Shown in pieces: positions 1 through 64,000 of a DNA stretch of 64,000 nt. Source of the stretch: an uncultured cyanobacterium (GTDB lineage Bacteria; Cyanobacteriota; Cyanobacteriia; Cyanobacteriales; Cyanobacteriaceae). The position numbers and the translations under genes were made by a program. The notes beneath the pieces are model-generated. The model was given only the letters and a program-made list of their open reading frames with translations, ran no database searches and was not told the DNA's origin. The stretch lies in the NCBI GenBank assembly GCA_963710605.1, contig CAVQBA010000001.1, forward strand, positions 224,001 to 288,000, in the 5' to 3' direction. The stretch's first letter is position 1, and each line of letters starts with the position of its first letter.

Positions 1-289
1 CTTGATAACCTGCAATCGGAGGTACAAAATAAACTGGCCCTACCGCACCTTCTTGGGCAATATTTTTTTTACCTAAATGAGGAGGGCGTACACCATGCAC
101 GTTCATCAAGTAAGCACTCAAATCACCTAATCCTCTAGCTGAGATACTCAAAGTTTTATAACCTGTGTTTCTTAATCTGCGGATATAACGTCCTTCAAAA
201 CCACCTTCTAAAGGAGCATAAATTGCTAATGAGCCTGATTGCTCTAAATCACGAATGAATTTTTTTCCTGTAATCAATAAAAAAGGCAT
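1..289 (-). CDS. ndhN: NAD(P)H-quinone oxidoreductase subunit N (runs off window)
   Basis: Manual translation from ATG at 289: MPFLLITGKKFIRDLEQSGSLAIYAPLEGGFEGRYIRRLR...GVRPPHLGK, typical NdhN. Confidence 0.92.
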   Translation of the reverse strand, partial: MPFLLITGKKFIRDLEQSGSLAIYAPLEGGFEGRYIRRLRNTGYKTLSISARGLGDLSAYLMNVHGVRPPHLGKKNIAQEGAVGPVYFVPPIAGYQ

Positions 290-765
290 AATATAATAAT
301 TGAGAGAGTGTGATAATTGAGAATTGAGATAGTGCGAGAATTACCAGAAGACAACTCTGCTGCTACTGCTACTGCTTGCTGGTGAGAAGAACGCACCTAG
401 ATAAAAGATTTTTTAAGCCTGTGTGACACTTAAAGCTTGATAGAGCTTATAGCAATCACGCTTGTAGCTATAAAAGAATCAAATACTTTTAACATTAAAC
501 GTAATTTATTTACGATTAATTAATTTTATTTTACTCCGCATTCGCTTTTTAACAATAATTTTCTACTTGAGAATGAGCAAAAAATTGTTAATGATAGTCG
601 ATCGACGATCGAGATTAAGATTTGATATTAACTAAAAAATAAGTTTGTCACAAATGATTTGATTTGTGTTAAGTTTAGAGTGATATAATTTTTGTTAAAT
701 TAAATGTGCCGCTGTACGATCGTTATTAATCATTATTTTTTGACGTGTGGAGAAGGAGAACAATA

Positions 766-1608
766 GTGAACGAGTTAAGATCTGCATTAGAGTTAGCTAC
801 CCCTGAAGAATTGCAACAAGTTACCGAAATTCTTTTTTGTCGTCGTTTAAATCCCTTAGATTATTATTACACCCCAACTCCCTTAGATGTTCAAAGTCAA
901 GATTTATCAACTTGGTTAGATACGATCGAAAACAGATTTCGTTTTTTAGGTGCAAATGGTATGACAGTTCTACGTCGTCAAACCCACGAAGTAAGGTATA
1001 AAGATATTTTAATTCAAGTGTGTCGCTATCTTAAAATTCCTTACAAACAAAAGATGAAGACAGTTGAGTTGGAAACAGAAGTATTTTTACATCTATTACA
1101 AAAAGCATGGCTACAACTACCCAAACAAGAACAAAAATCTTTAAAAAATAAAGTAGTCAAATCTTTAGCAAGTAGTCCGACACCTCACCCTTTACCAGTT
1201 AGTTTACAACATGACCCTTTACAAATCATTTTACGTGGTAGTGGTTTGTTGGCAATTAATTCGATGGTTAAACCTTGGTTATTACAAAAAATTGCTCAAC
1301 AATTTGCACTTCATTTTGCTACCTATCAAACAGCTAAGGCAAGTTTAATTAAAGGCGGAATAGCTACTGCAACTCAAATACAAAAGCGTTTTGCTCTGCA
1401 AATGGCAAAAAAGGGTATGGTTGCCAATACCGCTCGTTACACAGCAGTTAGAGGTGTATTTACTTTTTTAGGACCAGTTTTATGGGCTAGTTTTTGTGCC
1501 GATTTAGGTTGGAGAGCTATTTCTACTAACTATACTAGAATTATACCTGTTATTTTTACCCTAGCTCAAATTCGTTTGACTCGTGGTTATAATTATCAAT
1601 TAGTCTAA
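766..1608 (+). CDS. YaaW-family cyanobacterial protein
   Basis: ELRSALELAT.EEL start and DLGWRAI.TNY.RIIP end; GTG at 766 follows AAGGAG (ORF track starts at 745). Confidence 0.7.
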   Translation: MNELRSALELATPEELQQVTEILFCRRLNPLDYYYTPTPLDVQSQDLSTWLDTIENRFRFLGANGMTVLRRQTHEVRYKDILIQVCRYLKIPYKQKMKTVELETEVFLHLLQKAWLQLPKQEQKSLKNKVVKSLASSPTPHPLPVSLQHDPLQIILRGSGLLAINSMVKPWLLQKIAQQFALHFATYQTAKASLIKGGIATATQIQKRFALQMAKKGMVANTARYTAVRGVFTFLGPVLWASFCADLGWRAISTNYTRIIPVIFTLAQIRLTRGYNYQLV

Positions 1609-1680
1609 AAAATAATCGTGTTAATATAGTTGAGCAAAATAATAAACTGTTGATGATAATTACATCAAAGAAATGATTTA

Positions 1681-1885
1681 ATGTTACCAGAGTATATCTA
1701 TGTGACGATCGGTATCTTGTTGTTTATTAGTGTGGTTGCTAGTAAATTATCGGGTAAATTTGGCATTCCGGGGTTACTGATATTTCTTTTCATTGGTATG
1801 TTAGCAGGTTCAGAAGGAATTGGCGGTATTTATTTTGATGATTACTCCTTCGCTCAATCAATTGGGGATGTTGCTTTAATATCAT
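1681..1885 (+). pseudogene. cvrA: N-terminal fragment of CvrA/NhaP2-type K+/H+ antiporter
   Basis: SKLSGKFGIPGLLIFLFIGMLAGSEGIGGIYFDD..AQSIG..ALI matches the CvrA N-terminus; similarity stops abruptly after about 67 codons. Confidence 0.85.
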
Positions 1886-1932
1886 ACAAAAAATCGGCTA
1901 AGTTAGGAAGTTATTTTTGCGTGACTCCTAAG

Positions 1933-2092
1933 TATAGTCGTTTTAATTAAAATTGAGACAGTCTTAATAACAGTAAAAATGTGAGCTTCAACCCCGCCTT
2001 GAAATAAATTGCAAGGCTAATAGAATCCGTTTAATAAATTAAACTCAAATTTTAGCCTCAAAATTGTCTCACTGTTATTTGAAATGACTATA
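1933..2092. mobile_element. MITE-like element with 28-bp imperfect terminal inverted repeats, containing a REP-like insert
   Basis: TATAGTCGTTTTAATTAAAATTGAGACA ... TGTCTCACTGTTATTTGAAATGACTATA; shorter sister copy at 60982-61077. Confidence 0.7.
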
Positions 2093-2138
2093 TGTCAACA
2101 AAGGGCAAAGGTAAATTTAATTATTCTTGATCAAAGAC

Positions 2139-2197
2139 GATCGATTGAGCATATGAAGCTGTACGATCGATCGAGCATATGAAGCTGTACGATCGAT
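2139..2197. repeat. 26-bp tandem duplication bounded by CGATCG sites
   Basis: CGATCGAT(T/C)GAGCATATGAAGCTGTA twice, followed by CGATCG. Confidence 0.8.
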
Positions 2198-2263
2198 TAT
2201 TAAACAAAAACAGTAATTAATTTTGTCTTAGAATTATGAATGTAGTCGGCTATAATTAGACTC

Positions 2264-3031
2264 ATGACGCTTATGAATAATTTGATTTCTTTAGTTACGA
2301 CAGTTTATAACCGAGAAAAATACTTAGCCGAAGCAATCCAGAGTGTGTTAAATTCTGAATATCAAAATTTTGAATATCTAATTTGGGATGATGGTTCGAC
2401 AGATAATAGTTTAAAAATTGCAAAACAGTTTGCTCAACAAGACGATCGAATTAGGGTAATTGCTTCCGAGCATAGAGGTAGGGGATATGCTTTAAAGTTA
2501 GCACTTGAAGAAACGAAGGGAGTTTATTTAGGTCTAATTGATAGTGACGATTTGATTACTAAAACTACTTTGACTGAAACTGAATGTTTGTTATCTTCTG
2601 ATTCTCAGTTGGGAATGGTTTATACAGATTATTTAGTGATCGATATTAACGGTCAAGTTAGAGGATTAGGGAAACGTTGTCAAATACCATATTCTCCACA
2701 AAGGCTACTTGTAGATTTCATGACTTTCCATTTTCGCTTAATACGCCGAGAAGTTTATCAGAAGGTGGGCGGAATTAATCCCGAATTCAGTGCGGCTCAA
2801 GATTACGATTTATGTTTAAAGTTATCAGAAGTGACTAAAATAGAGCATTTATCAAAGCCTTTATATTATTATCGTCATCATTCAGAAAATATTTCTCACC
2901 AACGACAATTGGAGCAGATTCATTTTACCCAAAGAGCAATTAATGAAGCCTTACAGCGACGAAATTTAGCCTCTAAATTAGAATTAACAGTAGAAATTCG
3001 TCCCCGATACATTTTGAAAAAAAGAGTTTGA
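2264..3031 (+). CDS. Glycosyltransferase family 2
   Basis: VYNREKYL..AI.SVL, DDGSTD, DSDD and QDYDL motifs. Confidence 0.92.
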   Translation: MTLMNNLISLVTTVYNREKYLAEAIQSVLNSEYQNFEYLIWDDGSTDNSLKIAKQFAQQDDRIRVIASEHRGRGYALKLALEETKGVYLGLIDSDDLITKTTLTETECLLSSDSQLGMVYTDYLVIDINGQVRGLGKRCQIPYSPQRLLVDFMTFHFRLIRREVYQKVGGINPEFSAAQDYDLCLKLSEVTKIEHLSKPLYYYRHHSENISHQRQLEQIHFTQRAINEALQRRNLASKLELTVEIRPRYILKKRV

Positions 3032-3231
3032 ATTTTTATTCTTATTGGGGTGTTAATATTTTTACCGAAAGTAGAAGTTAAAGTACTGTAGTATTAGTTA
3101 AATACTGATTAATACGATCTATTATCATAATAAAATTGGTGTATTACACTTAATGTTTAATTATGAATACGATCTTTTAGGTTTATTTTTTTACTCGATA
3201 CGTACCCGACTATAATCTATAACGATCGTAC

Positions 3232-3456
3232 TTAACCTACTTTTTCTGACAAAACGCTAGGTAAAGGTAGCTTTTCACCTGAGAGTCGATAATCCTCGAT
3301 TAATAATTCTAAAACCTCCATACCACGATTGACAGCCTCAGTATAAGTGTCACCATGAGTACGCCATTGTTGTCCTGGAAAATCAGGTAATCCCACCAAG
3401 TAACAATCATCAATATTAGACCATTGAATTACCATTTTATATTTATGATTAGTCAT
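3232..3456 (-). CDS. hicB: HicB-family antitoxin
   Basis: Y.M.I.WS..D.CY.V.LPDFPG...THGDTY.EA; overlaps the end of hicA. Confidence 0.85.
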   Translation of the reverse strand: MTNHKYKMVIQWSNIDDCYLVGLPDFPGQQWRTHGDTYTEAVNRGMEVLELLIEDYRLSGEKLPLPSVLSEKVG

Positions 3457-3661
3457 TTGTTTTTCTCTTTTTTACATCTTTAATTGCTTGAAAAACCTCT
3501 TTCTCTTGATAATCTCTAGCGTCGTTACCGTCTTTGCCTGAGATAGTTATTCGACCTAAATATAAAGGATGAAACCAGTTAGAGTGACTTCCTTTTCCTG
3601 TTCTTTGAGAAAAACCAGCTTTTTTAAGAATTTTTTTTAATTCTCGAATTTTCTTAGGCAT
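3449..3661 (-). CDS. hicA: HicA-family toxin (mRNA interferase)
   Basis: 70 aa, basic, GKGSH motif. Confidence 0.88.
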   Translation of the reverse strand: MPKKIRELKKILKKAGFSQRTGKGSHSNWFHPLYLGRITISGKDGNDARDYQEKEVFQAIKDVKKRKTND

Positions 3662-3834
3662 TAGTTAATTAATTTTTCGAGTTTTAATATATCATAAGTT
3701 TTATAATATTTTTTTCTACCCTTACAAAAACCAAATCTCATCTTGACCATCTAACCACTACAAATACAATATTACTTCTTCAATTGTCGCTGTAGCTATC
3801 GCTACTGTTTATAAAATACGCACGATCGTTTTAA

Positions 3835-3910
3835 TTAATCGATCGAGTGAGTCATACTCGTATTGAGTACGATGAGCTAACCCGTCAATAGTAGCGATAA
3901 TATTACCGAT
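3835..3910 (-). pseudogene. Isolated Rhs YD-repeat stub
   Basis: Manual translation IGNIIATIDGLAHRTQYEYDSLDRLIKTI. Confidence 0.7.
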
Positions 3911-4042
3911 AGGAGGGTGTCTGGTATTAATTAATGAGCTTGATGGTGCGTTCCAACCAATAAAATTAGCGAGAACGACAGTAATTTTACCGAACGTACC
4001 CTACAGATTTACTACAGATCAACGATCGCACTTGAGCGTACT

Positions 4043-4504
4043 TTATGTTAACTTAAATTCCTTTTTGAAATCTTTTATAGAGTTTTGAAAATCATTATAG
4101 ATAATTTCTTCTTCATTAAGAAATCTGCAATATTCTGATACAAATATTTTGACTCCATTCCAAATAGAATAGACAAAATCATTTTCTTTTAGTGTCAATA
4201 TTTCTACACTTTCGCTATCTTTCAAGATTAATTTATTTTCTTTTTCTCCAAAATTTTTGACGAAAAAAAGTTTGAAAGATGAATCTGCTCCCACAAAACA
4301 GTATGACTTTTTATTTTTATCTTTTAATAAGATTCTAATTCCATCTAATAGTTCCACGATAGAAATAAATATCATCATTGATTGACTACTATTTAGTTTT
4401 TTAGGAGGATATAATGTCTTTTTAGTCTCTATAATTATAAAACCTTGACTAAAACTATCAATATCAGATAAAGGTTCATTTAACTTGAAAATAAATTTTA
4501 TCAT
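4043..4504 (-). CDS. Putative immunity protein of Rhs module 4
   Basis: Small AT-rich ORF directly downstream of the toxin C-terminus; ATG at 4504. Confidence 0.65.
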   Translation of the reverse strand: MIKFIFKLNEPLSDIDSFSQGFIIIETKKTLYPPKKLNSSQSMMIFISIVELLDGIRILLKDKNKKSYCFVGADSSFKLFFVKNFGEKENKLILKDSESVEILTLKENDFVYSIWNGVKIFVSEYCRFLNEEEIIYNDFQNSIKDFKKEFKLT

Positions 4505-4514
4505 CAGTTTACTT

Positions 4515-5860
4515 TTACTCACTTCTAGGCGGAAATATAGTGACAACTTCTTCAGTTACCGTATCAACAATAACTCTTACTCGTTCTCTTTTGCCATTAA
4601 CTTTAATTCTATCTTCAAAAGTTTGTACGTTTCTTGAAGGATCAGAAATTCTAGTTCCTTCTTTAATAATTTTATTTGCTCCTTCTTGTAATTGATCTCT
4701 TGTCGTTCCAGGTGCGAAAAGATCTGCTGGTCGCTTTTGTTGGATGATCACCCGTAACATGACGAGCATCAATATGTATCCATCCTTTTTTTAAATTTCC
4801 GTCGAGTATTTTGGCTGTACCTCTCCAAGGTGGTTTTACAGAACTGTCAAAATATGGATTAGAAAAATCATCATTAGCAGGACAAGAATTTCCCGTATGA
4901 GTAATTGGTTCAACATTGGATTCAGTAGGAGAAGAAGGAGGATTTGTATCAATATCAGGTTTTGTCGTATGTCCTGTATTGTCAGAAAATTTGTTCTCTT
5001 CACGATCGGGAATACCTTCAGGGTTAGGAAAATGATTATCTGGAAGAGACTTAATGTTATTTCGCTCTCGATCGCGATTTAATTTTTGCTTTTGTTTTTC
5101 TATTTGGTAAATACTATAAAGAGCAAAGCCTGCTGGAAGTATTACATCTTTAATAATGATTGTTCCAAATATCGCTGCTTCGCCGAATGGATCGATCGCA
5201 TTAGTTGCATTATTACCAACATAACGATAAAGATTAGCATCACCACCAGCAAACCCTATGGTATCCTCAGAGATAAACCTTCCTACCGAGCTGTCATAAT
5301 AACGAGAGCGGTAATAATGTTGCCCGGTTTCCTCATCTAACTCCCTGCCCGTGTAACCATTACGGAAATCAATAGATGGATCAGTCTCAGAAGTTACCTC
5401 ACCGAAAGCATCATATGTAATGGAATTAATTACATCACCATTATGATCCAAAACATAACGAACCGAACCTAAATTATCAGCTAAAGCCCAATAAACGCTA
5501 CCATCTGCATTCTCTTGTGCAATTACTTGGTCAACTGTGACACCATGAAGGAATCTTTCCTTTAAATTACCCTCTCCATCAAAAACGAGTGCGATTTCAT
5601 CACTATCTAACACATATCTCTCTTCTAGATCGAGATTACCATCGCCATCGCTATCTACCGATTTAGCAATTCTTCTGTCATAAACATCGTATTGGTATTC
5701 AACAGTAGCCAGAACATTACCACTAACATCTTTAGTTACAACACCTACGAGTCGATTACGATAATCCCACTGATACTCAGTCACCTCACTAGTAGTATGG
5801 TTATTAGCATCCGTAAGCGAAATTAAATTATTGGCACTGTCATAGACAAAACGTTCCCAC
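4515..5860 (-). CDS. Orphan Rhs module 4 (core plus putative RNase C-terminus), +1 frameshift near 4733
   Basis: YTGRELD/GRFISED/IDPFG core; tip GWIHIDARHVTG joins ADLFAPG...VVTIFP after removing one base; YD stub in frame upstream of 5784. Confidence 0.8.
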
Positions 5861-5903
5861 CGAAAAAATTAGTATGAACGACAGTACTTTGTAAAGACGC
5901 ACC

Positions 5904-6419
5904 CTACAAGAGGGCGATCCCACGATTATTCTGCTCGTATTTCTTTAACAAAGCAATCAGGACCAAATATTTTTCTGTGATTCTTAAAGTATCTAGAAAA
6001 TCTTCTTCATTTAAATATTCAAAATAAATTTCTAAATTATTTTCTAGTTGTATTTTAATCGCAAATTCACTAGGATTATTATCAGAAGCATATTTTGATT
6101 TTAAAAAAAATATTTTTTTGATTATCCTACCAATTCTCGGTTTCCAAAAACTATTTTTTGTAAGATTACGATATTCATAACTATCTCCATATTTCTCCAT
6201 AAGACCTTTTTTAACGCCAATACTCTCAATTTCTAGTAAAGAGTAAAAGTTTAAAATATTACCATCGTCCAACATTATCTCTATCGGTCCGTCAGCAGTT
6301 TGTTCAAAATCATTTCGAACAAAATCATCTTTAAAAAGTTGACGATTTACTTGAATAATTTTACGACCTGAAAGACTTTGAAGAAGATCTAAATTGCAAG
6401 AAGGAATTCCTAAATTCAT
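5904..6419 (-). CDS. Putative immunity protein of Rhs module 3
   Basis: Starts 16 bp after the toxin gene end; low GC; no recognisable family. Confidence 0.65.
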   Translation of the reverse strand: MNLGIPSCNLDLLQSLSGRKIIQVNRQLFKDDFVRNDFEQTADGPIEIMLDDGNILNFYSLLEIESIGVKKGLMEKYGDSYEYRNLTKNSFWKPRIGRIIKKIFFLKSKYASDNNPSEFAIKIQLENNLEIYFEYLNEEDFLDTLRITEKYLVLIALLKKYEQNNRGIALL

Positions 6420-6434
6420 AATCTTTAAAAATAA

Positions 6435-9200
6435 CTATTGATTAATAAATGTATCAAATTGACTATCTATAATTCTAACTCCTCTTCTTGTTTCTGGATT
6501 AAAAATATCAACACGTTCTTGTCCATTTCGATTAGTTCCTCTTTGAATTATAGGATTCTCATTTGTGTCTCCTAATACTTCTCTAATAATTTGATTTGCT
6601 GAATCTTGGCTTTTACTAAAATCTTCACCTTGAAAAGCTGAATTTTTTGAAGGACTTCCATCTAATCTTTTTCTTATAGCTTGAAGGGCTCGTGAATCTT
6701 CTGAATTTGGACGTGATGGTCTCATAGAAGAATCAATTATATCATTAATATCGGATATACCAATAGTTCTACTAACAGTTTCATTCATTCTCACATCACA
6801 CATATTATGAACTAAAATAGCTAGTTCAGAAATATAATAAGTGTGATAATTTTCTACCTCAAAATTATAGACAGTTTCCTCGCCCTCACGCCAAGTAACA
6901 GATTCAATAGATAAGACTTTACCATCTTTAGTTAAGAGCTCATCACCTACTTGTAACTCATGAGCTAACTTCCAACCATAGTCTCTTATCCAGAAAGGAT
7001 GGGTTGAAGTACAGGTAATTTTTACCTCATTTACAATAATATCGCCGACTTTATCTACTTGTTTTTGAAATAATTGTTTGACAACAGAAATTTCACCTGA
7101 AAACTGCTCACTTCCAGTGTAAACTCGATCGCCTATTTTAATTTGTTCAATAGGAATAAAACCATATGGAGTAGCAATCAAAGTTCCAGCAACAAAACAC
7201 TCTATTTGACGAGCTAAACCATCTACCGCATCATCGATGTTACCATCAGCACCTTTTATAAAAGAATCTAATTGTTTAAAAAGCGGTTGAACAATTTCTC
7301 CTAAAGCACCACCTAGTCCACCGATTAAACCTTGTTGAAGAACGTTATCAGATAAATTACAACCTGTGAGTGCATTTCGACCAACTTGTAATCCTGCATC
7401 AATACCTCCACTAGCAAGACCATTGACAACAACTCTTTGTAGTAGAGAAGCAAATTTAACCGCCGCTTTAGCTGAAACAACACCACCAAGTGCACCACTT
7501 AAGGCACTCATGGCAACAGACATCCAATCGACTTTAGAAATATCGCCTTTATGTTGAATTAGTTGAATTGTTAAATCGACACCTGCACCAATACCAGCCT
7601 GTACCGCAAAATTAGCAAATTCACCAGTAGGATCGGTTGCATTAATCGAATTATTACCAACATAACGATAAAGATTAACATCGCCACCAGCGAAGCCAAT
7701 CGTATCCTCAGAAATAAACCTTCCTACCGAGCTATCATAATAACGAGAGCGATAATAATGTTGCCCTGTTTCTTCATCTAACTCTCTGCCCGTGTAACCA
7801 AAACGGAAATCAACAGATGGATCAGTCTCAGAAGTTACCTCACCGAAAACATCGTATATAATCTCATTAATTATATTTCCATCATTATCTAAAACATAAC
7901 GAACCGAACCTAGATTATCAGCCAAAGCCCAATAAACGCTACCATCCGCATTCTCTTGTGCAATTATTTGGTCAACTGTGACACCATGAAGGAATCTTTC
8001 TTTTAGATTACCCTCTCCATCAAAAACGAGTGCGATCTCATCACCATCCAATACATATCTCTCTTCTAAATTGGGATTACCATCACCATCGCTATCAACA
8101 GACTTAGCAATTCTTCTGTCGTAAACATCATATTGATACTCAACCGTAGCGAGAACATTACCACTAGCATCCTTAGTTACAACCCCTACCAGTCGATTGC
8201 GATAATCCCACTGATACTCAGTCACCTCACCTGTATCAATATCGGTACGATCGAGACGATTACCTTCATTGTCGTAGGTATAATTGTAAACACCATCAGA
8301 CAATAACTGATTATTATCACCTGTCACATAACCGCCGTTAGTGCGATTACCAGTACCGTCATAACCATAACTTTCATCATCCTGATAATTATAATCAGCA
8401 TTCGTTAATTGATTCGTGTCGTCATAATTATAAACAACAACACCATCAGGACTGGTAAGCTGCTCTATACGGTTAGCCTCATCATAAATCCAATTGTAAT
8501 TAGCTATAGTCCCAGTACTATTGTTATGAACTAAATCAATCAAACGACCAAAATCATCGTAGTCATAATCACTTTCTGCGACTAATTGCGTACCAGCTAG
8601 ATCGGAGAATCGATCGATCTCTTTTAACTGTGAAGCCTTATCATAAGTAAAATCAACCCGTTTATTAGTTACCCCATTACCCGATTGAGTAATACTCACA
8701 ATTCGATTTAATTCGTCTAATGTAAACTCTTCAATACCCGATACAACGCCCTCGATCGTATCAGTAACCGACAACATATTACCGACATTGTCATATTGAT
8801 AATTTAAGACAACATTAGGAACACCAACAGTACCTAAATTATCGATCGAAGTGAGTAAGTTTCTTTCGTCATAGCTGTACCCATAGCTGGAAAAGCTGTC
8901 AGACACGGATAAAAGACGACTACCTTTGTCGTAATCATAAATTATGAGATTTGAACCATCCTCCCATTCTTCTTGAGTAAGACGATTTAAACTATCATAG
9001 CTGTAATTAGTAGTGCGGTTATTTCGATCGGTCATCTCAATCAAATTACCCGCCCCATCGTATTCATAAGTACGAATGAAACCTAATTGGTTGGTATCAG
9101 TTAAAAGTCGATCGACACCATCGTAAGTATAAGTCGTCGTATTATCCTCACTATCAGTAAGACTTAAAAGATTACCAACCTCATCATATACATAGATAGT
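6435..9200 (-). CDS. Orphan Rhs module 3 with pretoxin HINT domain and C-terminal toxin
   Basis: YD repeats (frame continues upstream of 9044 to about 9200), DPTG, CFVAGTLI...VYNFEVENYHTYY....LVHN HINT, then a ~120 aa tip. Confidence 0.88.
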   Translation of the reverse strand, partial: TIYVYDEVGNLLSLTDSEDNTTTYTYDGVDRLLTDTNQLGFIRTYEYDGAGNLIEMTDRNNRTTNYSYDSLNRLTQEEWEDGSNLIIYDYDKGSRLLSVSDSFSSYGYSYDERNLLTSIDNLGTVGVPNVVLNYQYDNVGNMLSVTDTIEGVVSGIEEFTLDELNRIVSITQSGNGVTNKRVDFTYDKASQLKEIDRFSDLAGTQLVAESDYDYDDFGRLIDLVHNNSTGTIANYNWIYDEANRIEQLTSPDGVVVYNYDDTNQLTNADYNYQDDESYGYDGTGNRTNGGYVTGDNNQLLSDGVYNYTYDNEGNRLDRTDIDTGEVTEYQWDYRNRLVGVVTKDASGNVLATVEYQYDVYDRRIAKSVDSDGDGNPNLEERYVLDGDEIALVFDGEGNLKERFLHGVTVDQIIAQENADGSVYWALADNLGSVRYVLDNDGNIINEIIYDVFGEVTSETDPSVDFRFGYTGRELDEETGQHYYRSRYYDSSVGRFISEDTIGFAGGDVNLYRYVGNNSINATDPTGEFANFAVQAGIGAGVDLTIQLIQHKGDISKVDWMSVAMSALSGALGGVVSAKAAVKFASLLQRVVVNGLASGGIDAGLQVGRNALTGCNLSDNVLQQGLIGGLGGALGEIVQPLFKQLDSFIKGADGNIDDAVDGLARQIECFVAGTLIATPYGFIPIEQIKIGDRVYTGSEQFSGEISVVKQLFQKQVDKVGDIIVNEVKITCTSTHPFWIRDYGWKLAHELQVGDELLTKDGKVLSIESVTWREGEETVYNFEVENYHTYYISELAILVHNMCDVRMNETVSRTIGISDINDIIDSSMRPSRPNSEDSRALQAIRKRLDGSPSKNSAFQGEDFSKSQDSANQIIREVLGDTNENPIIQRGTNRNGQERVDIFNPETRRGVRIIDSQFDTFINQ

Positions 9201-9214
9201 AAAAATATACTAAT

Positions 9215-10213
9215 TTAATCAGCCAAATTATTAATATGTTCTCTCATTTTCTTTATATCTTTTCTATCCACTTGATTATGATGAATTTCAAAATCTTTCA
9301 ATTTTTTTAACTGATAAATTGAATCAGGGATATTTTTTATTTGATTATGATCGAGCCATAAACATCGAAGATTTATGTTTTTAGCAAAATTAGCAAATAC
9401 ATTCTTTATTTGATTATGACTTAATTGTAATATTTCTAAATTACTTAGCTCTAAAAATATATTATTAATTTGGGTTATTTGATTATTACATAAATTTAAC
9501 TTTTTAAGTTTTTTTAATTTGGATATATGATTGGGTATTTCGCTAATCTGATTCTCATATGAATAGAAAGACTCAAGAAGATTTAAAGAAAAAACTATTT
9601 CAGGTATTTGAGTAAATAAATTACGACTTAAATTAAAGTATATTATTTGATTATCATATTTAGATTTTTTTAATTCAATATCCCTTATTTTATTACCATC
9701 TAAATTTAGAGAGTTTAATTTATTAAGGTTAAAAAGATAAAAAGGTACATTGACTATTTCATTGTAACTAAAATCTAAGATTTCTATTTGTGATAAATTT
9801 GTTATTGAATTAGGAATAAATTCGATATAATTTCCCCCTAATTTCAAAGATGTTAAATTAGTAATTTCAGTGAGACATTTAGAAAAACAATTAATTTTGT
9901 TTGAAAATAAATTTAAATCAAATAAATTTTCTAGCATAGATATAGAATCTGCTATTTTCTCAATTTGATTTCGTTCCAAAATTAGTTGTTGTAGATTAGT
10001 TAATTTATAAATATTTTCAGGAATTTCTGTAATATTATTATTAGTTAAATCTAAATATTCTAAATGTTTTAATTCAAAAACTTCATCAGGAATGTAACTT
10101 AACTTTTCATCATCACCATACCAGTTCTCACGAGAGAAATCTAAAACATCAGATTTTTCTTGTTGGCATTGTTTTAATTTTTCTTGAAAAGAATCAGGTA
10201 TCTTATTCATCAT
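9215..10213 (-). CDS. Leucine-rich repeat protein in the immunity position of Rhs module 2
   Basis: Repeated 23-aa LxxLxLxxNxIxxIP units; starts 38 bp after the module 2 end. Confidence 0.88.
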   Translation of the reverse strand: MMNKIPDSFQEKLKQCQQEKSDVLDFSRENWYGDDEKLSYIPDEVFELKHLEYLDLTNNNITEIPENIYKLTNLQQLILERNQIEKIADSISMLENLFDLNLFSNKINCFSKCLTEITNLTSLKLGGNYIEFIPNSITNLSQIEILDFSYNEIVNVPFYLFNLNKLNSLNLDGNKIRDIELKKSKYDNQIIYFNLSRNLFTQIPEIVFSLNLLESFYSYENQISEIPNHISKLKKLKKLNLCNNQITQINNIFLELSNLEILQLSHNQIKNVFANFAKNINLRCLWLDHNQIKNIPDSIYQLKKLKDFEIHHNQVDRKDIKKMREHINNLAD

Positions 10214-10250
10214 GGAAATATTTTGAGAGAATTAATTTAATTGATAACTA

Positions 10251-11852
10251 TTAAAAAATAGGATTTCTAAAAGGATTTAACCATCTAGGAATTGGAGAGA
10301 TAGGAATTGGAGGGATAGTAGGAATGTCAAATGTAGGATTTGGTTGTGGTAGTGGTGGTAGTGGTGGTAGTGGTTGTTGTTGCGGACTAATCATTGGTAC
10401 CGCAGGTATTGCGATGCAAAAATTATTAAATTCGTCTGAGTCTTTCCAACGAAATTTTAGTTCGGTGACATTTTTATATCCTCTCGTATGATGTCTATAT
10501 TCTATTCTTCTGTTAAGTTTTGTTGGCTGTAAATCAATCGTTGGTAGAGGACCTGATTTTCCAACAGATATCAAACTGGCTTGTCCACCTTCTCTTTCTC
10601 CTTGTCTTAGACTTGCGAAACTACCATTAACTTTTAATTTATAAGTTAAACTCCAAGCTGAAACAGGGAAATTTGGATTATTACGATCTGTTGTTAATCG
10701 ATTAGTGGCTATATTTTCTCGTGTTGTTATGCTTTTAAAAGCAATTAAAGCTCTGCTATATGCCTGTGCATAATTTTTATATACCGTTTTACTTTGATAG
10801 CCACTTGGTATTTTGCCTATAGTATTAGGAGAAGGTTCAAAAGTATTTAAAAGTGTTGTTAACTCTGCTGATGCTAACCCAAAAGGATCGATCGCATTAA
10901 CGGGATTGTTATCAACATACCCATATAAATTATAAGTCCCACTATCAAAAGAAATAGGATCGACACTGATAAACCTGCCAGTCTTACCATTATAATATCT
11001 GGCTCTGTAATAGTATAAATCTATCTCCTCATCCCATTCACGTCCAGTAAAGCGATAACGACTATCAACAGACGCATCAGTTTCCGATACCACATTGCCA
11101 TAAGAATCATAAGTAAGATGATTGACCACATCCCCAGTGTTATCCACTAAATCACGAATCGTACCTAAATGGTCAGTTAAAAGCCAAGTTATATTACCAT
11201 TGCTATCCTCTTGAGCTAAAACTTGGTCAATACCTGCACCATGAAGATAACGCATATCCAACTCCACACCGCTACCATCATCGACAAAATCAAGAATTAC
11301 ATCCTCCCTGTCGTAAACAAAATAAGTCGCAATACCATCAACCACTTTTGATAACCTTTGCCCAAACATATCGTAACTAAACTCAACAGTTTGTGACACA
11401 TTATTACTACTATCAAAGTCAGTTACTGCCACCAAGCGATTGAGATAATCCCATTCAAATAGCCTGACCTCACCTGTAGCAATGGTAGTTTGAGAAATTA
11501 GATTACCCTCATCATCATAATCATAGTTATATACTCCATCAGAGAGTAACTCATTATTAACTCCTGTGTCATAGCCTGTTATAGTACGATTACCATTATC
11601 ATCGTAGGAATAAGTTTCATCATCATTATCAATATCGCTGTGAGTAGCGTTTAATAATTGATTACAATCGTCATAAGTAAAACTAGAAGTACCATCAACA
11701 TCGATAAGACTTAAAAGATTACCAACTGCATCGTAGGTATAAGTCGTTGTGAAATTTTCACTATCAGTTTGAGTTATTAGACGATTAATCTTATCATAGG
11801 AATAAGTGGTAAGATTACCTAGCCCATCAATCATTGTAATAATCTTACCGAT
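10251..11852 (-). CDS. Orphan Rhs module 2 with unknown C-terminal toxin and Pro-rich tail
   Basis: Core nearly identical to module 1 (about 10885-11704 vs 12835-13655); diverges after IDPFG. Confidence 0.85.
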   Translation of the reverse strand: MGKIITMIDGLGNLTTYSYDKINRLITQTDSENFTTTYTYDAVGNLLSLIDVDGTSSFTYDDCNQLLNATHSDIDNDDETYSYDDNGNRTITGYDTGVNNELLSDGVYNYDYDDEGNLISQTTIATGEVRLFEWDYLNRLVAVTDFDSSNNVSQTVEFSYDMFGQRLSKVVDGIATYFVYDREDVILDFVDDGSGVELDMRYLHGAGIDQVLAQEDSNGNITWLLTDHLGTIRDLVDNTGDVVNHLTYDSYGNVVSETDASVDSRYRFTGREWDEEIDLYYYRARYYNGKTGRFISVDPISFDSGTYNLYGYVDNNPVNAIDPFGLASAELTTLLNTFEPSPNTIGKIPSGYQSKTVYKNYAQAYSRALIAFKSITTRENIATNRLTTDRNNPNFPVSAWSLTYKLKVNGSFASLRQGEREGGQASLISVGKSGPLPTIDLQPTKLNRRIEYRHHTRGYKNVTELKFRWKDSDEFNNFCIAIPAVPMISPQQQPLPPLPPLPQPNPTFDIPTIPPIPISPIPRWLNPFRNPIF

Positions 11853-11881
11853 TACACCTAACTATAAAAGAGACAATCATA

Positions 11882-12256
11882 TTAAAGACATGTAAGATAG
11901 TATTGAGCTCTAATAGTAGATAAAGTATCATTTTCATCTACAGTCCAATGGATTATCCAATCATCTCTACATATAAAGCCTGATATAGAAAAAGATGCTA
12001 CTTTTTCAGAAGTTACATTTGACGTGTCAAGAGAAAATCCTTGTTTAGATAAACTTTCAACTATTACAGTATTATTTATTCCTATTGGAAATGCATCATT
12101 GACCCTTTCTTTAAATTCTGTTTGAGCTACTAAATAATTTGAAGGAAGATTACGTGCCATTGAAGGAGTTTTTTGATAATTCCATAACCTGATTACAATT
12201 ATCAGAATAATAAATCCAAATATAATCATTAAAAATATTTTGATATGTTTTATCAT
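11882..12256 (-). CDS. Putative membrane-anchored immunity protein of Rhs module 1
   Basis: N-terminal hydrophobic helix, two Cys, directly after module 1. Confidence 0.65.
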   Translation of the reverse strand: MIKHIKIFLMIIFGFIILIIVIRLWNYQKTPSMARNLPSNYLVAQTEFKERVNDAFPIGINNTVIVESLSKQGFSLDTSNVTSEKVASFSISGFICRDDWIIHWTVDENDTLSTIRAQYYLTCL

Positions 12257-12307
12257 TTTTTATATTTTTGTAAATTTTGAAGTAGTTTATAAAGAGTAGA
12301 TTTGAGT

Positions 12308-15300
12308 TTAAGGATAAATACTAGTTCCTATATTTTTTGATTTTACACCTGTAAAAATATCTATTTCCCAGGCGGGAGGATCAATACCAACTTTAGGAAA
12401 AGGACGTAATAACTGTGGTAAAGCCAATTCTAAAATAGTAAATGCTGCCGAATTACTATTTTTTAAAAAAGGGTTATAATTAATGTCTGAATTGGTGATT
12501 ATTTGAGAATATGCTTTAGTTTTAGAGAGTATAGATGGTGCATATTTAAGGCAATCTTCTTCATAAACAATTTGTCTTTGAGCTATTTGTGAAGATTTAC
12601 TATAAGGTATATCCTCTTGCATAATTACTTTTCCAAATCCAAATGAACCACCAGCACTACCACTACTAGAAAGCGTATTACTTACTTGAAGAGAACCTCC
12701 TTGTTCTGGTTCACCAATAAATCCTCTACTTCCTAACATATCTGTAATAAGAATTTCAGCGTGGTGTTTAAGACCGCCAGACAAATTAATATATACTAGT
12801 TCTACTTTAAAATGTTGTTTATTTTGTCCAGAAGGATCGATCGCATTAACAGGATTATTATCAACATACCCATACAAATTATAAGTACCACTATCAAAAG
12901 AAATAGGATCGACACTAATAAACCTTCCAGTCTCCCCATTATAATATCTGGCTCGGTAGTAATAGAGTTCTATTTCTTCATCCCACTCTCTTCCAGTAAA
13001 GCGATAACGACTGTCAACAGTAGCATTAGTTTCTGATACCACATTACCATAGGAGTCATAAGTTAAATGATTGACCACATCACCGCTATTATCTACCAAA
13101 TCACGAATCGTACCTAAATGGTCAGTTAAAAACCAAGTGACATTACCATCACTATCCTCTTGTGCCAAAACTTCATCAATACCCGCACCATGAAGATAAC
13201 GCATATCTAACTCCACACCGCTACCATCATCGACAAAATCAAGAATTACATCCTCCCTATCATATACAAAATAAGTCGCAACCCCATCAACTACCTTTGA
13301 TAAACGTTGACCAAACATATCGTAACTAAATTCAACAGTTTGAATAACATCATTATCACTATCAAAGTCAGTTACTGCCACCAAGCGATCGAGATAATCC
13401 CATTCAAATAACCTAACCTCACCTGTAGCAATAGTAGTTTGAGAAATTAAATTACCTTCATTATCATAATCATAGTTATATACTCCATCAGAGAGTAATT
13501 CATTATTAACTCCTGTGTCATAGTCAGTTAAAGTACGATTACCATTATCATCATAGGAATAAATTTCATCGTCATTATCAATATCACTATGAGTAGCGTT
13601 TAACAGTTGGTCACGGGTATCATAAGCAAAAGTATTCGTGCTGTCAACATCGATAATTTGAGTAATACGACTACCCGCATCATAAGTTAAATCGTAGAAA
13701 GCGACATCATTAATACCATTATTATGAATTAAATTGGTTAGACGATTAGCACCGTCATAATCATAACTACTACTGACAAGCAAATTTGTATCAGTTAAAT
13801 CAGAATAACGATCGATCCTCTCATACTGACCAACACCGTTATAATCAAAATCTACTCGTTTATCTTCTACCCCATTACCCGATTGAGTCAAAGAGGTAAG
13901 ACGGTTAAGACGATCGTAATCATAAGTGGTAATACCGCTATCAATACCATTAATAGAATCAGAAACAGAAATGATATTACCTTGCTCGTCATAATTATAA
14001 GTTAAAACAACGTTAGGAACATCTGGAGTATTTGCATTATCAACAGTTTCTATACGCCCCATCACGTCGTAAGTATAATTATAAGTAGCGTCAGGATTAG
14101 TAATAAAGATTAACTCATTACCTGCATTATAAGAGGAAGTCGTCGAGTAAATAGGGAGGGAGTTATCATCGAGCCAAATCTCTTCTATTTGGCGGTTTAA
14201 ATTGTCGTAGCTAAAGGCTCTAACTCGATCGTTACGGTCAATAGTACGAGTTAGATTATTAGCCTCATCATAGGCAAAAGTACGAGACAAACTAAGCTCA
14301 TTAGTTTCAGTGATGACACGATTACGAGCATCGTAAGTATAACTAGTTTGATTATTAACAGAGTCAGTTACCGATAAAACATTACCAACATCATCATAGG
14401 TAGTAGTGGTAATAATATCATCACCACCATCGATGACATTACGCATCAGGATTTGTCGGTTTCGAGCATCATACTCGTATTCAGTACGATTACCGTTCCC
14501 ATCGATCGTCGCAGTGACATTACCTACTTTGTCGTATTCATAACGAGTAATATTACCTTCACCATCAGTAACTTTAATTTGTCGTCCTAAATCGTCATAT
14601 TCAAATTCAGTACGATTATCGTTTCCGTCGATAAGAGCAATTAACTGATTAGCTCGATCGTATTCATACTTAGTTTCGTTGCCTTCAGCATCAATTTCTC
14701 TGATTAATCGATCGCGATAATCATAGATATTAGTAGTTAAATTTCCAGTTTGATCAGTAGTAGAAACTAAATTATTGTTATTATTATCGTAATGAGCTTC
14801 GGTTGTGTTACCGTCAGGTTGAATAATTTCTACCAATCGATTACGACTATCGTAAATATAACGAGTTTCTCGGTTAAGAGGATCGATTGTAGAAACTAGA
14901 TTACCATTACCATCATAAGTATTAATCGTAACAGGATTGCTTAACGGACCTGCACCATCAGGATCGGCTTCGATGACTTTAATTAAACGATCTTGAGTAT
15001 CATAAACATATTCAGTGACATTACCTAACCCATCGGTCATGATAATTAGATTACCATTATCATCATAATCCATCATTTCTACTGCTTCATCTGATGCACT
15101 ACCTACAGCATATCTAGTTTCAATTAATCGATTAGCATTATCGTATTCGTATTCAGTACGATTATTGTTTTCATCGATATATACTATTTGATTACCAGCA
15201 GTATCGTATTCGTATTTAACGATCGCCTCCTCACTGGTACCTACGGCATAGATAATTTCAATTAAATTACCTGTATCGAGATGATAATTATAATCAGTAA

Positions 15301-16490
15301 TCTGACCGTTAGCATCAGTCATTTTATCGATTAACCCAGCATTCGTATAGGCATAGCGAGTCATAACGTCATCAGTTTCGCCATTACTAGGAGCATCTAA
15401 TTCCCCGACAACTCTGGTAGTAGAGACTACGTTCCCATTATCCGAATCAATCTCATAAAGAGTAACTCGACCAATTTCATCAGTATAGCTAGTTAGTTGA
15501 TTGAAAACAGGCTCATAAGTATAAAAACGTTCGTTAAACTCACCATTTTGTTGATTAATTAAGACAGAAATATTATAGTCGTTGGGGTTAACGGTTATAA
15601 TATCAAAGTCTCCATCGGTATTAACATCGACTAATAAAAAGTCTGCAAAAGAGTTACCTACCTCAAAATGATTCAAAGAGTTGAAACTTCCTTCACCATC
15701 TCCTAACCAAACAATAATAGAATTATTAGCAATATCTGGTACAGTTGGATTGCCTCCTAGATAATTAGTGACTAAATCTAGTCGTCCATCTCCATTCAAA
15801 TCAGCAAAAGCGACATTTATTGGTCTTGAGCCTTCTGGTAGAGAATAAGTAGAAAGCCGAGTAAAAGTCCCATTTTCATTCCCTTTTATTACGACTATCT
15901 GATTTTGAGAAGTACTAACGATCGCCATTTCAAGTTTACCATCTCCATTAATATCTTTCAAAGCTAATGAATCGACATCACTGGTAAAACTAAAATTACT
16001 TTGAAAAGACAGAGTACCATCTCCATTACCATTTAGTATCGAAATACTATCAGAAAAATAGTTGGTAGTTATTACGTCTTGGTTTCCATCATCATCAATG
16101 TCTTCTATGGTTATAGAAATTACTTCATCATCAAGTTCTTGATTGATTGGTTGTTCAAAAGTACCATCTCCATTACCTAAAGAGACACCGAGGAAGTAAT
16201 CTTCTTCTTCATACCCACCACCTTCAATTCGATAACCACTGATTAAGTCTAAATTTCCATCAAGATCTATATCAGCAATTGAGATAGTATCAATCCAAAT
16301 TGAATCGATTACATAATTATCGAATTCAACAAAAGTACTATCACCATAACTAGCCGTTACACTATTACCACTCTCGGTCATTAAGACTAAAGGAGGAGAT
16401 AATGGATTAATAGTCTGTGTAGGTAAATATAAACCTTTTTGTACCTCTACTGGTTGAATATTGATGGTTGTGCCATCTTTACGTACTGAT
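12308..16490 (-). CDS. 5'-truncated large Rhs/YD protein with FG-GAP/VCBS repeats and C-terminal toxin (module 1)
   Basis: DxNGDGxxD repeats, long YD array, FTGREWD, IDPSG; frame stays open and Rhs-like upstream of ATG 16381 until it meets cvrA. Confidence 0.9.
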
Positions 16491-16785
16491 TGAGATAGTG
16501 CCTGTAGCAGTGGTAATTGCTATGTTTTTAATCTTTGTTGCTCGTCCTTTAAGTGTCTTTATTTGTACGATTTTTAATCAATACAATCGGTCAGAAAAGT
16601 TATTTATTTCTTGGGTTGGTTTAAGAGGTTCTGTGCCTATTATTTTGGCGATCGCTCCTATTACAGCCCAAATCGAAAATGCAACGGTTATTTTTAATGT
16701 CGTATTTTTTATCGTTTTGATTTCAGTCTCAGTTCAAGGTTTGACTTTAGTACCGATCGCCAAATACTTAAAATTAGATCAGTAA
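16486..16785 (+). pseudogene. cvrA: C-terminal fragment of CvrA/NhaP2-type K+/H+ antiporter
   Basis: FLIFVARPLSV, EKLFISWVGLRGSVPIILA, FNVVFFIVLISVSVQGLTL. Confidence 0.88.
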
Positions 16786-16869
16786 AACACAATTCGCAGT
16801 TATAATTACGAATCTACTCTGAGTATTCTTGATTTTTCAGTAAATTTATTTAGTTAAGCTATCAAATGT

Positions 16870-17397
16870 TTAATCGTCTTCTTTGACTGAATACTCAAAA
16901 GGAAAGTCATTTTTTAATTGAATTAATTCGTCTCTGTGAGCTTGAATGGTAATAACAGTATTCTCAGTTGATTCTTGCTCATAATTATCCAAACGAAAAG
17001 CTACTTGTTCGACTCTTGATGAGCCTTGCCAATAAAAATAGCCAGCTAAAGGTGCTAAAACCAAAAGAATTAAAAATGCCGTTGATGAAGTAGAAAAGAG
17101 CATTGATAATACTAAAGCCAAACAAAACAAACCACAACTAGCTAAAAAACTTAATAAGACAGCTAAAAAAATACTCGGTGCAACTAATCCTTCTAAAGTT
17201 ACTTTATTTGTTTCGGTATCGATCGCTTTTACTTGATAAGATCGATCGATAAAATAACTACGTAAATAACTCAAAATATTATCAGAAGTATCTACGCAAT
17301 TGAGAGTAACAATTTCAGTTCTATCCTTAGTGCTTGCTCTAATAAAAAAGAATAAACCGATCGTTAATAGGATAGTCAAGATAAAAGTAGATGTCAT
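16870..17397 (-). CDS. ccb1: Cofactor assembly of complex C subunit B (CCB1, DUF3529)
   Basis: GLFFFIRAS.KDRT, EG.V.PS.FLA, AHRDEL motifs. Confidence 0.8.
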   Translation of the reverse strand: MTSTFILTILLTIGLFFFIRASTKDRTEIVTLNCVDTSDNILSYLRSYFIDRSYQVKAIDTETNKVTLEGLVAPSIFLAVLLSFLASCGLFCLALVLSMLFSTSSTAFLILLVLAPLAGYFYWQGSSRVEQVAFRLDNYEQESTENTVITIQAHRDELIQLKNDFPFEYSVKEDD

Positions 17398-17449
17398 TAT
17401 AGTTAAGAGTTAACAGTTAAAAGTTAATAAGTGAGATAATTGTCAATTG

Positions 17450-19120
17450 TCAATTGTCAATTGTTGTCTGTGTTTTTACTACAGGTAATTGAGCTAGAGG
17501 AATGATTAAAGTAACAGTCGAGCCTAAATTTTCGCCCATACTATAAAACGAAATTTTCCCCCCCATTCCTTCTACTAAACGCCTAGAGATTGATAACCCC
17601 AAACCAGTACCACCGTAGGCTTTAGTTCTAAATCCATCAACTTGATAAAAATTTTCAAATAGTCTTTCTTGTTTATCTAAAGAGACACCAATACCGCTAT
17701 CTTCAACCCGAATTTTAATCATTCCGGGTAAAACTTTTTCTCGATAGGTAACAGGGGTAATAATAATTTCGACATTAATACTGATATTGCCTTCGGTAGT
17801 AAATTTTAAAGAATTACTCAACAAATTGAGCATAACTTGTAATAACCTTTGGTAATCAGCATGAAGCAAAATTTGATCATAAGTAGGGGGAAGATTAATT
17901 TCAAAACGGAGATTTTTCTTTCGGGCTTGATTGTGACCAAATTTATAAATATCTTCGCAAACTTTATTTAAAGAAATAGAATCTAAATCAAATTCCATTT
18001 TTCCGGCTTCGATTTTGGCAATATCTAAAATGTCATTAATCAGATTAAGTAAATGTAAAGCCGATTCATAAGCTTGAGTGATAAATTCTCGCTCTTCTTC
18101 TATATCATCTGCCATATCATCCAGAATTAGTTTCAGAAAACCTAAAATACCATTAAGAGGCGTTCTTAATTCGTGACTAGTACTTGCTAAAAATTCACTT
18201 TTAAGACGATTAGATTCTTCAGCTTGAATATTAGCACTCTCTAGTTTTTGGTATAAAGTGGCATGGGCCATTACTGTACCGACTTGATCACCTAATTCTT
18301 GAACTAGTTCTAATTCTGCTTGATACCAAAAGCGAACTTTGTCTAATTCAGACAAACAAATTAAACCGTTTAATTCTTGCTGATAAAAAGTAGGTACTAA
18401 TAAAATCGATCGAGCTTGAAAAAAATTATGCTCACCACCGAACAAAATTTCGGGTTGCCCAGAAGAAGAAATAGCTTTAACTATTTGAGGATAATCATTA
18501 ATCTTTAAACGATGTCCGAGTAAAGAATGACTATCACTTTTTTTATATTCTGCCTTAACTTCCAAATAATCCATTTCTGTAGTCGGTGTCAGTAAAAAAC
18601 ATTGATCAACTTTTAATTCTGTACCGATGTTGTCAACAGTTTTTTGCCAAATGGTTTCTAAATCTAAAGAGCGACGTATTTTACGGGCAATATTAGTTAA
18701 TAATTGTTGATAAGGATCAGGATTAGTCGGTAATGCGGAAGTAGAATCAACGATCGAATCATGATTAGGTAAATGATGTCCTATCACTAATACTTTATCA
18801 GCATTGCCATCTGCTAAGATAATCGGACTAATTATTAACTCAAAAGTTAAAGTGTAATTATGATACTCAAAAAGACAATGACATTGTTCAGGAATTTTAC
18901 GATTTAAAACTCGTTTTATTCTTTGTAAATAAATATCTTGTCTTTGGGGTTTTAAAACAGTAGAAAATGAAGTCTTTTGTTTTTGGTGATGGGTTAACTC
19001 AATCAAAGAAGACTGCCAATGAAAAGAAAGGTATTCTCCTTCACTCGATTGAATAAAAACTAATTCTGCACCTAAATGTGATAAGTCTTGACAATTGTAG
19101 GTGATTTGATTCAAATTCAT
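17450..19120 (-). CDS. GAF-domain sensor histidine kinase
   Basis: IRRSLDL GAF, SHELRTPL H-box, DSGIG and GGTGLGL. Confidence 0.92.
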   Translation of the reverse strand: MNLNQITYNCQDLSHLGAELVFIQSSEGEYLSFHWQSSLIELTHHQKQKTSFSTVLKPQRQDIYLQRIKRVLNRKIPEQCHCLFEYHNYTLTFELIISPIILADGNADKVLVIGHHLPNHDSIVDSTSALPTNPDPYQQLLTNIARKIRRSLDLETIWQKTVDNIGTELKVDQCFLLTPTTEMDYLEVKAEYKKSDSHSLLGHRLKINDYPQIVKAISSSGQPEILFGGEHNFFQARSILLVPTFYQQELNGLICLSELDKVRFWYQAELELVQELGDQVGTVMAHATLYQKLESANIQAEESNRLKSEFLASTSHELRTPLNGILGFLKLILDDMADDIEEEREFITQAYESALHLLNLINDILDIAKIEAGKMEFDLDSISLNKVCEDIYKFGHNQARKKNLRFEINLPPTYDQILLHADYQRLLQVMLNLLSNSLKFTTEGNISINVEIIITPVTYREKVLPGMIKIRVEDSGIGVSLDKQERLFENFYQVDGFRTKAYGGTGLGLSISRRLVEGMGGKISFYSMGENLGSTVTLIIPLAQLPVVKTQTTIDN

Positions 19121-19501
19121 AGATTGTCTTTTTGTGCGTTCTTTAGCTTATCTCTGAACAAGTTAATCAAAAATCGATTTTAGTGATTCAAATATACTTT
19201 TATTACTAATTATTCTGGCGAATTGACTTTAGATAGTAATAAATAAGATTGTTATTTGTTTTTTTTAAACTATTTACTTTTCTGGAGTTATCGATCGAAT
19301 AGATAAATATTTTTTAATCAATTAATTAGTCTTTGGTCATATTTTAGCAAAAAATCGTCATTAAAAAAAAAGAGATTAATCAACAACTTTACTTAATTAA
19401 GACATAAATGCTTTTTGGCTGAGGAAAAAAGTAATTGTTCAATCAACATTTTTCCCGCCTTTTGCTTTTGTGTAGTCAGTCGTTTAATCATCAATTAATA
19501 A

Positions 19502-19732
19502 TTAATCGTTCCATTCACCTCTAGGAGGCACAGGAGGATTACGGCGTAAACTACGAGTTAGATCATCATCTTGTTGTCTTTCTCCTTTAAGCCATTGTTT
19601 AAGTGCTGATTCAATTACTTTACTCGGATCGTTAGTTAGATGCTTAATTTTGTTGGCTAGCTCAGAATCAAGATGGATGGAAATTTCTACTTTCTCATTG
19701 TTGCGTGTCTGTGACAAAGTGTTATCATTCAT
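19502..19732 (-). CDS. Conserved small cyanobacterial protein (possible ribbon-helix-helix)
   Basis: HLTNDPSKVIE...PVPPRGEWND. Confidence 0.7.
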   Translation of the reverse strand: MNDNTLSQTRNNEKVEISIHLDSELANKIKHLTNDPSKVIESALKQWLKGERQQDDDLTRSLRRNPPVPPRGEWND

Positions 19733-19888
19733 ATAATAATATTTGATTAAACTTATATATATTAATTGTACAAAATTATACTCTTCCTATTGTTCCCTAT
19801 TTTCAGTTATTTCTCTACAAAGATATTAAAATAAGTTAAGATACATTAATTTTTTATTCATTATCATTCATTATTTAAAATAAAATCT

Positions 19889-21703
19889 ATGACTTCTGTT
19901 CCTGTTAAACGATTGCGTAATTTTTGTATTATTGCTCACATTGACCACGGAAAATCTACCTTAGCAGACCGTTTACTACAGGAAACAGGTACTGTAGAAG
20001 TCAGAGATATGAAGGCTCAATTTCTTGACAGTATGGATATTGAAAGAGAAAGAGGTATCACGATTAAACTGCAAGCGGCACGGATGAACTACACCGCAAC
20101 CGATGGCGAGGAATACGTACTCAATTTGATCGATACTCCCGGACACGTTGATTTTTCTTATGAAGTATCTCGCTCTCTCGCCGCTTGCGAAGGTGCATTA
20201 TTAGTGGTAGATGCCTCTCAAGGGGTAGAAGCTCAAACTTTAGCTAATGTCTATTTAGCCTTAGAAAATGATTTAGAAATTATTCCGATTTTAAATAAAA
20301 TTGATTTACCCGGGGCTGAGCCAGAACGAGTAATTCAAGAAATAGAAGATGTAGTTGGTTTAGATTGTACTGATATTATTTATGCTTCTGCTAAAAGCGG
20401 TTTGGGTGTTGATAAAATTTTAGAATCGATCGTTAAACTAGTACCTCCTCCTCCTGAAACGATCGAAAAACCTCTCAGGGCTTTAATTTTTGATAGTTAT
20501 TATGATGCTTATCGTGGTGTAATTGTCTATTTCCGTATTATGGATGGTAGCTTGAAAAAAAGCGATCGTATTCGTTTGATGGCATCAGGGCAACAACATG
20601 ATATAGATGAGATTGGAATACTCTCACCGGGGCAAGTACCTGTAGATGAATTACACGCAGGAGAAGTGGGTTATCTAGCAGGGGCAATTAAAGAAGTTGG
20701 TGATGCAAGAGTAGGAGATACTATTACCTTAGCTGATAAACAAAAATCGGCAACCGAACCTTTACCCGGTTATACAGAAGCCAAACCAATGGTATTTTGT
20801 GGTTTATTCCCGATCGATAGCGATCAATATCCTGATCTTAAAGAAGCTTTACTTAAACTAACTCTGAATGATGCGGCTTTGTCTTTTGAACCTGAAACCT
20901 CAACGGCGATGGGTTTTGGTTTTAGGTGTGGATTTTTAGGCTTATTACATATGGAGATTGTTCAAGAGCGTTTAGAAAGAGAATATAATTTATCTTTAAT
21001 TACCACCGCTCCTTCGGTTGTATATCAAGTTACAACTACAGACGATGAAGTGATTGAAATAGACAATCCTAGTGCATTACCTGAACCGAACAAAAGAACC
21101 AAAATTGAAGAACCTTATATTAAAATTGAGATTATTACTCCTGAAGAGTATGTTGGTACTTTGATGGATTTATGTCAAACTCGTCGGGGTATTTTTACCG
21201 ATATGCGTTTTTTCACTCATAATCGGACTAATTTAATTTATGAATTACCTTTAGCTGAAGTTGTGACAGACTTTTTTGATCAATTAAAATCTCGCTCTCG
21301 TGGTTATGCTAGTATGGAGTATCAGTTAATTGGTTATCGGGAAAACAATTTGATTCGCTTAGATATATTGGTAAATAAAGATCCCGTTGATGCTTTAGCG
21401 ATGATTGTTCACCGTGATAAGGCTTATAATGTTGGACGTGCTTTAACTGAAAAACTCAAAGAGTTGATACCTAGACATCAGTTTAAAGTACCTATCCAAG
21501 CGTCGATCGGTTCTAAGGTAATTGCCAGTGAACATATTGCGGCTTTACGTAAGGATGTTTTAGCTAAGTGTTATGGTGGTGACATTTCACGGAAGAAAAA
21601 ACTGTTACAAAAACAAGCTAAGGGTAAAAAACGGATGAAATCGATCGGTACTGTTGATGTACCTCAAGAAGCTTTTATGGCAGTCTTGAAACTTGATAAT
21701 TAA
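19889..21703 (+). CDS. lepA: Translation elongation factor 4
   Basis: [28 protein letters not shown]. Confidence 0.98.
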
Positions 21704-21852
21704 ATATAACAATTTGAGAGAGATATTCATAAGTGCGTATCATCTGAGAAAATCTTGGATGACACGTATTGCTCTTGTATTGTTAAACTAAAATATCAAA
21801 ATCGATCGACTATAACTCAAAACCCATCCCAAAATAGCTATCTGCTCACAAT

Positions 21853-22007
21853 AAATAGCTAGAAGCAAAAAATAAATAGCTAGAAGCTATTACTACTCGA
21901 TCGATCGCTCGTTGGTTACATTTTCTTTTTACGATTAGAAAAAAACGGCTAAATTTACTGCTATTTCTGGCATTGTAGAAATTACAAAAATAAGACATGA
22001 AACAGCC
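21853..22007. repeat. ~150-bp dispersed repeat (other copies near 47113-47283 and 50952-51050)
   Basis: AAATAGCTAGAAGCAAAAAATAAATAGC...GCTATTTCTGGC.TTGTAGAAAT.ACAAAAA shared with the 47 kb copy. Confidence 0.75.
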
Positions 22008-22098
22008 TTGCCTTACCGAAGGGGGGAGATTCGGGGCGTAATTCCCCTTGATTTTCTGGTCATAAACTATATGCTTTCAAACGACAATAACAATAATA

Positions 22099-22899
22099 CT
22101 AATAAGTTACACGATCGAGAAAACTAAGTAGTTTTTGCCAATTATGTCCCGAACGTTGCCAGAAAAAAGATAGATGATTTGGATCGTATAACTCGATCAA
22201 TTCTTTAGGGGCGATTGCACTTTCATATAACTTCAATCCTAAATCAAATGAAACAACCCGATCTTGAACAGAGTGGATAAACATTTTTGGTACGTCTATT
22301 TTCTTGACGCATTCTTGAGGCTCAAACTGATTATCAAGAAGCATTTTTGTAATCAGACGTGATATGATACTGGGAAAAAAAGTTAGTTTGGAAACTGCTA
22401 TATCTCTAAAGCTATTAAATGAGCTATCAATAATAACTCCAACAATATCTTTATCACAACGATCGGCTAAAGCACAAGTGGCAAATGCCCCTCCAATACT
22501 TTGACCAAGAATAATTTTTTTAGATTGCCTCAATAAATTGCTATTTTTCACAAAATCAAGTACACAACAGCAGTCATCAAAAACTCCTTGAAAATCTGGT
22601 TTTCCAGAAGAGTTACCAAAACCCCGATAGTCAAAGGTTACAAGATCATATCCCAAATCAGGCAACCAAGAAACAAAATCCCAATGATTTGTGATGTTAC
22701 AAGCATTACCATGAAAATGAACGAATGTAGCTTTCGGATTGGAAATTGCCGATTTAACATACCAACCATCTAATGTGACATTATCTTTGGCTTGAATTTT
22801 AATCGTTTCAAAATCAAAACCATTTTTCTGGGGATGACCTCCATAATTTACACGATCGGGAAAAAAAAATAAAGATTCGAGTTTTTTAACCATTTGCAA
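22099..22899 (-). CDS. Alpha/beta hydrolase
   Basis: HFHGNA, DYRGFG, GQSIGG nucleophile elbow. Confidence 0.9.
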   Translation of the reverse strand: MQMVKKLESLFFFPDRVNYGGHPQKNGFDFETIKIQAKDNVTLDGWYVKSAISNPKATFVHFHGNACNITNHWDFVSWLPDLGYDLVTFDYRGFGNSSGKPDFQGVFDDCCCVLDFVKNSNLLRQSKKIILGQSIGGAFATCALADRCDKDIVGVIIDSSFNSFRDIAVSKLTFFPSIISRLITKMLLDNQFEPQECVKKIDVPKMFIHSVQDRVVSFDLGLKLYESAIAPKELIELYDPNHLSFFWQRSGHNWQKLLSFLDRVTY

Positions 22900-23007
22900 C
22901 TATTACCTCTGAATCATTATGACCTAATTACGATTAACAGCGATATTCAAAGTCCAAACATTGTAACTAATACAGTTATTAATATGTTTAGCTTTATATC
23001 TCAACTT

Positions 23008-24184
23008 TTAATTACCAATTATCTCTTTTAATCCTTTGACTAAACGATCGATTCCTTCTTTGGCGGTATCAGGATTTAACGCACCATATGCGACTCTTAA
23101 ATAACAACCTTTTTCCATACCAAACGTATTACCCGGTATCACCGCAACCCGATAATCGGTAATCAGTTTTTTAGCTAATTCAAAACTATCGTAATCACCG
23201 TTTACTTTCAAGAAAAAATAAAATGCCCCTTCAGGCACGCCAAAAGTAACTAAATCGCTAATTTTATTTAATTGGCTTTGGAATAATTGACGCAAAGAAT
23301 CGATCGTTTTTAGGTGTTGTTGACAATAACTTTTACCTGCTTCTAACGCCCCTAATGCACCATATTGAGAGATTACGGGCGGACAGATCAAAATGGTATC
23401 TTGAACTTTTTTCACCGACATCAAAAGGTGTTTTGGTATCACCATGTAACCAATCCGCCAACTAGCAAAACCATAAGCTTTAGAAAGACTAAATAAAGAA
23501 ATGGTGTGATTATGACTAGCAACAATTGAGCAAGGAGAAAAATGAGTTGTTTGCCCGTAAGTAAAATATTCGTAGGCTTCATCACTAATATGATAAAGAT
23601 TATGTTCAAGGGCAAGACGATTAATTTCTCTTAATGTCGATTCAGGATAAACTACTCCTGTGGGGTTATTAGGAGAGATAGTAACGATCGCTTTTGTTTT
23701 ACTGGTAATAGCTTGTGCGATCGCATCTGGACGTAATTGATATTGCTCATCTGTGGCTACTAATACAGGATGACAACCCGCCATTTTAATCGCCATTTCG
23801 TGGTTGAAAGTAATAAGGAGTTTGTAATATAATCTCGTCTTCTGGTTGAGTGATGGCTAAAACAGTATTCATAAAAGCCATATTGCTTCCTGCGGTAACT
23901 ACAACACAACTATCGGGGTGGAGTTGATAATTATTATCTTGTTGTAATTTAACTTCAATCGCTTCTAATAAAGGAGTAATACCTTGCACTGATTTGTATT
24001 TATGACTATGCGCTTGTTGCCAAAATTCACTAACTCGATCGAGTGCTTCAGTAGGAGGATTATAATACACTATTCCTTGCCCTAAAGAAATAGTACCGGG
24101 ATTGTTACTAATTAATTCACCAATCACAGGTATCAAGGGTGATTGGATTGTTTGCATACGGTTAGAGTGAAGATTGGTAGTCAT
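23008..24184 (-). CDS. PLP-dependent class I/II aminotransferase (frameshift near 23807)
   Basis: SPNNPTG, SDEAY, SLSKAYG..WRIG; removing one T restores PYYFNHEMA. Confidence 0.88.
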
Positions 24185-24353
24185 AGAAATTAGTCGGTAA
24201 TTATTAATAATATAACGATCGTATTTTTACTGTTGTTGTCGATCGCTTAGATTCTCTTCTATAATAAAATTTCTTGATGATTTTCATTAATATTTTTCAT
24301 CTTCGATTTTTGCTTTTTAGATTAACAACGATCGCTACTTTTAAATAATTAAT

Positions 24354-24758
24354 ATGCAAAAACTAGTTCAGTATTTATCGTTATCTAAGTTTAACCGCAT
24401 CAAACTATCTAATAGACTAAATTTATTACTTAATAAAATATTACTTTTGATAATTGTTTCAGTCATCTCTTTCACTATTACAACTACACCAATTTGGGCA
24501 AAGACAAAATTAGATAACCTCAATGATACTCAGAATAATTTAGCACAACAGACGAAGACGATCGCTCAAGCAAAAAAAGTTAAAACAAAACAAATTTCAA
24601 CTAACAAACTTAATACCTGCGTCAATTCAGATTGTAATTGTAAAGATTTTAAAACCCAAAAAGAAGCCCAATTAGTTTTTAATGCTTTTAGTAAAGACAT
24701 TTTTCGTTTGGATAGAGATAAAGACGGTATAGCTTGCGAAAGTTTGCCTGCTAATTAA
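24354..24758 (+). CDS. Excalibur-like calcium-binding domain protein
   Basis: CNCKDF...LDRDKDGIACE with upstream hydrophobic segment. Confidence 0.75.
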   Translation: MQKLVQYLSLSKFNRIKLSNRLNLLLNKILLLIIVSVISFTITTTPIWAKTKLDNLNDTQNNLAQQTKTIAQAKKVKTKQISTNKLNTCVNSDCNCKDFKTQKEAQLVFNAFSKDIFRLDRDKDGIACESLPAN

Positions 24759-25829
24759 CGGGAGTAGTTTGTTTTGATTCTCTAACTGTTTGAAGATCGT
24801 TAATCCATAAATTTAACAAATCGTAACCCAAAGCTAAGACAACAGGGCCAATAAATAAACCAATTATTCCGTGGAGAATAGTACCACCAAAAACACCAAG
24901 GAAGATAACAACCATCGGGATAGATAAACCTCTAGCCATTAGAATAGGTTTGAGAAAGTTATCAATGACAGTCGCACTCATCATCCAGATGCTAAAAATA
25001 ATCGCAACAAGCGTACTAGCATGCAACCAGATAAAGATAATTGAAGGGATAATTACTATAGTAGGACCAATTTGAATAATACTTAAAACCAAACAAGCAA
25101 GAGTGAGCAAACCCGCCGAAGGCATTCCTACTGCGACAAAACCAATACCTGCTATTGCTGTTTGCACGATCGCAATCCCGATAATTCCCCGAATAACATT
25201 ACGTAAAGTAGAAGAAGCTAAATCAACAAATTCTTCGGCTTTATCTGGTGTTAATCTTTTCAAAAAGGTAGTTAATTTTAGATTAAGTCGTCGAGCATTA
25301 ATCATTAAAAAGAGCGAAATAATGATCGAAAGTAAAAATTCGACAAGGGCAAAACTAATATCCGCAGTGATAGGTAACAAATAACTTGCTAGTTGTTTAA
25401 TTTGAGGTTCGAGTTTTACTAGTGCATCTAAGATGTTAACTGAAGCTAATTGCCAAGTATTATCTAATGACTCACCAAAAACAGGTATTCTCTGAATAAT
25501 TTCTGGAGGAGGAGGAAAAACTAATGTACCTGAAAGAAAACTCTCTACTAAGCTGTTGATATTACCAACTAATGTTTGTCCCATGAAAGCGACGGGCCAA
25601 GTATTACAGCTATACCGAATAAACCGATTAATGCACCAGCTAATTTTTTTCTGCCACCTAACAGATTTTTTAGCCATTCAAAAATAGGATAAAAAGCAAC
25701 GGCTAAAATGGTTGCCCATAACAAAAGAATAATAAATGGACGCACTAACATAAAGCACCAAGCTATAATAAAGCCCACGATGACAATTCTAATCAGTAAA
25801 TCGATAACCTTAAAGCTACTTTTATTCAT
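24751..25829 (-). CDS. AI-2E family transporter (frameshift near 25595)
   Basis: DNFLKP, GIIGLFIGPV; the two ORFs join on adding one C at GGCCC. Confidence 0.85.
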
Positions 25830-25950
25830 AATTTGTTGCTTGGGGCAGTCCGTGGGTAAATTAATCAGTACTTAACAATTAATAACTATTTATACTTTAA
25901 GTTAAATACATCATTATTATTTTTTATTTTTTAGAGACATAAATTAACAA

Positions 25951-26063
25951 TATAGCGTTTCCCTTAATTATGAGGTACGGTCACTGTTTTCAAGTCCCCC
26001 AAGCTTGTTGGTTCGGACCCGTGGGGGCTTTCTTTGTACTTCATAATGGCAATAATTGCTATA
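25951..26063. mobile_element. MITE-like element with TATAGC...GCTATA ends
   Basis: TATAGC...ATTATGAGGTAC / GTACTTCATAAT...GCTATA inverted ends, internal GC-rich hairpin. Confidence 0.65.
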
Positions 26064-26173
26064 TACTAATTAAAAGTTTTGTAGTAATGGTTTTAGCTAT
26101 TGATAGAGTTACTTAAAAGTTACAGTTGTTGTGTCTTATCAACAGAGATACCGAATTATTGTCAATTGTTTCG

Positions 26174-27514
26174 CTAAATTTTTTCTGAGTGGATATAATC
26201 GACAAAATAAAATTTGGGTTCTAGCCATAGTTTTAGCCACGTATAAAAACTTAGCCCCAATAAAGCAGTAATCATAATGGGAATACCCCAAGATTGACGG
26301 TAAATATCAGGCAGAAGAGTGCTTATCGTCAAACAAAGGGTGAAGTAACCTAACAAAATCTTTTGGGTAGTCTGAGTCGATTTAAGGGCATTGCGACAAC
26401 TATGACAATGAATCGTATGTTGCTCGTAACGATCGAGCATTTGTTGGCGATGAGGATTAATTTCTCTAATTGCCGGCTGTGTAATGCCGACTTTCTCCCA
26501 AGGTATTTTAGCGTCGCAATAAGTATCAAACCAGCGACGAAATTCAATAATTAATCGATCGGCACTTGTCGGTAATTTGTACGCTTGTTTCCACGTTTTA
26601 CCTTCTAATTGTTGCTCACGTTGTAAAAATATTTCTTGTTGATGAAGTAATACCATATCGCCATCTAAAACAGCATTCCTAGTTTTGATATGTTCCCACC
26701 AACGAGGAATTACTTTACTTGAATTGGTGGCAAAATTACGAGTAAATTGAGCCACTACCCGACATTTACCCGGGGTAGTAGGAATACAATAAGTAATCAA
26801 TCCTAATTGTTTGCCATCATCGCCAAATTTAATTGCGTATTCTAATCGTGTTGGTGGCTCGAAGGTGATTGTTGTCTTAAATCCACTGTAGGATTGTGCT
26901 TCGATTAAATTGCGATCGGATTTGATTATTTCGATCGGTACGGGTTTGGCACTATTTCTGTTTCCTTGGATACCATGGTGGGCGAAAGGTACATGAGCGG
27001 GATCGGCTACATTTTCGATGAAGGTTTGCCAGTCATAAGCTAAATCTCTGACTAGTGAAGACCACACGAATCCTTTTTTGGCATCAATTTGAGGTGAAAG
27101 AGGTAAAGATGTTTTTTCGGCTAATTCGGGGCTGTTTGCATCTGCCCATACCCATAATAAATCGTTGGCTTGACGGGTAGGAAAAGTAGTTACGGCAAAG
27201 TTTTCTTGATTTTGCTTGACTAAATCTTCATTTTCTGCTTGAGGAACACAAGTACAATTACCTTCTTCGTTAAATTGCCAACCATGATAACTACACGTGA
27301 GGTTACCTGTCTTTTCATCGATACGCCCTTCACTAAGCGGTGCAAGACGATGAGGGCATCTATCTAAAAAAACATGGTAGGTTGAAGAGGTCTTTTTTTT
27401 CCAAATAACGATCGCTTGTCCGAGTAGTGTAAACGGTGTTGGGCGATCGATTTTCAAATCTTCAACAGGAGAAACAGGATACCAGTTTTGCCAAAAATTA
27501 AATTCTGAAGACAT
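26174..27514 (-). CDS. Rieske 2Fe-2S / pheophorbide a oxygenase-like protein
   Basis: CPHRLAPLSEG, CSYHGW, ENVADPAHVPFAHH, C..C. Confidence 0.9.
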   Translation of the reverse strand: MSSEFNFWQNWYPVSPVEDLKIDRPTPFTLLGQAIVIWKKKTSSTYHVFLDRCPHRLAPLSEGRIDEKTGNLTCSYHGWQFNEEGNCTCVPQAENEDLVKQNQENFAVTTFPTRQANDLLWVWADANSPELAEKTSLPLSPQIDAKKGFVWSSLVRDLAYDWQTFIENVADPAHVPFAHHGIQGNRNSAKPVPIEIIKSDRNLIEAQSYSGFKTTITFEPPTRLEYAIKFGDDGKQLGLITYCIPTTPGKCRVVAQFTRNFATNSSKVIPRWWEHIKTRNAVLDGDMVLLHQQEIFLQREQQLEGKTWKQAYKLPTSADRLIIEFRRWFDTYCDAKIPWEKVGITQPAIREINPHRQQMLDRYEQHTIHCHSCRNALKSTQTTQKILLGYFTLCLTISTLLPDIYRQSWGIPIMITALLGLSFYTWLKLWLEPKFYFVDYIHSEKI

Positions 27515-27566
27515 TTTTAATAGTTAATTATGGATAATTGCGTGCTTACTAATTATCCATTGTCGT

Positions 27567-28166
27567 TTATATTTCATTAGAAAAATCATTAACACGGGTA
27601 AAATGAAATGGCCCTGCTACTGAACCCCATAATACTTCATCGGTGACAGGATCTCGACCTCGATCGAAACTAATCAGTTTTTCACTATCAATATCAAAAG
27701 TATTATCAAGATAAGACATTTTACCTTTTCTTTCTACCATACAAGCTTTACCCGGTTTGATATAACCATGAAAACGATCGTCTTGTTCTTCTTCTCTTCT
27801 CTCGGCAATCATATCACAACCATTCATTTTTTCTAGATCAGCTAAAGTTAGTTGTTGCAACATTTCAGGTTTTCTAGAAGCACCATAAAACCTAGTTTCT
27901 TCCTTTAGTTTATAATGCTCTAACTCTAATCGATCGTCAACCAAATGAATTTTAAATACCCTCAAACGATAAGGTTGTTGAGGTAAAAAATCATAGGCTT
28001 GCTCTAAAAACAAACTTGTACCATCCAATAAAGTATCAGGTAATGGACGCATACAGACACGAATATGAGCAAAAAATGGTGGATTAGCTAATGCTTGGGC
28101 TTGATTAGAAAAATCTGCCGCCATTAATCTGGCTAAACCTTTTATATCTCTGGTATTACTCGTCAT
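27567..28166 (-). CDS. cpcT: Chromophore lyase CpcT/CpeT
   Basis: FSNQAQA..NPPFFAHIRVCMRPL, PYRLRV, WGSVAGPF. Confidence 0.9.
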   Translation of the reverse strand: MTSNTRDIKGLARLMAADFSNQAQALANPPFFAHIRVCMRPLPDTLLDGTSLFLEQAYDFLPQQPYRLRVFKIHLVDDRLELEHYKLKEETRFYGASRKPEMLQQLTLADLEKMNGCDMIAERREEEQDDRFHGYIKPGKACMVERKGKMSYLDNTFDIDSEKLISFDRGRDPVTDEVLWGSVAGPFHFTRVNDFSNEI

Positions 28167-28171
28167 GACAA

Positions 28172-28369
28172 ATAGTTGATAGTTGATAGTTGATAGTTGA
28201 TAGCGGTCAGAACCCGCTCAGGAGCGACAGACGCAAGCGTTCAGACCCTGCGACGACGTTAAGTCGCAAGCGTTCAGAACCCGCTCAGGGGCGACAGACG
28301 CAAGGGAACGCTGAACAAGACACCGAAAGCTGAACAAGACACCGAAAGCTGACCAAGACGTTGATAGTT
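28172..28369. repeat. GATAGTT heptamer array interrupted by nested GC-rich short repeats
   Basis: (GATAGTT)n, then CAGAACCCGCTCAGG.GCGACAGACGCAAG twice and GCTGAACAAGACACCGAAA twice, then TTGATAGTT. Confidence 0.8.
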
Positions 28370-28389
28370 AAATATTTACTCTTAAAAAC

Positions 28390-29040
28390 CTAATTCTTAA
28401 CTCTGTGTTTAGCTAATTGAGCGCGACTAGTTACCGCAATATCTAAATCACTATTGATTATTTTAGTTAATAGTTCGACTATTCGACTACTCAAGTCTTG
28501 ATGATTAAATTCTTCTAATTTATTGGCTAAATTTTCTAACGCTACTACCACCGCATAACGTACTACCCATTCGCCATCTTGAGCAGTTAAACATAATACC
28601 TCAAAAATTTGTTTTTGAGTCGTAACAACTTGATTTGTCGGTAACTGATGCCATTGCAAATTACCTAATCCTCTAGTTGCCGCCCTTCTGACACTTAAAG
28701 AAAAATCGGTAGTAGCGGCTTTGATAAGTAAATCAATCGCTCTAATATCACCAATTCCAGCAAATACTCTTAATGCCCACGCCCTCGCACCATAGTTATA
28801 ATCATCCAAACTCGCTAATAACGGCTGAATAACTGTTTCTCCTAATTCAATTAAGCCTTCTGTTGCCGCTACTGCCGCACCGGGGTTGTTGTAACCCAAA
28901 ACTTCAATTAAAGTGGGTATCGCTTCAACAGATTTGCTATCGGCTAATTCTTCAACTGTTTCTAATAATTTTGTCGCTGAGTCTGCTTTGTTGACTGCTT
29001 CAATTAGTTGGGTTACTGTTGTGGTTGTATTAGATGCCAT
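28390..29040 (-). CDS. cpcF: Phycocyanobilin lyase beta subunit (HEAT repeats)
   Basis: LGYNNPGAAVAA, YNYGARAWA, DFSLSVRRAA, DGEWVVRYA. Confidence 0.85.
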   Translation of the reverse strand: MASNTTTTVTQLIEAVNKADSATKLLETVEELADSKSVEAIPTLIEVLGYNNPGAAVAATEGLIELGETVIQPLLASLDDYNYGARAWALRVFAGIGDIRAIDLLIKAATTDFSLSVRRAATRGLGNLQWHQLPTNQVVTTQKQIFEVLCLTAQDGEWVVRYAVVVALENLANKLEEFNHQDLSSRIVELLTKIINSDLDIAVTSRAQLAKHRVKN

Positions 29041-29093
29041 GAATAATTAATAATGAATAATTAAAATATTTATTAGGGTGTAACTCTTAACTT

Positions 29094-29381
29094 TTAACTG
29101 TCAAGGAGTTGACTAAACTCGATCGTAGTAAGATTAGCTTGGATATATTTAGGCTCATTTGGATTATAAGGGCTGGCTAAACGATCGATTCTAATAATTT
29201 GTGCTTGTTCAGATAAAATAGGTAAATCAGGATCAAATGCAGTGGCACTAGTTAAACTACTGGAAAATCCTTTAAAAATAATAATTTCGATCGATTCTCC
29301 TCTTTCTTTTGCCTGTACCGCTAAAACTTCTTCTGGGTGTTGTTGGCTATATTTTTCTAACTGCTCGATCGTGATAGTCAT
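29094..29381 (-). CDS. Conserved cyanobacterial hypothetical protein
   Basis: IFKGFSSSL...TAFDPD...DRL.SPYNP. Confidence 0.75.
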   Translation of the reverse strand: MTITIEQLEKYSQQHPEEVLAVQAKERGESIEIIIFKGFSSSLTSATAFDPDLPILSEQAQIIRIDRLASPYNPNEPKYIQANLTTIEFSQLLDS

Positions 29382-29389
29382 AATTAATT

Positions 29390-29983
29390 TTACTGCTCAA
29401 GGGCAATTCTACCTTGTTTAATTAAACGAAAAGTCAAAAAATACGCCAGATAAATTAAATATATTACCAATCCACTCATACCTAAAAAGCCTAAAAATCC
29501 TGTAGTAGCATTAGAATGAAACCAATCTTTGTATTGCCAAGGAAGCTCTAACCAAGCCCTACAAGCTAACTCATCACTAGCTTTATCAGCAAAAGCACAA
29601 CGGACAAAAGGAATAAAAACGATCGCACCAGCTAAGCCATAAAAAGTAGTCGCCCAACGCCAAACACGAATTGCTAGACGAATCGGTATTTTAGGTAAAT
29701 CACGAATCTCATCATTAATATCAGCCCAAAACCAAAGACTAATAACGACAAAAAGATGAGCCACAAACCAAGCTAAATATCCTATCTGCCATACAGGAAT
29801 AAACAGATAAATGGCAATCATCATCAAACTAGCTACTCGCCAAAAAATCACCATCAAACGCTGAATTGAAGGGATTCCTGACTTCATTGCCCAAACAGAT
29901 AAGATTAAGGGGCAAATCAAGCAAATAAAAACAAATAATTTATAGTTAGTCCAAGCTACGACTCTAAATAAAGCTTCTTCCAT
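29390..29983 (-). CDS. DUF3177-family membrane protein
   Basis: WRVASLM, LWFW.DINDEI, RL.KQGR.A. Confidence 0.75.
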   Translation of the reverse strand: MEEALFRVVAWTNYKLFVFICLICPLILSVWAMKSGIPSIQRLMVIFWRVASLMMIAIYLFIPVWQIGYLAWFVAHLFVVISLWFWADINDEIRDLPKIPIRLAIRVWRWATTFYGLAGAIVFIPFVRCAFADKASDELACRAWLELPWQYKDWFHSNATTGFLGFLGMSGLVIYLIYLAYFLTFRLIKQGRIALEQ

Positions 29984-30012
29984 AAAATTTAGACAGTAAT
30001 CATTTTACACAC

Positions 30013-30038
30013 AAAAAGAGGTGGGGAAACCCCACCTT
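30013..30038 (-). terminator. Intrinsic terminator after CP12
   Basis: AGGTGGGG-TTT-CCCCACCT hairpin followed by CTTTT on the minus strand. Confidence 0.65.
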
Positions 30039-30067
30039 ATCATAAAATTCGTCGAAAATAAAAATCT

Positions 30068-30289
30068 CTAGTCTTCATAAACACGACACTCTGCCGCATC
30101 AGGATTATCGTCACAATATTGCTCTAAAGATGTTTTTTTAGTTGCGTTTCCTTTTTGGTGAGAAGCCTCTGCCTGTAACTCTTCAACGGCATCCCATGCG
30201 GCTGCACATTCACCTGAATTGCTGTCAGTGCTACATACTTCTCTTGCTTGTTTTAGTTCTTCTTGAATTTTTTCTTGTATATCGCTCAT
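30068..30289 (-). CDS. cp12: Calvin cycle protein CP12
   Basis: C..AWDAVEEL and YCDDNPDAAECRVYED. Confidence 0.95.
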   Translation of the reverse strand: MSDIQEKIQEELKQAREVCSTDSNSGECAAAWDAVEELQAEASHQKGNATKKTSLEQYCDDNPDAAECRVYED

Positions 30290-30650
30290 AATGTTTTGAT
30301 TTGTTGTTTTAATCTTTACTTTAGCTTATAACAGAATTTTATTATTTGTTATGGGTAAAAACCCCATTGCTAATATTATTTATTATATTATTAATATTTA
30401 CTGTTGTTTAAATTTTTTTTAGTCTCAACTTCTAAACCTCTAGCTATAAGCAGATTAGGTAATTTAAATATCTTCATAATTATCGTTTTATCTCTGATAT
30501 TTTTACTTTTTTAGGCTTTTGTTTATAAATTTATTTTATCTTTTTGATTAAAAATCGTTAACTCAAATCTGTTTTTCTGATTCGTGCTATTATACTTAAT
30601 CGACTAATATAGATTATACTCTATAAAGTAAACAGTTTTAATAGATATTT

Positions 30651-30989
30651 ATGAATAAAATACTTATATTAGAAGGTTTTATTGTAGCGACTATATTATG
30701 CGGTTTTTTGGGTTTAGTTTACAAACGCAATTTAGTAATGAAGATTATGGCAATGGATGTAATGAGTACTGGTGTCATTGCTTTCTACGTTTTTATCGCT
30801 TCACGCGAAGGATTATTTACGCCTATTTTATCACCTACTTATAAAGGTGACTATGCTGACCCTGTACCACAAGCTGTAATACTAACAGCGATCGTGATTG
30901 GTTTTTCTATCCAAGCGTTGATGTTAGTAGGGGCAATGAAACTCGCTCAAGATAATCCGAGTTTGGAGGTGGAGGAAATAGAGAAATAA
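30651..30989 (+). CDS. mrpC: Mrp cation/H+ antiporter subunit C
   Basis: ADPVPQAVILTAIVIG. Confidence 0.9.
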   Translation: MNKILILEGFIVATILCGFLGLVYKRNLVMKIMAMDVMSTGVIAFYVFIASREGLFTPILSPTYKGDYADPVPQAVILTAIVIGFSIQALMLVGAMKLAQDNPSLEVEEIEK

Positions 30990-31095
30990 TTGAGAGTTGA
31001 GAGTTGAGAGTTGAGAATTAGTTTTGTTACTGTAAAAATGCTGAATATAAGCCTCTTTATTCTCTATTCAAAAATTACTTATTACTTAAATAATT

Positions 31096-32529
31096 ATGAC
31101 AATAAATACTTGGACATTGATTTGGGTAACTTTGCCTTTTATAACTGGTTTTACCATTTATTTGTTCCCTAAAATCGATCGTCACCTAACAATTTTAACT
31201 TTATTTTTAACCACTATTTATCCTTGCTGGTTGTTACTTACAGATACTGTTTTAAATATTACCTTAAAAGATAGTTTTGGCGTAACTTTAATGATTGATA
31301 GTCTTAGTGGCTATTTAATTTTAACTAATTGTTTAGTGACAATAGCAGTTACTTTTTATTGCTGGCAAAAAGAAAAAAAGACTTTTTTCTACACTATTAT
31401 GATCATACTTTATGGTAGTGTCAATATTTGTTTTATCGGTAATGATTTAATCAGCTTTTACGTCGCCTTAGAAGTAATTAGTATCGCTTCTTTTTTACTG
31501 ATGGTTTATCCACGTACTAATTATTCTATCTGGATTGGTTTACGTTATTTGCTTATTAGTAATACAGCTATGTTGTTTTACTTAGTTGGTGTTATCTTAG
31601 AATATCAAGCTCATCATTCTTTTGCTTATGAAGGATTACAAGAATCTCCTCCAGAAGCGATCGCACTTATTGTTTTAGCATTATTAGTCAAAGGTGGTAT
31701 CTTCGTCTCTGGCTTATGGCTACCGCTAACTCATTCTTCTGTTGATACTCCTGTCTCTGCTTTACTTTCTGGTATTGTCATCAAAACAGGTATTTACCCA
31801 TTAATTCGCTTATCTTTATTAATCGACCAAATCGATATGGTAATAGGTATTTTAGCAGTAACTACAGCTATTTTTGGTGTCACTTATGCTATTTTTGAAA
31901 AAGATGTTAAAAGAATGCTTGCTTTTCATACTATCTCTCAATTAGGTTTTATTTTGGCAACACCAACCGCCGCCGGCATTTATGCTTTTAGTCATGGTTT
32001 AGTCAAATCAGCATTGTTTCTAATGTCGGGTGCATTACCTACTCGTAATTTGAAGCAATTACAACACAAACAAATACCTAATCAGCTTTGGATAGGTTTA
32101 ACTATAGCCAGTTTATCGATTGCTGGAATGCCTTTTTTGGCAGGTTTTGTAACTAAGACATTAACCTTAAAAGGGTTAACTTCATGGCAGTTGTTGGTAA
32201 TGAATATTGCCGCCGTGGGTACAGCTATTTCTTTTGCGAAGTTTATTTTCCTTCCTCATTCATCAGAGGAAAAAGCAAGTCAAGATAATGGTTTTTGGTT
32301 AGCTGTCATACTGTTATTAACTGGTTTAATTCTTAGTAATTTTATTTATCTTGAGGCTTATAGTCTTTCTAAAATTGCCAAGTCTTTAGTTACTATCGGT
32401 ATTGGTTGGACTATTTATTTATTAGTTATTAAAAAAACTGTTGTTTATTTACCACGTAATTTAGAACAACTAGATAATTTAATCGGTGTTATGAGTTTAA
32501 CTTTAGTCGGTTTATTCTGGCTAGTATAG
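31096..32529 (+). CDS. mrpD: Mrp cation/H+ antiporter subunit D
   Basis: LWLPLTH, DVKRMLAFHTISQLG, HGLVKSALF. Confidence 0.88.
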   Translation: MTINTWTLIWVTLPFITGFTIYLFPKIDRHLTILTLFLTTIYPCWLLLTDTVLNITLKDSFGVTLMIDSLSGYLILTNCLVTIAVTFYCWQKEKKTFFYTIMIILYGSVNICFIGNDLISFYVALEVISIASFLLMVYPRTNYSIWIGLRYLLISNTAMLFYLVGVILEYQAHHSFAYEGLQESPPEAIALIVLALLVKGGIFVSGLWLPLTHSSVDTPVSALLSGIVIKTGIYPLIRLSLLIDQIDMVIGILAVTTAIFGVTYAIFEKDVKRMLAFHTISQLGFILATPTAAGIYAFSHGLVKSALFLMSGALPTRNLKQLQHKQIPNQLWIGLTIASLSIAGMPFLAGFVTKTLTLKGLTSWQLLVMNIAAVGTAISFAKFIFLPHSSEEKASQDNGFWLAVILLLTGLILSNFIYLEAYSLSKIAKSLVTIGIGWTIYLLVIKKTVVYLPRNLEQLDNLIGVMSLTLVGLFWLV

Positions 32530-32585
32530 CAATTAGCAATTAGCAATTAGCAATTATCAATTATCAATTATCAATTATCAATTAT
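32530..32585. repeat. Heptamer tandem repeat CAATTA(G/T)
   Basis: About eight consecutive units between mrpD and mrpE. Confidence 0.85.
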
Positions 32586-32955
32586 GATTTTACATTTAAT
32601 ATTTCGTTTATCAATTTGGTTTTTATTAACGAGTGATTTTTCTCCTGCTAATATTATGATTGGAGTAGCGATCGCTTTTATTTTACCTAAGACTAAAATT
32701 AGCGTCAATAGCATTCATGAATGGTTCAAAATATTACCAAAGATTTTGATGACTTTACCTCAAGCTTATATCGAAGCGATCGAAATTATTCTCTTTCCTC
32801 ATCGGCGAGAAAGTTTAACTCTTGAAAAAGGTTCAACAAAACGATCGTCTATTTTAATCTTTTTAGATATTTTTATCATTACATTTACGCCAAAAACGAT
32901 CGTTTTAAAATATCAAGAAGAAGGTTGGTACGAAGTACACAAAATTAATAGGTAA
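32584..32955 (+). CDS. mrpE: Mrp subunit E
   Basis: IWFLLT, ITFTPKT; operon position. Confidence 0.8.
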   Translation: MILHLIFRLSIWFLLTSDFSPANIMIGVAIAFILPKTKISVNSIHEWFKILPKILMTLPQAYIEAIEIILFPHRRESLTLEKGSTKRSSILIFLDIFIITFTPKTIVLKYQEEGWYEVHKINR

Positions 32956-32962
32956 AATAACT

Positions 32963-33241
32963 ATGAATTTAATTTTAATTGTGATGATTTTGACTATTTT
33001 AATTCCCATCTATCAAACTTGGCAAGATAGAAATGTTTGGCAAAAAATGTTGGCTGTCAGCAGTATTTCTAGTAAAGCATCAGTAATTATTTTGGTTATT
33101 TCAGTATTAAGAGATGATTGGATGATGGGTGTTGTCGGAGTAATTATCTTAACTATCGGAAATGCGGGTTTGATGTTACTTGCTCATTTACTCAAACAAA
33201 TTGGTGATAATCATAAGCAAATGGTGGTTGATAACGAATGA
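32963..33241 (+). CDS. mrpF: Mrp subunit F-like
   Basis: Small three-helix membrane protein between mrpE and mrpG. Confidence 0.65.
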   Translation: MNLILIVMILTILIPIYQTWQDRNVWQKMLAVSSISSKASVIILVISVLRDDWMMGVVGVIILTIGNAGLMLLAHLLKQIGDNHKQMVVDNE

Positions 33242-33367
33242 TTAATAATTATTTATTTATGAGTAAATAATGATTACCACAATACTATAATTATTTATTG
33301 AATAACATTTAAAAAAAATTTTTAACTATTGATACCTTTAACAATTTAAGATTAACAAATAAAAAAA

Positions 33368-33652
33368 ATGATTGACTTTTTAACCTACTTTTGCTTAATA
33401 TCAGGATTAATATTTTGGTTGTGGGGAACACCAGTTTTATTACAAAAACGATCGATTTTTTATAAACTTCATGCCCTTTCGGTTTCTGATACACTAGGTT
33501 CAATTTTAATTGTGATTGGCTTAGGTTTAAAAATACCAAGTGAATTACCTCTATTGATTTTAGCGATTATCTCCCTAGCAATTTGGAATACAATGTTAGG
33601 TTATGTATTAGCTTATGGTGCAATTAATCAGGAGGAAAAACTGGATGGATGA
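33368..33652 (+). CDS. mrpG: Mrp subunit G
   Basis: KLHALSVSDTLG. Confidence 0.85.
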   Translation: MIDFLTYFCLISGLIFWLWGTPVLLQKRSIFYKLHALSVSDTLGSILIVIGLGLKIPSELPLLILAIISLAIWNTMLGYVLAYGAINQEEKLDG

Positions 33653-34178
33653 TCTTTATATTTATCTTATAGTTGCTTTATTACCCTTGTCTTCATTAAT
33701 GCTAATGCTGGAAGTTAATCCTTATAATGCTTTAATTGTCAGGGGTATTTTAGGGGCGGTTGCCGTTTTAACCTATGTAGTTTTAGGAGCGGCAGATGTT
33801 GCTTTAACTGAAGCTTTGATGGGAACGATGTTAGCGGTTAGTCTTTATGTTATCGCAGTCCGAAGTTCTTTAGTTATGCGTTTGGGTGTAGTTAAATCGA
33901 TATGTCATAATGACGATGATTTTAATCTTTTAATTAATAATTTACGTCAAGCAATTAGCCAGATATATCTACGTTTAGAAATTGTAACTTACGAAGATCA
34001 AGAAACTTTAGAAACAGCTTTAAATAAAAAAGAAATACACGGAATTTGCTTAGCAAATAATTCTCAATCTGAGCAAAATATTCCTTATCAAATTAAAGTA
34101 AGAGTAGCAAGATTATGTCAAGTAATTGAAGAAAATGTTAACAAAAAAAATTTTATTATTAACTTAATTAATTATTAA
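33645..34178 (+). CDS. DUF4040 Mrp-associated subunit
   Basis: GAADVALTEA motif; ATG at 33645 after GGAGG. Confidence 0.8.
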   Translation: MDDLYIYLIVALLPLSSLMLMLEVNPYNALIVRGILGAVAVLTYVVLGAADVALTEALMGTMLAVSLYVIAVRSSLVMRLGVVKSICHNDDDFNLLINNLRQAISQIYLRLEIVTYEDQETLETALNKKEIHGICLANNSQSEQNIPYQIKVRVARLCQVIEENVNKKNFIINLINY

Positions 34179-34187
34179 ATATTAAAT

Positions 34188-34850
34188 ATGAAAATATTAT
34201 ATCTATTAGCAGGAATAACGATGTTTGTCAAGATACTAGTTATTCCTAATTCTATTTTTGAATCAGAAGAAATATCGATTGTGGAAATGATAGTTGAAGA
34301 AAGTGGTGTGCCTAATGCGGTAAGTGCAATTATTTTTCGTAACCGTTTGTTTGACACAATTTTTGAGGTGATCGTATTTACTATTGCTACTTTAGGAATT
34401 AGTTTTTTGCTTTCTAATGAGCAACCTGCACAAGCAGTTTATCAATTTAGTGATCAAACATCGATCGTCTTAGCTCGTTTTGGGGCGACTTTAGCGGCGA
34501 TTGTAGCGATCGAATTAGCTATTAGAGGGCATTTAAGCCCCGGTGGTGGTTTTGCCGCAGGAGTGGCAGGAGGTACAGCTATTGGCTTGATTGCTATTAC
34601 CTCGTCATCAGAAGCAATGCAAACAGTCTATCAACGTTGGCGTGCGGCAATAGTCGAAAAAGTATCCGTAATTGTCTTTATTATTTTATCTGTCGTTTCT
34701 TTAGCAGGTTTAGAATTATCTCACGGTAATTTCGGACAATTATTTAGTGGTGGTATGATTCCTATCCTGAATATTATCGTAGCTCTTAAAGTAGCTTTAG
34801 GTTCTTGGGCGATACTATTATTATTTATTCGTTATCGAGGTTTGTTATAA
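34188..34850 (+). CDS. mrpB: Mrp subunit B
   Basis: RLFDTIFEV, GHLSPGGGFAAG. Confidence 0.9.
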   Translation: MKILYLLAGITMFVKILVIPNSIFESEEISIVEMIVEESGVPNAVSAIIFRNRLFDTIFEVIVFTIATLGISFLLSNEQPAQAVYQFSDQTSIVLARFGATLAAIVAIELAIRGHLSPGGGFAAGVAGGTAIGLIAITSSSEAMQTVYQRWRAAIVEKVSVIVFIILSVVSLAGLELSHGNFGQLFSGGMIPILNIIVALKVALGSWAILLLFIRYRGLL

Positions 34851-35361
34851 ATTTGGCAAATGTCTAATTATGTTGGGTTGATTTTTGCCTGCGTGCTTAC
34901 TTACTTACCTGCATCGTTTGTAACTGATGACTAATAATCATCATAACCTAGATAAATCGATCGATTTATTTATTTGGCTACAAGACAAAAATACTTAAAA
35001 GAAGAGTCAATTTATTCACAAAACCAGATAACTATAAATTTAAGGAACAAAACTGACTGCTTTATCGTCTTTAGGTTTCTGGCAATTGTCAACAATTAAA
35101 TCGATCGATTCTCAGAATATACTTTGTAAATAATGATTGATCAATCGGCTTTAAATCTTTAAATAATTCAATCAATCTCAACTTAAGCAACGAAAAACCT
35201 TTATTGATTAGGCAAAAGATTAAAATCATGTCTAATTATTAAGTGTTTTCGACCATTAGTAAAGTGCTAACTGAGAAAATAATTAATACATTACTGAATT
35301 AAAACAAAATTGATAAAATACAAAAACAAAGAGAATAATTTGAATAACTAAAATATAACCC

Positions 35362-37113
35362 ATGGCATCATCAATATCTCTAAATCAAATTGTTAAGCAT
35401 CTGAATTTGCCACTTTTGTTATCTATCGGCATTCATGGAGTATTCTTTATGACTATTCTTCCTGATTGGAATACTAACAATAAACTAAGTAGTAGTGATG
35501 GTTTACAAAATACACCTGTAATCGAATTCAACGAATTAGAAAAAACTAGATTACCACAACCAAAACAACCACCAGCTACTTTTGATTGGAATATTGTTAA
35601 TACTTTGCCATCGCAAAATGATAACTCCATTGCTTTAAATATTCCTAATCTTCCTAATCTTCCTCCTCCTCCTCCTCTCAATCAATTACCATTACCTCAA
35701 ATTAATAATGGTGGTATAGTCAATATACCTTCAATGCCACCACCACCAATCAATTTTTCACCTAACAACCCAACACCAACGACTAATCCGTTACCATTAC
35801 CTCAACCACAAATATATACTTCTAATTATTCTTCACAATTACCACCGCCGCCAAATTTTGATGGTGAAGATATTAATCAGCCAACAATTTTAGATAGTGT
35901 ACCGACTATCAGCGATTCTGATTTACCTACCTATAATACACAACCACGTCCTAGAATATCATTATCTCCTGAAGAAGAAGCTAAGATTAGGGCTGAAATT
36001 TTTGCTGATTCTAAAATTCAAATTGCCGCTAATCCACGAGATGTGATTAATGGTAAAATTACCACTCCCAATGACAATAATAACAATAATAACAATAATC
36101 CCAATCTAAATAATTCTAACAATCAAAGTGCGATCGTTCAACCGTTACCTCAAAATTACGAATCTCTGGCTAGTAAACTAGAAAAAAAACCTGAGAATAC
36201 TACTAACGATGAAGCGAGAAAAAACTATGTCGCATGGGCGGCAAAAGTCAAAAACGTCAAATCACAACAAGTTACCTTACAAGGTATATACCCTAAAGAC
36301 GCTTGCGTTCGCAAATTAGAAGGCACTACAACCTATGGAGTTACTGTTAACCCCAGTGGTAGTGTAGTTAGTAGTAATTTGATTAAAAGTTCGGGTTATA
36401 GCTTATTCAATAATCAAGCATTAAGACAAATTCAGGGGCGTAAATTTGCTAACAATACAGGTGGCAATCAACCATATCATGTTTATGTTAACTTTAACTA
36501 TAATCAAAATATTTGTCCTTCCCTTTCAATTAATAACCTAGGTAATATACCAGCGGCAAATCCTCCTAAAACAACTCCTAATACTAATACTAATCAACCT
36601 CAGCAGACAGAAACTAAACCCCAAACTACTGTTACACCTGTTACACCTGTTACACCAAAAACTAATCAACCTCAACAGCAGACAGAAACTAAACCTCAAA
36701 CTACTGTTATACCTGTTACACCAAAAACTACACCAAAAACTAATCAACCTCAACAACAGACAGAAACTAAACCCAAAACTACTGTTACACCCGTTACACC
36801 AAAACCTACACCAAAAACTAATCAACCTCAACAACAGACAGAAACTAAACCTCAAACGACTGTTATACCTGTTACACCAAAACCTACACCAAATCAAACG
36901 ACAACTAAACCTCAACCTAAACAAACAGTTGTGCCTGTCAAACCTCAAAATAAAACACCGACTAAACCACAACCTATTCCTGAAACTAAGTTACCGAATA
37001 CATCTGAGAATAAAGCGAATCAGTTAGTGATACCTAAAACAAATCCGCCTAAAACTGAATCTAAATCTATTACTCCTAACTCCTCAGAAAATCAAAATAA
37101 ATTAACTCCTTAA
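35362..37113 (+). CDS. TonB-family protein with Pro-rich linker and repetitive C-terminal tail
   Basis: N-terminal S..IH transmembrane anchor, YP..A...EG, KSSGY..FN.QAL. Confidence 0.75.
   Translation: MASSISLNQIVKHLNLPLLLSIGIHGVFFMTILPDWNTNNKLSSSDGLQNTPVIEFNELEKTRLPQPKQPPATFDWNIVNTLPSQNDNSIALNIPNLPNLPPPPPLNQLPLPQINNGGIVNIPSMPPPPINFSPNNPTPTTNPLPLPQPQIYTSNYSSQLPPPPNFDGEDINQPTILDSVPTISDSDLPTYNTQPRPRISLSPEEEAKIRAEIFADSKIQIAANPRDVINGKITTPNDNNNNNNNNPNLNNSNNQSAIVQPLPQNYESLASKLEKKPENTTNDEARKNYVAWAAKVKNVKSQQVTLQGIYPKDACVRKLEGTTTYGVTVNPSGSVVSSNLIKSSGYSLFNNQALRQIQGRKFANNTGGNQPYHVYVNFNYNQNICPSLSINNLGNIPAANPPKTTPNTNTNQPQQTETKPQTTVTPVTPVTPKTNQPQQQTETKPQTTVIPVTPKTTPKTNQPQQQTETKPKTTVTPVTPKPTPKTNQPQQQTETKPQTTVIPVTPKPTPNQTTTKPQPKQTVVPVKPQNKTPTKPQPIPETKLPNTSENKANQLVIPKTNPPKTESKSITPNSSENQNKLTP
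36589..36895 (+). repeat. Four intragenic 72-78 bp tandem repeats
   Basis: ACTAATCAACCTCA starts at 36589, 36661, 36739 and 36817. Confidence 0.9.
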
Positions 37114-37225
37114 AAAGATTGATAATTTTTAAAATACTGATAATCAAGTCAAATAAATAAAGCCTGTGTTGCAAATAACATTAAATAGATAATCTGGTGT
37201 GTTGTTTGTTGTAAATCAAATAAAA

Positions 37226-37249
37226 AGACAAGGCGTGCCTTGTCTCTAC
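37226..37249 (-). repeat. GTAG-type REP hairpin
   Basis: GTAG-AGACAAGGC-AC-GCCTTGTCT on the minus strand. Confidence 0.7.
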
Positions 37250-37377
37250 TGTCAAAAAAAATTATCAATTGTGTGTATAGCCGTTAACTTCTCTAATGTG
37301 TGAGGAATAAGATTCGCTCTTGTTAATTTAGCTAAAAGGTTGCTATATTTAAGACAAATTAAAATCTCAATTTAGAA

Positions 37378-38482
37378 TTATCGATCGTTATTAACTGTTT
37401 TTGTTGCTACCCAATATTTACTAAAAGCATGAACTTCTTCTTTGATATCAGTAAAACCTGCTTTATTTAAACGTAAACTAAGAATCATCTTTGATATAGT
37501 CAGTATAAAATGGTTCATGAAACATCAGAGGAAAATTTTTCATCATTGATTCTAAATCAGCCGAATCAGATAACTGGATTGAGTCAGCAATGACAACTAC
37601 TCCTCCGGGCTGTAAAACTCTAAAAAATTCGTCAATCACTTTTTGTCTGACTGCGTTAGGCAATTCGTGAAATAAAAATACGTTAGTAACTGCATCAAAA
37701 TAATTGTCAGCATAAGGTAAATTTTCGGCATTACCTTCTAGTAATTGGGGGATTGCTTCTGGTATCTGAGTTAGAAGTTGATTTGCTTTACGTAAATACG
37801 CCACCGATAAATCTACACCATATAAAGACGCATTAGCTATCGTGCTTCTAATAAATTTTAATGTTCTACCTGTACCACAAGCAACATCCAAAATTTTAGG
37901 CTCATCAATAGATAGATTCAGATTAGGATTATTACTTAAACCTTGTTTAAGAGGCTTAAGAATACGACGACGCATTGCATCAGCAACTCCGTTAAACAAA
38001 ATATCAACTTGTAAGTCATAAACATCAGCCGAATGCTCACTTAGATAACCATCGCTTTGATAATGAAAGTTACGACGATAGTATTGAGGATATTTTTCTA
38101 AGTTGACATTTGCGGGAAATTCTTGAGCATTTTGTTTTTGCATTCTCGTCCATGTTTGAGGAGAATCTAACCATATTTTAAGATAGCTGGGCAAAAACTC
38201 AAGTAAGTTATCCTCAAATAATAAGCTAATCGGATATACTCCATCATGGGCATCTTGCCAGTCTTGATTAATTAAATAATCAAATCGACTTTGCAACCTA
38301 GTTAATGCTTCAGGTGATATATCTTCAAATTGGATATTAGCAGGAAAAAAAGCTTTTCTTATTTCGGTAGCTAGGTTTTTGTGTGCTAGACTTAATGCCG
38401 CTTTAGCAGTTTGCCCTGTTTGGTAAAGATTTTTTAAGAGAGTATCAGGTAAAAATTGCTCTGGTTGTAAATTTGATTGCAT
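37378..38482 (-). CDS. Class I SAM-dependent methyltransferase (frameshift near 37483)
   Basis: ILDVACGTG, FLFHELP; removing one T gives DDLSLRL..AGF....SKYWVA. Confidence 0.88.
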
Positions 38483-38706
38483 GGAATACGATCGATTTTA
38501 TTTGAGTAAAAATGAATTATTATTAACTATTGTAATAAATCTTTACGCTGTTTTTAATTGAATCAAGACTATTTCTCAAAAAAATACGATCGAAGTTAGA
38601 ATAATTTCAATCAATAACTAATCATTTGCTTTCCAAGCACTATTGTTTTATTTACAACTAAATAATATCCATAATGATACTATAGTTAAAATGACATTTT
38701 ATTCAA

Positions 38707-38967
38707 ATGCCAAAAATTAATAAACTTATTGCTAATTTTAGGAATAATCCAGAAAATGTTAAGTTTACAGATTTAGTTAAGGTTTGTAACTATTATTTTG
38801 GCGAACCAAGACAACAAAAAACGAGTCATTGTGTTTACAAGACTCCTTGGCTGGGTAATCCTAGAGTAAACATTCAAAATAAAAATGGGAAAGCAAAAGT
38901 TTATCAAGTTAAGCAGGTTTTAGCCGCTATTATTAAACTGGAAGAGGATATCAATAATGAAGATTAA
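38707..38967 (+). CDS. HicA-like toxin
   Basis: RQ..SH.VYKTPW.G.PRVNIQ..GKAK.YQVKQ. Confidence 0.75.
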   Translation: MPKINKLIANFRNNPENVKFTDLVKVCNYYFGEPRQQKTSHCVYKTPWLGNPRVNIQNKNGKAKVYQVKQVLAAIIKLEEDINNED

Positions 38968-39184
38968 TCATGAGCATTATACTTATCGAATTATTTGGTC
39001 TCCCGAAGATCAAGAATTTGTCGGTTTGTGTGTTGAGTTTCCTAGTTTATCCTATCTAGATGACGATCGTTTTAGAGCCTTTGAAAAAATTACCAGTTTA
39101 GTTCAAGAGGTAATTGCTGATATGGAAGCTAATGGGGAACAAATACCAGAACCTATATCATTAAGACGCTACAATACAATTTAG
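38957..39184 (+). CDS. HicB-like antitoxin (short)
   Basis: YTYRI.WS.EDQEFVGLC.EFPSLS; overlaps the toxin stop. Confidence 0.75.
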   Translation: MKINHEHYTYRIIWSPEDQEFVGLCVEFPSLSYLDDDRFRAFEKITSLVQEVIADMEANGEQIPEPISLRRYNTI

Positions 39185-39508
39185 TTGATATTTTTTCAAT
39201 ACCTCCACTAATTCTTTTATGATCTATTTTTCAAATCTATGTGTATAAATCCGTTGTTACTTCGTTATATTCAATGGTGGTTTGACCGATTAAATCTTTA
39301 TCTGTAATTTTATTTTTCTGTTAGAATAGGTTGTACATTGGAAACGTTTCGGGTTCGACAATCCCATCAATAGCTATCGGCAATTTTACAGGTTATTCGC
39401 AACAATTGTGTGAATATTTTGGATTTACACTCGTTGATGATATATTTGATTTTCAGGAATCAGAAAAAAATCCTGAAAATTCTAATTAGTTATTTTTATT
39501 TGTACTTA

Positions 39509-39581
<73 letters not shown>

Positions 39582-39602
39582 ATGTCTTAATGACACTTAC
39601 CT

Positions 39603-39631
39603 AGTATAGCTAACTTTTCTAGGCTTGGCAA
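39603..39631 (-). promoter_or_regulatory. Sigma70-type promoter of tRNA-Phe
   Basis: TTGCCA-17bp-TATACT on the minus strand. Confidence 0.7.
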
Positions 39632-39902
39632 GGTCAATAATAATGAAGAATGAAAAATTAGCTCTATGATTAAGTTTAAGCCTTAAATTAGTTCAATAAT
39701 TTTTTTTTTGCGTCTTAAAATATGAGCCTTAAGACCTAACTTTTTTTTGGTCAAGTACAAGAAATAATGATAATTGCTTCAACCTTAAGTTACAACTCAT
39801 CAAAATTATCAGCATCATCAAAAAGAGAAATATAGTTAATAGCAGATAGTTTCAATATTTAGCTACTAACTATGCAGAATGCTTTTTCTCTTATCAATTG
39901 AA

Positions 39903-40118
39903 TTAACCTTCGACGTTTAAAAAAGGTAATAAAGCTACTAAACGAGCTCTTTTAACAGCAGTAGTTAATGCTCTTTGTTGACGAGCGGTTAAACCTGTAA
40001 TTCTACGAGGAAGCATTTTTCCTCTTTCAGTTACAAATTTGTGTAACAATTCTACGTCTTTATAGTCAATAACTTGACTCGTAGAGAGGGGGGATTGTCT
40101 TTTACGGAAATAAGCCAT
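39903..40118 (-). CDS. rpsR: 30S ribosomal protein S18
   Basis: [18 protein letters not shown]. Confidence 0.97.
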
Positions 40119-40186
40119 GATTTATTTTACAATTATGATTTGTTACTGTGAAGATCAAAAAAATTTCTGGGAAGAAATTAATCTAA

Positions 40187-40381
40187 CTATTTAATTTCTT
40201 TATGGACTGTATGCTTATTACAATGGGTACAGAATTTTTTGAGTTCTAATCTATTGGTGGTATTACGTCTATTTTTCATGGTGGTGTAACGAGATACACC
40301 TTTAGAACGTTTATCTAGGTTAGTACGGCATTCTGTACACTCTAAAGTAATAATTAAACGGACACCTTTTTTACTGGCCAT
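40187..40381 (-). CDS. rpmG: 50S ribosomal protein L33
   Basis: LECTEC...[16 protein letters not shown]. Confidence 0.97.
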
Positions 40382-40940
40382 TGTTTTAGTTTAAGTTACT
40401 ATAAAGCTAATTTTATACACAATCTACTATTATCTAACAAAAACTATAGTTTTGACAAGTCTTATTATTAAAGTTCGATCGATTTATACTTCCAAATTTT
40501 ACTCTAAAGCCTTATCTTTTAACATAGAACAGATCATAAGAGAATTAAATATTTACATTCTTCATTTTTAACTAATTATCAATTACATAAAAAAATAGTT
40601 GTTTAATTGATTAATGAAAGTTGCAAAAAATCAAAGTAATCTCAAATATTTGTGGAGAAAAAATAAAAAAAATATTAAGATTAGATAGCCAAGTTAAGGA
40701 AAAAATTTCGCTAGGGATAATAAAGGGTTTACAATATATGAATAAATTTGCATTATCAAAAATTGTCGCTCTATATAACTAAATAGTTAAGCTTAAGTAA
40801 CGCATTTATTTGTAAATCGTCGTTTATTATTCTCAAAATAATTGATTGTCGTTTATAAATGCAATAGTGAAAACATTTAACTAAATATAGAAACACTTGT
40901 GTAATTGATAAGCTCAATCGTCTTACCTAAAACTCTTTAG

Positions 40941-42545
40941 ATGAATAATTGTAATCAACCTATTACTAAAAAAACTTTTTCTCTAACTACCCCTTTATAT
41001 TATGTAAATGGTTTACCTCATATTGGTAGTGCTTATACCACGATGATAGCTGATGCGATCGCCCGTTGGTATCGGTTATCAAATTTTGAGGTAATGTTTG
41101 TTACGGGTACAGATGAACATGGGCAAAAAATTCAACGTACTGCCGAAGCTAATAATGTCGCTCCTCAACTTCATTGTGATACCATCGTCGAGAGTTTTCA
41201 ACTTCTGTGGCAAAAACTAGATATACAATACGATAGTTTTACTCGCACCACCGCTGATAAACACTCGATAATTGTGAAAGAATTTTTTGCAAGAGTATCA
41301 CAACAAGAAGATATTTATTTAGCACAACAACAAGGTTGGTATTGTGTCGGTTGTGAAGAATTTAAAGAAGAAAGAGAATTATTAGAAAACAAACATTGCC
41401 CCATTCATACTAATCAAGCAGTAGAATGGCGAGATGAGCAAAACTATTTCTTCCGTCTTTCTCGCTATCAACAACAACTAGAAGATTTATACGAATCTAA
41501 CCCCGAATTTATTCAACCCCAAAGCAGACGAAATGAGGTTATTAACTTCGTTAAACAAGGATTACAAGACTTTTCTATCTCTCGAATTAATGTATCTTGG
41601 GGTTTTCCTATTCCTGATGATTCTGCTCATACCATCTATGTTTGGTTTGATGCACTCTTAGGTTATGTCACAGCTTTGTTAGACGAAGATGATGAAGTTA
41701 ATTTGGAAAATGCACTCAAAAAATGGTATCCCTTTAATCTTCATTTAATTGGTAAAGATATACTCCGCTTTCATGCTGTTTATTGGCCAGCTATGTTAAT
41801 GTCAGCACAATTACCTTTGCCTAAGCAAGTTTTCGGGCATGGTTTTCTCACTAAAGATGGGCGTAAAATGGGTAAGAGTTTGGGTAATACACTTGATCCT
41901 TTTGAGTTGGTTGATAAATATGGCTCGGATGCTATCCGTTATTATTTCCTCAAAGAAATTGAAGTAGGAGAAGATGGCGACTTTAACGAAACTCGTTTTA
42001 TTAATACCGTTAATGCCGATTTAGCGAACGATTTAGGTAATTTACTTAATCGCTCTAGAGGGATGTTGAAAAAATACTGTCAAAACACTTTACCTGCCAT
42101 TACAGGTGCCGATATTGCTGATGATAATCCAGTTAAACAAATAGGGGTGGTTTTACCTGAACGAATTAAACAAGCTTATAGTAGTTATCGTTTTCAAGAT
42201 TTATTCAATAATGTATTCGCTTTAATTGGTCAATGTAATAAATATATTGATGATAGTAAACCTTGGACTTTGTTCAAAAATGAAGAGCAATTTGAGGTGG
42301 AAAAAATTCTTTATGTTGTACTTGAATCAGTAAGATTTGCCGGTTTTAGTTTAGCACCAATTGTTCCTAATATTAGTAATAAAATTTATCATCAATTAGG
42401 GTATGAGTTTGATTTTAATGACCAAAAATTAGGAGAGAAACTATCACTTTCTTCTGAACATTGGCAATGGGGGAAATTAACGATTAATTCTGATTTACCT
42501 AAAGCTGAGCCAGTTTTTGCCAGATTAGAACTACCTGAAAATTAA
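40941..42545 (+). CDS. metG: Methionine--tRNA ligase
   Basis: YVNGLPHIG, TGTDEHGQKI, KMGKS. Confidence 0.96.
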   Translation: MNNCNQPITKKTFSLTTPLYYVNGLPHIGSAYTTMIADAIARWYRLSNFEVMFVTGTDEHGQKIQRTAEANNVAPQLHCDTIVESFQLLWQKLDIQYDSFTRTTADKHSIIVKEFFARVSQQEDIYLAQQQGWYCVGCEEFKEERELLENKHCPIHTNQAVEWRDEQNYFFRLSRYQQQLEDLYESNPEFIQPQSRRNEVINFVKQGLQDFSISRINVSWGFPIPDDSAHTIYVWFDALLGYVTALLDEDDEVNLENALKKWYPFNLHLIGKDILRFHAVYWPAMLMSAQLPLPKQVFGHGFLTKDGRKMGKSLGNTLDPFELVDKYGSDAIRYYFLKEIEVGEDGDFNETRFINTVNADLANDLGNLLNRSRGMLKKYCQNTLPAITGADIADDNPVKQIGVVLPERIKQAYSSYRFQDLFNNVFALIGQCNKYIDDSKPWTLFKNEEQFEVEKILYVVLESVRFAGFSLAPIVPNISNKIYHQLGYEFDFNDQKLGEKLSLSSEHWQWGKLTINSDLPKAEPVFARLELPEN

Positions 42546-42851
42546 TAGCTGTAAAGTTTTTTTCTAATTAGTTGAATATACAGCTTTAATTATATTTGTA
42601 ATAAATTAGTTAAATATAGCTTTTAAGTTATAAACCTTTTATCGTTTAAAGAAAAAGAATAAAAATAAAAAAGTGAAAATAAGACATATTTTTGCTAAAC
42701 TATAATTAAATTATAAAAATAATTAGTAGTATTTTTAACTACTAATTGAATCTAAAGATTAAGTTATTATCAAGATAATTTAATCAAATATAACTTTTAA
42801 TAAAAACTTTTTCCAAAACTAATTTTAAATAAAATATAAAAGGATAAATAA

Positions 42852-43457
42852 ATGTGGGATAATTTTGATAGCGATCCCGTTTTCCCCCCTGAGCAAGTGC
42901 TAGAAAATAGGGGTAGGGTAGCTATATTCATTGATGGTTCAAATTTGTTTTATGCGGCATTACAGTTAGGTGTAGAAATTGATTATACCAAGCTACTTTA
43001 TCGTTTGACCGCAGGTGCTAAATTATTAAGAGCCTTTTTTTACACAGGTGTCGATCGTACTAATGAAAAACAACAAGGTTTTTTACTTTGGATGCGTCGT
43101 AACGGTTATAGAGTAATTGCTAAAGATTTAGTGCAGTTACCTGATGGTTCTAAAAAAGCGAATTTAGACGTTGAAATTGCGGTAGATTTAATGGCTTTAG
43201 TCGCTCATTATGACACTGCGGTGTTAGTAAGTGGTGATGGTGATTTAGCTTATGCCGTTGATGCGGTGAGTTATCGTGGAGCGAGGATTGAAGTAGTTAG
43301 TTTACGATCGATGACTAGTGATAGTTTAATTAATGTAGCCGATCGTTATATTGATCTAGAACAAATCAGAGAAGACATCCAAAAAACACGCAAATCTAAC
43401 CTTACTTATGATAGTTTTTCTCCTTATCATTTAATTGAAAATAGAGATGCGGAATAA
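42852..43457 (+). CDS. NYN-domain (LabA/DUF88) protein
   Basis: IFIDGSN, VSGDGD. Confidence 0.88.
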   Translation: MWDNFDSDPVFPPEQVLENRGRVAIFIDGSNLFYAALQLGVEIDYTKLLYRLTAGAKLLRAFFYTGVDRTNEKQQGFLLWMRRNGYRVIAKDLVQLPDGSKKANLDVEIAVDLMALVAHYDTAVLVSGDGDLAYAVDAVSYRGARIEVVSLRSMTSDSLINVADRYIDLEQIREDIQKTRKSNLTYDSFSPYHLIENRDAE

Positions 43458-43598
43458 TTTTATTTTAATAAATATTAATTATCAATTATTAATTATTAAC
43501 TATTAATAATTGATAATAAAAAGGTTAAATCTAGATAAAGATAAATAATAAATTTATAATCTTGATCAAAATGATTAATGGGCAAATAAATTCCAATT

Positions 43599-45402
43599 TT
43601 AGAAGTTAGAATGATTATTTAAAGCCGTAGTCATTTTATCAATCACCTCTGCCACCGCAATCGCTCCTAAATCACCATTGGCACGAGTGCGGATACTTAA
43701 AGTATTAGCTTCTACCTCATTTGCTCCAACTACAGCCATAATGGGAATTTTTTGTTTTTCGGCGTTACGTATCATTTTACCCAAACGCTCGCCACTAGTA
43801 TCCACTTCAGCACGAATACCCAAAGATAACATCTTCTGACAAACTTCTTTGGCATAACCGATAAATTCATCATTAACTGCAATCAAACGTATTTGGATAG
43901 GGGCTAACCATAGAGGAAAGTCTCCGGCATATTCTTCAATTAAAATACCAATCAGACGTTCTAAAGAGCCAAAAGGTGCACGGTGAATCATAATCGGACG
44001 TTGACGGCTACCATCGGTGGCGGTATATTCCAGATCAAAACGATCGGGTAAATTATAATCAACTTGTACTGTACCTAATTGCCATTCTCTTTCTAACGCA
44101 TCTTGAAAGATAAAATCTAATTTAGCGACCATAAAAAGCCGCTTCACCTGGTGCTTCAAAATGTTCCATATCCAGATGTTGTACTGCTTTACGAATCGCA
44201 TTTTGAGCTTTATCCCAGACTTCATCACTACCAATATATTTATCAGAATTTGGATCTCGGAAACTCAAACGAGCTTTAAAATTAGAAAGCTGTAAACTTT
44301 TGAATACAGATAAAATTAAATCAACCACATCAAAAAATTCCGACTCTAATTGTTCAGGTGTGACAAATAGATGGGAATCATCAACAGTAAAACCACGGAC
44401 TCTAGTTAAGCCTCCTAACTCCCCTGACTGTTCGTAACGATAGACAGTACCAAACTCGGCTAAACGCATTGGTAAGTCACGATAAGACCGTAATTCGCTT
44501 TTATAAATTTGAGTATGAAAAGGGCAATTCATCGGTTTTAAGACAAATCCCATTTCTTTTTCGGCATCTTCGGTGCTTTCTGCCATCATCGGGAACATAT
44601 CTTCTTTATAGTTTTGCCAATGTCCTGAGATTTTGAATAAATCGACTCGACCAATATGAGGGCTAACAACTGGTAGATAACCTCTTTTGATTTGTTCTTG
44701 TTGCAGGTAATTTTCTAACGTCGATCGAATAATTGTACCTTTAGGAGTCCATAATGGTAAACCCGGACCGACGGGATCTGAGAAAATAAATAAACCTAAC
44801 TCTTTACCTAATTTGCGGTGATCTCTTTTTTTGGCTTCTTCTTTTCGACGTTTATATTCAGCTAACTGCTCAGGTGTTTCCCATGCTGTACCATATACTC
44901 GTTGTAATTGCTGATTATTTGCATCTCCTCGCCAATATGCACCTGCGATACTTTCTAAATCGATCGCTTTAGGGTTAAGATCAGCAGTAGTTTCTAAATG
45001 AGGTCCGGCACATAAATCCCACCATTGATCCGCTAGATGATAAATTGTAATCGTATCATCAGTAATACCGTCTAAAATTTCTAATTTGTAGGGTTCGTTA
45101 ATCTCTTTAATTCTAGTTTGAGCTTCTTCTCGACTAACAACTTCTCTGACTACAGGTAGTTTTTTATTGATGATTTTAATCATCTGTTTTTTGATTGTCT
45201 TTAAGTCTTTTTCGGTCAAAGATTCGGGTAAATCAAAGTCGTAGTAAAAGCCATTTTCTGTCCAAGGACCGATCGTTACTTGAGCATTAGGATATAATTT
45301 TTGTACCGCCATTGCCATCACGTGAGAAGCTGTATGACGAATTTTTTGTAAGGATTCTGATTCGCTGGTAGATGGTAATTTAATCGTTTCTAAACTAGAC
45401 AT
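43599..45402 (-). CDS. thrS: Threonine--tRNA ligase (frameshift at 44126)
   Basis: DLCAGPH, RDHRKLG, KPMNCP, MIHRAPFGS; removing one base restores AFYGPKLD. Confidence 0.95.
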
Positions 45403-45460
45403 AAATATTCGCTCTTTTTGTACTATCTTTTTCTGCTCATAAATTTAGATCTTAACCTAA

Positions 45461-45493
45461 AACAGATAACAGATAACAGATAACAGATAACAG
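45461..45493. repeat. AACAGAT heptamer tandem repeat
   Basis: Four units plus a partial. Confidence 0.8.
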
Positions 45494-45799
45494 TGAACGC
45501 CCGTACAGTGAAAAGAAGACAGTGTATAGCTAAGAGCTGATAGCAAGTAAGCAAGTGAGCTGAATAAATATTTTAATTAAATTACTTAGAACTTATAACA
45601 ATTTGATCTTAAAGTTTAATTTTTATTTTGTTAATCAAAAATAACTTTTCAATAATCTCCGAATACGTTACCCTAAATATTGAAGGTCAGACAAAGTTCT
45701 GTAATTTTGATCACAATAATTTAATACCTATGGTGATAAAGTGTCGGTAACTTCAAAAAACCTTTTTGTCAAAATACAAAGAATTGACTTTTACCCTGA

Positions 45800-46863
45800 A
45801 TGTTAACTCTGATATTAACAGTTGCAATCGTTCTCCTTGGTTCTGCTTTTTGTTCTCTAACCGAAACGGTATTGTTGTCAGTACCCGAAATCAAGGTTAA
45901 GCAATGGGTTCAAGCAAAAAAGAAAGGCTCAAATACCTTGTTACAGATTAAGAAAAAAATGAGTCGCCCGATCGCCACAATTGTAATTTTAATAATATAT
46001 TTAACATTGTTGGCAGTGTTGTTATCGGTACATTAACAACTCAAGTTTTGGGTAGCAAGTGGTTAGGAGCATTTTCAGCATTATTTACTTTTCTAATTAT
46101 TATTTTCGCTGAAATTATTCCTAAAACTTTAGGGCAAAAAAACGCTGATTTTTTATCTTTACTATTGGCTGTACCTGTCAAGACATTATCTTTTCTCTTC
46201 ACACCGATCGTGTTAATGATGGAAATTTTAACTGAGCCTTTAACTAAAGGAAAAGTTTTACCTACTACCAACGAAATGGAAATTAAGTTTTTAACTAATA
46301 TTGGTAGTAATGAAGGCGTGATTGAAGCTGACGAAGCCGAAATGATCAATCGTGTTTTTCATCTTAATGATTTATGTGCGCTTGATATTATGACACCGAG
46401 AATTATTGTTACTTATCTCAAAGGAGATTTAACTTTAGGTGAGTGTCAAGATTTTATTATTAATTCTGAGCATAGTCGTATTTTGATTGTGGAAGAATCG
46501 ATCGATGAAGTTATCGGTATTGGTTTTAAAACTGAATTATTAATCGCCATCATTCAAGGTAAAGGTAACAGTAAATTAGCTGATTTAGCTCAAAACGTTA
46601 ATTTTGTCCCCGGTAGTGTAAGAGCAGATCATCTTTTAAAAAACTTCCAAGAATTAAGACAACATTTAGTCGTTGTTATTGATGAATATGGTGGTGTTTC
46701 CGGGGTTGTTTCTCTAGAAGATGTCTTAGAAGTATTGACAGGAGAAATCGTTGATGAAACCGATCGAGCAGTTAGTATGAGAGAGATTGCTAGAAAAAGA
46801 AGAGAGCGTCTTTTACGCTCTAAAGGTATCAATGATTCTTCTGGTTTTTATCGGGCATCGTGA
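45800..46863 (+). CDS. CNNM/CBS (hemolysin/CorC-like) protein (frameshift near 45991)
   Basis: SAFCS..E, AEIIPK, MTPR, DEYGG..G.VSLED; adding one A restores ILNNIFNIVG. Confidence 0.88.
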
Positions 46864-47083
46864 TAGTTGATCTACGCTAAACCCATAACTTTCGGTTGAA
46901 TAATAATAATTCAAACATACTTACCATAGATAAATAACGATCGATTATTATCAAGATTTAGACGTGTCATTTCTACTAATTAACGAGCCAGACAAATCTT
47001 TATAATCAATAAAGTGCGAAAGTTCATGATAATGAACGAATTTTATTAGCCTTGCACGATAGTTCAAGGCGGATTAATTACTC

Positions 47084-47325
47084 AAAAAGAAAAGCCCCCC
47101 TTACGAAAAGGCAGGGCTGTTTCATTCAAAGGAAGAAGAAAATAGCTAGAAGCAAAAAATAAATAGCTTCTAGCTATTACTACATACTCGATCGAGCGAT
47201 TTAGATACATGATCTTTTTACTTTTAGAAAAAAACAGCTACATTTATTGCTATTTCTGGCGTTGTAGAAATCACAAAAAATAAAAAAGAAAAGCCCCCCT
47301 TACGAAAAGGGGGGTTGGGGGGATC
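47084..47325. repeat. Dispersed element flanked by identical 28-bp direct repeats
   Basis: AAAAAGAAAAGCCCCCCTTACGAAAAGG at 47084-47111 and 47283-47310. Confidence 0.8.
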
Positions 47326-47342
47326 GATTACTCAGACGTTAC

Positions 47343-49281
47343 TTATTCTTTGGTTTCAGAAAATTCAGCGTCAATTACATCATCACCATCATCAGAGGTC
47401 TGTACCTGTTGCACCAGCGTCGGCGGTGGGATCGACACCTGGACCACCTGCGGCATTAGGATCGACTCCCTCTGCACCTGCTTGTTGATACATACTAGTA
47501 CCGATCGCATAAAGAACTTGTTGTAATTCAGGCATTACAGTTTGAATTTTAGCATCATCTTCTTGAGCTACTGCTTCTTTCAAATCTTTGATAAGTACTT
47601 CTGCTTTAGTTTTGTCTTCAGCAGGTGCTTTATCACCTAACTCATTGAGTTGTTTTTCAGCTTGATAGACTAAAGAATCAGCTTGGTTTTTACGCTCAAT
47701 TTGTTCACGACGCTCTTTATCACTAGAAGCATTACTTTCAGCTTCTTTGACCATACGATCGACTTCATCATCAGGTAAAGTAGAAGCACCTGTGATACTA
47801 ATTGATTGTTCTTTACCAGTACCTTTATCTTTCGCTGTTACATTTAAAATACCGTTAGCATCAATATCGAATGTTACTTCAATTTGAGGTACACCACGAG
47901 GTGCAGGAGGAATACCATCTAAACGGAAAGTTCCCAAACTTTTATTGTCTTTGGAGAATTCACGCTCACCTTGAAGTACATGAATTTCTACATTACTTTG
48001 ACCATCAACCGCAGTAGAGAAGGTTTCTGAACCTTTACTAGGAATAGTCGTGTTACGAGCGATGATTTTGGTCATTACACCACCGAGGGTTTCTACACCA
48101 AGAGAAAGAGGTGTTACATCTAATAATAGAATGTCTTTAACTTCACCCGCTAATACACCACCTTGAATCGCCGCACCAACTGCAACTACTTCATCAGGGT
48201 TAACTGTTTGGTTTGGTTGTTTACCTAATACTTTCTCAACAACGTCTTTAACCGCAGGAATACGAGTACTACCACCAACTAAGACGACTTCATCTATATC
48301 ACTAGCATTAAGCTTAGAATCTTTAAGAGCATTTTTAACAGGAATGGCACATCGATCGATTAAATCGGCACATAACTCTTCAAATTTAGCTCTAGTTAAA
48401 GTTAACTCTAAGTGTTTTGGTCCATCTTGAGTTGCAGTGATAAAAGGTAAGTTAATATCTGCTTGACTTACACTAGAAAGCTCAATTTTAGCTTTTTCAG
48501 CGGCTTCAGTTAAACGTTGTAAAGCTTGTTTGTCTTTACGTAAATCAATACCTTCATTTGCTTCAAAATCCTTAGCTAGATAATCAACGATCTTTTTATC
48601 GAAATCGTCACCACCTAAGTGAGTATCACCAGAAGTTGCTAATACTTCAAATACACCATCACCAACATCTAAGACTGATACGTCAAATGTACCACCACCT
48701 AAGTCAAAAACTAAGATAGTTTCGTTGCTTTTTTTATCTAAACCATAAGCCAAAGAAGCGGCAGTAGGCTCGTTGATGATTCTTTTTACTTCGATACCGG
48801 CAATTTTACCTGCATCTTTTGTTGCTTGACGTTGAGAGTCATTGAAATAGGCAGGAACAGTAATTACAGCTTCGGTTACAGTTTCTCCTAAATATTTACT
48901 TGCGTCTTCGACTAATTTACGTAATACCTGAGCCGAAATTTCTTCAGGTGCAAATTGCTTACCTTGAGCTGGACAATCTAATTTAACATTTCCGTTACTA
49001 TCTCTAAGTACTCCGTAAGCTACTTCTGTAGTTTCGTTGGTTACTTCATCGAATTTGTTACCAATAAAACGTTTGACAGAATAAAAAGTATTTGTAGGGT
49101 TCATAACCCCTTGTCTTTTAGCGATTTGTCCGACGAGACGATCGCCATTTTTAGCATAAGCTACTACCGAAGGAGTAGTTCTAAAACCTTCAGCATTAGC
49201 AATAACAACAGGTTTACCACCTTCCATTACTGCTACACAAGAGTTAGTTGTACCTAAATCTATACCTACTACTTTTCCCAT
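47343..49281 (-). CDS. dnaK: Chaperone DnaK (frameshift near 47395)
   Basis: [17 protein letters not shown]; the expected tail [13 protein letters not shown] lies in another frame, ending at 47343. Confidence 0.97.
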
Positions 49282-49532
49282 ATTATAAAATTACTCCTGA
49301 TTAATATATATTCAATTTCTATATTGAACAAATTTAAGTAAAAAGCAAAAATGATTTTTAACCGTTTCTTTTACTTAAATATTTGTTTGTTTCGTGCTTT
49401 CTTCCTATATAGTGAATTAAAAAGACTTGTTTAAGGTAGTGTAGTTTTCCGTACCTCAGCTCTAATGAAGATACTGACACAATATGATCAGGATTGAGCA
49501 GCCGTATTTTGAAGCTTAATTAAACAAATATA

Positions 49533-49561
49533 TTGACAAACGTTGTGAACTACTCTATTAT
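49533..49561 (+). promoter_or_regulatory. Sigma70-type promoter of rplJL
   Basis: TTGACA-17bp-TATTAT. Confidence 0.75.
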
Positions 49562-49603
49562 GGTTTACTTGTGTATAAAACAATAAATAAACAAAATTTT
49601 GGC

Positions 49604-49795
49604 GACAGCCGAAGACAGCAGGGGCAATATCTAAGCTTAATGATCCTGCCGAGGTTGATGCGATAAGTCAATTAAAGAATTTGCAACTTTAAGAATAACT
49701 TTCTTTGTTCTGCTTCTTTAAAGAAACTACTATAGTAATAAATTATTATAATCATCAACCCAAAAGCCCTACTAAAAATTAAGCTAGGGTTTTTT
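49604..49795 (+). ncRNA. Ribosomal protein L10 leader
   Basis: GAAGACAGCAGG...CCTGCCGAGG kink-turn-like core, GGTTGATG/CATCAACC pairing, terminator-like CCCTA..TAGGG-T6, upstream of rplJ. Confidence 0.75.
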
Positions 49796-49888
49796 CATTG
49801 TGAGTTTTTAGTAAGTAACACTTATATACACAGTGAAACTGTGAGTCTTAAAAACTGGCAACAGAAAAACAATTAAACACCCAAGGAG

Positions 49889-50443
49889 GTGAGAATCATA
49901 TCTAAAACCTTTGAGAGTAAAAAACAAGAAGTAGCCGAAATAAAAGAGTTACTAGACAAATCCCGTTTGATGGTAGTCATCGATTATCAAGGGTTGACAG
50001 TTGCCGAAATTACTAATTTAAGAGGTCTTTTACGAGAAGAAGGTAGTGGTATTTGTAAAATTACCAAAAATACCTTAATGGGTAAAGCCGTCGAAGGTAA
50101 TGAAGATTGGCAATCGGTTGATTCATTGTTAAAAGGTTCATCCGCTTTTATCTTAGCTGACGAAGAAAATATAGGTGGTGCGGTGCGTGCCTATAAAAAA
50201 TTCGTTAAAGAGAAAAAGAAATCTGAACTACGTGGTGGAGTCATGGAAGGAGAAATCCTTTCCGCCGATCAAGTAAAAGCTTTAGCTGACTTACCAACAA
50301 AAGAAGAACTTATCGGTCAAATCGCTGGTTCGATCAACGCTGTGACTACCAAAGTTGCTCGTGTTATTAATGAAGTACCTTCATCTTTAGCTCGTGTTGT
50401 TGAAGCTGTTAAAGCTAAGCAAGAAGAAGACGAAGCCGCTTAG
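49889..50443 (+). CDS. rplJ: 50S ribosomal protein L10
   Basis: DYQGLTV, KNTL, LPTKEELI; upstream of rplL. Confidence 0.95.
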   Translation: MRIISKTFESKKQEVAEIKELLDKSRLMVVIDYQGLTVAEITNLRGLLREEGSGICKITKNTLMGKAVEGNEDWQSVDSLLKGSSAFILADEENIGGAVRAYKKFVKEKKKSELRGGVMEGEILSADQVKALADLPTKEELIGQIAGSINAVTTKVARVINEVPSSLARVVEAVKAKQEEDEAA

Positions 50444-50518
50444 GTATTTAATCGTTTCGTTAATTTATTTACATTTCATTTTTCGCAAATCAATTAATCA
50501 AGGAGATTATATTTAATC

Positions 50519-50905
50519 ATGTCTGAAAAAGTAACAAATATTGTTGAAGAATTAAAAACTCTTAGTTTATTAGAAGCTTCTGATTTAGTTAAACAAATTG
50601 AAGAAACTTTTGGTGTTAGTGCCGCCGCACCTGCTGGTGGAATGATGATGCAGGCTCCAGGTGGCGGTGGTGCCACTGAAGAGGCTGAAGAGCAAACTGA
50701 ATTTGATGTTGTTTTAGAAAGCTTTGGTGACAAAAAAATGGCTGTACTTAAAGTCGTTCGTACTATCACTGGTTTAGGTTTGAAAGAAGCTAAAGAATTA
50801 GTTGAATCTGCTCCTAAAGCAATTAAAGAAGCTGTTTCTAAAGAAGATGCTGAAGAAGTTAAAAAGCAATTAGAAGAAGCAGGCGGTAGTGTTACTGTTA
50901 AATAG
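50519..50905 (+). CDS. rplL: 50S ribosomal protein L7/L12
   Basis: [20 protein letters not shown]. Confidence 0.98.
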
Positions 50906-51061
50906 TCTTTTGATTTAACCTCACCCCCAACCCCTCTTTTCAAGGAGAGGGGAGCTGTTTCATCATCGTTCGTAAAAAATAATCAGAAGCAAAAAATAGC
51001 TAGAAGCTATTATTCCTAGACGATCGAGCTATTTGATTATATTTTTCTTTTTTTAATTAGT

Positions 51062-52282
51062 TTAATGATTAACTGGTTGTAATTTGGTTTGTAATAAACG
51101 CAAGATAACGATCGCAATTACAATACTACTAGCTAAAACTAACCAAGAAATATCGGCAGTTGCTTTATCTTGATCTAATACCCAACCCCCTACAGTTGGA
51201 CCGATAAAATAACCGATCGCCCAACATTGAGAATTAATCGCAAAGTAGATTCCTCTTGATGACTCAGGGGCTAAATCAACTACTAAAGCAGATGCTGTAG
51301 GATTATAAGTTACCATAGCGATCGCTCCAAATAAAACGCTAATTACTCCTAAAATAAAAGCTCCCTGACTTACATTCCCCGTAAACCAAATTAAAACAAA
51401 GCTAATACCCCACAAAATAGAAGCTAAGGTCAAACCTTGAATATTGCTAATTGAATTTAGTACTCTCACCATCGGTAATTGAAATAATACAGCTAAGGCA
51501 ATGTGAAGCGTAAATAAGCCACTAATATTGTTAATCGAAAATTGATTGTTAGCGGTGAAATTCGTCAGATATAAAGGTAAGATACTTTGAATTACCGCCA
51601 TATAAGTGGTAAAAATGACATTGACGACAAAGAAAATCCATAATTTTTGATCTTTGAATGCAATCGCCCAACCTTCTTTAACTGTAGGAGTATCTATATT
51701 GCGAGGAACTTTTTTTTCTTTAATTGCCCAATATATGACAGCATAAAAGACGACAAAAGACAAGCCATCAATGATAAATAATAAACGATAATTATTAGTC
51801 TGAGCAATCAACCAACCACCGATGGCAACACCTAAACCTAAACCAACATTATCTGCTAAGCGACTAATAGCAAAAGCTGAGTTTCTTTGTTTGTCGTTAG
51901 TTAAGTCAGCAACTGCCGCTTCTGCCGCTGGCCAATATAAACCGATTCCTAAACCCATCAAAAGGTTACCGAGCAATAAAAAAGTAAAATCATTAGCGGT
52001 AATTAAAAATATATCAGCGATCGCCGAAATTACTGCTGAAATTAGTAACACTTTTTTTCGCCCCCACTTGGGAGAATCACTCCAACTTCCTCCCCAAAAG
52101 CGTCCTAATATACCGGCAATAGGAGAACTACCTAAGGCTATTCCTACCATCGTTGGGGAAAAATTCAATTCATTAACAAAAAAAATCGGGGCATAAAATA
52201 AAGTAAAACCTGTCCCAAATTGTAATAACAATCTGCCACCTGCTAAAATCCACACTTGAGGATTAAAATCAAAATTTTTCAT
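51062..52282 (-). CDS. MFS transporter
   Basis: About 12 hydrophobic helices, G.WSD...GRK motif A. Confidence 0.9.
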   Translation of the reverse strand: MKNFDFNPQVWILAGGRLLLQFGTGFTLFYAPIFFVNELNFSPTMVGIALGSSPIAGILGRFWGGSWSDSPKWGRKKVLLISAVISAIADIFLITANDFTFLLLGNLLMGLGIGLYWPAAEAAVADLTNDKQRNSAFAISRLADNVGLGLGVAIGGWLIAQTNNYRLLFIIDGLSFVVFYAVIYWAIKEKKVPRNIDTPTVKEGWAIAFKDQKLWIFFVVNVIFTTYMAVIQSILPLYLTNFTANNQFSINNISGLFTLHIALAVLFQLPMVRVLNSISNIQGLTLASILWGISFVLIWFTGNVSQGAFILGVISVLFGAIAMVTYNPTASALVVDLAPESSRGIYFAINSQCWAIGYFIGPTVGGWVLDQDKATADISWLVLASSIVIAIVILRLLQTKLQPVNH

Positions 52283-52380
52283 GTTGTAAATATTTGAATC
52301 GTTTTTTTGACAGAATTTTTACTTAATATTATTCATGGCTAAGAGTAATAATGGAGAATTTAGCTATAGAACTTTCGGTC

Positions 52381-52447
52381 GTTGGGTTTCGCTATTATTT
52401 TATGTATCGTCTATATTTTAAGATTTTCACTGCTTAACCCAACCTAC
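52381..52447 (-). repeat. GTAG-type REP-like element
   Basis: GTAG-GTTGGGTT...AACCCAAC on the minus strand. Confidence 0.6.
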
Positions 52448-52478
52448 AATCTGCATCGATCGCATTGATAATAGTCGA

Positions 52479-53015
52479 TTAAATTTGCTTAGTTTGCCAA
52501 TCGGCAATGAAAGTACCATCTGGGAGAGTCAAGTTGCAGTATCCCGCTCCCACAGCTTCGAGCTCAAACCCAATAGTTCCAGTGAGATCGACACCATCCA
52601 TACAGAAATCCCCTTCAGTTCCAGTCAAGTTAGCGTTTCGCAAATTAGTGGATTTTATGTAAACGTCACTCAGATCGGCGTTTCTCAAACTAGCCCCTTC
52701 CATATTGCAGTTAACAATTCGGCTTTCAAATATTCTGATTCGATCCAAGTTGGCTCTTTTAAGGTCACAATTGATAAAACCTTCAATCCAAGAGTCTTGG
52801 AGATTGGCTTCCATGAGAATGGTATCACAAAGATTAGTACGTTCCATGTAAGACCTACTCAAATTAGTTCTACTCAGGTTAGTAGTTTCGAGATTAGCAA
52901 AACTCAAATCAATTTCACTGAGATTTAATTCACTGAGATCGAGTCCTCGCCAATCAACATTTCTGAAGTCTCTTTCTCCAGCATCGTATCTTCTAAGCAA
53001 TTCTTCTCTATCCAT
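52479..53015 (-). CDS. Pentapeptide repeat protein
   Basis: MDREELLRRYDAGERDF, A(N/D)Lxx repeats. Confidence 0.9.
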   Translation of the reverse strand: MDREELLRRYDAGERDFRNVDWRGLDLSELNLSEIDLSFANLETTNLSRTNLSRSYMERTNLCDTILMEANLQDSWIEGFINCDLKRANLDRIRIFESRIVNCNMEGASLRNADLSDVYIKSTNLRNANLTGTEGDFCMDGVDLTGTIGFELEAVGAGYCNLTLPDGTFIADWQTKQI

Positions 53016-53283
53016 AATTCTAGTTTGCAAACACTAAATCAATTAAATAATAGCGTAAACCATATCTGGAAAACACTTCTACCTCAAACTAACACCTATA
53101 TCATCTACGAAATAGAAGATTTACCAACAAGATAACTAGCACAAGCGACTATTATAAGCAAACGGTAAAATAGATTACTAACCTAACCCTGAATTTGTTA
53201 CTAAAGATACTTTCAATTATATAGTGGAAGATAACAACGATAATATTTTAAATCTTATAACTATTAATTATTAACTATTTGAA

Positions 53284-54344
53284 ATGGCACAATTAACTTT
53301 AGAAAATTTACGCAAACAATTTACGCCACAGGTTATACCTGTTAAAGACATTAGTCTAACGGTAAATGATGGCGACTTTATCACTCTTTTGGACCTTCAG
53401 GTTGCGGGAAATCGACCTTATTAAGGTTAATAGCAGGTTTAGATGCTCCCACTCAAGGTAAAGTAGTTTTAGGGCAAAATGACATCACTAATGTTCCTCC
53501 TGGCGATCGTAATATGGCGATGGTATTTCAAAGTTATGCTCTTTATCCGCATATGACAGTGGCAGAAAATATCGCTTCGGCGTTGAAAATACGTAAAGTA
53601 TCTTCAGAGGAAATTAAAAATAGAGTTAATGTAGTCAGTCAAAATTTGGGATTAACCGATTTACTCGATCGAAAACCGAAAAACCTCTCAGGGGGGCAAA
53701 GACAAAGGGTAGCTTTAGCTAGAGCGTTAGTTAGAAATCCTGAAGTGTTTTTATTAGATGAACCTTTAAGTAATCTTGATGCACTACTTAGAGAAAAAGT
53801 TAGAGAGGAATTAAAACAGTTATTTGGTAATCAAAATAAACCTGTAATCTATGTAACTCACGATCAAACCGAGGCGATGACTTTATCGACTAAAGTTGTA
53901 GTTTTGTTAGATGGTAATATCCAACAAATAGATAAACCTGCTCGTATTTATACTCATCCGGCTAACCGATTTGTAGCTGGTTTTGTCGGTAGCCCACAAA
54001 TGAATCTATTTACTTTGAAGTGTGAAAATTCGGCGGTAAGATTAGGTGACACAATTATACCTTTACCTACTACGGGTATAACCTCAGATACGATCGATTT
54101 AGGTATTCGCCCCGAAGATGTAACGATCGCCCAGCCAACTGATAAACTAACTTTAACAGGAGAAGTATTATTAACAGAGAATTTTGGTAGAGAATTACTC
54201 GCTAGTATCAAAATACATAATTCTCGTCACACAATTAGAGCGTTACTCCATCCTGAATCAAGTTGGCAAAAAGAAAATATTACTTTAGGTTTAAATCCTC
54301 AACGTCTCCATTGGTTTGATACTAATACAGGTAGCAGAATTTGA
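53284..54344 (+). CDS. MalK-type sugar ABC transporter ATP-binding protein (frameshift near 53391)
   Basis: Adding one base restores Walker A GPSGCGKS; LSGGQRQR, DEPLSNLD. Confidence 0.9.
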
Positions 54345-54421
54345 GCTTAATTTATTAAACGGATTTTGTTAGCGTAATGGAGATTCATTGCAAGGCGGAT
54401 TAAGGGGATAAAGGGGATAAC

Positions 54422-54446
54422 GGGCAGAATGATATTCTGCCCCTAC
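54422..54446 (-). repeat. GTAG-type REP hairpin
   Basis: GTAG-GGGCAGAAT-ATC-ATTCTGCCC on the minus strand. Confidence 0.7.
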
Positions 54447-54534
54447 GTGGCGTTTTGATTATGGTTTGAATTTTTAAAATTACAACTGATAAATTCACGA
54501 TTACATTAAGCTAAAATAAAATTCGTAATTATAA

Positions 54535-55620
54535 TTAATCAACTAAATCAGGAAAAACTTCTTGCACGGCAGGATGTATTAAACGATGATACTGAACATT
54601 CAAACCTTGGGCTAAATTAGCATCTTGTTTTAATGCACCGATATTTTGATTGGCTAATTTGATGACGTAAGGCAAAGTACTATTATTTAACGCTTCAGTT
54701 GCGGTACGAGGTACAGCACCTGGTAAATTCGGTATGCCTAAATGAAGTACACCTTCTTTAACATAACAAGGTTCACTATGAGAAGTAGTATGTAAAGTTT
54801 CTATACAACCACCTTGATCGACAGCGACATCCATAATTACCGAGCCATCCGACATTTGTTTGACTAATTCTTGAGAAACTAGAATCGGTGCTTTTCTACC
54901 TGTAATCAAGACTGCCCCAATTAATAAATCGGCTTGAGGTACAGTCTTAGCAATATGAGGCGAACTACTATATAACAATTCTACCCTCGAACCAAATAGG
55001 TTTTCTAGATAAGCAAGTCGATCGAGGTTTACATCTAAAATTGTTACTTTAGCACCAATTCCCACAGCCATTTTAGCCGCTTCTGTACCGACGATTCCAC
55101 CACCTAAAATGACCACATTTGCTTGAGCGACTCCCGGCATTCCTCCGAGTAAAATACCTTTACCACCTTGTTGTTTTTCTAAATATCTCGCCCCGATTTG
55201 AACCGATAATTTACCGGCAATGATACTCATAGGTGTAAGTAACGGAAGTCTGCCATCTATTAATTGTACTGTTTCGTAAGCGATCGCTGTTACGCCACTT
55301 TTTAATAAAAATTCGGTTAATTTTCGATCTGCGGCTAAGTGAAGATAAGTAAATAAAATTTGACCTTGATGAATATATTGATATTCTGTACTCAAAGGCT
55401 CTTTGACTTTAACAATTAATTCATTATCCCATGCACCTTCGGTATCGACTATTTTTGCTCCTGCTTTGAGATAGTCTTCATTAGTAAAACCTGAACCATT
55501 ACCACCATTTTCTTCAATAAATACTTGATGATTTTGCTCAGTTAATACTTTGACGCTAGAAGGAGTTAGCCCTACTCTAAATTCACGATCTTTTATTTCT
55601 TTGGGTACACCGATTCTCAT
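54535..55620 (-). CDS. ald: Alanine dehydrogenase
   Basis: IGVPKEIK..E.RV, VKVKEP, DVAVDQGGC. Confidence 0.95.
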   Translation of the reverse strand: MRIGVPKEIKDREFRVGLTPSSVKVLTEQNHQVFIEENGGNGSGFTNEDYLKAGAKIVDTEGAWDNELIVKVKEPLSTEYQYIHQGQILFTYLHLAADRKLTEFLLKSGVTAIAYETVQLIDGRLPLLTPMSIIAGKLSVQIGARYLEKQQGGKGILLGGMPGVAQANVVILGGGIVGTEAAKMAVGIGAKVTILDVNLDRLAYLENLFGSRVELLYSSSPHIAKTVPQADLLIGAVLITGRKAPILVSQELVKQMSDGSVIMDVAVDQGGCIETLHTTSHSEPCYVKEGVLHLGIPNLPGAVPRTATEALNNSTLPYVIKLANQNIGALKQDANLAQGLNVQYHRLIHPAVQEVFPDLVD

Positions 55621-55750
55621 GGCAAAATTCTCTTAGAAAAACCTTACCTTCATCATAAATTATAAAAGACCAAATAATTTGCTCGATTCGATCGTGATTT
55701 ATTTTGTCTAAGTCGTATTGTTACTTTCGTGAATTTATTAACTCTATATT

Positions 55751-55918
55751 TGAGGAGAGGGGCTGTTAGGTGATTTCACTCATAAGTAATGAGTCACGAG
55801 CGATTACTATAAGTTTTTTTATTATCCACTCTCTCCCTTGAGGAGAGGGGCTGGGGTGAGGTAGGAGCAAACTTTCTAATTTTAGGTTTTAACGGTGACT
55901 TGGGGGTGAGGTAGGAGT
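55751..55918. repeat. Cluster of GGAGAGGGG / GGGGTGAGG short dispersed repeats
   Basis: TGAGGAGAGGGGCTG twice, GGGGTGAGGTAGGAG twice; related sequence at 50918-50953. Confidence 0.65.
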
Positions 55919-55928
55919 AAAGATGAGT

Positions 55929-57578
<1,650 letters not shown>

Positions 57579-57712
57579 TTAAAAATTTTTTTACTGCCCT
57601 TAATTTATCAGTAATTGACACTGTAATTAATAAAAAGAATTAATTTTTCTATTTTAACGTTGCTGAGTAATACTTTTTTCGATCGACCTATCTACAGTGT
57701 AAATATTATCAA

Positions 57713-58063
57713 TTATTCAACCGTCACTTTTCCATCTTTAATAGCGATTAATGCTCCTTTTTCCAATTCTGTTGGATACTGTTGTAAAGTGCCTAAAACT
57801 AAATCAGCTAGTTTAAGTGAAAATACATCTTGAAGATTACCTTGTATCACACCTGGAATATTTGCTCTATCCATTACTAGCAATACACCAAATTCTAAAT
57901 TATGAGTAAAAACAATATAACCATTAGTTGCCGCCCAATTCATGATTGTAAAGTCATCAGCAGAAGGATTACCCACAGTTGACCAATGTAAGGCTTCGTA
58001 ACCTGCTTTTTGGAATATATGCACCCATTGAGGTGGTAAATTCATATCAACGATAATTTTCAT
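57713..58063 (-). CDS. DUF5615 PIN-like toxin
   Basis: MKIIVDMNLPP, A.D..I..WA. Confidence 0.85.
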   Translation of the reverse strand: MKIIVDMNLPPQWVHIFQKAGYEALHWSTVGNPSADDFTIMNWAATNGYIVFTHNLEFGVLLVMDRANIPGVIQGNLQDVFSLKLADLVLGTLQQYPTELEKGALIAIKDGKVTVE

Positions 58064-58086
58064 AATTTTTTTATGCAGGGTATTTA

Positions 58087-58293
58087 TTATTTGTCTGTGT
58101 ATAGTGAGGCATAAGTCAATGCTTGGTAAATATCTTCTATTTCTAGATAAGGATAAGCATTTAGTATTTTTTTGAACGAATGTCGAGAAGCCATTAAACC
58201 TAAAATTGTGCTGATTGTCACTCGCATTCCTCTTATACAGGGTTTACCCCCCATTACGTCTGGATTTATCGTAATTCTGTCTAAATTATTCAT
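58087..58293 (-). CDS. DUF433 antitoxin
   Basis: I.INP.VMGGKPCIRGMRVT. Confidence 0.9.
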   Translation of the reverse strand: MNNLDRITINPDVMGGKPCIRGMRVTISTILGLMASRHSFKKILNAYPYLEIEDIYQALTYASLYTDK

Positions 58294-58646
58294 TTTTTAT
58301 TTTTTTGGGCAGATTTAGCTAATTTATCGTCTATAACGAAGGGCAAGGGGAAAAGGGCAAAGGGCAAAGGTAAAATGCTCATATGGTAAAAAAAATGAGC
58401 GTTTTTATACCATGTCCTAACCAACTCGTTCTCTGCTATATTTGATTCAATTCTAATCTGTTACTTTTTTAAATATACTAATTACTGTTAATTATTGATA
58501 TATGTCTTGAGGTATATATTTGTCAATCATTAATAATTGATATTTACAGCTCTAAGCTTTTTAATTCTCAATTTATACTGAGCGTTAGTCGAAGTATTCT
58601 CTTACTGAGCAATTCTCAATTATTTTTATTCCCTATTCCCTATTCC

Positions 58647-60371
58647 CTATTCCCTAATTGTGTTACGGGATTTGGCGATACGATAACTTAAGAGTATGAC
58701 GGGGAGAATACCAACAATAATAATGGCTAAAGCGGGTGCGGAGGCTTCGGTTAATCTTTCATCGGAGGCGTATTGATATACTCTAACGGCTAGGGTATCA
58801 AAGTTAAATGGACGCATAACCAGTGTTGCGGGTAATTCTTTCATCACATCCACAAAAACTAACATGACTGCGGTAAAAATGCCACTCGACATTAATGGTA
58901 AATGTACTTTAAATAAGGTGGCTAATGTTCCATTTCCTAAACTACGAGAAGCATCGTCTAAATTTGGTTTTATTTTATTTAAACTAGATTCGATCGTATT
59001 AAATGAAACTGTTAAAAATCTGACCAAATAAGCATAGATTAATCCAATAATCGTACCACTAAATAATAATCCTGTTGAGATTTGAAAATTATTATTCATA
59101 AATTTATCTAACCAGTTATCAAATCTACCTAAAGGAATCAAAATCCCCACAGCAATTACCGCTCCCGGTATTGCATAACCAATAGAGGCTACACGAACAG
59201 ATATTTTAATTATAGTAGCGGGTAAAATTCTGTAAGCATAAGCCATAATTAAAGCAATAAAAATAGCAACAAAAGCACTAACAAAAGCTAAGATCAAACT
59301 ATTTTTAGCTAAGATTAAAAAGTTTTCATTTAAGGTTATTTGATAATTTTTGATAGTTAAATCGATTAAATAAATAACAGGTACAACAAAACCTAAAAAA
59401 ACAGGTAAAAAACAACTAATTGTAGCGATCGTATTTTGCCACCAATTTAATTTATAACGCTCTAAATTTTGACGAGCGTTACCACTTTGATAATATTTAG
59501 CGTATTGGCGAGATAACTTTTCCATCACCAACAAAATTACCACGAATACCATTAAAAAAGAAGCTAGTTGAGCGGCGGCAATTCTTTCACCCATCCCAAA
59601 CCAAGTTCGATATATTCCAGTGGTGAAGGTATTAACTCCAAAATATTGGACTGTACCAAAATCATTGAGAGTTTCCATTAAAGCTAAGGCTAAACCCGCA
59701 ACAATCGAAGGGCGTGCTAAGGGTAAAGCTACTTTCAAAAAACTTTGCCAAGGATTGTAACCAAGAGAGCGACTTGCTTCTAAGGTAGAAACAGATTGTT
59801 CTAAAAAGGCAACTCTAGCCAGTAAATAAACATAAGGATAAAGTACTAAGACTAACATGACGATCGCTCCTGTAAGGTTATGAATCACAGGAAACCAATA
59901 ATCATCGATCGTTTGCCAACCGAAAATAGCCCTTAACGTAGTTTGAATAGGACCAAAATAGTCAAGCAAATTATTATAACTATAAGCCAAAATATAAGCA
60001 GGTGCGGCTAAAGGCATCAATAATAGCCATTCCCAAAAGTTCGCCAACCAAAAATCACACATGGTAATTATCCATGCACAACCAACACCAATAATTAAAA
60101 CACCGACACCAACTCCTAACATTAACCATAAGGAGTTAAAAATATAATCAGTTAATACTGTTTCTCTTAGATGTTGCCAAATTTCTTGATTATCAGCAAA
60201 AATACTACTCATCACCGTAAAAATAGGTACTGCAACGACTAAGGCAATCAAGAGTACGAAAAAATACCAGAAGTAAGTCGAGATGCGATTAAATAGTGAA
60301 GGAGAAAAAACCGTTCGAGAAAATCGGTGAAGAGAAAATATTTTGCTCATACAAAAATGACGAATTGGCAA
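58647..60371 (-). CDS. futB: Iron(III) ABC transporter permease
   Basis: METLNDFGTV, DVMKELPAT, FDTLAVRVYQYASDERL. Confidence 0.9.
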   Translation of the reverse strand: MPIRHFCMSKIFSLHRFSRTVFSPSLFNRISTYFWYFFVLLIALVVAVPIFTVMSSIFADNQEIWQHLRETVLTDYIFNSLWLMLGVGVGVLIIGVGCAWIITMCDFWLANFWEWLLLMPLAAPAYILAYSYNNLLDYFGPIQTTLRAIFGWQTIDDYWFPVIHNLTGAIVMLVLVLYPYVYLLARVAFLEQSVSTLEASRSLGYNPWQSFLKVALPLARPSIVAGLALALMETLNDFGTVQYFGVNTFTTGIYRTWFGMGERIAAAQLASFLMVFVVILLVMEKLSRQYAKYYQSGNARQNLERYKLNWWQNTIATISCFLPVFLGFVVPVIYLIDLTIKNYQITLNENFLILAKNSLILAFVSAFVAIFIALIMAYAYRILPATIIKISVRVASIGYAIPGAVIAVGILIPLGRFDNWLDKFMNNNFQISTGLLFSGTIIGLIYAYLVRFLTVSFNTIESSLNKIKPNLDDASRSLGNGTLATLFKVHLPLMSSGIFTAVMLVFVDVMKELPATLVMRPFNFDTLAVRVYQYASDERLTEASAPALAIIIVGILPVILLSYRIAKSRNTIRE

Positions 60372-60482
60372 TTATTTTTACATTTAAATAACAAATTGAG
60401 AAATTAGAGTTATTTTTGATTTTTTCAACAAAAAAAGTAATCTTATTAGCTAATAATTTGCGGTTAATAAAATAATTACTCT

Positions 60483-60752
60483 TTACTCACCCACAACTAA
60501 ATTCCATTGATGTAACTCATACTCAACACATTGATTATAAACTAAAGGATCTTGAGAAACGATCGATTTAGCTTCTGAGAGTGAATCAGCTTGAAAAATT
60601 AGCATTCCGCCACCGTATTCTGCCCAATATCCACTTTTTGCTTGATATCCTTTTTGGGCTAATTCTTTGACGTAATCAATATGTGCCGAGACATATCGAT
60701 CGAAAATTTCTTTATTGACAATTCCTTTTTCAATTTTGACAAACCAAGCCAT
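60483..60752 (-). CDS. YciI-family protein
   Basis: H..YV, GGGML.F.A, DPL; ATG at 60752. Confidence 0.8.
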   Translation of the reverse strand: MAWFVKIEKGIVNKEIFDRYVSAHIDYVKELAQKGYQAKSGYWAEYGGGMLIFQADSLSEAKSIVSQDPLVYNQCVEYELHQWNLVVGE

Positions 60753-60981
60753 GACAGATAATGAATAATGAATAATGAATAATGCTATTATCAATTATCA
60801 ATGATTTGAAGCAATCTCAAATATATTTTTTTTAGCTCTAAGCTTTAAGTAAGAATTACTATAATCATCTTTTTAACTAACAGCTTCAAAGTTAACGTGA
60901 TATTAACGTATATGGTTAGCCTTGAACTTAAGTTCAAGGCTTAGATAAAATCGTTCAATAAATTGAACTCAAATTATGTCC

Positions 60982-61077
60982 TATCGTCGTTTAAAAAAAG
61001 AATTGAGATAGTCTCAATAATTGTCAAAATGTGAACAGCACCAAGAAGTTGTCTCATTTTTATTTAAAATAACTATA
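60982..61077. mobile_element. MITE-like element, sister of 1933-2092
   Basis: TATCGTCGTTT...TTGAGATAGTCTCAATAA...AAAATGTGA ... TGTCTCATTTTTATTTAAAATAACTATA. Confidence 0.65.
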
Positions 61078-61180
61078 ACCTTCTCCTCTGGTTTTTTACT
61101 ATAACAAGGGTGCTTATATCTAACAAAAAATGGACGATCGATTATCAATCATCCATTATTAATTATTAATTATTAATTAC

Positions 61181-61717
61181 TTAATAAGCATCTTGTAATT
61201 CATAAAAATCAGGAGAAACATAATCTTTACGTAATGGCCAACCAATCCAATCTTCAGGCATCAAAATACGCTTCAAATTAGGGTGTCCTTCATAGATAAC
61301 GCCATACATATCATAACTTTCTCTTTCTTGCCAATCAGCGGCTTTCCAAATCCAGTACAGTGAAGGAACTTTAGGCTCTGCACGATCTAAATAGACTTTA
61401 ATTCTTACTTCTTCAGATTCAGTAACATCATCACTAACTTTAGTTAAATGATAAAAGCTAACTAACTGTTTACCAGCACCTAAATCATAAACACCTTGAC
61501 ATTGAAGATAATTAAAACCATAAGCATTTAAAGCCGTTGCCACAGGAATCAAAAATTCTGCTTCAACTTTAATCAACTCTACACCTATGTGATCTGATTC
61601 TAAGGCTTCGTTGTCAAAACCATTTTCGGTTAACCATTGAGAAGTAGCACCAATTTCGACAATTTCGCCACCTTCTTGGTTTTCATTTTCGTTGTTGTTT
61701 TGATTTTCTTCTGCCAT
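61181..61717 (-). CDS. ndhJ: NAD(P)H-quinone oxidoreductase subunit J
   Basis: [21 protein letters not shown]. Confidence 0.96.
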
Positions 61718-61727
61718 AACTAATTAT

Positions 61728-62468
61728 TTAAGCCTCTTCTTTTGTTTTAGTTGCTTCTAGTGCCTCATTAATAGGCTCTCCTATACCGCCAGTCAACTCA
61801 GCAGGAGGATTATTTCTACCTTCTGCACGAATATATTTACCTGTCAAAATAGGTGCGACAGATTTCATACTGTGAGTTGTGGAATAATATCTGTGAGTTT
61901 GAACTTGAATATTACCTCTTTCTTGTATTGTTTCGTTAGCTACTTTTTTTCTCAATTTAACGATCGCATCAAAAATAGCTTCAGGGCGAGGAGGGCAACC
62001 AGGAATATATAAATCCACAGGGATTAATTTATCCACTCCACGTACAGCGGTAGTTGAGTCAGCACTAAACATTCCGCCTGTAATGGTACAAGCACCCATG
62101 GCGATCACATATTTAGGTTCTGGCATCTCTTCGTACAAACGAACTAAAGCAGGAGCCATCTTCATTGTGACTGTTCCCGCTACGATGATTAAATCAGCTT
62201 GACGTGGGCTAGAACGAGGTACTAAGCCAAAACGATCGAAATCGAAACGAGAGCCGATTAAAGCCGCAAATTCGATGAAACAACAAGCTGTACCATAAAG
62301 TAAGGGCCAAAGACTAGAAAGTCTCGCCCAGTTATGTAAATCATCAACAGTAGTGAGAATGATGTTTTCGGATAAATCTTGAGTTACCTGAGAGCGTGCC
62401 GCAGGATTCAAAATTCTTTCTCTGGTTTGATTTTCTAAAGTTGCTAAATCTTGATTAGGAACATTCAT
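61728..62468 (-). CDS. ndhK: NAD(P)H-quinone oxidoreductase subunit K
   Basis: [23 protein letters not shown]. Confidence 0.97.
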
Positions 62469-62655
62469 AATATTTTTGTTATATGCCGTTACTTCTATTC
62501 TAGAATAATGCTTCTCACAAGTTAAGGAAAATTGAATTAACCATCAAAGTTTAACAGCGAGAAGACAAAGTTTCCTTCTGTTGAATCTAAAAACCTGAGT
62601 TATTCAATTAGTTGGAAAATTATTATTAATTATTAATTATTAATTATTAATTAGA

Positions 62656-63018
62656 TTATGACCATTCTAAAGCACCTTTACGCCAAGCATAGACAAGAGC
62701 GATGACTAAAATAGCGATAAAAATTAATGCTTCAATAAAAGCAAACAAACCCAAACTACTAAAAGCTACTGCCCAAGGATAAAGAAATACTGTCTCTACA
62801 TCAAAGACAACAAAAACTAAAGCAAACATATAATAACGAATATTAAATTGAATCCAAGCACCACCAATTGGCTCCATACCTGACTCGTAAGTAGTACGTC
62901 TTTCGGCACCACCACCTTCTGGACGTAAAAGTTTAGAAGCTGTCAATGCTAAAATTGGCACAGAAGCACTTAAAAGTAAAAAACCTAAAAAATATTCGTA
63001 ACCATTAAGAACAAACAT
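62656..63018 (-). CDS. ndhC: NAD(P)H-quinone oxidoreductase subunit 3
   Basis: [26 protein letters not shown]. Confidence 0.97.
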
Positions 63019-63463
63019 ATGATGTTGATTGGACTCCGATTAATTAATCAATTGTGATAAATGATAACTAAAAAACTAGGTTAACTAAACCCCGATCGTG
63101 ATTTTAAGTTCAGTACTCGATCGATTTTAAAAATAAATTCAAGAATATAACCATTAAAATTAGTAAATATATTTAGCTAAAAATGATGGTATTTTCGACT
63201 GTAATTCAATTGTTGTTCACCAACATTTATCATCAACAGTTATAATATTTTTTAACCTTAAAAAACTGAGTCAAATCCTGATTGTGTTTAGTCAATACCG
63301 ATTTCGAGTTAATTTATCCAAATCTTGATTTAATTATAGAAGGTTTATGTTAGGATTAAGCACAGTTATTTTGGAATAAGTAGCTAAACCTTTATCTAAA
63401 AATTTATTTTAACTCCACTCTATCTTTGTCTAGCAATATATTAATTGATTAAATTTAAATACT

Positions 63464-64000
63464 GTGTCATCTACAACTATTAAAAGCAAAACCAATCAGC
63501 AAGTTCCCCGCAAACCTAATTTTTTAGCAGGGGTAGCTAAAGTTGCAACAGGTACTTTCTTAGGTTTAACATTATTAAGCACTTCAGCCGTCGCTGGCGG
63601 ATTAGTTGGTTTAGCCATCAGTTTCCGCAATTTACCCGATGTTAGGGTAATGAAAAGTTATCTTCCTTCACAAACTAGTCGTGTTTATGATATTAAAGGT
63701 AGATTACTCACAACATATCACTCGGAAGAAAATCGTACAGTTGTACCTTTAAATGAAATTTCGCCTCAACTTAAAAGAGCAGTTTTAGCGATCGAAGATA
63801 GTAATTTTTATACTCACAATGGTATCAACCCCACCAGTATTGCTAGGGCAGTAGTAGTAAATTATCAAAGTGGTGAAGTAGTAGAAGGTGCATCAACAAT
63901 TACGATGCAATTGGTTAAAAATATCTTTCTTTCTCATCAACGAACATTTAGCCGTAAATTGTCAGAAGCCGTTTTAGCGATGCGGGTAGAGCAAGTATTT
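63464..64000 (+). CDS. Penicillin-binding protein 1A (runs off window)
   Basis: Manual translation: GGLVGLAISFRNLPDVR...AIEDSNFY.HNG...EGASTITMQLVKN transglycosylase motifs. Confidence 0.9.
   Translation, partial: MSSTTIKSKTNQQVPRKPNFLAGVAKVATGTFLGLTLLSTSAVAGGLVGLAISFRNLPDVRVMKSYLPSQTSRVYDIKGRLLTTYHSEENRTVVPLNEISPQLKRAVLAIEDSNFYTHNGINPTSIARAVVVNYQSGEVVEGASTITMQLVKNIFLSHQRTFSRKLSEAVLAMRVEQVF

Follow-up and report, generated by a model that had tools for sequence, protein, structure and literature searches.

The occurrence of four Rhs cores with different C-terminal tips in a single cyanobacterial locus raises the question of whether the array serves as a store of exchangeable toxins or is what remains of one. 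In the window, which is the whole stretch of 64,000 nucleotides analysed here, all four cores lie on the minus strand, and each ends in DPxG, the motif that closes the conserved Rhs core and beyond which the sequence is variable. As the initial annotation had described, each core continues into its own tip and is followed by a downstream ORF. The modules and their core fragments were delimited as follows.

12308-16381, minus strand: module 1 (rhs1), ORF of 1357 aa; DPSG at 12827-12838, tip at 12308-12826 (172 aa), then an ORF at 11882-12256.
10251-11834, minus strand: module 2, ORF with an open frame to 11858; DPFG at 10878-10889, tip at 10251-10877 (208 aa), then an LRR ORF at 9215-10213.
6435-9044, minus strand: module 3, ORF with an open frame to 9206; DPTG at 7623-7634, tip of 395 aa, then an ORF at 5904-6419.
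4672-5784, minus strand: module 4, ORF with an open frame to 5865, the module spanning 4515-5865; DPFG at 5182-5193, then an ORF at 4043-4546.
10878-11858, minus strand: lineage-A core fragment of module 2, recognised by DNA similarity to the rhs1 core.
7623-9206, minus strand: lineage-B core fragment of module 3, recognised by an RHS_repeat match.
5182-5865, minus strand: lineage-B core fragment of module 4, recognised by DNA similarity to core 3.

Cores 1 and 2 constitute lineage A and cores 3 and 4 lineage B, with A upstream and B downstream in the array and a protein identity of approximately 47% between them. The motifs by which the two lineages had been told apart are present in the translations (FTGREWD in modules 1 and 2, YTGRELD and DSDGDG in modules 3 and 4), and the RHS_repeat family (PF05593) was matched by rhs1 (E = 1.8e-82), module 2 (1.1e-21), module 3 (1.1e-21) and module 4 (3.1e-06). 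At the DNA level, cores 1 and 2 are 88.2% identical over 829 nt (10879-11707 versus 12828-13656) and cores 3 and 4 are 90.0% identical over 601 nt (5189-5789 versus 7630-8230), and the homology within both pairs ends inside the DPxG codons. The shared lineage of cores 1 and 2 therefore holds, while their description as near-identical was too strong, as their protein identity is 82-83%. Tips and downstream ORFs showed no mutual similarity among themselves (best cross-match E = 0.014). Base composition changes along the modules, with GC contents of 0.36-0.40 for cores, 0.31-0.355 for tips and 0.22-0.28 for immunity ORFs in a genome of 0.334. The values of dS (0.59 for cores 1/2 and 0.42 for cores 3/4) and dN/dS (0.20 and 0.12, respectively) indicate that the two members of each core pair evolved apart under selection in different lineages and came together later. 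In a same-genus genome used for comparison (G001) an A core likewise precedes a B core, and the tips there are different ones.

The orphan frames begin approximately 8-40 nt past the stop of the preceding ORF, and their alignments to rhs1 start at residues ~656, ~870 and ~970; they lack the 5' body and keep 200-530 core codons each. Modules 2 to 4 are thus fragments without 5' body or initiation signals downstream of a larger rhs gene, the arrangement that Jackson et al. reportedly described in 2009 for orphan rhs modules and main rhs genes of Enterobacteria. Additional small features accompany them.

3833-3935, minus strand: fifth Rhs remnant, one YD repeat (…IATIDGLAHRTQYEYDSLDRLIKT…) without core end or tip.
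5852-5908, minus strand: junction element of 58 nt just after imm3.
3949-4005, minus strand: second copy of the junction element just after imm4, 79% identical over 58 nt.

The fifth remnant obtained no score from Pfam and was recognised in translation; its DNA is 70% identical to the YD repeats of rhs1 (repeat family D3). No further copies of the junction element were detected in the assembly analysed here (G000; 3.93 Mb in 7 contigs) or in the loci of relatives that were compared, and a hairpin common to both copies is weakly supported (z = -1.9 and -0.9).

Whether any tip can be deployed depends on what precedes the first core, and the following features were identified at the upstream end of the array.

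12308-16489, minus strand: rhs1, a beheaded giant Ig/haem-peroxidase/FG-GAP/Rhs toxin gene; the mechanical ORF covers 12308-16381 and the parent-derived frame runs to ~16489.
16336-16344, minus strand: site of an in-frame deletion of 169 aa (residues 878-1046 of the relative P0002), with GDS at both ends of the deleted stretch.
16495-16785, plus strand: remaining 3' part of a Na+/H+ exchanger gene, which matches Pfam Na_H_Exchanger at profile positions 285-374 of 375 and borders the deletion on its other side.

The rhs1 product matched RHS_repeat in 12 stretches and FG-GAP_3 with E = 3.3e-22. Its residues 13-680 are 97% identical (648/668) to residues 1044-1711 of P0002, a relative of 1712 aa, and residues 287-1343 are 66% identical to residues 2814-3868 of P0122, tip included. 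Upstream of ATG 16381, which is preceded by no SD-like sequence as had been noted, the frame continues with 51 of 51 residues identical to P0002 827-877 until the match breaks off abruptly at ~16490, which bears out the earlier view that even the largest module is truncated at its 5' end. In the window ...SYGDS is directly followed by TFVEF; P0002 has 169 residues between these, and the segment is also retained in P0005 and P0008. Only the last ~1,390 codons of the parent gene are left, and since rhs1 starts inside the parent its polypeptide carries no N-terminal trafficking or secretion domain.

Sequence comparison identifies the parent as a predicted giant surface-type toxin of approximately 3,500-3,900 aa, composed of Ig-like domains, a haem peroxidase, an FG-GAP propeller, an Rhs/YD shell, DPxG and a tip, in line with the giant surface-type parent proposed initially. 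The head ORF of G001 contains Ig-like domains and An_peroxidase (E = 1.2e-138), P0002 and G001 show the identical order of peroxidase, FG-GAP and Rhs, and named full-length relatives measure 3,000-4,900 aa. By hand count, the peroxidase and RHS Pfam families occur together in about 51 of the 120 long homologues listed. YD shell, conserved core end, enclosed C-terminal toxin and an upstream propeller are also found in TcB-TcC cocoons of Tc toxins and in teneurin YD shells, and the core portion of the tip-1 family alignment has matches among solved Tc, teneurin and Rhs chains; unlike for Tc toxins, no TcA-like partner was seen here, and the resemblance is architectural only. A TcdB_toxin_midN match in P0002 fell below the Pfam cut-off (22.0 versus 24.8 bits).

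At ~16490 the beheaded exchanger gene and rhs1 abut head to head. Four complete exchanger paralogues and this one fragment were found in G000, and no N-terminal exchanger fragment was found elsewhere in the assembly. Because the minus strand showed no terminator-like site in the interval from ccb1 (16870-17397) to rhs1, read-through transcription and translation from ATG 16381 are possible.

The tips and the ORFs that follow them were analysed individually.

12308-12826, minus strand: tip 1, a putative C-terminal toxin domain of 172 aa after DPSG 12827-12838.
11882-12256, minus strand: imm1, 124 aa, with its start 51 nt past the rhs1 stop and a hydrophobic helix at the N-terminus; putative tip 1 immunity protein.
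9215-10213, minus strand: LRR protein gene, 332 aa and 21.7% GC (LRR_8, E = 2.5e-34), in the immunity-gene position after tip 2.
6435-7622, minus strand: tip 3, consisting of a Gly-rich hydrophobic stretch, PT-HINT (about 6804-7181) and an end domain of ~125 aa.
5904-6419, minus strand: imm3, 171 aa, with its start 16 nt past the stop of tip 3; putative tip 3 immunity protein.
4043-4546, minus strand: imm4, 167 aa, putative immunity protein for tip 4.

Tip 1 had no match in Pfam, NCBIfam or PDB and 15 matches in 1.84 billion representatives, being C-terminal in most matches of at least 240 aa; homologues are present on the intact P0122 (3887 aa) and on P0144. Atlas returned DUF3750 (0.92) and TseH-like (0.91) for tip 1 as leads only. 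No family match and no convincing homologue in 40 relatives were obtained for imm1. Among 401 genomes of the order, 6 contain the tip 2 family. A conserved protein of ~200 aa occupies the position of the LRR gene at all four tip-2-like loci in other genomes and is absent from G000; the LRR homologue examined in G001 is 38% identical over residues 5-170 and does not adjoin Rhs. In tip 3, PT-HINT (PF07591) was matched at E = 4.9e-18 / 2.4e-18 over 136 of 137 profile positions, running from CFVAG… to …VHNMC with an N-terminal Cys and a C-terminal HN, and it separates the carrier from the terminal toxin domain. Of 401 genomes, 2 contained the end domain, an Atlas lead to EndoU (0.88) lies below the Atlas reliability line, and imm3 yielded neither a family match nor a homologue in 40 relatives. 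The toxin domain of tip 4 is split over two frames (4672-5181 and 4515-4772), the change lying near 4738-4754 beside an A run; in P0155 the corresponding C-terminus is intact, and the two frames align with it end to end (55% and 58%). As the single-copy thrS gene is also frameshifted, this break may be a sequencing error. In genome G037 a tip-4-like toxin end is immediately followed by an imm4 homologue (34% identical). The initial designation of the downstream ORFs as cognate thus stands for tip 4 and imm4 and does not for tip 2 and the LRR gene. Toxin-immunity cassette pairs 3' of the toxin gene, PT-HINT and an Imm-LRR class of immunity proteins are all described in the survey of polymorphic toxin loci by Zhang et al. 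2012 (PMC3482391), which the layout here resembles.

The modules might be of internal use, the headless toxins being expressed from internal promoters as TA-like pairs in growth control or abortive infection. A Salmonella main and orphan rhs pair is reported in PMC7043789 to have internal promoters and to behave as a type II TA system, and in the present array three module frames are uninterrupted, the immunity ORFs begin 16-51 nt past the toxin stops or overlap the toxin frame, and the pairing of tip 4 with imm4 recurs in G037. Such a role nevertheless appears unlikely, as promoter-like sites show no excess (74 versus a mean of 69 in shuffled sequence), PADLOC produced no matches and tip 2 is without its usual partner.

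A working archive, as proposed in the initial annotation, would hold silent modules as spares, and their recombination with one or two full-length parents elsewhere would change the deployed toxin. The orphans do provide core codons as a recombination handle and the toxin-then-immunity layout, and activation of a Salmonella orphan by recombination with the main rhs gene is established (PMC3967940). The assembly argues against such parents. Searches of G000 by tblastn with P0002 and with the G001 head gave only weak repeat or Ig matches, PF03098 had 0 matches (3 in G001 as a positive control), and RHS repeats are confined to three loci, all of them away from contig ends. The longest exact DNA matches are 50 nt between cores 1 and 2, 34 nt between cores 3 and 4 and 12 nt between lineages, while those of the array do not exceed 18 nt to the Rhs loci on contigs C6 and C5 and reach 32 nt to a piece of YD-type Rhs debris on C4 (236 nt, with an internal stop). 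The sole intact giant Rhs gene of G000, on C6, is 30-41% identical to the array at the protein level. Lineage B had no partner in G000 beyond the C4 debris, and its best long relative among those listed is 65% identical. No full-length, deliverable main gene with core homology was thus present in the assembly, and rhs1, which shares 88% DNA identity with module 2, is beheaded. As had been stated before, no delivery genes were seen in the window; the ORFs scanned included no secretion-machinery gene. Since marker genes place the completeness of G000 at 84.9%, the parent could conceivably lie in unassembled DNA; the low value results at least partly from genes broken by frameshifts and not only from missing DNA, and a working archive is accordingly improbable.

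The 64-kb window contains frameshifts in thrS, an aminotransferase gene and a CNNM gene, and the giant gene is internally repetitive, so that the organism's gene might be intact and the ~16490 junction, perhaps also the 169-aa gap, a mis-join or collapse, which is least probable of all, as both missing heads (Rhs and exchanger) are absent from all 7 contigs, no repeat able to cause collapse lies at the junction, and small indels do not produce a multi-kilobase loss between unrelated genes (its length being estimated from the ~3,887-aa relative).

The array is most probably a disarmed relic of an Rhs polymorphic-toxin locus and not a working weapon store. With no trafficking head, start signal or homologous full-length gene, none of the four tips is deliverable. 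Decay is also seen in the 169-aa deletion, the split tip 4, the missing tip 2 partner and the YD debris at 3833-3935 and on C4. Counting against a relic, the open frames of rhs1 (1403 codons), module 2 (536) and module 3 (924) are long and unbroken in an assembly that breaks genes, which fits very recent loss or continued use. We infer an order of events in which the ancestral gene would have been transcribed divergently from the exchanger gene. By the classic Rhs displacement model, incoming tip and immunity cassettes from diverged strains would have displaced older tips downstream, leaving orphans of lineages A and B, each packed directly behind the preceding immunity gene. The structure at ~16490 suggests that one deletion then took two-thirds of the toxin gene and three-quarters of the exchanger gene, in both cases from the 5' end, together with the promoter region that they shared, and a second, in-frame deletion would have cost the toxin gene 169 aa around the propeller. 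Tips could still be exchanged by recombination within either core pair (1 with 2, 3 with 4), though only onto a headless body, and any remaining benefit would come from the immunity ORFs, protecting against relatives that still fire such toxins.

The orphan rhs-CT/rhsI modules of Salmonella, E. coli and Dickeya (PMC3967940) share with this locus core fragments without start or export signals, a distinct tip, an adjacent immunity ORF, a position downstream of a larger rhs gene, homology ending at the core-tip boundary and steps in base composition. In contrast to these arrays, the main gene here is headless, no full-length partner is present in the assembly, and two lineages of ~47% identity share one array. 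Unlike the PAAR/T6SS-linked Rhs proteins of Enterobacteria, the parent is a peroxidase/FG-GAP giant and no T6SS genes are in the window. As far as the accessible text of PMC3482391 extends, cyanobacteria are among the phyla with RHS-linked toxin domains, the median is approximately one active toxin to three cassettes, compared with none active and four cassettes here, and the words peroxidase and FG-GAP do not appear. Literature searches found no paper that describes giant peroxidase/FG-GAP/Rhs proteins. Proteins similar to rhs1 are known as database annotations only, under the names 'peroxidase family protein', 'FG-GAP-like repeat-containing protein' and 'RHS repeat-associated core domain protein'. 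One example is P0122 of Cyanobacterium aponinum UTEX 3222, entered under the first of these names; compared with P0122, about 2,500 residues are missing from the start of the window copy, which also has the 169-aa internal deletion.

Orphan Rhs arrays are usually taken as ammunition stores; here the launcher is gone and tips and immunity genes are left, and calling an Rhs array a reservoir requires showing that a compatible full-length gene exists. Such headless loci are to be expected where immunity is profitable on its own or where the giant genes are lost frequently. Tentatively, the strain could be disarmed but shielded, keeping its immunity block against the tips of relatives (tip 1 is found on the intact C. 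aponinum protein), with the weapon belonging to an undescribed, apparently T6SS-independent, self-contained class of 3,000-4,900 aa that is widespread in cyanobacteria. Giant peroxidase/FG-GAP/Rhs proteins are common in cyanobacterial genomes, and the locus points to such intact parents. As contact-dependent killing is, to our knowledge, not a known trait of cyanobacteria, these giant proteins are candidate agents of warfare between strains in mats and blooms.

Four Rhs modules, each made up of an Rhs core, a C-terminal tip and a downstream ORF, form an array in the window, and all features between positions 3833 and 16490 lie on the minus strand. The cyanobacterial host assembly G000 comprises 3.93 Mb in 7 contigs (C1-C7) with a GC content of 33.4%, and the window covers C1:224001-288000. 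In order along the array, the following features were assigned, with domains according to Pfam:

12308-16381, minus strand: rhs1, first in the array, a 1357-aa ORF in which RHS repeats come after FG-GAP repeats
Second in the array, minus strand: 124-aa ORF after rhs1, putative immunity gene imm1
Third in the array, minus strand: 527-aa RHS ORF of module 2
9215-10213, minus strand: fourth in the array, 332-aa LRR ORF
Fifth in the array, minus strand: 869-aa RHS ORF of module 3 with a PT-HINT domain
Sixth in the array, minus strand: 171-aa ORF, putative immunity gene imm3
Seventh in the array, minus strand: 370-aa RHS ORF of module 4 with an overlapping 85-aa ORF in a different frame
Eighth in the array, minus strand: 167-aa ORF, putative immunity gene imm4
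3833-3935, minus strand: fifth Rhs remnant with one YD repeat

The conserved parts of the four RHS frames end in DPSG, DPFG, DPTG and DPFG, which agrees with the array and motif strings described in the initial annotation. Cores 1 and 2 (lineage A) are 88.2% identical over 829 nt of DNA and cores 3 and 4 (lineage B) are 90.0% identical over 601 nt, and the DNA homology of both pairs breaks off within the DPxG codons. The two lineages share 44-47% protein identity and their longest common exact DNA word is 12 nt. Neither the tips nor the downstream ORFs of the four modules are related to one another, and GC content falls from the cores (0.36-0.40) over the tips (0.31-0.355) to the downstream ORFs (0.22-0.28; genome 0.334). 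A 58-nt element directly follows imm3 (5852-5908) and imm4 (3949-4005); its two copies are 79% identical, have a GTCGTTC…GGAACG hairpin of weak significance in common and could represent a cassette boundary or a terminator, and no third copy was found elsewhere in the genome.

The array had been proposed to be a silent reservoir of tips and immunity genes for two full-length parent genes elsewhere. Neither the sequence of P0002, a 1712-aa close relative of rhs1, nor the head from the same-genus genome G001 retrieved a head from G000 by tblastn, and the An_peroxidase model gave no match in G000 and three in G001, which served as the positive control. RHS repeats were detected at only three loci in G000, namely the window array, C5:264-270 kb and C6:864-867 kb. 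The intact-looking C6 gene (C6:858523-868110; L001 2524-12111) encodes a 3195-aa Ig and RHS protein with DPSG and an approximately 80-aa hydrophobic tip at its C-terminus; it shows 30-41% protein identity to the window cores and has no peroxidase domain. A 737-aa Ig-domain ORF is located 97 nt upstream and may belong to the same gene. The C5 array (C5:264030-270290; L002) contains two headless Rhs fragments of approximately 580 codons, which are interleaved with three GUN4-like ORFs and one TPR ORF; the products of the GUN4-like ORFs may confer immunity there. By blastn, which the initial annotation had suggested for finding full-length parents, the window array showed no DNA similarity to the C5 and C6 loci (longest common exact words, 18 nt). 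A 236-nt lineage-B fragment on C4 (C4:50970-51206; L003 6971-7207), 82% identical and interrupted by an internal stop codon, represents debris. As neither a head nor a core-matching parent gene was found in the assembly searched, the reservoir reading fails, within this assembly, the test that had been named as refuting it. Two HicB-like genes and a gene for a pentapeptide-repeat protein are located close to the C4 fragment. In the window, a HicA/HicB toxin-antitoxin pair (3232-3661, minus strand) adjoins the last Rhs remnant on its downstream side, with the HicB match at 25 bits being under the Pfam cut-off of 27. This pair was rejected as a member of the array, since its paralogues on C7, C4 and C6 are not beside Rhs genes and there are closer paralogues than the HicB-like genes by the C4 debris.

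The initial annotation was nevertheless right in postulating a giant surface-type parent. P0002, itself a partial ORF, begins within an animal haem peroxidase domain (E 3.3e-62), which is followed by approximately 700 residues and FG-GAP repeats and then by the Rhs shell. In G001, a 1569-aa ORF that matches the start of P0002 at 71% identity combines Ig-like domains with the complete peroxidase domain (E 1.2e-138). Long relatives were sought at E <= 0.001, which yielded 245 proteins of 2,997-5,000 aa, and among the best 120 of these 245 about 51 carry both peroxidase and RHS families (hand count). Several of those listed bear the name 'peroxidase family protein'; one of these is the 3887-aa P0122 of Cyanobacterium aponinum UTEX 3222, whose residues 2814-3868 align with rhs1 residues 287-1343 at 66% identity and through the tip. 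Accordingly, roughly the final third of such a giant gene is retained in the window. While lineage A has a 97% identical relative in P0002, the closest long relative of lineage B is 65% identical (among the best 120 of 4,631 matches with E <= 0.001). Among the matches listed, giants of 3,000-4,900 aa with animal haem peroxidase, FG-GAP and Rhs parts (P0121-P0240) are common in cyanobacteria and also occur in some Planctomycetes; no description of them was found in the searchable literature.

The loss of the head can be traced at the 5' end of rhs1. Residues 13-680 are 97% identical (648/668) to P0002 residues 1044-1711, and the stop-to-stop frame reaches 46 codons upstream of ATG 16381, with the 51 residues ending at rhs1 residue 15 all identical to P0002 residues 827-877. 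In addition, rhs1 is without P0002 residues 878-1046, a 169-aa in-frame deletion with GDS at both flanks, and this segment is kept in two other homologues (P0005 and P0008). ATG 16381 corresponds to an internal methionine of the parent and no Shine-Dalgarno sequence was found upstream of it. The identity to P0002 breaks off sharply at about 16490, past which the opposite strand encodes the final approximately 90 positions (285-374 of 375) of a Pfam Na+/H+ exchanger. As rhs1 and the exchanger fragment are arranged head to head, we infer that the junction is explained by a single deletion, which took the 5' part of each gene and the region between them. An inversion was rejected, as neither lost head is present elsewhere in the assembly; four exchanger paralogues in G000 are complete and no isolated N-terminal exchanger piece was found there, which favours the deletion. 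The neighbourhood of ccb1, a histidine kinase gene and the exchanger gene is not common to the relatives examined, so the ancestral locus cannot be reconstructed from them.

The two tip 4 halves line up end to end along the intact C-terminus of the relative P0155, which indicates that a frameshift near 4738-4754, next to an A run, splits the domain. Single-copy thrS (43599-45402), an aminotransferase gene (23008-24184) and a CNNM/CBS gene (45800-46860) are likewise split into two overlapping frames each, and the tip 4 frameshift is therefore not a firm sign of decay. These split genes reflect either assembly indel errors, which would also account for a marker completeness of 84.9% in only 7 contigs, or general genome erosion. 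Indel-type errors do not account for the multi-kilobase truncation or the 169-aa deletion. Decay of giant genes appears to recur: in G035, another member of the order with a complete genome (G035:C1:3502041-3520444; L035, L036), fragments of the family are clustered in two tandem copies, some with internal stop codons.

The paired cores show a large synonymous divergence, with a dS of 0.59 (cores 1 and 2) and 0.42 (cores 3 and 4) and dN/dS values of 0.20 and 0.12, which speaks against local duplicates drifting apart; judged by these values, the cores appear to have diverged as working genes in separate lineages and to have been brought together later. In G001, an A core is followed by a B core in the same order as in the window but with different tips. 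One G001 B core carries a tip-2-like domain recognized by eye (tblastn with the window tip 2 missed it at E 1e-3), so tips may move between core lineages. This sister species harbours further modules (G001:C156, L024; G001:C107, L025), one of them with a lineage-B core and a tip-2-like domain. In another, a lineage-A core is followed by a tip with an HPGSRSNGC motif, which we take to resemble YkuD L,D-transpeptidases, and by a 382-aa repeat lipoprotein-like ORF. Core divergence, G001 order and the G035 fragments fit the displacement model, which is established for Rhs loci (PMC3967940, PMC3482391).

Sequence searches of Pfam, NCBIfam and PDB assigned no family to the four tips, imm1, imm3 or imm4 apart from PT-HINT in tip 3, and PADLOC gave 0 matches among 11 proteins. 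A tip-1 pattern search of the genome contigs returned 68 pattern matches and 0 relatives, and a profile of the tip-1 family alignment matched PDB entries only in Rhs-core columns. As leads, Atlas likened the end of tip 3 to EndoU (0.88) and tip 1 to DUF3750 or TseH (0.91-0.92). On such leads, tip 1 may be of an NlpC/P60-TseH-like type and tips 3 and 4 may be RNase-like. Each downstream ORF had been considered cognate to its tip. This holds for tip 4 and imm4 because the pairing recurs: the only imm4 homologue among 40 relatives (G037, 34% identity) directly follows a tip-4-like toxin end. It does not hold for tip 2, whose family occurs in 6/401 genomes of the order. At all four loci examined in three other genomes, a conserved protein of approximately 200 aa (44-59% mutual identity) follows the tip-2-like domain, and no trace of it was found in G000, where the LRR gene takes its place. 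This gene has the highest AT content in the region (21.7% GC) and a GC skew of opposite sign to its same-strand neighbours, which suggests separate acquisition. Its nearest relatives elsewhere are at most 41% identical, and the one G001 homologue examined (38% over residues 5-170) is not beside Rhs. The LRR gene is still a candidate partner for tip 2, as LRR immunity proteins have precedent (PMC3482391). Tip 1 has two orphan homologues in another relative (G093), and the ORF after each encodes a 100-aa membrane protein with three helices that shows no relationship to imm1. At its N-terminus, imm1 has a hydrophobic helix, and these features would be consistent with tip 1 being an envelope-acting toxin. 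No informative relatives of tip 3 or imm3 were found among those searched.

The locus most likely does not work as a weapon, because head and start signal are missing and the assembly has no full-length gene compatible with it. A live rival is toxin-antitoxin-like expression of the modules inside the cell, for which Salmonella rhs provides a precedent (PMC7043789). The immunity ORFs could plausibly be of residual benefit against relatives that still bear the tips, such as tip 1 on P0122. Within each pair, cores 1 and 2 (exact words of 50 nt) and cores 3 and 4 (34 nt) could still recombine, but this would only reshuffle tips onto a headless body.

Orphan Rhs arrays are textbook knowledge in Proteobacteria. 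Cyanobacteria are included in a catalogue of polymorphic toxins from 2012 (PMC3482391), and full-text literature searches turned up no publication that deals with Rhs arrays of cyanobacteria or with peroxidase-Rhs fusions. The window locus is a known kind of orphan Rhs array in a decayed state, and of greater interest than this locus are the intact parents, a family located outside the window.
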